Both the position numbers and the translations under genes were made by a program. A stretch of 64,000 nucleotides of DNA from the human T2T-CHM13v2.0 reference genome, Homo sapiens. The notes below the pieces were generated by a model. That model was not told where the DNA came from. It saw only the letters and a program-made list of their open reading frames with translations, and searched no databases. Shown in pieces: positions 1 to 64,000 of the stretch (positions are counted from its first letter, which is position 1; the number at the start of each line of letters is the position of its first letter). Location of the stretch: assembly GCF_009914755.1 (NCBI RefSeq), contig NC_060947.1; one strand, written 5' to 3'.

Positions 1-551
1 GTATGATGAAGTAGAGTGAGAAAATCACGCATCTTGTAAATTCCCATTTTTTAAAAAGTCATAGAAAATAAATGTCTTCTGAGAATGAATTTTTGAAATG
101 GCATTGTTAGACTACTTCTGAAAGTGACACCAGAAGTGACACATTGACATTTGTTCAGTGGACATGGAGCAGAAGACTTAAGGAGGAAGAGAAGGTGGTT
201 CTATGCCAGACTGGTCATATTTAGAAGTCATTTTTATATCATAACCATTGTTTTTTGTGTGCATTTTATTCCTCACTACTGTATATATGATTGACAATGC
301 TAAATACTTTTTTGAATTATCTATTTTTTCTAGATATCCTGAAGTGCCTTATATGTGTTAAAATTAGAGGTAGTAAAATAACATATTTTCCAATTACATT
401 TTTGTTAAAATTTACATGAAATGTTGCTTTGTGGAGGAAATGACCAAACCACTTTTTGAGTAATACATATTAGGTTTGTGCACTAGTTCAGGGGAAGAGG
501 AAGGAGGAGGAAGTGTACAGAGCTTCATGCCAGTGTGCTTACAGTAAGGTA

Positions 552-735
552 AACATGGTAAACCCTGTCTCTACTAAAGATAAAAAAATTAGCCAGGTGT
601 GGTGGTGGGTGCCTGTAATCCCAGTTACTCAGGAGGCTGAGGCAGGAGAATCACTTGAACCTGGGAGGCGGAGGTTGCACTGAACCAAGTTTGCACCACT
701 GAACTCCAGCCTGGGCAACAGAGTGAGACTTGGTC

Positions 736-766
<31 letters not shown>
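552..766 (+). mobile_element. Alu (AluS-like), 5'-truncated, A29 tail, inserted in the retrocopy
   Basis: Starts at AACATGGT..AACCCTGTCTCTACTAAA, continues through the right arm GGAGGCTGAGGCAGGAGAATCACTTGAACC, and ends in poly(A) at 738-766. Confidence 0.95.
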
Positions 767-768
<2 letters not shown>

Positions 769-2420
769 AACCATTGTCCCTATGTCTGTGCGTTTTGTTT
801 TACTTATTTGAGTAAATAGTATATATCAAGAAAAATCAAGTCCCAATTTACAACATTTTGTTTTTCCAGATGTTAAAGAGGTTGCCAGTGTAAGACAAAA
901 GTAGATTAGTAAACTAAAATATTTTGTATATTTTGATTTAAAATTCCTAGGGAAAAAAATGTCTTCTGAAAATTTAAGCACTACTACCCACTGGGTTGAT
1001 GAAAATGGTAGGGTTTATAGGCTAGAATGTTCATATTTGTCAGACTCTTTCAAATTATAACTATTGTTGCATGTGTGCAGCTTATTCAAGAATGTTGGGT
1101 ATATAGTCGACAAGTTAACACCCTACCTGAAACATTTAGTCTGTCTAGATATTTAGAAGTGCCTGACATATATTAAATGTAGAGGTAGTAAAATATCACT
1201 TTGTAAATATATTTTTGTTAGAATTCATAGTAAGTATTGTCTTTTGGAATTGAAATTGTTAAACTGCCTCTGTGAGCAGTATAGTACCATCTATACTTGT
1301 TTAGAACAAACTGCAAAAGGTAACATACAGGCGTGTTCATATTTAGATATTTTCAGACACCATTTTCCAGTATGTTTTGTGCATTTTGTTTTGCTCATGC
1401 TTATAGTATATATAACTGATGAATGAGTCCTAAACTTGCAATATCTAGTCTCTAGATGTTAAGGAGTTTGCCACTGTATGACAAAGGACTTAGTAAAATC
1501 AGCACATTTTGTGCATTTTGTGTTGAAATTCATAGGAGAGCTTGTCCTCCGTAAGTGACTTTTGGATATGAATTTGTTCAACAACCCCTAAGCTTGTACT
1601 TGTCCACTGGAATGAAGACAGAAAGAAGTGAAGAGGGAATGGCTCAAGGCCAAAATGGTCATATTTAGAAGACACCTCAGATTATAACCATTGTTCAATG
1701 CGTGTAGTTTTACAGTGCTGTGTACATAGTGGACAAGTCAATGTGAAATATCTATCCATTTTAGATATTTAGAAGTGCTTGTTGTATTTAAATTAGAAGT
1801 AGTAAGATAACACTTTTTGTAAACAGCTTTTAAAGACTGATGGGAAATATTCTGTTTGAAAGTGGAATTGTTAAACCAACCGTGTGAACAGTGTATATTC
1901 TCTGTACTTGTTCACTGCCTTGAGGGAGGTGGGAGGAAATATATTCGAAAGTGTGTTTTGCTGGAGTGTACTAGAAAATTTAAGTTTATCCATCACCCTG
2001 TATGTTATGTTCATTTCATCTATTTTTGGTATACCATATATATTGTGTATATACTGAACAAATGATTCCTAATTTTATAATATCTACTCTGTAGATATTA
2101 AAGAGGTTGCCAATAAATGAGGAAAGTAGAGTTGGTAAACTAACACATTTTGTACACTTTGCCTTAAAATTCATAGAAAGGCTGTATTCTGAAAAGAAAT
2201 TGTGGAAGTTGAAATGATAACATCAACTCTAAGTGACACAGGTGCCTGTATCCACTGGGTTGGTTGTGAAGAAAAGTTGGAAGAAATTAATGAATCTATA
2301 CTAGAATGTTTCTGTTTAGAAGACACCCGATGTAACCAGTGTTATAAGTGTGTCATTTATTCAAAACCACTCTGTATATAGTGGACAAACTTAAGTCTTT
2401 ATTTGAAACATCTAGTCTTT

Positions 2421-3353
2421 TTTTTTTTAATTTTACTTTACATTCTGGGATATATGTGCAGAACATGCAGGTTTGCTACATAAGTATACATGTGCCATGG
2501 TGGTTTGCTGCACCTATCAACCCATCATCTAGGTTTTAAGCCCTGCATGCATTAGGTATTTGTTCTAAGGCTCTACCTTCCCTTGCCCTCCACTCCCCAA
2601 AAGGCCCCAGCGTGTAATGTTCCCCTCCCTGCGTCCATGTGTTCTCATTATTCAACTCCCACTTATGAGTGAGAATATGTGGTGTCTGGTTTTCTGTTCC
2701 TGTGTTAGTTTGCTGAGAATGATGGCTTCCAGCTTCATCCATGTTCCTGAAAAGGATATGAACTCATTCTTTTTTATGGCTGCATAGTATTCCATATTTG
2801 GGTTGGTCCCAAGTCTTTGCTATTGTAAATAGTGATGTAATAAATGTACATGTGCATGTGTCTTTATAGTAGGATAATTTATAATCCTTTGGGTATATAC
2901 CCAGTAATGGGATTGCTGGGTCAAATGGTATTTCTGGGTTCTAGATCCTTCAGGAATCACACTGTCTTCCACAATGGTTGAACTAATTTACACTCCCACC
3001 AACAGTGTAAAGGCATGCCTATTTCTCCACATCCTCTTCAGCATCTGTTGTTTCCAGACTTTTTAATAATGGCCATTCCAACTCGTGTGAGATGGTATCT
3101 CACTGTGGTTTTGATTTGCATTTCTCTATGACTAATGATGATGAACTTTTTTTCGTATGTTTCTTGGCCACATAAATGTCTTCTTTTGAGAAGTGTCTGT
3201 TCATATCCTTCGCCCACTTTTTAATGTGTTTTTTTTTTCTTGTAAATTTGTTTAAGTTCCTGTAGACTCTGGATATTAGACCTGTGTCCGATGTGTAGAT
3301 TGCAACAATTTTCTCCCATTCTGTAGGTTTTCTGTTCACTCCGATGTTCACTT
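2421..3353 (-). mobile_element. L1PA7/8-like 3' fragment (~930 bp) inserted in the retrocopy
   Basis: Poly(T) followed by the L1 3'UTR (AGGTTTTAAGCCCTGCATGCATTAGG) and ORF2 C-terminus ([25 protein letters not shown]). TSD TAGTCTTT at 2413-2420 and 3354-3361. Confidence 0.93.
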
Positions 3354-5177
3354 TAGTCTTTCTAGATGTTTAGAAGTGCACAAAATATGTTAAGATTAGA
3401 GTCAGTAAAGAACACGTTGTGTAGATATCATTTTGATTCATATGAAATATTGTCTTTTGAAAATTGATGAAACCATTTCTCAGAGCAGTACACATTATTA
3501 TGTTTGTGCTGTTCCTGGGAAGAAGAAGAAAGTGTGAAGAGCTTTATACTAGTGTTTTCATGATGAGGCACAATCGACCATTGTCCCTTATGTCTGCATT
3601 TGTTTTACTGTGCTGTGTGTATAGTATATATAAATAGACAAATGAGTCCTAATTTGCAACATACAAATAATAAAGAGGTTGCTAGTGTATGACAAAAGTA
3701 GAGTAAGTAAATTAATACATCTAGTGCACTTTGTGTTAAAATTTATAGAAAAGACTGTTCTTAAAAGCACTTGCATAAGTGAAATTGTTAAAAATCCCCT
3801 CTAAGCATTACAGATGGTTGTTCCTGTCCATTGGGTAGATAGAGGTGGGAAGGGAAAAGAGTCTAGGCCAGGATGTTCCTATTTAGAAGACATTTTCAAA
3901 TTATAGCCTGTGTTATATATGTGCAACATTTATTCCACTAAATAGTGCTACTCTGTATTTAGTGGAAAACTGAAGTCCTTTTGGAAACATACAGCCTTTC
4001 TAGATATTTAACATAGGTTAAAGTGGAGGGCTAAAATAACACCTTTTATGCATTTTTTAATTTCCTAGGAGTGGTTGCATTTGGAAATGAAATTGTTAAA
4101 TTCGATGCTTTGAAGAGTAAGCTAGCTGTTCATTAGGTAGTGGTGGGTGGAGGGAGGAGGAAGTATGCAAGGAGAAGGATTCTGTGACTGTGAGTTAGAT
4201 TAATTAAAGTGGTTTAACCATTTTTCTATATGTGCATTTTAGTTAATATTGTTGTGTTTTAAAAGATAATTCCCAATGCTCAAAGTATGTTAAAAGTAGA
4301 GGTAGTAAAAAAAAATCCACTTACAAATGTCCTTTTGTTAGTTTTTAGAAAGACCTGTCTTCTGGGAGTAAACTTCGTTAGCCCACCACTTGGAGTTAGA
4401 CATAGTCCTATACTTAGCCACTGGGATGGTGGAACAGGGAGAAGATCAAGGGTGAAGGAAAAGGCTCTTTTGTAGTAACTCTATATCTAAAGATGGTTTT
4501 AGATGATAACCATAGGTCTACATTAGCATTTTTAGCAAAGTTCCTCTGTTTATTGTGGACGAAGTACATTATTGCAACATGTAAGCTTTCTGAAAGTCCT
4601 GTGTGACAATGTATGACAAAAAGTAGAGCTAGTGAATTAGCCAATTTGTAAATAACTTTTTGTTATATTTAATAGAAAATATGCATCTTGGACACAGAAT
4701 TGTTAAATTCCCTCTGAGAAGTGTGTATAAGGATTTGTTTATTAGATTGACAACAAAGGGACAAAAGTAAGTATAAAGGGAAAGAAATATGCAGATGTGT
4801 TCATATTAACATTTTGCTGATATCCATTGATATATGTTAATCTCTTTTGGCTGTACTATAAAAATACATTAAGTAATTCAATGGAAACATATCTTTCTGA
4901 TAATGTTTTAGTGAATTAATTAGCTCTGCTAATGAATTATCTTAGAAACATCATATTTAGTGTATTATGTTGTTTTATGTTTTATCTTAAATTGGGCATT
5001 AAGATAGTGTAGTATTTTAATCAGAACTCTGCCAATGTTTTTATCTAGAGGCATGTTGCCATTTTTGCCTTCTATAAAATTTTTGTTTCAAGAAAAGCAG
5101 GATAACATCTTTTTTCTAACATATTGACTTGGTGTAGTGTATTCTTGGTTATCAAAATTCTCATATAGCTTTGGAAG

Positions 5178-5480
5178 TTTTTTTTTTTTTCAAGACAGGG
5201 TCTCACTCTGTCACTCAGGCTGAAGTGCAGTGATGCAATCTTGGCTCAGTGCAGTGAAACCTCCACCCCCCAGGTTCAAGCAATTCTCCTTCCTCAGCCT
5301 CCTGAGTAGCTGGGATTACAGGCATGCACCACCATGCCCAGCTAATTTTTGTAGTTTTAGTAGAGACGGAATTTCCCCATGCTGACCAGGCTGGTCTCGA
5401 CCTCCTGACCTCAAGTGATCCACCTACCTTGGCCTCCCAAATTGCTGGGATTACAGGCGTGAGCCACTGCACTTGGTCTG
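5178..5480 (-). mobile_element. Full-length Alu (AluS/J-like) in the 3' part of the retrocopy
   Basis: Poly(T) then AGACAGGGTCTCACTCTGTCA...GTGAGCCACTGCACTTGGTC. Flanked by near-identical TGGAAGTTT / TGGAATTTT, a probable TSD. Confidence 0.95.
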
Positions 5481-5689
5481 GAATTTTGAACTGGTAAATA
5501 TTCATGATATGTGAAAAAGCATGGCACACACTATACAACCTCAATCCCATAAAATTGAATGTTTTATCTATATATACACAGGACCTAGAAAGACATGGCA
5601 AACCGTAAACAATTACCAGTTGTGGATAACTTTATTCTTTGCTTCTGGTGTTTTTTAGTTTCTTATAATGCACATATTAACTTTTTAAA

Positions 5690-5722
5690 AATAAAGGCTA
5701 TTTTGAAAATCTGAAAAAAAAA
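5690..5722 (+). terminator. Polyadenylation signal and residual poly(A) tail of the retrocopy
   Basis: AATAAA at 5690-5695, then 18 nt, then A9. Confidence 0.75.
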
Positions 5723-7490
5723 TCAGTACTGTTTAACTGCGCATACTACCTAAAACAGTCTATGGATTCAATGACATCCCCATGAAAATATCAATGACAT
5801 TCTTCACAGAAATAGAGAAAACAATCCCAAAATTTATATGGAATCACAAAATACTCAGAATAACCAAAACTATCCTGGGCAAAAAGACAAAACTGAAAGA
5901 ATCATATTACCTGACTTGAAATTATACTCTAGAGCTACAGTAACTAAACCAGCATGGTACTAGCATAAAAACAGACACGAACTAATGAAACAAAATAGAG
6001 AAACCAGAAATAAATTTATACATCTACAGTGAACTCATTTTCAACAAAGGTGCCAAGAACATATTATACATTGGGAAAAGGCAGTCTCCAATAAATTGTC
6101 CTGGGAAAACTGATATTCATTTGTAGAAGAATGAATCTAAAACCCTATATTTCATCTTTTGCAAAAATCGAATCAAAATTGGTTAAAGACTTAAATCTAA
6201 GACCTCAAAATGTGAAGCTACTAAAAAAAATTGAGGAAACTCTCCAGGTTATTAAACTGGGCAAAGATTTCTTAAGTAATATTCTACAAGCACAAGCAAG
6301 AGAGGAAACAATGAACAAATGGCATCATATCAATTAAAAAGCTTCTGCCCAGAAAAGGAAACAATCAACAAAGTGAGGAGACAACCCCCAGAATGGGAGA
6401 AAATATTTGCGAACTATCCTTCTGACAAGAGACTAATAACTAGAATATATGACATGCTCAAACAACTCTATAGGAGAAAACCTAAACCTAATAATCTGAT
6501 TAAAAAATGGGCAAAAGATTTGGATAGATATTTCTCAGAAAAAGACATACAAATGGCAAACAAATACATGACCAGGTGCTCAACATCATTGATCGTCGGA
6601 GAAATGTAAATAACAGCTACAAAGAGGTATCATCTCACCCCAGTTAAAATGGCTTTTATCCAAAGCACAGGAAATCACTATGAAGAACAGTTTGGAGGTT
6701 CCTCAAAAATACTAAAACTACAGCTACCATGTGATTCAGCAATTCCACTGTTAGGTATATAACAACAACTACAAAAAAGAAATCAGTATAACAAGACAGT
6801 ATCGGCACTCCTATGTTTGTTGCAGCACTGTTCACAATAGCCAAGATTTGGAATCAACCTGTGTTCATCAGCACAGAAACAGATAAAGAAAATATGGTAT
6901 ATATACACAATGGAGAATGGAGTATATATACACAATGGAGTAATATGCAAATGAGATTCTGTCATTTGCAACAACATGGATAGGACTGAAGATCATTATG
7001 TTACGTGAAATAAGGCAGGCACAGAAAGACAAACATTACATGTTCTCACTTATTTGTAGGAGCTAAAAGTTAAAATAATTGAACTAATGGAGATAGAGAG
7101 TGGAAAGATGTTTACCAGAGGCTGGAAAGGGTAGTGAGAGGTTGGGTGTGGTGGCTGGAGTGGGGCTGATTAATGTGCACAGAATTAGTTAGAAAGAATA
7201 AGATCCAGCATTTTATATCACAATAGGGTGACTACAGTCAATAATAACGTACTCATACACTTCAAAATGACTAAAAGTTTATAATTGGATTGTTTTTTAC
7301 ACAAGAATAAATGCTTGAGGTGATGGATACCCCATTTACCTTGATGTGATTATTAAACATTGTATGCCTGTGTCAAAGAATATATATATGTGTGTGTGTG
7401 TGTGTATGCTCCATAAATATATATGTGTGTGTATATATACCCCATATATATATAGCTGCTATGTACCCGCAAAAATTAAAAATTAAAAAA
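5723..7490 (+). mobile_element. L1MA-type LINE-1, ORF2 3' part plus 3'UTR
   Basis: ORF2 remnants ([39 protein letters not shown]), L1MA-like 3'UTR (GCTTGAGGTGATGGATACCCC) and an A-rich end. (TG)n/(TA)n tract at 7380-7455. Confidence 0.88.
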
Positions 7491-8212
7491 ATCTAAAAAC
7501 AGAATTACCATATGATTCAACAATCCCACTGCTAGCTATATACCCAAAAGAAAGGAGATCAGTACATCAAAGAGATATCTACGCTTTCATGTTTCTTACA
7601 GCATTATTCACAATAGCCAAGATTTTGAAGTAACCTAAGTGTCACAAAAAATGAACATATAAAAAAAATGTGGTACATATACACAATGGAGTACTATTTA
7701 GCCACAAAAATAATGCGATTTTGTCATTTGCAACTACATGGAACTGGAGGACATTATATTAAGCGAAATAAGCCAGGCACAGAAAGACAAACTTTGCGTG
7801 TTCTCACTTGGTTGTGGGAGCTAAAACTTGAAACAAATTCATGAAGATAGACAGTAGAAAGATGGTTACCAGAGGCTTTGAAGGGTAGTGAGGGTAGAAA
7901 AGGGAAGAGGGGATGGTTAGTGGGTACAAAAGTATAGTTAGATAGAATGCATACAATCTAGTATTTGATAGCAGAACAGGGTGACTACAGTGAACAACAA
8001 TTTATTGTGCATTAAGAAAATTAAAAGAGTACAATTAGGGTGTGTATAACCCAAAAGAAAGAATAAATGCTCGAGGTGATGGATACCCTATTACTCTGAT
8101 GTGGGTATTGCATATTGTATGCCTGTATCAAAGTAGCTTATGTACCCCATAAATATATACATCTATGATGTAGCCACAAAAATAAAAATAAAAAAATTAT
8201 AATTACAAATTA
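7491..8212 (+). mobile_element. Second L1MA-type 3' end, in tandem with the previous one
   Basis: Restarts at CTAAAAACAGAATTACCATATGATTCAACAATCCCACT, repeats the same 3'UTR landmarks (GAGGTGATGGATACCC) and ends in an A-rich tail. Confidence 0.85.
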
Positions 8213-9176
8213 AAATTTAAATACTCTCATGGACCCAGAGCTTTCTGAAAACTGTACAACATAGTTACTGGTCCTCTTTGCTCTTGGCTGCAAGAGGTTG
8301 AATAAGAAGAAATGATGGCAAGTAATGCCTCTCCCTAGATCTTGGCAGTGAAACCCTATGTACAATTCCACAAGTAATCATGAAGATGATAGGTGACCTT
8401 TCTTAGGAACTTTGAACAACCAAAATTTCACTTGAGTCAAACATTAAAACATAACTCCACACACATCTAGCTCATTTTGTCAATAGACAAAAGTATATTA
8501 CAAAAAAGGAAAAGCTGAGAGTCTTTAAGCCCCATCCACAGACTGTAAAAAGCTGTGATATTAGAGTTTAATTTCAGGGTCTTTTGACTATTCTGGTGAA
8601 AACCAGAGAAAACCTGACATTGAATTAATAGGACAATCAAGAAGAGTCTACAAAGTTTCTAACTTTTTTTTGAGATTTCATAGATAATGCAGAGGCTTCT
8701 CTAATCAAAGCACCTGAAGAAAACCCATCTTAGAATTCTCTCTGATATTTCATGCTAAGGTCAAAAGGTCTTTTAGCCAAGTCCTGATCTGAACTGATTC
8801 TCTGAAGACATGACTATCTCTGGAATCTAATGGGTAAATTTGCAAGAATCATTGAAGAAATGCCAATGAAGGGGATAACTAGGATTCATTTTACCAAAAT
8901 AACTGTGAAATAAATGCTTGTGTTCTCACTTTTAGATTTGACTTCACTCCAGAAAAAAGGCATGTAGTCACTTGCTAGCTTCTATACTTAATAATAATCA
9001 ATAAAAATTATTATCATGCTTTAATTCATATGATATTTCAGAGACTACTGTGTTTTCTAGGAACTAGTAAATTTTGAAATTTTCACAGCATCCATAGTTC
9101 ATGATTATCAATATATAACTAAGTCCACTAAGGAGAAGCAAGATTATTTGATTTTCCCCAGATAGTAATATAGAAA

Positions 9177-9210
9177 TGATGGTGATGATGATGATGATGG
9201 TGGTGGAGGA
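9177..9210. repeat. (GAT/GGT)n microsatellite
   Basis: TGATGGTGATGATGATGATGATGGTGGTGG. Confidence 0.8.
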
Positions 9211-9224
9211 AGAATATAACATTT

Positions 9225-9450
9225 ACTTATTAAAATTTTACCATCTTACCTTGGACCAAGTATATGTATTATTTCATTAAATTCTCACATGTCCCTGTGA
9301 GGTATAGGACCTATTACTGTAACTATCTCATAGATCAAAAAATTGAGGTAAAAAAGAGGTTAAGTAACTTGCCTAAGGTTATATAACTACTATTTTGCTC
9401 ATGCAGAGCTCAGGTTAAGATCCCAGGCAGTCTGACTCCCAAGGTCTGTA
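9225..9450 (-). mobile_element. MIR SINE
   Basis: Core-like TGAGG..AGAGGTTAAGTAACTTGCCTAAGG..CAGGCAGTCTGACTCC. Confidence 0.75.
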
Positions 9451-10594
9451 CAACTCCCTTAGCTACTGCTAATGATTGGCTAAATTAGGACTTGAGAAAA
9501 AATTCTTAACTGTAACACTAATACTCTTTCCATTCTACAATTCAGAAGGCTCCTTGCACCACCAAATAAGTTCGGAGTCAATGCTTAAAAAGGATGATGG
9601 TCAAAGGCATTGTGTCTTTGTGGAGAGAGGTAGGTTTCTGGAGCCTGCAGCCAGTAAAATCTGCTTATAGCCCTGAGCACTCAGAACTAAACTATTCCAC
9701 CAAGGGAAAAGCAGTAACACAGCAGCTAAGTGTGTTTGAAGGAAAATTTGAAGGTGGCCCTCCTAGTCTGTATTGCCACTTGGTAAGCACAAAGTGGAGG
9801 AGGAGGATGGAGTTAGCACATCCCCTTTACAAATTGGTTTCTCTATGTCTCATCTCATAATCTCTTGAACGACTGTTTCCATAGACACCCACACTTCAGT
9901 TTCCCAGCTTAACCACATTTGAACAAGAATGCAGGCTTTGGCTTCAGCAGCTGTGAACTGTTTTACCATGTGTCTAACAGGCATGGCTTATCTACCTTCC
10001 TGTCTGTGTGCAACAGAACAGAGGGGTGGGAGCAGTTCAACCAACAGTAATGCAACAGTAATGCAACATTAGGAGTTTCAAAGCTAAACAAACCCAATTT
10101 GATCCATATGAAACAAGGCAAAAGCAGACAAAAAAGGAGTGACTTTTTTTCATTCTTGGCTTTTGGGAGTGGGAGTGGGGCAATAGTGGCTTGAAGTTGG
10201 CTGTTTCACAAGTGTAAAATGAAAGCACAAGCCTTTTTTTTTTCTTTCTGAAACAGAGCTGTGGGTCCCTGGGGACTCAGAGGGGAAGGCGATAGAGTGT
10301 GGGAGTCTATGTGGGCACTGAAAGAAACCTAGAACATAAGTTAATGAAATTCACAGCCCACAAAGCTGTGCTTTAATTTTGAACTTGAACTAGCAACAGT
10401 TAAATAAAATAATTGAATCAAATTAGGTTTAAAATAACTTGCCTGCTGAGAATATAGGAAACTAACAATGTAGTAGAAGTTTCCATACAAAGGAAAAAGA
10501 AAAATAATAATCTTAAAAATTTACTCTTGTGAAAAAAAAATGCACTTGTCAATTGGCCTAGGAATTTCAGGTAGAGCCATGACAAAAAAGTATG

Positions 10595-10596
<2 letters not shown>

Positions 10597-10626
<30 letters not shown>
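10597..10626. repeat. (CA)15 microsatellite
   Basis: Direct reading of the sequence. Confidence 0.95.
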
Positions 10627-10628
<2 letters not shown>

Positions 10629-10849
10629 AAAACACATATAATCATTTATGAGGGATTTGTGTACATCCACTACACAAACCATGCAAATTTCTACACATCC
10701 CACTTGAACACAGCATGTATACAACTGTTCCTCATATTAGGGATTGTTTTGAAGTTCAATGTAACCAAGCAGACAAATATTCTTGGCCTAGATGAAACCC
10801 AGTCACAAAGAGTACATGATGAGGAATTACATGCCTTAAAATAACAAAC

Positions 10850-11035
10850 ACATATTTCAATTCATGCAATCATCACAACAACCCTATGAGTTAGTTTCTA
10901 TTATTATTACATTTTACAGATAAGGAAACTGAGGCACAGAGGTGTTGAATGACTTCTAAAAGTCACACTGCTAAGAAAGAGAGTCGAGACATATTTTGAC
11001 ATCAGTCTGGTACCAAAGTCTGTGTTCTCAACCAT
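10850..11035 (-). mobile_element. MIR SINE
   Basis: CATTTTACAGATAAGGAAACTGAGGCACAGAG core. Confidence 0.85.
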
Positions 11036-13789
11036 TATAATTAGCAAATGGAAAGAAAGGCTCTTTGTCCAGCAGAAAGAAGTGGATGCTGACCCAATCC
11101 CACTCTTTTCCTCTCCTAAGTGTCTAGATATTTTTGTGAGATGCTGTTCTATGTTAGTGAGTAGGTGGGTGAGAATCAAGATGGTGGGGATATTTTTGGT
11201 GGGGTGGCTTTAAAAGTAATTGCTATTTGACAAGAGAATGAACCTTTTGTAATGAACTCAGCAGAGACTCTTCCTCTTGCTTAGCCTTTGACTGTTAAAA
11301 CAGTGCATGATCTAGATGTTCCTTTAGATTGCATTTCCTTAAACAGAGGAAGAGAATGCTTCAAATGATTTTTGAGAATACTATTTCATCCAAATATTCA
11401 AGGCTTATTTTCCCTTGGTTATTATTTCCTGGCTCATGGAGAGAACTTGGCATCCATGACCTTCTGTTCTAATTTGCTGGAATTGGGTTTTAACTATAAT
11501 ATTTGTATTCACAGGAAAGCTAGTTGGTGGATTACCATTTGGTGTAGACAGATTAAGGCACTCTTTATGTAGCCAGTTTGTTCCTTATTCTGTTGTGCTC
11601 AAGGAATCTTACCCAAGCTAGCTGAATCTCCACAAATGGACATATGTTTCCATTTGTAAGTAAAATCTTTGATAAGCAAAATGTTGTCAACTTTCCTCAG
11701 ATTTTTCTTTCAGAGAAGTTTTAATGTTGTCACTCTCACTGTATAAACTTTGGGATATTGGAAATGTGTGAACTAAGCACAGCAGTGTTTTCCTTTGAAT
11801 ACTCACCTATACAAATACAATAGGAAAACAGATGAAACAAACTAAAACTGTTTAAAGATAGGCAATTCTGGTAAGTCCTCTCACTCATCTTAATCACAAA
11901 TGAAATGCACAAAGTAGTTAGAATAATTTGGCCTTATCTATGAGCCAACTTTATTATTATTTATCATTTCTTGCTTATGTTGTTTTATTTAATTGCAAGG
12001 AGAAATTATCACAAACTATTGAGGCTTTTCTTGTTTTATCTATTGATAGTATTTAAATGCTGGCTAAGGGACAAGAAAGCAGGAATATTTTTGAAAGGTG
12101 GTATGACATAAATATCAGTTAAACAAAAACTTGATAATAGGCACATGTAAGTCAATAAAGTTGGTCCATTGCTTCAGTAAAGGGGACAAAGAAATATCTC
12201 GGGTTTTAAGGCAGCGTTCTTTTTATTATTTCTTCTGGTTGCAGTCTTGGGCCTGCATGTAGGTGCTAAGGACTTAGTAGCTGAGCTATGATTCTTATTG
12301 AGCAGATCTAAGATCCTGACAGTCAGCAAGGAGTTTTGTCTTCAGGATAAGTAAGCTGTGAAAGTGGATACAAGGGTACTTACTGAACAATTTAAATTTC
12401 CCATATAAATTGTTTAGAATATTTCCCGTGGAAAATAGTGGTCACATCTTCTGATGTGGCAGCATGAGATTTTGAATGGTATAACAATGTAATAAGATTA
12501 TGATTATCTTAGCAATAACATAAAAGTTATTTAACATCAATATTACCACTTAAAATACATCACCAACTATCTACACATGAAGCAGAATTACTGAAAATAT
12601 TAAAATGAAGGATAAGAGGCTTACAGCTGGTGGGAAGTTTTATGATTAAATGAAAGTATTAAGTTCCTTGAATAGGAAAGGAATTTCAACAAACAGGTGC
12701 CAATAAGTTGCATTTGGGGATTACTAGTGATTTGAAACATATATATTTTTCTAATCAGGGAAAGCCATGAAATCCCTGAAGTCTCCACTTATAAAACTCA
12801 AGCTAAGCTGAATTCAGGCTTCTCATGAATGCCTTACATTCTTGGATACTACTCACTGCTGCCTATGAAATATTACCTGATCATTTGCCCAGGCCGTGGA
12901 CATGTTTCACCCCAGATTGGGTATTGCATGAGTTCAGATTTCAGTCACACATAAAGAGAAATTGGAACTGGCAGACATTGAAAGACTATGATTCAACTTG
13001 GGAATTAAGCCCCCCAAAAAGTCAGGGAAATACAAGGAAGAGGAAAGAGAAGGGGGACAAACTGTGTTAGTCAGACTTTCTCTAGGTCCTCATATGAATA
13101 GGTGGCTATTTTGAGATCCTCATCACTGAACACTGCAGAGAGAAGCTGCTATGCAAAAAATAAAAATTAAGTAAGAGACATACACTCTAGATGTATACAC
13201 ATGAAAAGTCACGGATTTATTAATGAAATTTAAGATACTGGGGCCAAATTGGAAATGACTATTTTTTATTTCTAGGCTATTGATTAGTCACATCAGCACT
13301 GATCCATTTATTTCACTTAACCTCCTTTTTCACTAAAACTTGTAAGCAGAGGCAAATAGAGAGCCTTCAAGAGGTGACAGAAATAGCTAAAACATTTAGA
13401 AGGTTTTTAAAAATGGTACCATCAGAACTGTGAAAAGATGTCCCCAGAGTAAAAGAACAGTGTGGGTGGCACTACTCAGTCTTAGTGGGAAATGAAAGGA
13501 AGAATGTTTTTATATATAATCCTATGCCACCCTAAGGTGCCAATGAGCTCATTTCTTTTTTCTCCTAACTAAATGCAAAAAGCACACACTTAAGTGCTTT
13601 TGTTTATTCACTTAAAAATAGATGTAAGTTACATTTACCATGTTGCCTCGTCAAACTATCATTCTGTTTTGATTCCTAAGGTCAGAAGTATTTATAAATT
13701 ATTAAACATGGTGAAATTCTTTTCCACTAATAATTTCCAAAATTATTATAACAATTTTGTTATATTTTTTCATACCCAAGCATCTATAA

Positions 13790-14250
13790 ATAACCTTTAC
13801 CCACTGCATCCATGTTCTTTCCATATTCTTATTCTGTCTCTTAAAACTGGGCTTCCACATTTTATAATGAAAATACTCACTTGAAGGTCACTAGTGTCTT
13901 CCCAATTAATATATAATGTGATATTTCCTCAAGTCATCGTTATTCATGAACTTTTTAAAGTGGTTTACACTGTTCATCACCACTTTTTGGAGCTTTGCTT
14001 CCTTAGTTTTATTAAGTAGCCATACTGATCTTGCTACCTTTTGTCTATTTCCTTTTGTTCTCTTTTTCTGGGTCAACTCTCCCTCTGCTTAGTGCTTAAA
14101 TATTGTTCTTCCCCATATTACTTCCCAGGCAATTATTGTTCTTCTCGTGCTGCCTATTCACACTAGGCACATTTACTTTTATGATTTCAAATACTACCTC
14201 TATACTGATGATTCCTAAATCTCTAATTCTGGCCTGGTCTTCTTTCTCCT
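13790..14250 (+). mobile_element. L2 LINE fragment (RT region)
   Basis: TTTCAAATACTACCTCTATACTGATGATTCCTAAATCTCTAA resembles the L2 YADD-encoding segment. Confidence 0.55.
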
Positions 14251-14910
14251 TTGGTTCCCAGTGATATGCGAGAATCTGTTTTGGTAAGAGACAAAAGGAT
14301 AGCTGAAAATATGTTGTTCTTAACTCTTCTGGCTTTATCAGTTTAGAGGGAATTTATTGCCATGTTATATGTTATTGAAAGTGAAAATCTGAGGTTTCAT
14401 CATCTGAAAACAAAAAAAAATTGTGGGCAATGATCTATTTAGTCATATTCTCAAACTAGGTAGGTCAAAAGTTTTGCTTATATAAACCTCAGATGGATTC
14501 CCTCTACCAGTTTACACCAGGGTAGCAAAGAAGCTTCTTCCAGAGGTGCTCAGTTCTTAAGTTAGGTTGGGAGAATGAGACTGTGCATGCTTTTCAAGAC
14601 ATATCTGAACATCGAAGGAAGTGTTCAGGACTATTACCTCTACCTTTTGTCATATTCTCTAAAACCCTTTCTAGTGCTACTTCCAGTGACAAACTAGTCC
14701 AGATAGAACCTAGGATCTCATAAGACACCCAGATGTCTTGACTATAGAGTTATGCTGCCTACTCTGCTTCTAATGTAAAATATAAATCAGAAGTACCTCT
14801 CTGGCTAGTTCTCAATTTTGTCTTCTCCTAAATAAGGATAATAGTACCTACTCTGCCTAACTTCTTAGGTTGTGTGAAACTTAAGAAGTAAATAAAATTA
14901 TAGGTGCTAG

Positions 14911-15210
14911 GGCCGGGTTCAGTGGCTCATGCCTATAGTCCCAGCACTGTGGGAGGCCGAGGTGAGGGGGATCATTTGTGATCAGGAGTTCGAGACCAGC
15001 CTGGCCAACATGGTGAAATCCTGTCTCTAATTAAAAAAAAAAAAAAAAGCTGGGCATGGGGACTTATGCCTTGTAGTCCCAGCTACTCGGGAGGCTGAGT
15101 AGGGAGAGTCACTTTAACCCGGGAGGTGGAGGTTGCAGTGAGCCGAGGTTGTGCCACTGCACTCCAGTCTGGGTGACACAGTGAGACTCTGTCTCAAAAA
15201 AAAAAAAAAA
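14911..15210 (+). mobile_element. Full-length Alu
   Basis: GGCCGGG..GTGGCTCATGCC start and poly(A) end. TSD TATAGGTGCTA at 14899-14909 and 15212-15222. Confidence 0.96.
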
Positions 15211-15369
15211 GTATAGGTGCTATTCACATGTAAGAGACCCTCATTAATTTCTATTGTCCAAAGATCGAGCAAAAACACAACCTTGATAAATGTTGATATG
15301 TGTTGAAAAATCATAGATTCCTGGGCAAAGTGTTAAAGAATTCCATTCACCCTAGTGAAGCAAAGGTAG

Positions 15370-15825
<456 letters not shown>

Positions 15826-16506
15826 TAGCTTTATTTTGAACTTTAGATGCTCAAATGGACCTTTACCATTCATGGTTCACATATCCGACAATAGCAGAGA
15901 ATCTGTGCCCCGGCTTGTAAAACAACCATGCAGCCCCAGATTTTAGGCTATCATTTGAGGCTTACTCTACTCATCAGCTGAAGATGGCATTTAGATGAGC
16001 ACTTATAGTGAAATGAGAATGTCTGGTTTGTCTGTCTTAAAGTTCTGACACCAAAAAGGTAGAATTGAAAATAGATTTTAAAAAAATAGATTTGTTGCAG
16101 TAATTTCCAAGAAGAGCCATGTAATTATGCAGGAAGACACTCTTTCATTTGGAAGGCGAATAACTCTTGTTGAAAATGACTTAGGCAGAGGTGACGCTTT
16201 TGGAACAAGTAAGGACTCAGTACTAAAAGACATAGCACTGAGTGGAGGATGGAGAAGAAGGAGGTAGAGATAAAATAACTTTATAATTTCATTCTTCATT
16301 AAGTCGTAATTGATGAAATCACAAAATCTAAGGGCTTATGGCAACCTTGAGGTTATCTGGTCCTGTATTTCTCAAATTTTAATCATTTTTATACCTCCTG
16401 CATGGTTTTTCCATACTTGCTTATCACCACTTAATATGTATAATGGGATGTATATTTTTTTAACTTAGGCAATTTCAATTTTATTTAAAGTTATTTAACT
16501 TCTTTT

Positions 16507-17156
16507 TTTTATTTTTAGAAGTTTTTTTATTGTGCTTTAAGTTCTAGGGTACATGTGCACAATGTGCGGGTTTCTTACGTATGTATACATGTGCCATGTT
16601 GGTGTGCTACACCCATTAACTCGTCATTTAACATTAGGTATATCTCCTATTGCTATCCCTCCCCCCTCCCCCCACCCCACAACAGGCCCCGGTGTGTGAT
16701 GTTCCCCTTCCTGTGTCCATGTGTTCTCATTGTTCAATTCCCACCTATGAGTGAGAACATGTGGTGTTTGGTTTTCTGTCCTTGCGATAGTTTTCTGAGA
16801 ATGATGGTTTCCAGCTTCACCCATGTCCCTACAAAGGACATGAACTCATCATTTTTTATGGCTGCATAGTATTCCATGGTGTATATGTGCTGCATTTTCT
16901 TAATCCAGTCTATCATTGATGGACATTTGGGTTGGTTCCAAGTCTTTGCTATTGTGAGTAGTGCCGCAATAAACATACATGTGCATGTGTCTTTATAGCA
17001 GCATGTTTTATAATCCTTTGGGTATATACCCAGTAATGGGATGGCTGGGTCAAATGGTATTTCTAGTTCTAGATCCTTGAGGAATCGCCACACTGTCTTC
17101 CACAATGGTTGAACTAGTTTACAGTCCCACCAACAGTGTAAAAGTGTTCCTACTTC
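16507..17156 (-). mobile_element. L1PA (PA3-5-like) 3' fragment, ~650 bp
   Basis: ORF2 C-terminus [25 protein letters not shown] plus 3'UTR. TSD ACTTCTTTT at 16498-16506 and 17157-17165. Confidence 0.95.
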
Positions 17157-17514
17157 ACTTCTTTTAAAAGGAAACATTATATTACTATATGTTTGGAAAA
17201 AAGTAACACATGACATCAAGAAATAATAGTAACTGCAAAAAAATAACATTTACAACATTATGAATAGTAATAAGTTAATTATTAAAATAAAGTATTTGTC
17301 CAAAAGCCTCCTAAATAATCTCATATACCAATTGTGGCAGATGGGGTCAGGTCTAAATTTGCTTTTTGTCCCTGGAATATATAGAAAAGAACTTCTATTT
17401 CTCAGAAAGGGTAGATTTTTTATTTTCAGAAATCACACAGCAAGGCCTGGCAGAAATGAGATTGATGTGGTCACAGGAATGTTTCACTATGTGAGAAAGA
17501 CAATCTCTTTTCTA

Positions 17515-17594
17515 TTTGGTTGGTGCAAAAATATTTGCGGTTTTTGCTATTATTCTAAATGGCGAAAACCGCAATTACTTTTGCACCAACCTGC
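17515..17594. mobile_element. MADE1 (Hsmar1-derived 80-bp MITE), palindromic; miR-548-type hairpin
   Basis: GGTTGGTGCAAAA..TTGCGGTTTTTGC..spacer..GGCGAAAACCGCAATTACTTTTGCACCAACC. Exactly 80 bp, with TA on both sides (17513-14 and 17595-96). Confidence 0.93.
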
Positions 17595-20193
17595 TATATA
17601 GCTCACGGAGACAAGTCGTGCATTAGTGGCTTTTTAAAAAGAAGAGCTATTGCTTGAGGCTTAGTAGATTGGCATATAATTTTTCCTTGCTAAATTTACT
17701 GGCATATTTGAACCTGTACTGCCAGTTACGGGAGGTGTTGATATAAGATGTAATAGTGATTTAAAGAGAGGAACCAAAATATAGGACAAGACACGAACAG
17801 AGTTGGACCGGGGAAAGAGTCTAGATATAGATGTATTCAGATGTGCAAAGTCTATAATCTCTATAGGCAGAAGAGATATCTAAAAATTGGTCACTTCCTT
17901 AACAGCTGCATAAATCTCAGGGATCCATGAAAGAGAGCAGAACAGCCAACTAGGACAGGAACATCAGGTTTAACTGGAAACCATAATAACCTAGGAGGAG
18001 TTTAGAACATAGAAGAAAAAAAGCTAATGCCCGAGATTACTCCAAATCAGCCATTTCCAGGTTGTGTTTTTCTGGATTTAGTAAACAGCCCAATCACTTA
18101 TACTTCCTCCACTTTTATCTCCAGCTGTAAGCAGTGAGAAGTTGTGCTCAGCATAATGCTTCAAGACCAAGTGTAGCCTTCATTAAGCATTAACATGATT
18201 CAAATGGTAGCAGGAGACTCCAACTAAAATTTATATTAATGTGTTAGCTTTATTAGTTGCTGTCAGGTATAAATGAACAATAGTCAAAACCTAGCAAATC
18301 TGCAATAAATGATTCCAAATAACTCTAACTTGAATTGCAGAATTATAAAGGGTTATACCATTTAGTATAACCATCTTAAATGATTACATGAGGAAACAAA
18401 AGCCAGAGAGAAAAGGAAATTTCTTACAGTAATATATAAAGTTAATATCAGTACTGTGGTTAAAATACAGATCTCGTGACTGCCAATATAATTCTATTTC
18501 TAAGTACCATATTCTTTTTGGACATCAGTTTTTCCCCTCTTTCTCTCATTTCCCACACCACACCTCCTTCTCCACTTATAGAATGCTTGCACTCTCAACA
18601 CGACAGGATAATCTTAAAGTGATTATCCTTTCTTTTAAACTAAAATTGCAGTGGTCCATAAAGGAAGTTAAGATAAGCATTTATTCAAAATAAAACACAA
18701 TTCATAAATCCATGAATCTTATTTTAGCTTTTGATTACCCAAGATTTCATATTTTGGCCCTATTCCCTCATACCAGCTCCAATCTAAAACTGACTCCCAA
18801 GTGGGTAACTCAGCTGTAATTCAAATCTGATATTGTTCTATCTTCTATGCTCTTGGCTTCATTAATCTTCATACTTTTCAACATGTGTAAACCACATGCA
18901 CAAGCCAGGTTTCTTAAAGCCTCCTGCTCCCCATGATCTTTACTTTCCCATATCTGAATTTCTTTCTCAAAATGTTGTTTGCCCAGAAATTTCCTTCAAA
19001 AAGAGAGAGCAAACTTTTATAGGAAGAACTATTATTTGCAAATGGTTAGTGTACCACGGAGCTGATGCTTTCCTTGGTTTATGGCTCCTTATGTATGAAG
19101 AAACACAAATATGAATTTATGAAATATGAAAATTGAAACAAAAATTCAGAGTAAAGTACCAAAACCTAGCTTCCTTTGTAGAAAAGAAAATGCTAGTGTA
19201 TTGGAGTGTTAGTAGATTTAAGCCAAATTATCTATTTAATCTTGGAAAGTGAGACGCTCATTGCATTTTATTAAGTGAAAGCCTTTCCTATCTGGTCTTC
19301 TGAAGCAGAAAAATCATAGAGAAACAGTTGGAAAATGATTTAGAAAGTATGATCTTCTCCAACCCCTAAATTTTAAGCTTTCAGAGATTTTTGCTTATTA
19401 ATTCATTAATTAGGGGGAGAGGCTGCTTCTGTATATTAAGTTAACTTTTTGCTACAAAAATTATTAGTTGTCATCTGTGTTATACAACCAGTAGGCACAT
19501 ATGGCCCTTGTTTCCAAGTGTTTAAAATATATCCCCTTTTTCCAGCAAAATCCAGTATATTTTTCTGTAGCCAGAATCTCAAATTTCCTTCCTGAATCCA
19601 TTTAACTGATGCTCTCCTGGTTCTTTTTGATGACTCATCAGCATTCCATGTCTGCGTATCTAGATATGTGTATGACAATAAAGGAATTGTTTCTTGGTGA
19701 TTGGTTCGTCTTGAAAATTTTTTGTGCACAGATAATGTTCAAATTGTTTTGGAAACACACTCCCAAATCAATTGCTACATAATCAAGCTGTATTGAGAAG
19801 TATCCCACCTGTCCCCTGTATTTATAAACATACACATCCACCCTAGATATGTTTATATTTCTGGATAAAATTGAAGGAATCTTGCAACACAGTGCAAATA
19901 ATAAAGTTGGTTTCCACAATTGTGAACTTAATTATATTTCTCTCAAAAACAAAAGCCCTCATGTTAGCACATGGCAGTGTACAGTATTGTGAAAAGGCAC
20001 ACTCTCTTTAGCAGGTGCCTATTTATAAAACTTTTATTGGTATTAAGACATTTTTTATTTAAAAATATTTATTATGGTCATAATCATGGATATTTAAAAT
20101 CCATAGATTATACATAATCTATACATAATGGTTTAATTTCCTGTTACATATTCTTTCCCCTAACACACATTACTTTTAGAAAATGCTCTTTAT

Positions 20194-20507
20194 GCCGAAA
20201 GCTGTGACCCACACCTGTAATCCTAGCATTCTAGAAGGCCTAGGTGTGAGGATCACTTGAACCCATAAGTTCAAGACCAGCCTAGGCAATATAGTGAGAA
20301 CTCATCTCTATACACACACACGTGAACACAAATTAAATTAGCCAGGCATGGTGGCACATACCTTTAGTCCCAGCTACTCGGAAGGCTGAGGTGGGAGGAT
20401 TGCTTTAGCCCAGAAGATGGAGTTTGCAGTGTGTGAGCCGAGACCGCACCACTGTACTCCAGCCTGGGTGATAGAGCAAGACCTCCAAAAAAGAAAAAAA
20501 AAAAAAG
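20194..20507 (+). mobile_element. AluJ-like element whose central A-rich linker has become (CA)n
   Basis: GAGGATCACTTGA..GGAGGATTGCTTTAGCCC are AluJ features. TSD approximately AGAAAATGCT on both sides. Confidence 0.9.
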
Positions 20508-20774
20508 ACAGAAAAATGCTTTTTATTATAAAAATATTTGAACACACACACAAATGGAGAGAATGGTGTAGTGAACCCTAACCCACTTTCAGTGATTAAG
20601 AACACGTTTCAAATCTTGTTGTATTTATCTGTCCTTCCACTTTTTACTGAAGTATTTTAAAACAGTTCTATGTAAATGCCATTTCATCCATAAATGCTTG
20701 ATTAAGAATCACTAACTGATGAGGAAAATTCCTCTATATATTGCCATCATAGACATACATTGTTACTGGATTTA

Positions 20775-20940
20775 CTAGTTGCTATATTAGAAAAAGCATC
20801 ACAAAAGACTAAGAATCCTGGAATCTTATTCCAACTCTATCAACATCCAATGTGTAGCTCCTCAGGGCCTCAGTTTCTCATGCTGTCAAATGAGAGAGTT
20901 AGATACAATCTCTAAGACACCATTAATCTCTGATATTCTG
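20775..20940 (+). mobile_element. MIR/MIR3 fragment
   Basis: GGGCCTCAGTTTCTCATGCTGTCAAATGAG core. Confidence 0.6.
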
Positions 20941-21260
20941 AGTTAAAATAACAAAAATAATTAAGTTTGAGAATTTTTATTTTGTATTTCTCTATTAGCT
21001 AGGCACAGAAAAAAGATTAGAACCTCCCATCTTTAAACAGGAACTGCATTGAGAACTCTAGTTAGAGGTAGAAACTTTAAAAATAGTAAAATAAGTTTCA
21101 AGCATGATTATTTCCATCTTCTGAGGAAACGTTTCCTGTAACTGCCTACACAGGAACAGCCAATAATTATTTTAAAACAATAATAATGTGGTTTCATCAT
21201 TCTGACTGCCTTCCTACTTAAAGGGTTAGCACCAGCTTGACAGAGGCGCTCCTAAAGCCT

Positions 21261-21279
21261 GTGGCGCCCTCTTCTGACC
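21261..21279 (-). promoter_or_regulatory. Putative CTCF binding site
   Basis: Reverse complement GGTCAGAAGAGGGCGCCAC matches the CTCF core CCASYAGRKGGCRS with two mismatches. It retains a CpG in AT-rich surroundings. Confidence 0.55.
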
Positions 21280-23849
21280 CCTCACCCAACAGGGTAAGTC
21301 TTGGCTTTTGTTTCTGAACTATCTTCTGGTTTCAGGCTTTCTCATTGCCTTTATCTGTCATAATTAAGTCATGAAGCATTATGCAAAAATTCAGATCTGA
21401 CTGGTGGGAAACACAGTTCTTATGAAATACATACGGCTACAGATCCATGCTGAATGCTTTATATTTTCTTAAAGGTTTCCATTTTGAAATTTGAGAATTA
21501 TTCCAAAGAAGACAAGGTAACATTGAAAGTTGAAATGCGATAAAACTCTCGCTCAAACAAGGGCAAGCCTGTGTAAGAAAACCTTAAGAAAATAAGAAAT
21601 AAGAAGTTTTCTGCTAAAACATCTAAATGAGTTGAAAATAAATAACTACTATATAAAAATTCAACATCAGTGCCATTAACTGTGTGCCTTATAGCAGAGA
21701 AGCTAAACAGGTTGCCCTTCACAGCTTAAACTCTGTATTTTATTTTCTTAGACCAGTGATACTTTTTTTCCCCCTAGAGACCTACCACATCAATATATGT
21801 AAATAAATTTAGTGTTCTTTGTTTTTATTCGGGCTGGGGGGAGGAGGAGGTGAAAACTACAGGGCAGGAGAAAAGGGATGGAGAACAAGTGACGTTTTTT
21901 TTTCTCAAACAGCAATTACTGCTTTGCTGATGGCAAGTTCACTCACTTGAAAGACATATCTTGAGTTCGTAACAAATACAGGATTGTTCTGTTGAACTCC
22001 AAAATGAGAATATTTCATTTGCTTTTACCACATAATGCACATCAGCATCAGGTGTGAGTGGGTCTGGCCATACTTCTCAAGGGTACAGGCAGAGATGAAT
22101 GTGTGTGGCTCCCACAGAGTACTCTGCACTTTAATATTAGTCTATGATTTTCTGTTCAGAGACAGATGGTCTCTGAAAACTTCTAATGTTTTATCTCTCA
22201 TCTTTCTCTATCACCAGCTCATGCTGGTTTTCTTCCTATTCCTCAAAATGTTGCTCAAGCGGGCTTTCTAACAAAATGTCACCCTCTCTACTTGCAACTC
22301 GTCCAAGCAATTCCCACCCCCATTACTTCAGGCCCATCACAAATCTTACCTGCTTAAGAAAATCTTTTTGAAATTTTTATTTTACACGACCCTTTCTCTC
22401 CTCTCGATTCCTATATCTAAAATTACACTCTTAAGAACTGCATTGTATTACCATGTTATGAAGGTGATTTTACAAACTGTAATTCTTGAAAAAATAATCT
22501 CAGTAGTCACTGTCTTTTCTTTGTTCTTACTGATAGCATGCTTGTATTCTGATTTGTTACCCCATCTGGGGCTTAAGCTTTAGATATACAGAAGAAGCAT
22601 ATCTGACCTATTTCAGTGTTTCTCATAGGACTCGGCTCACCCACCATTATCCCTGAAGTCCCAAGTTTCTTGCTGTTGGATCTTCTAGGAGCAAAATCTA
22701 GTTGACTGGGAAGTGAAACTTCTTAGTTAAACAAAACACTCAACTAGCCAAAGTAACTAGTCCCTGGCCACTCCTATTAGATAAATGCCATTTCCATGTC
22801 CATGTTTGCTGGCTGGTTTTAAAATTCAAAATGAAACAACTGGCACTTTTGGCTGCATAATTGCTTTGTATAAAATATTTTCATAAAAGCAAATCTTAAA
22901 GTCACCATAAAATAATAGTGTTTATTTCCTGAAAGCTGTTTATATTTGCTAAAAGAGGCACCTCATGGTTGGATTTTGCGCTGGAGCCAATAGAATCATT
23001 CACCAAAAGTTTGGCAAAATTAATTTGAATTTCTTGGATACCTTTAAATAGACAGTGCCAAGAAGATAATTAAAAATCATTGTTAAGATATTAATTTACA
23101 ATGAAATGCAGCATGAAATTGAGTAGTTCCCTGCTATGCATCTGCCCTGTTTGTATCAAACTGACCTTTGGTATGTATCCCAGCTACAATCTTGCCATTG
23201 CTGTTAAAATAGTAGAAAAAGTTCTCAGAAACTCTACACTTTTATGCACATTGGAGACTAAGACAGCAGGTAAAATATTTATTTTCATTTGAAAAGAGAT
23301 AAATATGAACAAAATTTATTTAAAATTGATCACTGATTACTGTGAAGAAGCAAGTGTTTGTATGAATGACATTCATGTGTTTAAACACGAAGAGCAGGTG
23401 ACCTATTTTAGAGACATCCCTTCCTTTCTCTAGAATAGTTCTTCTGTTTAGCTTACCAGTGGAGTAGTACTACTTCAGTGCCATGCACCTATCTATCTCC
23501 TTCCTGCTCTGTGACATGCTTTTTGAGATATCCTACTTTCCAGTCATCTAAGTTGATGCCCTATTCCTTTTTTTTAGATAATCTACATCATTTTATTTAT
23601 GTTCTCTTTAGCACCTTTCATTACTTCAGGCAAATGTAGGCCACCCTACATCTTCTTTTCCAGGGTTTCTCAAGTGTAACAAAAAAAGAGAAACTGATAA
23701 TAAAGCAAGAAGCTAGAAAGTACCAACTTGCTAATTTGTAGGGGTGTGACTTTTCCTTAGACAAAAAAAAAGACCTAAGGTATATTTACCATCTTTAGTA
23801 GATTAAGTTGAGACCTACAAACCATTGGTCAAGAGGCTAGGACTGCTTT

Positions 23850-24360
23850 TATTCATTTGTTCAATCATGCATATATTTATTATTGAAAACATGTGTTGAG
23901 TGCTTACTATGAGCCAGGTAGTGTTCTGAATAATGACACAGTAGTGAACAAACCATAACTCCTGCTCTAGTGGAGCTTACAGTATACTGTGGGAATACAG
24001 TAATTTTTTAATTCTAAAAATTAAAATAAATATTTAAATTAAAAATTGTAGTAATCTATCTTTAAATAAAAACAAGTTCTTGTGAGAAAGACTATTTTGG
24101 TGAGGCAGGGGTTTGTGGACTGGGTAGTCAGGGAAGTCTTATCAGAAGAAATGACATTTAAAATCATATTTGAAGAATTGTAAAGATCTAGGTAGATTAT
24201 AGAGATGAGAATTGAGGGCATGACCATCACAGAAGGGAAGAGAGTGTTAAATGCTCTGAAATGACAAGAAGCTTGGCTATAGTGAAATAGGGAGAAAAAA
24301 GCACAATAAGAGGGAGGAAAGCATTGCAGGAGTGGGAATAATTCATGCAAAGTCATGGAG
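23850..24360 (-). mobile_element. L2 3' end
   Basis: ATTCATTTGTTCAA..TTGAGTGCTTACTATGAGCCAGG..GGAGCTTACAGT. Confidence 0.75.
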
Positions 24361-24377
24361 GTATGAAATTTATTGCC

Positions 24378-24990
24378 TGTTCATTCATTCATAGAAAAAC
24401 TACTGACAGCCTACTAAGAGGCAGGCACTAGAGAGACAATTGCAAATAATTCACGATCTCAGTGGCTTTAAAGAGCTGAGAGTCTAGTGAGAAAGATAAG
24501 TAAAAATAAATGACTTCAATATAATATTACATAAATAAAATAGGATAATATAAAAAACTATCTTTGATGATCAAATATGTGCTTGCAAATGTCTATTGGA
24601 AGTGTGAAAGACAATTTGGAAAAAATGAATATTGTAGGCAGGAAGATCAGTTGTAAGTTTCTTGAAACAGTCAAGGTAAGAAATGAGGAGTTCCAGGATA
24701 CAGATAACTTCAGTTAAAGGGGTTTGAGGATTTTTTTTGAGTCGGAATTGACAATAGTGAGTGATAGATTGAACCTTGGTAGTGAATGAGACCAGAAATA
24801 GAGAAGAAGTAAGATCAGGAATCTGAGGGAATAGGAAGTATCTCATGACTCCAATTTTTAACATGTGGGACAGACAGAATGGATATGCTATGAAATGAAG
24901 AATCAACTTGATGAAAAGTATCTTTGTTTAGATCATATTATTTGTATGTTTTGCTTAGATGATGTTTGGGTGTTTAGAAATATCCAGATG
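24378..24990 (-). mobile_element. Second L2 3' fragment
   Basis: TTCATTCATTCA..GCCTACTAAGAGGCAGGCACT..AGTCTAGTG. Confidence 0.65.
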
Positions 24991-26155
24991 GTTGACTTAT
25001 TTTTTATTTGTGAATTGGAACTTCCATGTCATATAAACAGCTACTCTTTTCTTCTTGCCCATGATTGCTATCTGCTGGAAGTGCTAATTATTTTGAATAC
25101 CGACCAATAATTAATGGAAGGATAATTAGCAATAGACAAATGTAATGATATTCTAGTTTCATTAGTTCCAAATTATCAAAAGCTATGTTTCTTTAAATGT
25201 TACCACTATTTTGTTAATGGAAAAAAGCCTTATTCCCTTCATATTTTCAGCACCAACTATGGCTTTTCAATCTGTGACCCAGCTCTCTAAGTCAATTTCC
25301 CAGACACAGACAGCCTAACATGCATTTCATATTGAACATTTTTTTAATGATTAGCAGTTATAATAAATTATTTGATGCAAAATTGTTTTTAAATTATATC
25401 AGAATTTTTACTTTCAAAGCTCTAACATTTCCCCATCACAACAATTATTTAAATATTATTATATTTATGTAATAGAAGGATGGGTGAGGAAACCTAGAAC
25501 TAGGAAAGAGCATATACAGATTTTCAGGAGATAACTAAACACAAATCTACTAGAAACAGTACAACTTTAGGAATGATAAATCTATTAACTTGAGTCAATT
25601 CTCTGGAAAAGGCATTAGATAATTTAAATTAAAATACAACAGACCTATTCATCAATTAGGAGATGTGCATGAAGTGATTAGAAAAGGGAAGTACGAGATC
25701 AGTTTTTCTCCATTTTAGCAAATTTATGTCTCTAAAGAAACTATACATTACTTTTATTACACAGCTTCATTTTTTTAAAAAAAAATTAGGATTTTATTCT
25801 ACAAATAATAGTTTTTCATTACCAAAAGCCCAAGACTTTATGAGATACAGATCATGTCATGCAAATTTAATTTTATGATTAAGTAATGAGATACATAGAT
25901 TTAAAAAGTGTCAATATGTGCTAAATTAATCATGCTTTTAGTAGATCTTTAAACCAGTCTTACAAAGTTTATTTAGATACATGTCGACAAAACATAGTTG
26001 ACACTTTAGGACCACTCAAACATTTTCATTCAAAATTCAATGAATTTTTTTAAAATTTACTAATGTGTTGTGGCATACCTCAGAAAGAGGAGGAAAATAA
26101 ACCATGCCGTATACAAAGAATAACTGTGCAAACATGCATAAACAGTGATGTTGTT

Positions 26156-26188
26156 ACACACACACACACACACACATACACACAAACA
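26156..26188. repeat. Imperfect (CA)n microsatellite
   Basis: Direct reading of the sequence. Confidence 0.9.
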
Positions 26189-28007
26189 CATTTGGAATAC
26201 ATCCAAAAGAAAAAAAATTATTATTTTTAAGCAGTTTGTATATTTACAGAGTCTAGAGTAGTTGAGACTTTCAGAATTTGCTCCAGATCTATTCTTCAAT
26301 CAGGAGAACTATGAAAAAAGATTAGAAAAAAGAAGCATAAGATCATTTTTTCTCCATGTTAGTAAACTTAAGTCTCTAAAGACCTCTATATTGCTTTTAT
26401 TACATTGCTTCATTTTTTTAATTTTAAGTTTTTTGTTCTACAAATAATGTCCATTTTTTGATGAAAAATTAGGTAACGTAGATAGGCCAAAACAGAAAAA
26501 ATTCAATAATATCCCCTACAAGATAAAACATCTCTTACTGTTTTGGTATTTTATTTTCTAGACTTAGTGAACATTTGTGTGTTTGTGTGCATAAAACAAA
26601 AATTAAATAACTTGTGTCATAATTGCATAATTTCGTTTCCCCACTCAGCAACATGTTATGAACATGTTTGTAAATCAATAAAGATATTGTCCCAGTTAAT
26701 GTTAACAATCCAAATAAAATATATTATACCTAATAGGAATTAAATCTGGAAGAGGAATATTTTATAAACTTAACCCTTTTTCAGTAAAAATAAAAATGAT
26801 ATTCACTGATGTAAGCTGGTTTGATTAAGGGAGCAGAAAAATCATAAGAGCACAGCCAAGATAATGAAATGGGTGGTGAAAGGGTCATATATGAACACAA
26901 AATTTATCAACAGTGTGTGTGTGTGGTAGTAAAGGATAGAAATAGAAATAGAAGTGGGACATAAGATATAATTTGTGCTGGAAAAACTGTTGCTGATTTC
27001 TAATTTGGTAGACCACTGGGAGACAGGATAATAATGGGTAGAAGGACAAGGAACAGGAATTACCCTGATGACAATCAGTGCAGAGAAAAGCCTGGCAATG
27101 TATCTAAAGGGAAAGCCACAGGTGTTGACTGTGAAGTACTAGTCTAAATTAGCTAGATGTGCATACTACAGAAACCACTTGGGAAAAAGTTATTATGGTT
27201 AAACATTGATTTGGATGTGAGTAGTTTTGGATTGATATGAAATTCTTTTTGCTTAATTTTTTGCATACTCTATTTTATGAAGACGTGATAGTACATTTGG
27301 AAATCTATACTATACCATATGATTTTGGTAGATTTAAAGGTAAACAGCCAGTACCTATATCTCGATACTTCTCTTTCTAGCCTGCACTTTAATCAAACAA
27401 CAAATCCTGCTGGCTTTCCATTTCCATTTCTACTGTTTTTGTTCAGGAACTTACTATTTCTCACCTAATAGTTGCAGCAGTTTTATAGATGGAAGTCTCT
27501 ACTACAAATGCTGTCCTTCATATTACTTTCAAACTTTGTTTACCTACTAGTGTATTAACCATTTATATACGGAATATGTTGCACAGACTTCATCAGCAGA
27601 ATGTTTGCTTTCCATTTTGATAGTGCATTTTAACATACAGTAATTTAAAATTAGGTTGTAATCGAACCTAACAATATTAAGCTTTGTATTTTTCCCTTTC
27701 TTTCCCCACTCTGCTCACTACTTTTATGCTAGAAAGAACTTCTCCATGCCAAGGTCAGAAAAACATTAACTCATAATTTCTTCCACTACTCTATGGTTTA
27801 ACTTTTAAGAATTCAATACTTTGGATTACATAGAATTTTATTCTTTTATTCTTTTTTAAGTTAATGATGACAATGAACCACATGTATAGCAATACTTTGA
27901 TCAAGGAAAGACTACATAGCAGGAAAGTCAATAAGTAGTCTCAGAGTGGCCAAGTTATTACAGTTAGTCTTAAATATTTTTCTTTCAGTGAAACATATGA
28001 CATGTAA

Positions 28008-31000
28008 GATCAGAGCAGAATGGAAGGAGATAGAGACATGAAAAACCTTTCAAGAAATCAATTAATCCAGGAGCTGGTTGTTTGAAAAGATCAACAAAAT
28101 AGATAGACTGCTAGCCAGACTAATAAAGAAGAAAACAGAGAAGAATCAAACAGATGCAACAAAAAATGATAAAGGGGATAGCACCACTGATCCCACAGAA
28201 ACACAAACTACCATCAGAGAATACTATAAATGCCTTTATGCAAATAAACCAGAAAATCTAGAAGAAATGGATAAATTCCTGGAAACATACACCCTCCCAA
28301 GGCTAAACAAGAAAGAAGTCAAATCCATGAATAGACCAATAACAAGTTCTGAAATTGAGGTAGTAATTAATAGTCTACCAACCAAAAAAAGTCCAGGAAC
28401 AGATGGATTCACAGCCGAATTCTACCAGAGGTACAAAGAGGAGCTGGTACCATTTCTTCTAAAACTACTCCAAATAATAGAAAAAGACAGAATCCTCCCT
28501 AACTCATTTTATGAAGCCAACATCATCCTGATACCAAAACCTGGAAGAGACACAACAAAAAAAGAAAATTTCAGGCCAATATCCCTGATGAAACTCGATG
28601 CAAAAATCCTCAATAAAATACTGGCAAACCAAATCCAGCACCACATCAAAAAGCTCATCCAACATGATCAAGTTGGCTTCATCCCTGGGATGCAAGGCTG
28701 GTTCAACATACACAAATCAGTAAACGTAATCCATCAAGTGAACAGAACCAATGACAAAAACCACACGATTATCTCAATAGATGCAGAAAAGGCCTTCAAC
28801 AAAATTCAACAGCCCTTCATGCTAAAAACTCTCAAAAACTAGGTATCAATGGAATGTATCTCAAAATATTAAGAGCTATTTATGACAAACCCACAGCCAA
28901 AATCATACTGAATGGGCAAAAACTGGAAGCATTCCCTTTGAAAAGCAGCACAAGACAAAGATGCCCTCTCTCACCACTCTTATTCAACATAGTGTTGGAA
29001 GTTCTGGCCAGGGCAGTCAGGCAAGAGAAAGAAATAAAGGGTATTCAAATAGGAATAGAGGAAGTCAAATTGTCTCTGTTTGCAGATGACATGATTATAT
29101 ATTTAGAAAATCCCATCATCTTAGCCCAAAATCTCGTTAAGCTGATGACAAACTCCAGCAAAGTCTCAGGATAAAAAATCAATGTGTAAAACTCACATGC
29201 ATTCTTATACACCAATAATAGACAAACAGAGAGCCAAATAATGAGTGAACTCCCATTCACAATTGCTACTAAGAGAATAAAATACTTAAGAATACAGCTT
29301 ACAGGGATGGGAAGGATCTCTTCAAGGAGAACTACAAACCACTGCTCAAGGAAATAGGAGAGGACACAAACAAATGGAAAAACATTCCATGCTCATGGAT
29401 AGGAAGAATCAATATCATGAAAATGGCCATACTGCCCAAAGTAATTTATAGATTTAATGCTATCCCCATCCAGCTACCACTGACCTTCTTCACAGAATTG
29501 GAGAAAAACTACTTTAAACTTCATAAGGAACCAAAAAATAGCCTGTATAGCCAAGACAATCTTAAGCAAAAAGAACAAAGCTGGAGGCATCATGCCACCT
29601 GACTTCAAACTATACTACAAAGCTACAGTAATTAAAACAGCATGGTACTGGTACCAAAACAGATATATAGACCAATGGAACAGAACAGAGGCCTCAGAAA
29701 TAACACCACACATCTACAACCATCTGATCTTTGACAAACCTGAAACAAACAAGCAATGGAGAAAGGATTCCCTATTTAATAAAAGACGTTGGGAAAACTG
29801 GCTAGCCATATGCAGAAAACTGAGACTGGATCCCTTCCTTATACCTTATACAAAAATTAACTACAGATAGATTAAAGACTCAAACGTAAGACCTAAAACT
29901 ATAAAAACCCTAGAAGAAAACCTAGGCAATACCATTCAGGACATAAGCATGGGCAAAGACTTCCTGTCTAAAACACCAAAAGCAATGGCAACAAAAGCCA
30001 AAATTGACAAATGGGATCTAATTAAACTAAAGAACTTCTGCACAGCAAAAGAAACTATCATCAGGGGGAACAGGCAACCTTCAGAATGGGAGAAAAGTTT
30101 TGCAATCTATCCATCTGACGAAGGGCTAATATCCAGAATCTACAAAGAACTTAAACAAATTTACAAGAAAAACAAACAAACAAACAGCCTCATCAAAAAG
30201 TGGGTGAAGGATATGAACAGACACTTCTCAAAAGAAGACATTTATGTGGCCAACAGACATATGAAAAAAGGCTTATCCTCACTGGTCATTAGAGAAATGC
30301 AAATCAAAAATTACAATGAGATACCATTTCACGTCAGTTAGAATTGTGATCATTAAAAGGTCAGGAAACAACAGATGCTGGAGAGGATGTTGAGAAATAT
30401 GAATGCTTTTACACTGTTGGTGGGAGTGTAAATTAGTTTAACAATTATGGAAGACAGTGTGGTGATTCCTCAAGGATCTAGAACCAGAAATATCGTTTGA
30501 CTCAGCAATCCCATTACTGAGTATATACCCAAAGGATTATAAATCATTCTACTATAAAGACACATGCACAAGTATGTTTATTGCAGCACTATTCACAATA
30601 GCAAAGACTTGGAACCAACCCAAATACCTATCAATGATAGACTGGATAAAGAAAATCTGGCAGATATACACCACGCAGTACTATGCAGCCATAAATAAGG
30701 ATGAGTTCATGTCCTTTGCAGGTACATGGATGAAGCTGGAAACCATCATTCTCAGAAAACTAACACAAGAACAGAAAACCAAACACCACATGTTCTCACT
30801 CATAAGTTGGAGTTGAACAATGAGAACACATGGACACAAGGAGGGGAACATCACACACTGGGGCCTGTTGGTGGGTGGGGAGCTAGGGGAGGGAGAGCAT
30901 TAGGAGAAATACCTATTGTAAGTGGTGGGTTGATGGGTGCAGCAAACCACTATGTTACGTGTATAACTATGTAACAAATCTGCACATTCTGCACATGTAC

Positions 31001-31065
31001 TCCAGTACTTAAGGTATTTAAAAAAATAAAAAATAAAAATATATAAAAAAAATTGTGCCCAAAAA
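28008..31065 (+). mobile_element. 5'-truncated L1PA (PA6-8-like), ~3.05 kb, with decayed ORF2
   Basis: ORF2 pieces at 28078-28842 ([22 protein letters not shown]), 28854-29174 (LFADDM) and the C-terminus, broken by stops and frameshifts. TSD AAACATAT(G/C)ACATGTAA at 27991-28007 and 31066-31082. Confidence 0.95.
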
Positions 31066-31363
31066 AAACATATCACATGTAAAAGCATCTAAATAAGAAA
31101 TGTGTATTTTTAATATTTTGTGCCCTTCCAGTTTTTTAGTAATTTAAATGAATGAGGTATTCTATAGTTCATTTTATAACTTTGTAGAGGTTGACACTGA
31201 CAGACACAGTAGATTCAATATAATTGTGTAAAATAGTGATGCATAAATTGTTTTAACAATAATATACATATATCATAGTAAAATAAGGCATTCAGCACTT
31301 GAGAATATAATGTTTAAATAACATATCTCTGGAACTAGAACTTTATGAGCTGCTAATGGTCAG

Positions 31364-33688
31364 TGTATTATTCTATTCTCATACTGCTAATAAAGACATA
31401 CCTGAGACTGGATAATTTATAAAGGAAAGAGGGCTAACTGACTCACAGTTTTACATGGCTGCAAAGGCCTCACAATCATGGTAGAAGGTGAAGAAGAAGC
31501 AAAGTCACGTCTTACATGGTGGCAACCAAGAGAGCATGTGTAGGGGAACTCCCCATTATAAAACCATCAGTTCTCATGAGACTTATTCACTATCACAAGA
31601 ATAGTTCAGGAAAGATTCACCTACATGATTCAATTACCTCCCACTGGGTCCCTCCCACAAAAAGTGGTTATCATGGGAGCTACATTTCAAGATGAGATTT
31701 GGGTGGTCACACAGGTAAACCGTATCATTCCACCCCTGGCTCCTCCAAAATCTCATGTCCTCACATGTCAAAACCAATCATGCCTTCCCAACAGTCCTTC
31801 AAAGTCTTAACTCATTTCAGCATTAACTCAAAAGTCCACAGTCCAAAGTCTCTTCTGAGACAAGGCAAGTCTCTTCCACCTATGAGCCTGTAAAATCAAA
31901 AGCAAGTTAGTTACTTCCTAGACACAATGGAGGTATAGGCATCCCATTTGGAACATCTGTTCCAAATGGGAGAAATTGGCCAAAACAAAAGGGCTACAGG
32001 CCCCATGCAAGTCTGAAATTCAGCAGGGCAGTCAAATCTTAAAGCTCCAAAATGAACTTAAATCTTTGACTCCACGTCTCATATCCAGGTCTTGCTGATG
32101 TGAGAGGTGGCTTCCCATGGTCTTGGGCAGCTCCACCCCTGTGGGTTCATCCTTCTCCTGGTTGCTTTCATGGGCTGGCATTGAGTGTCTGCAGCTTTTT
32201 CAGGTGCATGGTGCAAGCTGTCTGTGGATCTAAGATTCTGGGGTTTGGAGGGTGGTGTCCCTCTTTTCACAGCTCCACCAGGCAGTGCCTCAGTGGAGAC
32301 TCTGTGTGGGGCCTCCTACCCCACATTTCACTTCTGCACTACCCTAGTAGAAGCTCTCCTGAGGGCTCTGCCCCTGTAGCACACCTCTCTCTGGACATCC
32401 ACGTATTTCCATACATCCTCTGAGATCTAGACAGAGGTTCCCAAACCTCAATTCTTGACTTCTGTGCACCCGCAGGCCCAACACTATGTGTAAGCCACCA
32501 AGGCTTGGGACTTGCCTCCTCTGCATCAATGACCTGAGCTGAATGTTGACCCCTTTTAGCCATGGCTGAGACACAGGGCACCAAGTCCCAAAACTGCATG
32601 AAGCAGCAAGGCCCTGGGTCCAGCCCACAAAACCATTTTTTCCTCCTATGCCTCCAGGGCTGTGATGGGAGAGGCTGCTGTGAAGACCTCTGACATGCCC
32701 AGTAAACATTTTATCCATTATCTTGATGATTAACATTTGGCTCCTCATTATTTATGCAAATTTCTGCAGCTGGCTTGAATTTCTCATCAGAAAATGGTTC
32801 TTTTCTATCACACTGTCAAGCTGCAAATTTTCCAAACTTTTATCCTCTGCTTCCCTTTTAAACATAAGTTCTAATTCCAACCCATATCGTTGTGGATACA
32901 TAAAACTGAATGCTTTAACAGCACCCAAATCACCCCTTGAATGCTTTGCTGCTTAGAAAAATCTCTTCCACTAGATACCCTAAATAACCTCTCTCCAGTT
33001 GAAAGTTCCACAGATCTCTAGGGCAAGGGCAAAATGCCAGCAATCTCTTTGCTAAACCATAACAAGAGTCACTTTCACTCCTATTCCCAACAAGTTCCTT
33101 ATCTCATCTGAGACCACCTCAGCCTGGACTCCATTGTCTATATCACTATCAGCATTTTGGTCAAAGCCATTCAACAAGTCTCTAAGAAGTTCTAAACTTT
33201 CCCATATCTTCCTATCTTCTGAGCCCTCTAAACTGTTCTAACCTCTGCCTGTTATCCAGTTCCAAAGTCACTTCCACATTTTCAGGTGTCTTTACAGCAG
33301 TGCCTCACTAACCAGCACCAATTTACTGTATTAGTCTGTGCTCACACTGCTAATAAAGACATACCGAGACTGGGTAATTTATAAAGAAAAGAGGATTAAT
33401 TGACTCATGGTTCCACATGGTTGGGGAGGCCTCACAATCATGGTGGATGATGAAGCAGGAGCAAAGTCACATCTTACATTGCGGCGGCATGAGAGTATGT
33501 GCGGGGAAACTCCCCTTCACAAAACCATCAGATCCCATGAGATTTATTCACTCTCGCAAGAACAGCATGGGAAAGACTCGCTCCCATGGTGCAATTACCT
33601 CCTACCAGGTCCCTCCAACAACACGTGGGAACTATGAGAGCTAAAACTCAAGATGAGATTTGGGTGGGGACACAGAAAAAACATATCA
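31364..33688 (-). mobile_element. Complete THE1 (MaLR) provirus: LTR 31364-31727, internal 31728-33326, LTR 33327-33688
   Basis: Two ~360-bp LTRs (TGTATTA...ATCA), ~1.6 kb THE1-internal sequence, and a 5-bp TSD GTCAG at 31359-63 and 33689-93. Confidence 0.95.
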
Positions 33689-36431
33689 GTCAGTGACCAT
33701 GTTTAACTTAACTTTATATCCCCAGCCCTATGGCACATTACCCTTCAACTGTTGATTCTAATAATTAAATGAAGTTTATTCTGAACATACTGCACACCTA
33801 CTGACTTGGAAATTAATCAGGTTAATACTACTAATAAGCTGGCTGTAATTCAGTGTGTAGAAGGAGTAAACTAAGTTAGAAGGTCTACAAACAGATAATC
33901 TTTAATTTTTTAAAAAAATTCTGTATACTTATATATGATAGATTCTTCCTCAATGTGTACTGTTAGTGAGAGAGCAACAAAAGATTATGCCACAGTTTTC
34001 AACGAGACTGGACAAAGTGACTTTTAAAATATAATGAGCAATTAGAAATCCAGTTCAGAAACAGAACAAATAAATAGAATGAAAAAATAAACTTGAAGAA
34101 TGAGTTCATGCTTTTGTTTTTCATTATAGAAATAGAAGTTTATTATGGCTTTTCAATGCCACCCTTTCCACAGAAAAAAAAAAACACATGAAATTCACTT
34201 CTAAATAAAATGCACATTATCTTAATATATATTGCCTATTCTAGTTTTAAAATCAGTACATGCTCACTGACAATCTAAAATGAAAAATTTGCAAAGTACA
34301 AAGTGGAAGTTTACAGAAATATGGTAAACCACCATTTCTGTAAACCATCATTTCTAAACAAATATTTTGTTGTATGCTTTATAACAAAAGGTGAAAAAAA
34401 AATCCCCATTCCCTTTCTACATTCCTCCTTGATCCTCCCCCAAAGGTGAAATACAACTCTAGTCAGATTCCAAGACACTTTGCATTATAATGCTACACCC
34501 GTTATGGAGCTGTTTTATATTTTCTTCTTCCATGTGATTATATAAAAGGACAGAAGGAGACCTAATTATATTTTCTTCTCTCAAATGGGTGCTGAAACTC
34601 CCTTCTCCTATTATCCCCATTACCCCACGTGGTCTACTAGAGTAACAGTAAGAGCTTAAGACAATGGTATGGGTTTAAAGAAATGAAGAGATAGGGTATT
34701 TGCTCCATATGAGCTCACTAGGCTCTACATATTAGAGATAGCAAACTTTAATCTAACATACAGGTTGCAACTTTCTTTCTGCTGAATTGCTCAGGTTTAT
34801 TGGCTCTTTTTATTGTTCTAACAATTGGAAGTTATTCTAGTATTTTAACATACTTATGGGGGTATTTTTAAATACAACAAAATTCTATTATTGTCTTTCA
34901 AGATCAAAGATAAAATAGTATCTATCAATAGACTATAAGATGGAGATGTAAAGTGTTTTTTTCTTTATTGTGTTACATGTCTTCTATTTCAAGACTTATT
35001 TTTGAAATTGATATAAAGTTTTATAACTATATAAATGATTTTTTAAACATTAACTTTATATAGTTTTATTGTTTATAATTTTTCTGTTCTCATACTTGAG
35101 TTCTTTATTTTGATTGAAGTTTAATTTGATTTGACTTTAACTCCTGTAGTACTGGGAATGTATATTTTCTGTAACTTTCTTCTTTCCTCACAAGTATTTA
35201 GTAATTTGTCTCTTTATAGAATACTTGGGCCAACCTCTCTTTTCCCTAAAATTGTTGTATAAATTTCCCTATAGTCTTCCTTAGAGAAAAAAAACTATTT
35301 AGAACACTGTTGTAGAACTGGGAATACTAGGTCAAATGCAATAAACCCTTATAATACACTTACAACTTCTTGGTAAATTTATTTGTTATACCAATTTACA
35401 TTCATACCAGTAGCATACAAGAATGTGAGCCTCACCACACAGTTATTAATGTTAGTCCTTTGGGTGAAGTTTTGAAAAGTTTTCAGTTTTTACATGAGTA
35501 TTATTCACTTTTAAAAGTCCTCCCTTGGTCAATTTTAGTAATTTACACTTTCTCCAAAATTTCCATTCATCAAGATTTTATATTTTATTAGCATAGTGCT
35601 ATATGCATTATTTCTTAATAATTTTTCTGGTTCCCCCATGTTTGTGATTATATCCCTTTCTCATTATACTGTTTATGAATTAGTTCTTTTTTTCTCTCTC
35701 TCTGTCACTGTCTTCCTCTCTTTTGCTCTTGTTGTGATTTGATTTAATTTTTCAAATGATTGTCCACTTTGTTTAAGGTTTCCAAATAACAACCTCTTGA
35801 AATTATTCATCTATTCTACTGTTTGATTTCTTCTTAATCTTTGATTTCTGTTTTTAATTTTTATTATTTTCATCTTCCTACATTTCTTGGCATCTCTTTG
35901 TGTTTTCTTTTTGATATTTGAGTTCAATTATTTTATTTCTTGTAATAATAAAGTGTTATTTAAAGGAAGTATAAAAAGTCTCAAGTTGCTACTTATAGCT
36001 TTGCCCTTACCCTTCAGTTTTAAACACTCAGTAGTTTTCTTATTACATAAATTATGATTACAGTTTTTACTTTTTCTTTGATCTAAGAATAATGGAATCT
36101 TTTAATAAGTTCAGTTTCTAATTGTAATACAGTTTACCAGAGAATATACACTGTAAATGGTTTCATTTTTGGAATGAATTGAGAGTTTCCTTGGGATCTA
36201 ATACTGATTAGTCCTTGTAAATACTCCATTGATGCTTGAAAAGAACGGTGTCTTACTTTCATTTTTAGAAGACATAAGATAGAGTACAAATAAATATGTA
36301 GTTTATAATTTATATAAAATATTCATGAAGTATGGAAGTTTATATAATATATAACTTCATCAGCAAGTTTAAATATTTTCTAGCCTAATTCATTTTTTAC
36401 CTACTTGTCCTACAAAAGAATGGTGTATTTA

Positions 36432-36465
36432 ACACACACACACACACACAGACACACACACACAC
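36432..36465. repeat. (CA)n microsatellite
   Basis: Direct reading of the sequence. Confidence 0.9.
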
Positions 36466-36607
36466 TTATATTTCTTTATTTACCAATTACAAGAAGATAC
36501 AGTTTCTACTGAGTAGTTCCAAGGTTAAATAAAATAATTATATCACTTATATTACTTCTTTGCACGTCTCCCTGCTGATGTCTGGCTTTCTTGGGCTCAT
36601 ACGATAA

Positions 36608-37014
<407 letters not shown>

Positions 37015-37299
37015 TTCCAAAATATTTTTAACATTTATATAATAGCTCGTAACCATTTTTATCCCATTGTATGTTTATTTGATTTCAATGTTCATTGCTA
37101 GTTATCATATACTCTTATACCATAGCTCCCAATTCATGAAGGTTTTTCTTCTTACTCCACCAGCTGATATACATCTTTAAGTAATGTTTTCTTGTTTACT
37201 TTTCATTGTTGTTCATTTGTTTGAGAAAAACAAAACAAATTTAGCTGAAAGGCTGATACAAATCACTCGTTCATGTGTTGCTTAACTTGGAACTCATAT

Positions 37300-38647
37300 A
37301 GAAAAGCTGCATGCACTTCTTGTAAAAACTACAAATTGACTACAGACCTACAGATGCCTACAAGAGATGATGAAGGGAAACATACAATAGACCAACTAAG
37401 GCCCAGAGGAAAAGCTGGGCTTGAAACCTCTGGGAAAGTAGGACATTCAAAAGTAGCCATGTATACAGAGAGAATTTAGAAAACTACACATATAATCGGG
37501 CAAGACATTCTCAGAAAATACCTGAGAAGACCTTAAGATTTCACATTGGGTTGATCAATACACTCAGAGCAAGCTTAGCTAAGTGTTGAAGGAGCACCAC
37601 AGCACAGAGACAATCTTGAAAGAAAGGAAGAGCTTCTGGCATTCAAATAAAGTTCTGTCAAAACATTAGCTGAACACAAGATAAGGGAACAGAGACTTTA
37701 GTAATCACACATAACAGAAAACAGCCTTTTCAAATAATATTTTGAAAAGGTCTCAAAGTAAATGGTCCACTATAGCCTTTAACAATAGAAATAAAAAAAC
37801 ATGGGAAGGGAGATAACTGTATTTCAAGAATTGCCAGATTACAGTAGCCAAAATCCAATACTTAACAAAAACATTGCAATGCAAAAAAAGAAACAGGAAA
37901 GCATGACATAAGAAAACAGTGTAAACAGGCACCCACACTGAGGAAGTCTACATATCAGACTTTGTAAGAACAGACTTTAAAACAACTGTCTTAAATATGC
38001 TTACAGAGCTAAAGAAACAAATGATCAAAAAACTGGAGGAATTGGAAAAATAATGTGTGAACAAAATGACAATATCAGGAAAGAGATAGAATTATTTTAT
38101 AAAAAACAGAAAAATTTGGAGCTAAGAAACAATAACTGGGGAAAAAATCACTAGATGGGTTTAGAAGAAGATTGAGAAGGCAAAAGAAAAATCAGGAAAC
38201 TTTAGACAGGACAATTAAAATTATCAAGTCTAAGGAGCAGAAGAAAAATGAAAGAAGAAAAGTAAACGGAGCCTAAGAGACTTACAAGGCACCGTCAAGC
38301 AAATTAAAAAAAAATGCATTATGGGGATTCCAGAAAGAAAGGAGAGAAAAACAGTCAGAAAGATCAAAAAGTAGAAGAATTAGTGGCCAATATATTTCCT
38401 AATTTGATAAAAGACATAAATCTAAAAATTTAAGAAGCTACACAAACACCAAGTAAGATAAACACAAAAAGACACATACTGAGACATATTATACTCAAAC
38501 TGTCAAAAGACAAAAAGAAAGTGAGAATCTTGAAAGCAACAAGATAGAAGCAACTCATCACCTACAGTAAGACTATCTCCTGATTTACCACCAGAAAGCT
38601 TAGAGGCCACAAGGCAATAGGGTGTTATATTTAAAGTGTTGAAAGAA
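37300..38647 (+). mobile_element. Old L1M element, 5'UTR/ORF1 part (outer host of the nest)
   Basis: Decayed ORF1-like sequence (AAATATGCTTACAGAGCTAAAG..GAGAATCTTGAAAGCAACAAGA..ATATTTAAAGTGTTGAAAG). Confidence 0.7.
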
Positions 38648-40680
38648 GGAGATTTGGGCAAGATGGTCAAATAGACACATCCAGGTAGAAAAGCTAACAC
38701 CAAGGGACCAGGACCACTGGCACACTCCTAGCAGACCTTCATAGGGACGGCACTGAGAATAGACAGAGGGAAGACACAGAAGCTGGGCTGAAGGGGGAGG
38801 AAGATGGGAACCCTGCAGAGGGCAGTCATGCATGGGAACTCATTCCTGGTCCCCAAAATCTCCAGGTGAATGGGTGAGTGGAATGGGCGAGGAGCAACTT
38901 GGCTTAGCCACAGGCCTCTATAATCAATGGGAGGAGGAGAACCCTCCTCCCACCAACCAGCACGGACACTTGAGTTGGCAGAGAAAGCCAGAGAAATGGT
39001 GAGCCCAGAGAGTTCTGTGTGGTAGCATCTGTAGCAGAGCACAGTCAGGGATGCCCATCCCCCTAGGTTAAACGTGTTCCCCACAGGAGACTTTAGTCCT
39101 AAGGGAACAGTAGGACCTGAACTCTGCAGGGTGGTCTTGCCCATCAGATAGGACCTGTTTGACCTGAGCACCCCTTGGTTTGTTGGCCTCCCCCTGGACC
39201 CCAGCCTGTCCATGCCTGCTTGCAGTGTAATCTCAGGTGCCCTGGGGGCACACATCATAGCTTCTGTACTAGCCAATCGCACCAAATTGGTAAGGAGCTC
39301 CAGTGGGGAAGCCCCCGTGGTCATGCACCAGCCTGCCCACTTTATCTCATCACTACAGCTTCCCCCATGCCCATGGCCAACTCTACATTATTTTGCCAGT
39401 TCATGTGTGCACAAGTGGATTTTGCCTTCCCTTCCCTGCCAGCACACATGTACACATGCACCCTGTGATGCATAGCTGCCAATGGGAGTGCATTCCACCC
39501 TTCCTCTCCTGCCATATGACATTGCAGGCAGAGCCTTGGAGACACAGAGCACTCCAACCCTACACCTGTGCCAACACTGCTACCAGAGTGAAACTAAGCA
39601 AAGAGAACAATGGACCCTCCCCCACCCTGAGCAGCCACTGCTGCCTGCAGGAACGTGTGGGTGCACAGAGACCTGCGACCACCAGTAACCCACCGCCATG
39701 CTGGCACCACCACCAATGTGACCATGTGCATAGTAGACAGCAGGAGCCTCCTGCTCACTTCCCCACCAATTATGCTGCCTCTGCCACTGCTGTGAATGCC
39801 CGCACAGAGGCAGGCACCCTGGCACCTGCTAGCACAATGCTGAGGATGATAAGCATGCACCCTGCTGTGCTGCTGCTGCTGCTGCTGGCATGGGGAACAA
39901 AGACTAATTCTGCTGCCATCATCATAAAAAATACTTTGGCTAGCACCACCCATTGGATTGCTGTGTGCAGTGGTCTGGGACCACCTCAGTACCCCACCAC
40001 CACCGACACACACCCCAGCACAATGGGTTCCTAACCTCAGTGAGCAAGGGAACAAAGTCAGGATCTGACACAAGTCCCCCACAGTTATAGCATGTGGTCC
40101 AGAAGTTAGAAGCTGAGCCTTGGCCCCATAAAATCTTCCAGAAATAAAGCCAGTCAATTGAACGCACCTTATACCACAATCAACCCTCAAGGTCATCAAA
40201 TAGGATAAAAGGAAAAAAAATCCAAAGGACAGCAAATTTAAAGATCGAAGGAACACTAGCCCACAAAGATGAGAAAGAGCAAGTGCAAGAACTCTGACGA
40301 CTGAAAAAGCCGTAGTGCCTTCTTTCTTCCAAACGACTTCACTAGCTCTCCAGCAAGGGTTTCAAATCAGGCTGAGATGGCTGAAATGACAGAAATAGAA
40401 TTCAGAATATGGGTAAGAATGAAGATCATTGAGATGCAGAAGTATGTTGAAACCCAATTCAGGAAAGCTAAGAATCACAACAAAATGATACAGGAGCTGA
40501 CAGACGAAATAGCCAGTATAGAAAATAAACAACTGGCCTGATAGTGCTAAAAAACAAACTGCAAAAATTTCATAATGCAATCACAAGTATTAATAGCAGA
40601 ATAGACCAAACTGAGGAAAGAATCTCAGAGCTTGAAGACTAAATATGTGAAATATAGTCAGACAAGAAAAGAGAAAAAAA
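38648..40680 (+). mobile_element. L1 (L1PA13-16/L1PB-like) 5'UTR and ORF1 start
   Basis: GGCAAGATGG start, GC-richer 5'UTR, ORF1 remnant GAAATGACAGAAATAGAATTCAGAATATGG. Confidence 0.75.
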
Positions 40681-43454
40681 TTGAGAAAAGTATTTCCACA
40701 ATAGCAGATTGGAGGCAGTGTTAGCATTCCTGTCCCAATTGGAAACACAGAGTAATGTGTAGAGATTCACATGGTGAGCTTTTTTCCAAGAAACAATGCA
40801 GGAACTTAACAGAAAAACCAAAAGAAGCCACTAACCCTTTGAAAGAACTGGCACGCTGCAGCCTACTCTTTTAGACAGGTGAAAAACTGTAAGCCCCCAA
40901 AGTGTGAGAGGAGTAGAGACTGCCTCCAGGATGTACATCTCCATTCGGGAATCTGAAAATCCAGGCCACAGGAGAAAGCCATAATTCTGTGCAGAGCTGC
41001 AACTGATTTACAGAGTGGCAAGAAATATAAAAGTAAAAAGCAGCATGGGAAGTACCTGGCAGGCATTCCCAGTCTCCAGTGTGAACCAAGGGAAGCCATT
41101 CCTGATTATACCTCACAGAGGACCCAGGGGAATTCAGCCAACAAGCTCAGGTAGGGGTCACAGGGTGAAAGAAACTCAAAACTAAATTTCATAAATAATC
41201 TCGAGTGGAAATAAATTGTCTTGACCAGAACCCTGGGAGCAAGCAGGAAGTGTGCCACAGATGTAAGTGCAAGAGCTGGGTGCCCAGCCTTTCAGGAAGA
41301 TGGGGAGAGGCATGGCCTAAAAGCCACGGTTGCTATTTCTGGGGAAAAAGTTTATGGCCTGGGGCAGGTCTCAGTTCTGTCTGTGGGCTGCCTTGATCTT
41401 AACCCGGTGCTGTTAGTGGAGCACTGGAGGAGTGAGATCTGCCTTGCCCACTGTGTGGGAACTGAGTTAGGTTTACTGACACCTGCTACTTCCTACTCCT
41501 TTTTTGAACTCTTCTGTGCAGCAGAGATAGTTATACTTGTCTCTACAACATTACCATAGCAGGCCAAGGACCAGCTCCCAACTCTCACAGCTTGCCCTCT
41601 TTGCGGAGAGTCAGGGCACAAACTCACCTAACCCTCCCCAAACCTGGTTGTGCCCCTTCACCCTCCTTGTTAGCTTAACACAAAGATCATGCATTTTTGT
41701 GAGTTTTATAGCCATCTGCATCACCAGAGAATCCAGAATACTTTTCCTGGGAAACTTAGGGCAAGCTCATATCCCACTGCTACTACTGCAGCTGGTGCTC
41801 TTCTGCAAGCATCACCTTCTAGCTGGAAGCCAACCAATACAGTCCATGACAGCTTCTCTAGATAAAATAACACTACATGCAGAAAGAAGCAAATGACTGC
41901 ACGAGCTCAGCTATCACTAACCAGCATTTAAGAAATTCAGTACTCTAAGCCTATCTAAAACCAAGGGATCTTACAGAGTCTATGTCACTCCCTTGGCACT
42001 CCCATAAGAGCTGGTGCTGGTATGGGAAAGTTGAGGATAAGTCACATCACCAGATAGATCCCTGGCAGACATTCCTCACCAGCAGCCCAGAGTGTGGCAG
42101 CCTCTTGGGTGGCTAGACCCAGAAGAGCAATAGGTAGTCTGGCTCTTAGGAACTCTTATTCCTAGGAAAGAGCAAGTGTACTACATCAAAGAAACACCCC
42201 ATGGAACAAAAGAATCATGACAACAAGGCTTAAATCCTAGATATTTCTGCTAGAAGAAAGTGTTATTTATTTATTTATTAGCAGAGACACAATTGCAGTG
42301 CTGCATGCATCAAGTACATTGTTCACCTCTACCTAAACAGTCAAGCAGTCTCTGTGATCATGAAGGGTCTTGGAGAAGAGGTCCTTCTTTCCCCTTTATC
42401 CACCACTGCACACGCAGCTGCGACTTCTCCCACAGGAAGTCAGTGTGAATGCACCTAAAGATAGCCTTCCTGGAACAATTCAGGGTGATTGCATCCACAC
42501 AAGAGGATCACTCCTCAGGTACACACTTGCATGAGAGGTAGAGTTACAATTTCTCTCTACTTAGAATATCAACAACCCTTCAGAAAAGGAGAGGTGCCTG
42601 TCTGATCTGAATAGCCAGAACACTGTCACAAGAGTGAGGCTGGGAGGTGGATAGCTTTTCTACTGGCTTGGCAGAGGAGCTGAAGTAGCTCTCAACCTCC
42701 ACCTTGATAAAACCTCAGTGCATCTAGTTGAGAGCTCTCCCAGGCACCTTCATCCCTGCCTGCTTTAGCTACAACAGGTTCCTATCCAGGGATGCTTCGC
42801 CTACTGACCTGAAGCCTGAACCACCAACTCAATCAATAAAATACTGGGGAAAAAACAAATAAATAAGAGCACACCATAGGGGTATAAAATAAGTTTCAAC
42901 AGATCCTTATCATTCTGAAACCATGGGAGAAAGTGAACTTTGCCTATACACCAAGTACATAACTATTACAACCAGAATCTGAGAAAGCAGCACAAAATGA
43001 CTGTCTATAACTAAGTAACTCATACATAATCACCACCCCTAAAAGCACCAAGAACCAAATTAGGCAATAATAAACTATACATATTAAAGTCACAACCTTA
43101 AGAGAAAAAAAAGAAATTTAAAAAAACCACAAATCAAAAATAAATTCAAGGACAATTTGAAGAAATAGTCTACCCAAATGAGAAAAACACAGAAAAGTAA
43201 TTCTGGTAATATCACAAAACAGGGTTCTATCACACCCCCAAAAGATCATGCTAGCTCCCTAGCAATGGATCCAATTCAAGATGAAATTTTTAAAAAAATA
43301 CCAGATAAAGAATTGAGAAGGTTGATTACTAAGCTTCTTAAGAAGATACCATAGGAAGGTAAAAACTGACTTATTAAATTTAAAAAAATAATTTGGGACA
43401 TTAATAAAAATGTTCAGAGGATATATATCATAGAGAAAAACCATCAGAGAGAAG

Positions 43455-43598
43455 AGGTAATGAATTCTGGGCTTAATACATAGGTGATGTAATGATCTGT
43501 GCAGCAAACCACCATGGCACACATTTACCTGTGTAACAAACCTGCGCATCCTGCACATGTACCCCTGAACTTAAAATAACAGTTGAAGGAAAAAAAAA
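43455..43598 (+). mobile_element. ~140-bp L1PA 3'-terminal stub inserted in ORF1 of the host L1
   Basis: GCAGCAAACCACCATGGCACACATTTACCTGTGTAACAAACCTG..A-tail. Flanks AAAAACCATCAGA / AAAAACACCAGTCAGA. Confidence 0.85.
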
Positions 43599-46500
43599 CA
43601 CCAGTCAGAACTTCTGAAAATGAAAGGCACACTTAGGGAAATACAAAATGCAGTAGAAAGTTTTAAAAATAGACTAGTACATGTAGAAGAAAGAATTTCA
43701 AAATTCAAAGACAAGGCATTTAAATTAACCCAATCAAGCAAAGATCAAGAAAAAAGAATTTTAAAAATGCACAAAGTGTCCAAGAAATATGGGATTATGT
43801 AAAACAGCCAAACCTAGGAATAATTGGTATTCCTGAGGGAGAAGAGAAGGCTAAAATTTGGAAAATCTATCTAAGGGAATAATTGTGGAAAACTTCTCCG
43901 GCCTTGCTAGAGATTTAGATAGATATCCAAATACAAGAAACTCAAAGAACTCCTGGGGAATTTGTTGCAAAATTATTACCCAGGCATTTACTCATCACAA
44001 TATCCAAACTCAACACACACACAAAATAATTCTAAAAACTGTGAGACAAAATCATTAGGTAACGTATAACGAAAAACCTATCAGACTCACAGCAGACTTC
44101 TCAGCAGAAACCTTAAAGTCAGAAGGGCTTAGGGTCCTATCCTTAGCCTCCTTAAACAGAATGATTGTCAGCCCAAAATTTTGTATACAGTCAAACTAAG
44201 CTTCATAAATGAAGGTGATATAAAGTATTTTTCAGACAAAAAATGCTGAGGGAATTTGTTACTACCAAACCAGCACTACAAGAAATCCTAAAAAGGAGTT
44301 CTAAATCTTGAAACAAATGCTCAATATGCATCAAAATAGAACCACTTGAAAGCATAAATCTCACAGAGCTTATAAAACAATAGCACAGTTTAAAAAACAA
44401 ATAATCTAGGTAACAACTGGCATAATGAATACAATAGTACCTCACATCTTAGTGCTATTAACTTTGAACATAAATGGCCTAAATCCTCCACTTAAAATAT
44501 ACAGAATGGCAGGATGGTTAAAAAAAAAAAAAGAAGAAGAAGAAGAAACAACCAAGTATCTGTTCTCTTCAAGAGGCTGACCTAACACATAAAAATTCAT
44601 ATAAACTCAGGGTCAAGAGATGGAAGAAGTTATTCCACACAAGTGGAAACCAGAAGTGAGCAGAGTAGCTATTCTTATATCAGACAAAACAGACTTTAAA
44701 GCAGAAACAGAAAAAAAAGAAAGGACAAAGAAGAACATTATATAATGATAAAAGGATCAGCGCAACAAGAATATATTACACTCCTAAATTTATATGCACC
44801 TATCACTGAAGCTTCCAGATTTATAAAACAATTGCTACTGGACCTAAGAAGTGAGATAAATAGCAACACATTAATAGTGGGGAACTTCAATACTCCACTG
44901 ACAGCACCAGACAGATCATAAAGACAGAAAGTTAACTAAGAAGAAAATGGATTTGAAGTATACCTAGAAAAAAATGAACTTAACAAATACTTACAGAGCA
45001 TTATTCCCACAAATTGAACAATACACAGTCTTCTCATCAGCTTATGGAGCATCTTCCAAGATAGACCATATGTTCGGTCACAAAAATATCCCAATAAATT
45101 CAGAATATTGACCTCATATCAACTATCTTCTCAGAACACAGTGGAATAAAATGAGAAATCAACTCCAAAAGGAACCCTCAAAATTGTACAAATACATGGA
45201 AACTAAGTAATCTGCCCTTGAATAATTTTTGGGTTAACAATAAAATTGAGATGGAAATTTAAAAGTTCTTTGAAATGAATGATAATAGTGACACAAATTA
45301 TCTAAATGCCTGGGATACAGTAAAAGCCATGTGAACAGGAAAGTTTATAGCATTAAATGACTACATTAAAAAGTCTGAAAGAGCACCAATTGACCACCTA
45401 ATGTCACATTTCAAGGAACTAGAGGAACAGAAACAAACTAAATTCAAAGCCAGCAGAAGAAAAGAAATAACAAAGATCAGAGAAAAACTAAATAAAATTG
45501 AAACAAAAAAATACAGAAGATAAATGTAGCAAAAGTTGGTTATTGAAAAAATAAATGAAATGGATGGAGCATTAGTGAGATTAACCGATAAATGAAGAGA
45601 GAAGATTCAAATAAGCTTGATTAGAAATTAAACAAGAAACATTACAAATGATAATACAAAAAAAATTTAAGTCTACTATGAACATTTTTACACACACAAA
45701 CTGGAAAACCTAGAGAAAACAGATAAAGTTCTAGAAACACAGAACACAACTGGAATAAATCAGGAAGAAAATAGAAACCCTAAACAGACCAATAACAAGC
45801 TGTGACATAGAATCAGTAATAAAAAAAAAAATTACCTACAACAAAAAGTCCAGGACCAGATGGATTCACAGCTGAATCTACCAGACATTCCAAGAATTAG
45901 TAGCAATCTTACTGAAACTATTCCAAAATATAATTAAAGAGGGAATCCTCCCTAAACATTCCATGAAACCAGTATCACCCTAATATCCAAACCAGAAAAG
46001 GACAACAACAACAACAAAAACTATAAACCAATATTTCTGATAAACATAGATGCAAAAGTTCTCAGAAAAATATGCTACCTAACAGAATTTGACAGAACAT
46101 TCAACAGATAATATACCATGATCATGTTGGTTTCATCCCAAGTATGCAAGAATGGTAAAACATATGCAAGTCAATAAATGTGATACCTCACAAAAACAGA
46201 ATTAAAAACAAAAACCATATGATCACCTCAATAGACAAAGAAAAAAAGGATTTGATCAAATCCAGCATCCCTTTCTAATAAAAATTCTCAAAAACTAGGT
46301 ATAGAAGGGACTTACCTTAAAGTAATAGAAACTATATATTTCAAACCCACAGTCAACATCATACTGAATGGAAAAATTTGAAAGCATATTCTCCCTGAGA
46401 ACTGGAACAAGACAAGGATTTCCACTTTCACCAATTCTACTGTTCACCACTGATGTGATTGTATACCTAGAAAACCCTAAAGACTCACCCATAGAGCTCC

Positions 46501-46881
46501 TAGATCCATAAAGGAATCCAGTAAAGTCTCAAGGGAACACTTTTATACTGCTGGTGGGAATGTAAATTAATACAAACACTATGGAAAATAGCATGGAGAT
46601 TCCTTAAAAAGCTAAAAGAAGAACTACCATTTGATCCAGCAATCTCACTCCTGGGTAATTACTCAAAGGAAAAGAAGTTACTGTGTGAAAAAGAAATATG
46701 CACATGCATGTTTATAGCAAAACAATTCACAACTGCAAAGATGTGGAACCAACTTAAGTTCACATCAACCAATGAGTGGATAAAGAAAATATGATTGTAT
46801 ATACACCATAAAATACTACTCAGTTATAAAAATAAACAAAATAATGTCTTTGCAGCTACTTAGATAGAGCTGGAAGTTGTT

Positions 46882-47197
<316 letters not shown>

Positions 47198-47524
47198 TGG
47201 AACTTGTTATTCTAAGTAAAGTGAGTCAGCAATGAAAAATCAAATGCCGTATGTTGCCACTTATAAGTGGGAGCTAATCTATGAGGACACAAAGACATAC
47301 AGAGAGATATAATGGGCTTTGGGAACTCTGGCAGGGATGCTGGAAGGAGGGTGAGGAATAAAAGGCTACATATTGGGTACAGTGTACATTGCTTGCCTGA
47401 TTGGTGCACTATAATTTTAGAATTCATCCCTAAAGAACTCATTCATGTAACCAAAAACCACCTGTACCCCCAAAAACTATTGAAATAAAAGAAATAAAAA
47501 GAAAACAAGTTTTAAAAAGAGAAA

Positions 47525-48298
47525 AAAATAAAGAGGAATGAACAAAATGTTGGAGAAATATAAGATTATGTATAGATCAAATCTACCTCTATTTGGTGTC
47601 CTGAAAGAGATGAGGAGAATGGGACAAACTTGGAAAGCTTATTTCAAGATAACATTCCTGAGAACTTCCCCAATCTTGCTAGAGAGGCCAACATTAAAAT
47701 TCAGTAAATGCTGAAAACTCCAGTAAGATATTTCTTAAGAAAATTATTCCCAAGATATATACTCATCAAATTATCTAAGGTCAAATGAAGGAAAAAATTT
47801 TATAGGCAGCTAGAGAGAAATGTCAGGTCACCTACAAAGAGAATGGCATAAGACAAAAAGTAGAACTCCCAGCAGAAACTCTAAAAGCCAGAAGAGATTA
47901 GGGGCCAATATTTAACATTCTGAAAGAAATTCCAACAAGGAATTTCATATCCAGCCAAACTAAGCTTCATAATTGAAGGAGAAATAAGATATTTTCCAGA
48001 CAAGCAAATGCTGATGAAATCCATCACCACCAGACCTGCCTTATAAGAGCTCCTGAAGGAAGCACTAAATATTGAAAGGGAAGAACTTTATGAACCATTT
48101 CAAAAACACATTTAAGTACACAAAGCAGTGACACTATAAAGCAACCACAAAAATGTCTGCATAATAACCAGCTAACATCATGAAGATAGGATCAAATCTA
48201 CACATATCATATAAACCTTGAATGTAAATGGACTAAATTCCCCAATTAAAAGGCACAGAATTACAAGCTGGTTAAAGAACCAAGACCTACTGGTATGT
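47525..48298 (+). mobile_element. Continuation of the L1 begun at 38648 (ORF1 end and ORF2 start)
   Basis: Resumes ORF1 at GAATGAACAAAA..GATTATG and reaches the ORF2 start AACCTTGAATGTAAATGGACTAAAT. Confidence 0.8.
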
Positions 48299-48621
48299 TG
48301 TATTATTCCGTTTTCACACTGATATAAAGAAATACCCAAGACCAGTTAGTTTGTAAAGAAAAAAGCTTTAACTGACTCACAGTTTCACATAGCTGGGGAG
48401 GCCTCAGTAAACCTACAATCATGGCAGAAGGCAAAGCAGGAACCTTCTTCACAAAGTGACAGGAGAGAGAAAAGAAGAGCAAAGAGTGAAGGGGGAAGAG
48501 CCCCTCAGGAAACCATCAGATCTCATGAGAATTCACTCACTATCATGAGAACACCATGAGGGAAACTGCCCCAATGATCCAATCACCTCCAACCAGGTCT
48601 CTCCCTTGATGCATGTGGATT
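48299..48621 (-). mobile_element. MST (MSTA-like) MaLR LTR, truncated
   Basis: TGTATTA..GGGGAGGCCTCAG..ACAATCATGGCAGAAGG..ATCCAATCACCTCC. The terminal ~45 bp are missing. Confidence 0.85.
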
Positions 48622-49062
48622 ATCTCTCCAAGATAGAACATGTCTTAGGCCACAGAACAAGTCTTAATTATTATTTTTTTAGTTTTAAGTTATATGTAGT
48701 AATATTTTTGCTCACAAGAAAACTAGAAATCTATAACAGAAGGAATACTAGAAAATTCACAAGTATGTGGAAATTAAACAACACACTAAAAGTTTAAATG
48801 GATACAATTAGAAATTACAAAGAAAATTTAAAAATAACTGAGATAAAATGAAAACACAAACACTAAAATTTATGAGATGTAGTGAAAGTAGTGGTAAATG
48901 CAAAATTTATTGCAGTAATGACTACATTCTAATGCAAGAAAGATCTCAATTCTTTAACAACTTTACGCCTTGAAGGAACTAGGAAAAGAAGAGCAAATAG
49001 TTCAAATGTATTAAAAGAGGAAAACAATAACAATAGATCCGAGATAAATAAACAATAGAGGA
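48622..49062 (+). mobile_element. Old L1M ORF2 fragment
   Basis: KIEHVLGHRTSLN..KFTSMWKLNNTL. Confidence 0.75.
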
Positions 49063-52004
49063 ACATTGGAGACCTATTGGAAGATAGTCAGCTAGATGCA
49101 GCCGGGAAGTGCCACTCCCACAGAGATTGGGATTTCATTTAATGTACATAATTTGAACAGATCTCCAGAAGGAATATGATCAATGTGGATGGATAAAATA
49201 TGCAGATGCTGAGGCTAAATATGAAGAAAACTTGGAAGCCTGCCTGAATGCCAGGGCTCATCCCTGGCCCCGAATGGCACCTAGGAAAGGGGTAAGTGAA
49301 GAGACTGAGGGAATTCCCACTTTTGCTGTGGACCTCTGGGATCCTAGCTTCAGAGGATTCCTGCAGCATCCACAGACATTTTAGCTGGCAGGGGGATCTC
49401 CTCAGAGATTAGGCAGAGATGAAGCTGCAGCAGGCACAGAGCCAGGAACATTTGGGCATGGGACAGCTCTAGTAGAGCCCAGCAATAAGGGCTGACCCCC
49501 CAGGGATGCTCATCTCCCTCTGAGAGGCTCTGGTCCAAGCTAACTTCCAGGGAGAAATAAGGGACTGCTTCCTCTTGGGACTGAGACATATCTGAGCTGC
49601 AGGCCTACCAGAACCTTCCAGAGCTTCTGCCTGGTCACTCCACAAGAATGTGTACACAGTGCAACCTCTGCTGCCCATTCTGTGTGCTTTGCTCCACCTG
49701 GTTTTGTTCCAGCAGTCTGGGAGTCCTTCAGATACCCCAACACACCTAGAACCTATCCCTGAGTGTTGGTAGGAAGGAACCATGAGCAGGTCCTTGTTAC
49801 CCAGGGCTGTAGCTTGTGGCTCAGGAGTGCCAAGCCAGGAATCTGTGTGCAGCATTTGAGTAGAGTAGGAGCCCACACTCTCAGAAAAATAAGAGTGGCG
49901 AGTTTCACAGTTTCAAGTGCTGATCTGGGACTTAGGCATGCCTCCCTCCACAGTGCTGGTCTAGTAGGAGTGTGGGCTATCTCTCTACTGAACCTCTCTA
50001 CAAGGGAGCCCCATGGCCCTGAAGACCTAACAACAGCAACAACAACAAAATTGTGGGTACAGTGCCAATGATCAGAGGTGGGTTCCCCAAGGCCTAAGAG
50101 CAGAACTGGTGAGGAGGTCACTTCTATTCATCTCACACCACAGAAAACAACTGAAAATTCAAGTATACACAAATGAGCCATGTGGCTGAGTAAGAGCCTG
50201 TCTACTGCCAACTGTTCACAAGTGCCATTTACTGGATCGCTGCCCAAACTACAACACTAAAAATGTTTACTAATTCTCCCCACTCTGTGAAACCAAAAGC
50301 AAAAATTTGACTACAAAGACCCTATAGAGAACTTTAATGCTCTGAAAACTACCAAAAATGAAGCCAACTGACTATACTCCCATTTACACCAAAATTAAAG
50401 GAATGACAACATTCCCAGATGAGAAAAAGTCAGCACAAGACCTTGAGTAATTTAAAAAGCCAGTATGTCCTCTTAAAACGAGCCCACTAATTCTGCAGCA
50501 ATGCTTCTTAACCCGCCTGAAATGTCTGAAATAACTGACATGAAATTAAAAATGTGGATGGCAACGAAGCTCATCAAGATAGAGGAGAAAGTTGAAATTC
50601 AATTCAAGGACACCAAGCAATAGAGTAAAATTATTCAAGAGCTGAAAGACAAGATAGCCATTCTAGGAAAGAACAAAACTGAACTTCAGGAGCTGAAAAT
50701 TTTACAACAAGAATTTCACAGTAAAACTGGATTTATTAACAGCAGAATAAACCAAGTTGAGGAATTAATCTCAGAGCTCAAAGACAAGTTATTTGAATGG
50801 ACAAAACATTTTTAAAAATTAAGAAAAATGAGAAAAACTTCCAAAAAATAAAATATGGAATTATGTAAAGAATCCAAATCTACAACTTGTCAACATTCCT
50901 GAGAGAGGAGGAGAAAGTACAAGGAACTTGGGAAATATATTTGAGAATTAGGTCCATGAAACTTTATTATCTCATTAGAGAAACTGAAAAATCCATGAAT
51001 TACAAAGAACTCCGGACTGATTTTATACAATATGACCATTCCCAAGGTACATGGTCATTATATTTACTGAAATCAATGCAAAAGAAAAATTTTAAGGAAA
51101 GCTAGAGAGCAGGGCCAGGTCACTTACAGAGGGAACCCAACCAGGCTAGCAGTAAACTTCTCAGCAGAAATATTACGCTTGTAGAAAAAAATGGGGCCTA
51201 TTTTCAGTATCATTAAAAGGAAGAAATTCAAGAAAGAATTTTATATCTCTCCAAACTAAGCTTCATACGTGAATGAGAAATAAAATTCTCCTTGGACAGC
51301 AAATGCTGAGGGAATGTATTTCAACTAGATTATTCTTACAAGAGATCCTTAAGGGAGTGCTAAACATAGAATAACAAGAATGACACCTGCTACCACAAAA
51401 GCACACTTACGCATATAGCTCAAAGTACTGTGAAGCAACTATGCAATCAAATCTACATAACAGACAGCTAACAACAAAATGAAAGGATTAAAATTATGGT
51501 TATTAATACTAACCTTTAATGTAAATGTACTAAACAACCCATTTGAAAGAGATAGAGTGGCATGCTGGATAAAAATAGAAGACCCAACCATCTGTTGTAT
51601 TCAAGAGACATATTTTACATGTAAAAACACCCATGAGCTCAAGGTAAAAGGGTGGAGTAAAATCTACCATGCCAATGGAAAACAGAAAGAGCAGGAGTCA
51701 CTATTTTTATGTCAGATAAAACAGATTTTAAACTAATGTAAATGAAGAAGGACAATGAGGGCCATTACATAACAAAAAAGGGTACGATCAAACAAGAGGA
51801 CTTAACTACCCTAAATGTATACATAGCTAACATTGGAGCACCGAGATTCATAAAACAAGTTCTTCTTGGCCTATAAAATACTTAGACAATCATACAATAG
51901 TAATAGTAGACTCCAGCACCCCACTGATGGCATTAGACATATTATTATGGCAGAAAATTAACAAAGGAAGTCTGGACTTAAACTTGACACTTACCTAATA
52001 AACA

Positions 52005-52714
52005 TGTTACCAGTTGAAGGTATCTGATTTACAGGTAGCAAATTAGTATAGGTCTGCAGCAACCTCAATTCTTGCCTCCTCAGAAGAAATAATTCGCCTG
52101 AAGAGCATAAGGCAGAAAAAGAGACCAAGGCAAGTTTCAGAGCAGGAGTAGAAGTTTATTAAAAAGCTTTAGCACAGGAAAGAAAGGAAAGTGCACTTGG
52201 AAGAGATCCAAGTGGGCAACTTGAAGAAACAGTGCAGTGTTTAACCTTGATCATAGAACTTTATATGCTGGCCCCTTTCCTACAATTCTTCCCTTAGGGT
52301 GGGTTGCCCACATGCACAGTGCCTATCTTACACTTGGGAAGTGAGCATGTGCAGTGTGTTTAGGAAGTTGTACACATGCCCATCTGAGGCTTTTCTTTGC
52401 TTTTCCGGTGGAGTGTCCCTGGGAGGTCATACTCCATCATTGTGCTTCTTAATGCACATGCCCAGGCTCACTCATCCAATACATGAGATTTTATTGGAAT
52501 CCTCCCTTCTTCCTGGCACCTGCATTCAATTAACCCTGTAATGTTAACAGCTGTGGACCATTAGGAGATTGTCTTTCCCTGAGGCCAGCTGTCGATTATC
52601 ATTTATAGAGGGTCAATGGGATAATTTTCAAACCATCACCTGATCATTTGACATTCCTGGTGTGTGAAGGGTAGGGGGGCCCTTCTCCTGCCACTCTAAT
52701 GGCTATCTGTAACA
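52005..52714 (-). mobile_element. ERV1 solo LTR, MER50-like
   Basis: TGTTAC...GTAACA termini, 710 bp, 4-bp TSD AACA (52001-04 and 52715-18), and the motif GGTCTGCAGCAACCTCAATTCTTGCCTCCTCAGAAG. Confidence 0.8.
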
Positions 52715-53334
52715 AACATATACAGTACACTCCACGAAACAACCTTAGAATATAAATTTTTCTCATATGCTCATGGAACATATTCTAAAATCAACTATAT
52801 GCTTGTTCATAAAACAAGTCTCAGTGAATTCAAGCACAATCTCAAACAACAGTGTGATAAAAATGGAAATCAATATCAAAGAGATCTCTCAAAACTACAA
52901 AAATCCATGGAAATGAAACAACTTATTCTTGAATAAAACCTAGGTGAACATTGAAATTAGGGCAGAAATCAAAATATTCTTTAAAATTATTGAAAGTAGA
53001 GAAACAGCTAACCAAAATCTATGGGATGCACCGAAAGCAGTGTTAAGAGGAAAGTTTATAGCCCTAAATGCCTTTATCAAGAAGACAAAAATATCTCAAA
53101 TTAACTCTCTAACTTTGAACTTAATGAAACTAAAAAAAATAAATAAACCAACACTTAAGCCAACAGAACAAAATAAAAACTAAAAATAGAGAAGAAATTA
53201 ATGAAATGAAGATGCAAAAATCCATATAAAAGTTCAGTACAACCAATAGTGGCTGATTTGAAAAAATGAATAAGATTGTCAGACTGATAGCTAAACAAAG
53301 AAAGAAAAGATCCAAATAAACACAATCAAAAAAA

Positions 53335-53455
53335 TTGATGAGTTAATGGGTGCAGCACACCAACATGGTACATTTATATGTATGTAACAAACCTGCACGT
53401 TGTGCACATGTACCCTAGAACTTAAAGTATAATAAAAAAATATATATATATAAAA
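53335..53455 (+). mobile_element. ~120-bp L1PA 3'-terminal stub
   Basis: GATGAGTTAATGGGTGCAGCACACCAACATGG..CCTAGAACTTAAAGTATAATAAAA. Confidence 0.88.
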
Positions 53456-53713
53456 AGACAAATGTGATATTATAACTGATCTCACAGAAATACAAAAAAT
53501 CCTCAGGGACTACTATGAACTACTCTATGCACACAAATTAGAACATCTGGAGGAAATAAATAAATTCTTGGAAGCATACAATCTCACCAGGTTGAATCAG
53601 GAACACATTTAAACCCTCATTAGATAATTATCAAAATTTGAAGTTGAATCAGTAATGAAGAAACTACCAACCAAAAAAAGTCCTAGACCAGATAGATTCA
53701 CAGCCAGATTTTA

Positions 53714-54043
<330 letters not shown>

Positions 54044-56618
54044 AAACTAATGATAATAATCATACTAAAACCATTCCAAAAAAGTGGGGAGGAGGATCAC
54101 CTTCCTAACTCATTCTAGCAAGCAAGTATAAGGCTAATACCAACATGTGGCAGAGACACAACAACAAAAACTTCAGGTCAATACCACTTATGAACATAAA
54201 CACAAAAGTCTTCAACAAAATATTAGCAAACCAAATTCAGCTGCACATCAGTGAATATACTATGATCAAGTAGACTTTATTCCTGGGATGCAAGGCTGGT
54301 TCAACATACACAAATAAAGTGATTCAAGACACAAGCAGAATTAAATAAAAAAAAACAAGTGATCATCTCAATAGATGTAGAAATTTTTTTTGATAAAATT
54401 TAACATCCCTTCATGATAAAAACCCCCAACAGACTAAGCATTGAAGGAACATACCATGGAATACTAAGAGCCATCAAAGACAAATCCACCGCCAACATCA
54501 TATTGAATGGGCAAAAGCTCAAGCCATTCCCCTAGAGAAATGGAACAAGACAAGAAGGCCTAATCTCACCACTCATATTTAACCTAGTACTGGATGTCTT
54601 ACTTAGGAAAATCAGGCAAAATAAATAAGCAAATGCATTCAAATATAAATAGAAGAAGTCAGACTATCTCTACTTATGGATAATATAATTCTATACAAAG
54701 AAAATTCTAAAAACTCTACCAGGGGGCCCCTAGAACTTATCAACTACTTTAATGAAGTTTCAGGATACAGAACCAATGTATAAAAATCAGTAGCATTTCT
54801 ATATACAAAAAAAAAAGTTCAAGCTGAGAGTGAAATCAGGAACCCAATCCCACTTACAATAGCCACAAGGAAAATGTAATACCTAGGAATACAGCTAATC
54901 AAGGAGGTAAAAGACCTCTACAAGTAGAATGACAAAACATTGCTAAAATAAACCAGATAATGCAAATAAATGAAAAACATTTGTTGCTCATAAATTGGAA
55001 AAATAAGTATTTTACAAATGGCCATACTGCCCAAAGCAATTTAAAGATTCAATGATATTCCTATTACTATTCCAATGTCATTCTTCACACAATTAGCAAA
55101 GGGTATTCTTAAATTTATATGCAATCAAAAAGAGCCTGAATAGACAAAACAATTATAAGCTAAAGTATAAAGCTGGAGGCATTGAAATATCTGATTTCAA
55201 ATGATACTATAAAGTCACAGTAACCAAAAGAACTTGGTACTAGCAAAAAAAAAAAAAAAAAAAAAAAAAACAGATGAATAGAAAACTGAGAAATAAACCA
55301 TAAACCTAACACCATCTGATCTTCAACAAAACCAACCAAAACAAGCAATGAGGAAAAGACTCCCTATTCAATAAATTGTGCTTGGATAAATCCAATAGCA
55401 TAATATTAAGCCATATGCTTAATATTGAGCCTTAAGCCTTCCTTTTCCCCATATACAAAAATTAACTGGAAATGGATTAAAGACTTAAATGTAACACCTA
55501 AAACTGTAGAAACTCAAGAAGAAAAGTTAGGAAATATCATTCTGGACGTGGGACCTGGCAAAGATTTGATGATGAAGATGCCAAAAGTAATTGCAAAAAA
55601 AAAGCAAAAATTGACATGTAAGACCTAATTAAACTGGAGAGCATCTGTACAGCAAAAGAAACTATCAACAGAGTAAACAGACAACCTACAGAATGGGAGA
55701 AGATATTCACAAACTATGCATCTGACAAAAGCCTAATATCCAGAACCTACAGAGAACATAAATCAACAAGCTAAAAACAAATAACCCCACTAAAAAATAG
55801 GCAAAGTACACAAACAGACACTTCTCAAAAGAAGACATACATGGGGCCAACAAACATATAACCAATTCTCTTTATTTCTAATCATCAGAGAAATGTAAAT
55901 CAAAACTATAATGAGATGCCATCTTACATCAGTCAGATTGGGTGTTATCACAAAGTCAAAAAATAACAGATACAGGGGAGGTTGTGAAGAAAATGGAACA
56001 CTTATACACTGTTGGTGGAAAGCAGTTTAGAGATTTTTCAAAGAACTTAGAACTAACATTTGACCTAGTGATATCATTACTGGGTATACACCCAAAGAAA
56101 TACAAATCATTCTACCATAAGGACACATGCACACAAATGTTCATTACAGCACTATTCACAATAGCAAAGATGTGGAATCAAAGCAGATGTCCAACAGTGG
56201 GATGAATAAAGAAAATATGGCATGTAGAAATACTACACTACCATAAAATAGAACAAAATCATGTCTTTTGAAGCAACACAGATGCAGCTGTAGATCATTG
56301 TCTTAAGCGATTTAACACAGGAGAAGAAAAACAAATATCACACGTTTTCACTTATAAGTGGGAACTAAATATTGAGTACACATAAGCTCAAGGAAGGAAA
56401 CAATGTACACCAGGGTCTACTTGAAGGTGAAAGGTGGGAGGAGGGGGAGGATTGTAAAACTACCTATCGGTTACTATGCTCATTACCTTGGTGAAAAAAT
56501 ATTCTGTATGTTAAAGTTCCACGACCTGCAACTTACCCATATAACAAAACTGCGCATGTACCCTGTGAACCTAAAATTAAAGTTGGAGACAAAAAATAAA
56601 AGAAATGAAATTGGGAAC

Positions 56619-56774
56619 TGATATGGCTTGGCTCTGTGTCCCAAATAAATCTCACCTTGAATTGTAATAATCCCTACTTGTTATGGAAGGGACTTGGTGG
56701 AAAGTAATTGAATCATGGGGGAGCTTTTTCCGATGCTGTTCTCATGATAGTGATTAGAGAAACAGACTACAACA
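56619..56774 (+). mobile_element. THE1/MST LTR with an internal deletion (both termini kept, ~155 bp)
   Basis: Starts TGATATGGCTTGGCTCTGTGTCCC, joins at GTTCTCATGATAGTGA to the terminal GAAACAGACTACAACA. Confidence 0.75.
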
Positions 56775-58350
56775 GGGGCATTGCTCCTGATTTTAGAGGA
56801 ATAAAAAAATGACAAAAGGAGAATACTATGAATAATTGTATTCACAAAAACCAATTTAATGTAAATAAATAAATTCTAGAAAATGCACTCTATTAATACT
56901 GACTCATGAAGAAATAAGAAAATATCTGAATTCACCTGAGAAAAGTAAGGCAATTGATAAAAAAGCTCTCAAAAACAACAACAACAGGAACATATGATTT
57001 CACTGGAGAATTCAATCAAACACTTAAATAATTAACACTAATATTTCTCAAAAAAAAATTTAAGCGAACACTAAGAGCCTCATTCTATGAGGCCATTATT
57101 ACCCTGAAAACAAACTAGACAACATCACAAGGGAAAAATTATTACAGACTAATATCCATTATGAATACTAATACAAACTACTTCAACAAAATATTAGCAA
57201 ACTGAGGTTCTCTGTTAAAAGAAAACATAGAGAAAATATTTTTGACAGATTTGTAATCATGTATTGGATATGACAAAGGTAGCAAGAGAAAATAGATAAA
57301 CTGGATTTCATCCAAATCAAAAACTTCTCTCCATCAAAGGGCATTATTATTTAGTTGTGAAAAGGCAACCTATAGAATATGAGAAAATATTTGCAAATGA
57401 TATATTTTATGAGACATTAATATCCAGAGTATTTAAAGAACTCCTGCAACACAACAAAAAGAAATAAATAAAGCGACTAAACTCAAAAATTGGTAAAATC
57501 TTGAGTAGTCATTTTTAAAGAAGGTACACAAATGGCCCATAAGAAAGTTTAAATATTTTTACTATCAGTAGCCACAGCAGGAATCCAAATAAAAACGATA
57601 AAATACCACTTCACAACACTTAGGAAGGTGAAAATTAACTACTGTTGTTAATAACTTGGAGAAATTGAAAATCTTAAGATTTCTGGTAGGATGTAAAATA
57701 TCAGAGAAAATGTGTAAAATTGTTGATTTCTGAAAATGTTAAACACATAATTACTATATAGTGTATAAATTACACACCCAGGTATATAACACTCAAAAGA
57801 ATTGAAAGCAGGAACTAAAAGAGATATATACAGAGTAGTGTTTGTAGCAGTTTGTTTTACAATAGCCAAAAGGAGGAAACAACCCATATTTCTATCAACA
57901 GATGAATAGATAAAACATTCATGATATAAACACACAAAGGGATACACATACAATAAATATACACATACAATGGAATATTATTCAGCCTTGAAAATAATGA
58001 AATCCTAAAAGATGCTTCAACATAGATGAACCTTGGAAACATTATGCTGAGTCAAATAAGCCAGAGACAAAATGACAAATATTAAATAATTTCACATATA
58101 TAATGTACCTATAATAAGCAAATTTATACAGTTAGAAAGTAGATTAGCAGTTAGTATGGGATATGGCAAGGGAGGAACGGAAAGTCATTGTTTAATGGTT
58201 ACACAGTATTTGATTAGGATGGAGAAAAAGTTCTAAAAATGAGTAGTGGTATGGGTTGTATAATGTTTTGAATGTATTTAATGCTACTGAATTATGCACT
58301 TAAGAAAAATGGAAAATGTTATGTTGTGCATATTTTACCAAAATATTTTT
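56775..58350 (+). mobile_element. Old L1M (L1MB-like) ORF2 remnants and 3'UTR
   Basis: CATTCTATGAGGCC..CAAAATATTAGCAAAC, with a 3' end AATGTATTTAATGCTACTGAATT..ATGTTGTGCATATTTTACC. Confidence 0.75.
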
Positions 58351-58437
58351 TAAATTAAGGCAATCAGGGAATTGTGAACACAATATGTGGTGGTATTAAA
58401 AACTTCTAGCGTTAGAGTAGGGGTGAAGCAAGATGGC

Positions 58438-58807
58438 TGCTATGGTTTGGCTGTGTTCCCACCTAAATCTCATGTTGAATTGTGACTCCCATGATTGTCC
58501 TGTGTTTTGGAAGGAGCCCTGTGAGAGGTGATTGAATTACGGGGGCAGGACTTTCCCGCACTGTTCTTGTGATAGTGAACGAGTCTGATGAGATCCGATG
58601 GTTTTAAAAACGGTAGTTTCCTTGCACAAGTTCTCATTTTGCCTGTTGCCATCCATGTAAGATGTAACTCGCTCCTCCTTGCCTTCTGCCATAATTGTGA
58701 GGCCTCCCCAGCCATGTGGAATTGTAAGTCCAATACACCTCTTTTTTTTGGTAAATTACCCAGTCTCAGGTATGTTTTTATCAGCAGTGTGAAAACGGAC
58801 TAATACA
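58438..58807 (+). mobile_element. THE1 solo LTR (THE1B-like)
   Basis: TGCTATGGTTTGGCTGTGT...GACTAATACA, 370 bp, TSD ATGGC at 58433-37 and 58808-12. Confidence 0.95.
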
Positions 58808-60804
58808 ATGGCTAAATAGAAAACTGCACTGATTGTCCCCTTTCTCCACAAGGACACCAATTTAACATCTACCTACAAAACAAACAAACAAACAAACAAA
58901 AAAAACACCTTTGTAAAACCAAAAATCAGATGAGCATGCACAGTACCTGGTTTTAAGTTCATATCACTGAAAGAGACAGAGAAGAGGGTAGAAAAGACAG
59001 TCTTAAATAACTGATGCCACCACTCCCTCATACCATGGAAGCCACCACATGATGCAGACAGATATTCTGTTCATTTGTTTGGGATAGGGAGAGTGCAGTA
59101 ATTGTAATAAATTGCATTGAACTCAGTGCTGCTGTGTTATAGCAGAAAGCAAAACTTGGTTGAACTTAGCTGACTTGCACCCATGGAGGGAATATTTAAA
59201 ACAGTCCTAGCCAGAGGGGAATCACCAATCCCAGCAGTCAGAACTTGAGTTCCACCAAGTTTGCCACCACAGGCTAAAGTCCTCTGGAGCCACAAATAAA
59301 CTTCAAAGGCCATCTAGCCCACAAGAACTGCAACTCCTAGGTGAGTGCAAGTACTGTACTGGTCTCAGGGTTAGTGGACTTGTGGGGCATGCGACCTACT
59401 GAGTCATGAGCAGGGAAGCTGAGAAAGTGCTTTTGCCAACCTTCCACCAACTCCAGGCTGCACAGCTCACAGCTTCAAAAAAGACTCCTTAATTCTACTT
59501 GAGGAGAGAAAAAGGAAGAGTAAAAATGACTTCGTCTTGCATCTTAGACACCAGCTCAGCCACAGAAGGATAGGGCACCAGTCAGGGTCGTGGGGTTCCC
59601 TTTCCAGGACCTAGCTCACAGATAACATTTCTAGAAACACTCTGGGCCAGAAGAGAAACCACCACTGTCTCGAAGGGAAAAAATCCAGTTCTGGCATGAA
59701 GCATCACATACTGACTAAAGAGCCCTTGAGCCCTGAAAACCAGTAGTAGTAACCAAGTAATATGCCATGAGCCTTCAGTGAGACTCTGAGACATGATGGC
59801 TTCAGATAAGACTTCACATTCCCAGGTGTGGTAGCTATGGGGAGAGACTCCTTCTGTTTCAGAAAAGCGGAAGAAAAAGTAAAGGAGACTTTGTCTTAAA
59901 ACTTAGGTAGTAGCTTGGACACTGTGTGGTAGAACACCAAAGAGGATCTTAAGCTCTCCAAATATAAGACTTGGCTTTTGGATGGGATTTCTGGACATTT
60001 CCTTGTCCAGAGAAGAGTCTAGTGACCTGAAACGTGAGTCCCAAGACAGGTAGCAACCACCACAAGTTGACTGAAGAGCCCCTGTTTCTTAAGAAAACAT
60101 TGGTGGTAAGCTGGCCATACTTGCCATTGGACTGTGGTGGTGATGGTCATGGGATGAAGCTCCTCCCCCTTTGGAAAGAGGAAGGAACATTGGGAAGGTC
60201 TGAATCCTGTGGTTTGATTGCCAGCTAAACCATAACAAAATAGAACACCAAGTAGACTTTAAGGCCTTTCACTCCACTCTCTGGCTCCCAGACAAACCTC
60301 TGTATCCATTCAGGGTGTATGCGAACTTGGTTCCCTGAAGGGAAGAACATAAGCCTTGCTGGCTTCACCACGTGCTGATTGTGGAGCCCCCAAGGCCTTG
60401 AGCAAACATAGGCGCCAGTCTAGTTGTAGTTATGGTGGGCCTTGGGTAAAATCTAGTACTATGCTGGCTTCTGGTATGACTAAGCAAAGTCACAATGGTG
60501 GTGGCCACAGGGCTGCTTGTGTCACCCCACCCCAAGCTCCAGGCAGCTCAGAACAGAGAGAGAGACCATTTGTTTGGGATAAAATAAGGGAACAGGACAA
60601 TAGTTTCAGCCTGGTAATCCCATGAATTCTCCATATTTATTAAGACATTCAAGGTAGTGTCTCTAGGAGTCTGAAATAACCAGAGCGTTATTGGGATTGA
60701 GGTGCCCCGTAAGGCAGATGCAGCTTAGGTCACAAGAATCAAGTCATTTTGAATACCTGGAAAGCCTTCCCAAGAAGGACAGGTATAAACAAACCCAGAC
60801 TGTT

Positions 60805-60853
60805 AAAAACAAAACAAAACAAAACAAAACAAAACAAAACAAAACAAAAAAAA
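60805..60853. repeat. (AAAAC)n microsatellite
   Basis: Direct reading of the sequence. Confidence 0.9.
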
Positions 60854-61656
60854 CCCTAATTATTCAATGGCCAGACACAGACAAGCATTCACAAGTATCA
60901 AGATAATAATGACCTCAGCAAATGAATTAAATAAACACCAGGAACCTATCCTGGAGAAACAGAGATACATGAACTTTCACACAGAGAATTCAAAATAGCT
61001 GTGTTAAGGAAAGTCAAATAAATTCAAGATAACACAAAAAAGAAATTCAGAATTCTATAAGATAAATTTAATAAAAATATGAAAATGATTTAAAAAATCA
61101 AACAGAATTTCTGGTGTCAAAAAATAAAATTCATATACTGAAGAATACATCAGAGTCTTTTAATAGCATAATTGATCAAGCAGAAAAAATAATTAGTGAG
61201 CTTGAAGACCGGCTACTTGAAAATAAACAGCCAGAAGAGACAAAAGAAAAAAATAAAATAAAACAATGAAGCATGGCTACAGAATTTTAAAAATAACCTC
61301 AAAAGAGCAAATCAAAGAGTTATTGGCCTTGAAAAGGAGGTAAAGAAAAAGACAAGGGTACAAAGGTTATTCAAAATTGTAATAGGAAAGAACATCCCAA
61401 ACCTAGAAAAAGATATCAATATCCCCATACAAGAAGGTTATAGAACACTAAGCCAATTTAACCCAAAGACGACTACCTCAAGGCATCTAACAGTCAAACT
61501 CCCCAAGGCCAACAATAAAGAAAGGCTTCTAAAAGCATCAAGAGAAAAAAAAAACAAATAATGGACAATGGAGTATCTATATGACTGGCAGCAGATTTTT
61601 CAGGCCGGGACCTTTTAGGCCGGGAGACAATGGCATGGCATATTAAAAGTACTCTA

Positions 61657-61995
61657 TACTAACTCGTCATCTAGCATTAGGTGTATCTCCCAATGCTATC
61701 CCTACCCCCCCACCACCCACAACAGTCCCCAGAGTGTGATGTTCCCCTTCCTGTGTCCATGTGTTCTCATTGTTCAATTCCCACCTATGAGTGAGAATAT
61801 GCGGTGTTTGGTTTTCTGTTCTTGCGATAGTTTACTGAGAATGATGATTTCCAATTTCATCCACATCCCTACAAAGGACATGAACTCATCATTTTTTACC
61901 AGCATGGCACATGTATACATATGTAACTAACCTGCACATTGTGCACATATACCCTAAAACTTAAAGTATAATAATAAATTTAAAAAAGAGAAAAA
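61657..61995 (+). mobile_element. Young L1PA2-like insertion with a 5' inversion (twin priming)
   Basis: Inverted 3'UTR piece at ~61658-61898, then sense CCAGCATGGCACATG..AAAGTATAATAATAAA and an A-tail. TSD AAAAGTACTCTA at 61645-56 and 61996-62007. Confidence 0.92.
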
Positions 61996-64000
61996 AAAAG
62001 TACTCTACTATAGTAGTATATCTGGTGAAAGTATTTCTCAAACATGAAGGAGAAATAAAGACATTCTCAGACAAACAAAAGCTGAGGGACTTCATCAACG
62101 CCAGGACTGTCCTGCAAGAAATGCTAAAAGGAGTACTTCTATCAGAAAGAAAAAGACATTAATGAGCAACATGAAAACATCTGAAGGTAGAAAATTCACT
62201 AATAATAGTACACACAAATAAAAAATAATATCGTAGCACTGTAACTGTGTTGTGTAAACTACTTTTATTTTAGGTAGAAAGAATAAGCGATGTGACAATT
62301 AAAAATAATACTTAAAACAACTTTTCAAGACATAGACAATACAGTAAAATATAAATAGAAACAACACATGTTAAAATGTGGGAGGACAAAGTTAAAGTGT
62401 AGAGTTTTTATTATTTTTCTTCTACTTTGTATATACAAACAGTGTTAAGTGTCATCAGCTCAATATAATGGGTTATAAAATAGTATTTGCAAGTCTCATG
62501 GTAACCAAAAATCAGGTGCATAAAAATTAAAAGAAAAAATTAAATAATAATATCAGAGAAAACCACCTGCAATTAAAAAAAGGCAGAAGAGAAAGAAAGA
62601 GAAAGTAAGAAAGAAGGGAAGTCCAGTAATCAACCAGAAATCAAATAACAAAATGGCAGGAGTAGGTCCTTACATATCAATAATAATATTGAATGTAAAT
62701 GGACTAAGCTATCAAATAAAAAGGCATGGGGATGCTGAGTGAATAAAAGCAAGAACCAAGGATGTGTTCCCTACAAGAAACAGACTTCACCTATAAAGAC
62801 ACACAGAGACTGAAAATAAATGGAAGGAAAAGACATATTCCATGTCAATAGTAACCAGTAAAGAGGAGGAGTAGCTATACATATATCAGACAAAGTAGGT
62901 CTCAAGATAAAAACTTTGAGAAACAGAGAAGGTCACTGTATAAATATAATGGGGATAATTAAGCAAGAAGGTATAACAATTATAAATATATATGCACTCA
63001 ACATAGGAGCACAAAGATATATAAAGCAAATATTAGAATTGAAGAGAAAAATATAATCTCATACAATAATAGCTGGAGACTTCAACACTTCACTTTTCAG
63101 CATTGGACAGATCTTCCAAACAGAAAATAAACGAAGAATTTTATATGCAGTACAGAACAAATAGACCTAAAAGATATTTACAAATTATTTCATCCAATAG
63201 CTATAGAATGCACATTCTTTTCCTCAGTACATGGATCATTCTCAAGGATAGATCATAAGATATGCCACAAAACAAGACTTAAAACATTCAAAAAAATATC
63301 AAGTATCATCTGTAATCACAAAGGAATAAAATTAGAAATCAATAACCAGAGAAATTTTGAAAACTATACATATACATGAAAGTTAAACAACATGCTTGTA
63401 AATGACCAGTGGGTCAATGAAGAAATTAAGAAGGAAATTAAAAAATTTATTGAAATGATTGATAAAGGAAACATAACATACCAGAATCTGTGGGATACAG
63501 TGAAAGTAGTACTAAGAGGGAAAAATTTAAATGAAGGAAATAACAAAAAGGTCAGTGAAACAAAAAGTTGATTTTTTTAAAAGATAAACAAAATTGAGGA
63601 AAGTTTATCCTGACTAACTACAAAAATAGTAAGAAGACCCAAATAATAAAATCAGAGATGAAAAAAGAGACATTAAAACTGATACTGCAGAAATTCAGAG
63701 GATTATTAGTGGCTACTATGAGCAACTATACGCCAATAAACTGGAAAATTTAGAGGAAATGGATAAATTCCTAGACACATACCAACGACAAAGATTGAAC
63801 CATGAAGAAATTTAAAATGTGAACAGACCAATAACAAGTAATGAGATGGAAGCTATAATAAAAAGACTCCAAACAAAGAAAAGTCTGGGATCCAATGGCT
63901 TCTTTGCTGAATTTTACCAGGCATTTAAAGAATTCAATAACACCAGCATTGCCCTGATATCAAAACCAGAGGAAGACAAAGCGAAAAAAGAAAACTAGAA

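What the first reader, a model, noticed from the sequence alone, without database searches (positions are those of the whole stretch)
1..5722. Multi-kb retrocopy of a NORAD-like Pumilio-decoy lncRNA
Seen: ~300-330-nt units alternate B/A, with anchors near 1, 329, 866, 1144, 1451, 1760, 2090, 2411/3361, 3670, 3999, 4290 and 4610. The array ends in AATAAA plus A9, directly followed by unrelated L1 sequence. Known: NORAD is a ~5.3-kb unspliced lncRNA with 12 alternating repeat units that sequesters PUM1/PUM2, and it has retrocopies such as HCG11. Inference: this is an L1-mediated copy covering about 4.2 kb of the parent once inserts are removed. It is either a fossil of ancestral primate NORAD or a possible second PUM sponge.
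Basis: partly seen in the sequence, partly recalled or inferred. Interest (0 to 1): 0.8.

Follow-up and report, generated by a model that had tools for sequence, protein, structure and literature searches.

The report
Old processed pseudogene of lncRNA NORAD
This stretch of the human X chromosome is an old, decayed, retrotransposed copy of the Pumilio-decoy lncRNA NORAD, one of several dozen such copies in the genome, and it looks like an ordinary dead pseudogene that happens to keep a few features of an ancestral NORAD.

Summary
Window 1-5713 aligns collinearly, on the + strand, with the chr20 NORAD locus, and the match continues 505 nt upstream of the window. It runs from about NORAD nt 342 to the NORAD poly(A) site and is followed by A9. 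Three later insertions interrupt it: a partial Alu (551-777), an L1 3' end (2413-3354) and an Alu (5172-5479). It lacks the 308-nt Alu of present-day NORAD.

The copy sits inside an older L1 ORF2. There is no target-site duplication, and about 440 bp of that L1 is missing.

A 1.63-kb piece hits 37 genomic places, counting NORAD and itself. In a tree of 18 copies plus NORAD, this copy has the longest terminal branch, 0.150 substitutions per site.

Pumilio sites have decayed at the neutral rate: 4-6 of 15 are kept against about 4-5 expected. The promoter and CpG island are absent. I read it as a dead L1-mediated retrocopy, not a second sponge.

It does preserve a 42-45-nt segment and one Pumilio site that NORAD later lost. 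Papers already report many NORAD pseudogenes. Interest is low.

The parts
1..550 (+). NORAD retrocopy, segment 1. It continues 505 nt upstream of the window, to chrX 77685495. Window 1 corresponds to about NORAD nt 860, and the copy's 5' end to about nt 342.
   Evidence: Collinear BLAST and global alignment to the chr20 locus L012
551..777 (+). Later insertion: a 5'-truncated Alu with an A29 tail
   Evidence: Present only in the X copy in the global alignment. Rfam Metazoa_SRP match at 592-739, below gathering score. A-run at 738-766.
778..2412 (+). NORAD retrocopy, segment 2 (repeat units)
   Evidence: 78.0% BLAST identity over 1686 columns to NORAD
1881..1923 (+). A 42-45-nt stretch absent from present-day NORAD and from young copies but present in old copies, so an ancestral NORAD segment later deleted in the gene
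   Evidence: X-only gap. In one search, 6 old copies span it without a break and a 7th (chr16) from its 3rd base; in NORAD and 3 young copies the two sides lie 3 nt apart.
2413..3354 (-). Later insertion: the 3' end of an L1, with a poly-T at its left edge. It splits one A-type unit.
   Evidence: 941-nt X-only gap. High-copy repeat: 15309 first-look candidates, best pairwise identity 84-85%.
3355..5171 (+). NORAD retrocopy, segment 3. At about window 4014 it passes the site of NORAD's own Alu without containing it.
   Evidence: 308 nt present only in NORAD at that junction
5172..5479 (-). Later insertion: a full-length Alu
   Evidence: 307-nt X-only gap. Rfam Metazoa_SRP matches at 5190-5342 and 5361-5477 on the minus strand, below gathering score.
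5480..5713 (+). NORAD retrocopy, segment 4: the 3' end, with AATAAA at 5690-5695, ending at the NORAD cleavage site
   Evidence: 79% identity to the NORAD 3' end. Side-by-side reading of both 3' ends.
5714..5722 (+). Remnant poly(A) tail (A9). Its last bases overlap the first bases of L1 homology, which begins at 5718.
5718..6560 (+). Downstream part of the host L1 ORF2, in the same orientation as the upstream part that ends 522 nt before the window. About 430-460 bp of L1 is missing between the two.
3420..3427 (+). UGUAGAUA Pumilio site at NORAD nt ~3080. Present-day NORAD lacks it, but 5 other old copies have it.
   Evidence: 6 of the 12 copies covering that column

Best explanation
This is a dead processed pseudogene of the unspliced lncRNA NORAD. 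In the germ line, L1 reverse transcriptase copied a NORAD transcript, priming from its poly(A) tail. The cDNA was 5'-truncated at about nt 342 and integrated in sense orientation into an already resident L1 ORF2. The integration produced no target-site duplication and removed about 440 bp of the target.

The copy has no promoter and has decayed neutrally since. It took up a partial Alu, an L1 3' end and a full Alu. By divergence it is the oldest of the 18 NORAD copies I compared. I put its age at roughly 70-100 Myr; that figure uses recalled neutral rates and is not calibrated by any search. Because it is so old, it records an earlier state of NORAD.

Shown here: homology, limits, inserts, nesting and neutral decay. 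Inferred: the L1 machinery, the target-site deletion at integration, and the absolute age.
For: 1. **Collinear homology.** The match covers the transcript only, from nt ~342 to the cleavage site 18 nt after AATAAA, followed by A9. Beyond both ends NORAD homology stops: the 3' flank differs from the sequence downstream of the chr20 cleavage site, and both flanks are L1.
2. **Shared transcript ends in other copies.** 4 full-length copies begin at my coordinate 18-21, and 6 copies end at 5355-5357.
3. **The chr20 locus is the source gene.** Its terminal branch is 0.005, at the end of a comb-shaped tree. Its 5' region has GC 62% and CpG o/e 0.78. The distance from the shared copy start to the cleavage site is 5339 nt, and it has 15 UGUANAUA sites. 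This matches the description in PMC4947167 (passages read).
4. **Divergence.** 82.7% identity over 4557 aligned columns, K2P 0.20. Only 47% of NORAD CpG positions are kept. CpG o/e in the copy's first 500 nt is 0.15.
5. **Branch length.** The terminal branch is 0.150, the longest of 18 copies.
6. **Nesting.** The upstream flank encodes RVT_1 fragments (E 6.3e-09 and 0.0075, the second below Pfam's cut-off). In 4 of the 9 L1 loci that matched both flanks (of 11 compared), the flanks map 428-458 bp apart; in 5 they are farther apart. The host L1 terminal branch is 0.166 for each flank separately, greater than the copy's 0.150.
7. **Neutral decay of Pumilio sites.** 4 of 15 are exact and 6 of 15 lie within 4 nt, against an expectation of 4.0. 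88 of 105 specified motif positions are identical (83.8%), against 82.7% overall.
Against: - No target-site duplication. The longest word shared by the two junction zones is 6 nt, and 79% of 500 shuffles reach that. One hallmark of classical L1-mediated insertion is therefore missing.
- The A tail is only 9 nt, and its last bases may belong to the L1 target.
- About 16 nt between the end of L1 homology and the start of NORAD homology is of unassigned origin.
- NORAD has no introns, so intron loss, the usual proof of an RNA intermediate, cannot be used.
- 9 UGUANAUA sites remain in 4742 nt (shuffle mean 1.2, maximum 5 in 500). If the copy were transcribed, the RNA could still bind Pumilio.
- Expression was not tested.
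- Bootstrap support at the base of the tree is low (32-63), so 'oldest' rests on branch length and not on branching order.
Confidence: 0.95

Rival explanations
1. The copy is a functional second Pumilio sponge. It would be transcribed from an acquired promoter, and its remaining Pumilio sites would sequester PUM1/PUM2 as NORAD does.
For: 9 UGUANAUA sites remain in 4742 nt, above every one of 500 shuffles (maximum 5). Another retrocopy, HCG11, is reported as expressed (PMC4947167, passage read).
Against: - Site retention equals the neutral expectation.
- The first ~342 nt, the promoter and the CpG island are absent.
- The upstream sequence is the middle of an L1 ORF2.
- Three transposon insertions totalling about 1.5 kb interrupt the units.
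- No gene or functional element is annotated in the window (hub annotation supplied with the finding).
[quoted passage not shown] That statement concerns the copies that are >90% identical.
Confidence: 0.03
2. The element is a chimeric retrocopy made by template switching. Reverse transcriptase copied NORAD RNA and then jumped to an L1 RNA, so the upstream L1 piece belongs to the insert and not to the target.
For: The upstream L1 is in the same orientation and joins the NORAD 5' end within about 16 nt. No target-site duplication was found at the NORAD limits.
Against: The downstream flank is the same kind of L1, in the same orientation. In 4 of the 9 L1 loci that matched both flanks it resumes only 428-458 bp further along ORF2; in the other 5 the flanks map farther apart. 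Its terminal branch length is identical to the upstream flank's, 0.166 against 0.166. That fits one element split by the insertion and would be an odd coincidence for an independent target.
Confidence: 0.03
3. The element is a DNA-level (segmental) duplicate of the NORAD locus or of another copy, not an independent retrocopy.
For: None found. It was considered only because NORAD has no introns, so intron loss cannot serve as evidence of an RNA intermediate.
Against: Homology stops exactly at the cleavage site and is followed by an A-run. NORAD homology stops at both ends and both flanks are L1. In the tree the copy has no well-supported sister (bootstrap 32). Its identity to all other copies is 73-83%, no closer than its identity to NORAD.
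Confidence: 0.01

Closest known systems
NORAD (LINC00657), chr20 locus (L012)
   Same: Same sequence from nt ~342 to the poly(A) site. Same order of alternating ~300-nt units. 6 of its 15 UGUANAUA sites are still present at orthologous places.
   Different: The copy has no promoter or CpG island and lacks the first ~342 nt. It differs at about 17% of aligned positions. It lacks NORAD's internal Alu, carries three transposon insertions of its own, and keeps a 42-45-nt segment and one Pumilio site that NORAD lost.
HCG11 (the chr6 26.39 Mb copy, L013; the name is assigned from position and recalled)
   Same: Both are NORAD retrocopies ending at the same poly(A) site.
   Different: HCG11 is full length (from coordinate 19-21) and 93% identical to NORAD counting mismatches only. 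It contains the NORAD Alu, keeps 12-13 of 14 Pumilio sites, and has a terminal branch of 0.035 against 0.150 here. It is reported as expressed (PMC4947167).
Other old NORAD retrocopies (chr6 28.48 Mb, chr16 64.53 Mb, chr8 26.82 Mb, chr7 25.27 Mb, chr4 77.12 Mb, chr3 136.53 Mb)
   Same: Terminal branches of 0.10-0.13. Those of them that span the site (chr6 28.48, chr16 64.53, chr4 77.12 Mb) lack the NORAD Alu. All but chr8 26.82 Mb contain the 42-45-nt ancestral segment. All are fragmented by later insertions.
   Different: This copy has the longest branch (0.150). It is one of the more complete old copies, covering 4559 of 5357 NORAD columns.

Membership tests
L1-mediated processed pseudogene (retrocopy) of NORAD | Collinear homology to the mature transcript only, with no promoter or flanking genomic homology | tested here: met
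   the chain covers NORAD nt ~342 to the cleavage site; both flanks are L1.
L1-mediated processed pseudogene (retrocopy) of NORAD | Ends at the parent's polyadenylation site and is followed by an A tail | tested here: met
   AATAAA at 5690-5695, homology ends at 5713, A9 at 5714-5722. The chr20 locus has no A-run at that point.
L1-mediated processed pseudogene (retrocopy) of NORAD | Target-site duplication flanking the insert | tested here: not met
   The longest shared word is 6 nt, which is chance level. Instead, about 430-460 bp of the host L1 is missing. Target-site deletions at L1-mediated insertions are known (recalled, not checked in a paper here).
L1-mediated processed pseudogene (retrocopy) of NORAD | Loss of introns relative to the parent | not testable with these tools
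   NORAD is unspliced (PMC4947167, passage read), so this criterion carries no information.
L1-mediated processed pseudogene (retrocopy) of NORAD | Independent branch from the parent lineage, with decay at the neutral rate | tested here: met
   Comb-shaped tree with a terminal branch of 0.150. The host L1 is at 0.166. CpG positions are 47% kept.
Functional NORAD-type Pumilio decoy lncRNA | High density of UGUANAUA sites | tested here: inconclusive
   9 in 4742 nt, against 15 in 5339 nt for NORAD. This is above the shuffles but is explained as a leftover of the parent.
Functional NORAD-type Pumilio decoy lncRNA | Pumilio sites kept better than surrounding sequence (purifying selection) | tested here: not met
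   4-6 of 15 kept against 4.0 expected. Motif positions are 83.8% identical against 82.7% overall.
Functional NORAD-type Pumilio decoy lncRNA | Own strong promoter or CpG island and an uninterrupted transcript | tested here: not met
   The 5' ~342 nt and the promoter are absent. CpG o/e is 0.15 against 0.78 at NORAD. Three transposon insertions are present.
Functional NORAD-type Pumilio decoy lncRNA | Abundant cytoplasmic expression and PUM1/PUM2 binding | not testable with these tools

The most novel reading that the evidence does not exclude
The copy is transcribed at a low level, for example by read-through or from a promoter in a neighbouring repeat. Its 9 surviving UGUANAUA sites would then make it a minor X-linked Pumilio decoy, a second HCG11-like case that arose from a much older retrocopy.
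Probability: 0.03. Interest if true: 0.55.

Novelty: new member of a known kind. Interest (0 to 1): 0.15.

Why it matters
As a locus it matters little. Papers already say that NORAD has a 'large number' or 'high number' of pseudogenes in human and mouse (PMC4947167, PMC6407921; passages read), and nothing suggests that this one is active.

Its modest value is as the oldest rung of a dated series of NORAD retrocopies:
- The 18 copies compared form a comb along the NORAD lineage. Summing the internal branches of the tree by hand, the NORAD lineage changed by about 0.069 substitutions per site while this copy changed by 0.150. That suggests NORAD evolved at a little under half the neutral rate.
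- The old copies show that NORAD once had a Pumilio site at nt ~3080 and a 42-45-nt unit segment that it later lost, and that its Alu arrived late.
- The series could be used to trace the turnover of binding sites in a functional lncRNA.

A practical point: such copies can attract multi-mapping NORAD reads in RNA-seq and CLIP. The eLife paper handled this by mapping to Norad first.

Tried and rejected
- **Tandem Repeats Finder.** It found no long-period array because the units are too diverged. The periodicity had to be shown by the repeat finder and self-BLAST.
- **Rfam.** 7 matches at E up to 1, none reaching a gathering score. All are Alu/7SL-derived or chance. No family matched the NORAD units.
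- **Target-site duplication.** Nothing above chance.
- **Pfam on the downstream L1 pieces.** 0 families for 2 of the 4 pieces. Only the upstream pieces hit RVT_1, and the second is below the curated cut-off.
- **The chr10 46.21 Mb copy.** It was the closest hit to the window copy (83%), so I checked whether it was a special relative. It is simply a copy of intermediate age, 85.6% identical to NORAD.
- **A further 20 retrocopy loci.** The tree therefore holds 18 of the 36 non-NORAD places, counting the window's own. The 18 were the higher-scoring ones, not a random sample.
- **Literature.** Searches for 'NORAD' with 'retrocopies' (1 paper, listing only), 'NORAD pseudogenes' (4 papers held, 2 listed) and 'NORAD' with 'processed pseudogenes' and 'lncRNA' (13 papers, listing only) turned up no catalogue of individual copies. 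I did not open supplements, which might hold one.
- **UGURUAUA count.** My count of UGURUAUA in the chr20 locus is 11, not the 17 stated in PMC4947167. The chance expectation agrees (0.39 against 0.38). I did not resolve the difference.
Full report
**What is there**

Reading window 1-6600 and running repeat finder (33 direct-repeat families, the 20 largest shown) confirms two kinds of roughly 300-nt unit that alternate.
- A-type starts (TCTAGATATTTAGAAGTGC-like) are at 329, 1144, 1760, 3361 and 3999.
- B-type starts (AGATGTTAAAGAGGTTGCCAGTGTATGACAAA-like) are at 867, 1453, 2092 and 3664.

A self-BLAST of the copy with inserts removed gave 9 off-diagonal matches, at offsets 589, 628, 1217, 1225, 1275, 1864, 1904, 2493 and 2502. 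That is a two-unit period of about 600-630 nt. Tandem Repeats Finder reported only short-period rows, because the units are only about 65-70% alike. AATAAA is at 5690-5695 and A9 at 5714-5722.

**Identity**

A search of the window's own assembly with window 780-2410 gave 85 matches. They fall into 37 places (clustered), counting the window itself and a chr20 locus at 37.77 Mb. Only 40 of 50 first-look candidates were scored, so 37 is a lower bound.

The chr20 locus is the source gene, for these reasons:
- 4 full-length copies start at the same base (my coordinates 18-21), and 6 copies end at 5355-5357. That defines a 5339-nt transcript.
- Its 5' region has GC 62% and CpG o/e 0.78, and it carries 15 UGUANAUA sites.
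- Its genomic sequence has no A-run after the cleavage site.
- In the tree it is the tip of the backbone, with a terminal branch of 0.005.

This fits the published description of NORAD: 5.3 kb, unspliced, a CpG-island promoter, a single poly(A) site, and 12 units of about 300 nt (PMC4947167, passages read). My count of UGURUAUA is 11 where the paper says 17. The chance expectation agrees (0.39 against 0.38). I left that difference unresolved.

**Anatomy of the copy**

BLAST and a global alignment give one collinear chain on the + strand, from NORAD nt ~342 (505 nt before the window) to the cleavage site at window 5713.

Gaps present only in the X copy:

| Window | Length | What |
|---|---|---|
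| 551-777 | 26 + 192 nt, split by the aligner | partial Alu with A29 |
| 1881-1923 | 42 nt | ancestral NORAD segment (see below) |
| 2413-3354 | 941 nt | L1 3' end, minus strand |
| 5172-5479 | 307 nt | Alu, minus strand |

The Alus are supported by sub-threshold 7SL matches in Rfam. The L1 piece is supported by 15309 first-look candidates in the genome, with best pairwise identity 84-85%.

The one large gap present only in NORAD is a 308-nt Alu inside NORAD. This copy lacks it. So do the 5 other old copies that span the site, making 6 of 6. The 3 young full-length copies all contain it (3 of 3).

Over 4557 aligned columns, identity is 82.7% (491 transitions, 298 transversions, K2P 0.20). Only 47% of NORAD CpG positions are unchanged.

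**Insertion site**

The 601 nt upstream of the copy match a high-copy repeat (9907 candidates) up to 522 nt before the window. They encode RVT_1 fragments, with E 6.3e-09 and 0.0075; the second is below Pfam's cut-off. The downstream flank matches the same L1 loci from window 5718 on.

Of 11 L1 loci compared:
- In 4, the two flanks map 428-458 bp apart.
- In 5, they map further apart, presumably because those loci carry insertions of their own (about 770 to 1070 bp).
- In 2, the downstream flank found no match.

Each flank, treated separately, has a terminal branch of 0.166. No L1 consensus was built for this. There is no target-site duplication: the longest shared word is 6 nt, and 79% of 500 shuffles reach that length.

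I infer a single old L1 that was split by the retrocopy with loss of about 440 bp. That large target-site deletions occur at L1-mediated insertions is recalled knowledge and was not checked in a paper here. About 16 nt at the 5' junction is unassigned.

**Age and place in the family**

A NORAD-anchored alignment of 18 copies and an ML tree (GTR+G, Alu columns removed) give a comb-shaped tree.
- Young copies have short terminal branches: chr5 0.014, chr12 0.019, chrX 79.43 Mb 0.032, chr6 26.39 Mb (HCG11 by position) 0.035.
- Old copies have long ones, 0.10-0.13.
- This copy has the longest, 0.150.

Support at the base of the tree is low (32-63), so 'oldest' rests on branch length. The backbone from the deepest node to NORAD sums to about 0.069 (added by hand from the tree).

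The order host L1 (0.166) > copy (0.150) is consistent with the nesting. With recalled neutral rates of 1 to 2.2 x 10^-9 per site per year, 0.150 corresponds to about 70-100 Myr. This is a rough figure that no call here calibrated.

**Is it a second sponge?**

Of NORAD's 15 UGUANAUA sites, 4 are intact in the same columns and 6 within 4 nt. The expectation from overall identity is 4.0. 88 of 105 specified motif positions are identical (83.8%), against 82.7% overall.

The copy still holds 9 sites in 4742 nt (shuffle mean 1.2, maximum 5 in 500). This is the residue expected from neutral decay of a very site-rich parent. The promoter and first ~342 nt are missing, the upstream sequence is the middle of an L1 ORF2, and three insertions break the units. 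The annotation supplied with the finding lists no gene or functional element in the window. Expression could not be tested here.

**Fossil value**

- The 42-45-nt stretch at 1881-1923 is present without a break in 6 other old copies (chr6 28.48, chr3, chr7 25.27, chr6 29.04, chr9 38.68, chr4), and in chr16 from its 3rd base. In NORAD and 3 young copies (chr6 26.39, chr12, chr5) the two sides lie 3 nt apart. NORAD therefore deleted it after the old copies were made.
- A Pumilio site at NORAD nt ~3080 (window 3420) is present in 6 of the 12 copies covering that column, all of them old, and absent from NORAD.
- Two further sites, at nt ~1723 and ~2050, are seen in 5 of 15 and 6 of 13 copies but not in NORAD. 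This copy does not keep them.

**What is known**

[quoted passage not shown] It names four human copies that are >90% identical over >4 kb and singles out HCG11 as the expressed one. [quoted passage not shown]

My searches (listings only, apart from the two papers above) found no catalogue that names this copy. I opened no supplements.

**Verdict**

The thing itself is an ordinary member of a known family, though an unusually old one. Interest is low.

Noticed in passing
L012 (chr20 NORAD locus), my NORAD coordinates 3672-3980: The Alu inside present-day NORAD is present in 3 of 3 young full-length retrocopies and absent from 6 of 6 old copies that span the site. At its junction, about 13 nt of the old copies aligns twice, which looks like the Alu's target-site duplication. 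The Alu therefore entered NORAD between the times of the copies with terminal branches of about 0.08 and 0.035.
   Followed up: partly
L015 (chrX 79.43 Mb) and the chr6 loci L013, L020, L019 (26.39, 28.48 and 29.04 Mb): A second, much younger NORAD retrocopy lies 1.75 Mb from this one on chrX. Three copies of different ages lie within 2.7 Mb on chr6p22. I did not test whether this clustering exceeds chance.
   Followed up: no
NORAD nt ~1723 and ~2050 (alignment): Pumilio-type sites absent from the chr20 NORAD sequence are present at these places in 5 of 15 and 6 of 13 retrocopies, including young ones (chrX 79.43 Mb, chr12). This suggests fairly recent loss of sites in the gene itself, or parallel gains in a TA-rich context.
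   Followed up: no
window 5718-6760: The old L1 ORF2 that hosts the retrocopy is not among the stretches listed as masked in the hub's note. This is a reminder that unmasked sequence here can still be ancient repeat.
   Followed up: partly
window 2398-2416 and 3345-3360: The inserted L1 3' end appears to be flanked by an imperfect direct repeat of about 14-15 nt (…CATCTAGTCTTT / …CACTTTAGTCTTT), read by eye.
   Followed up: no
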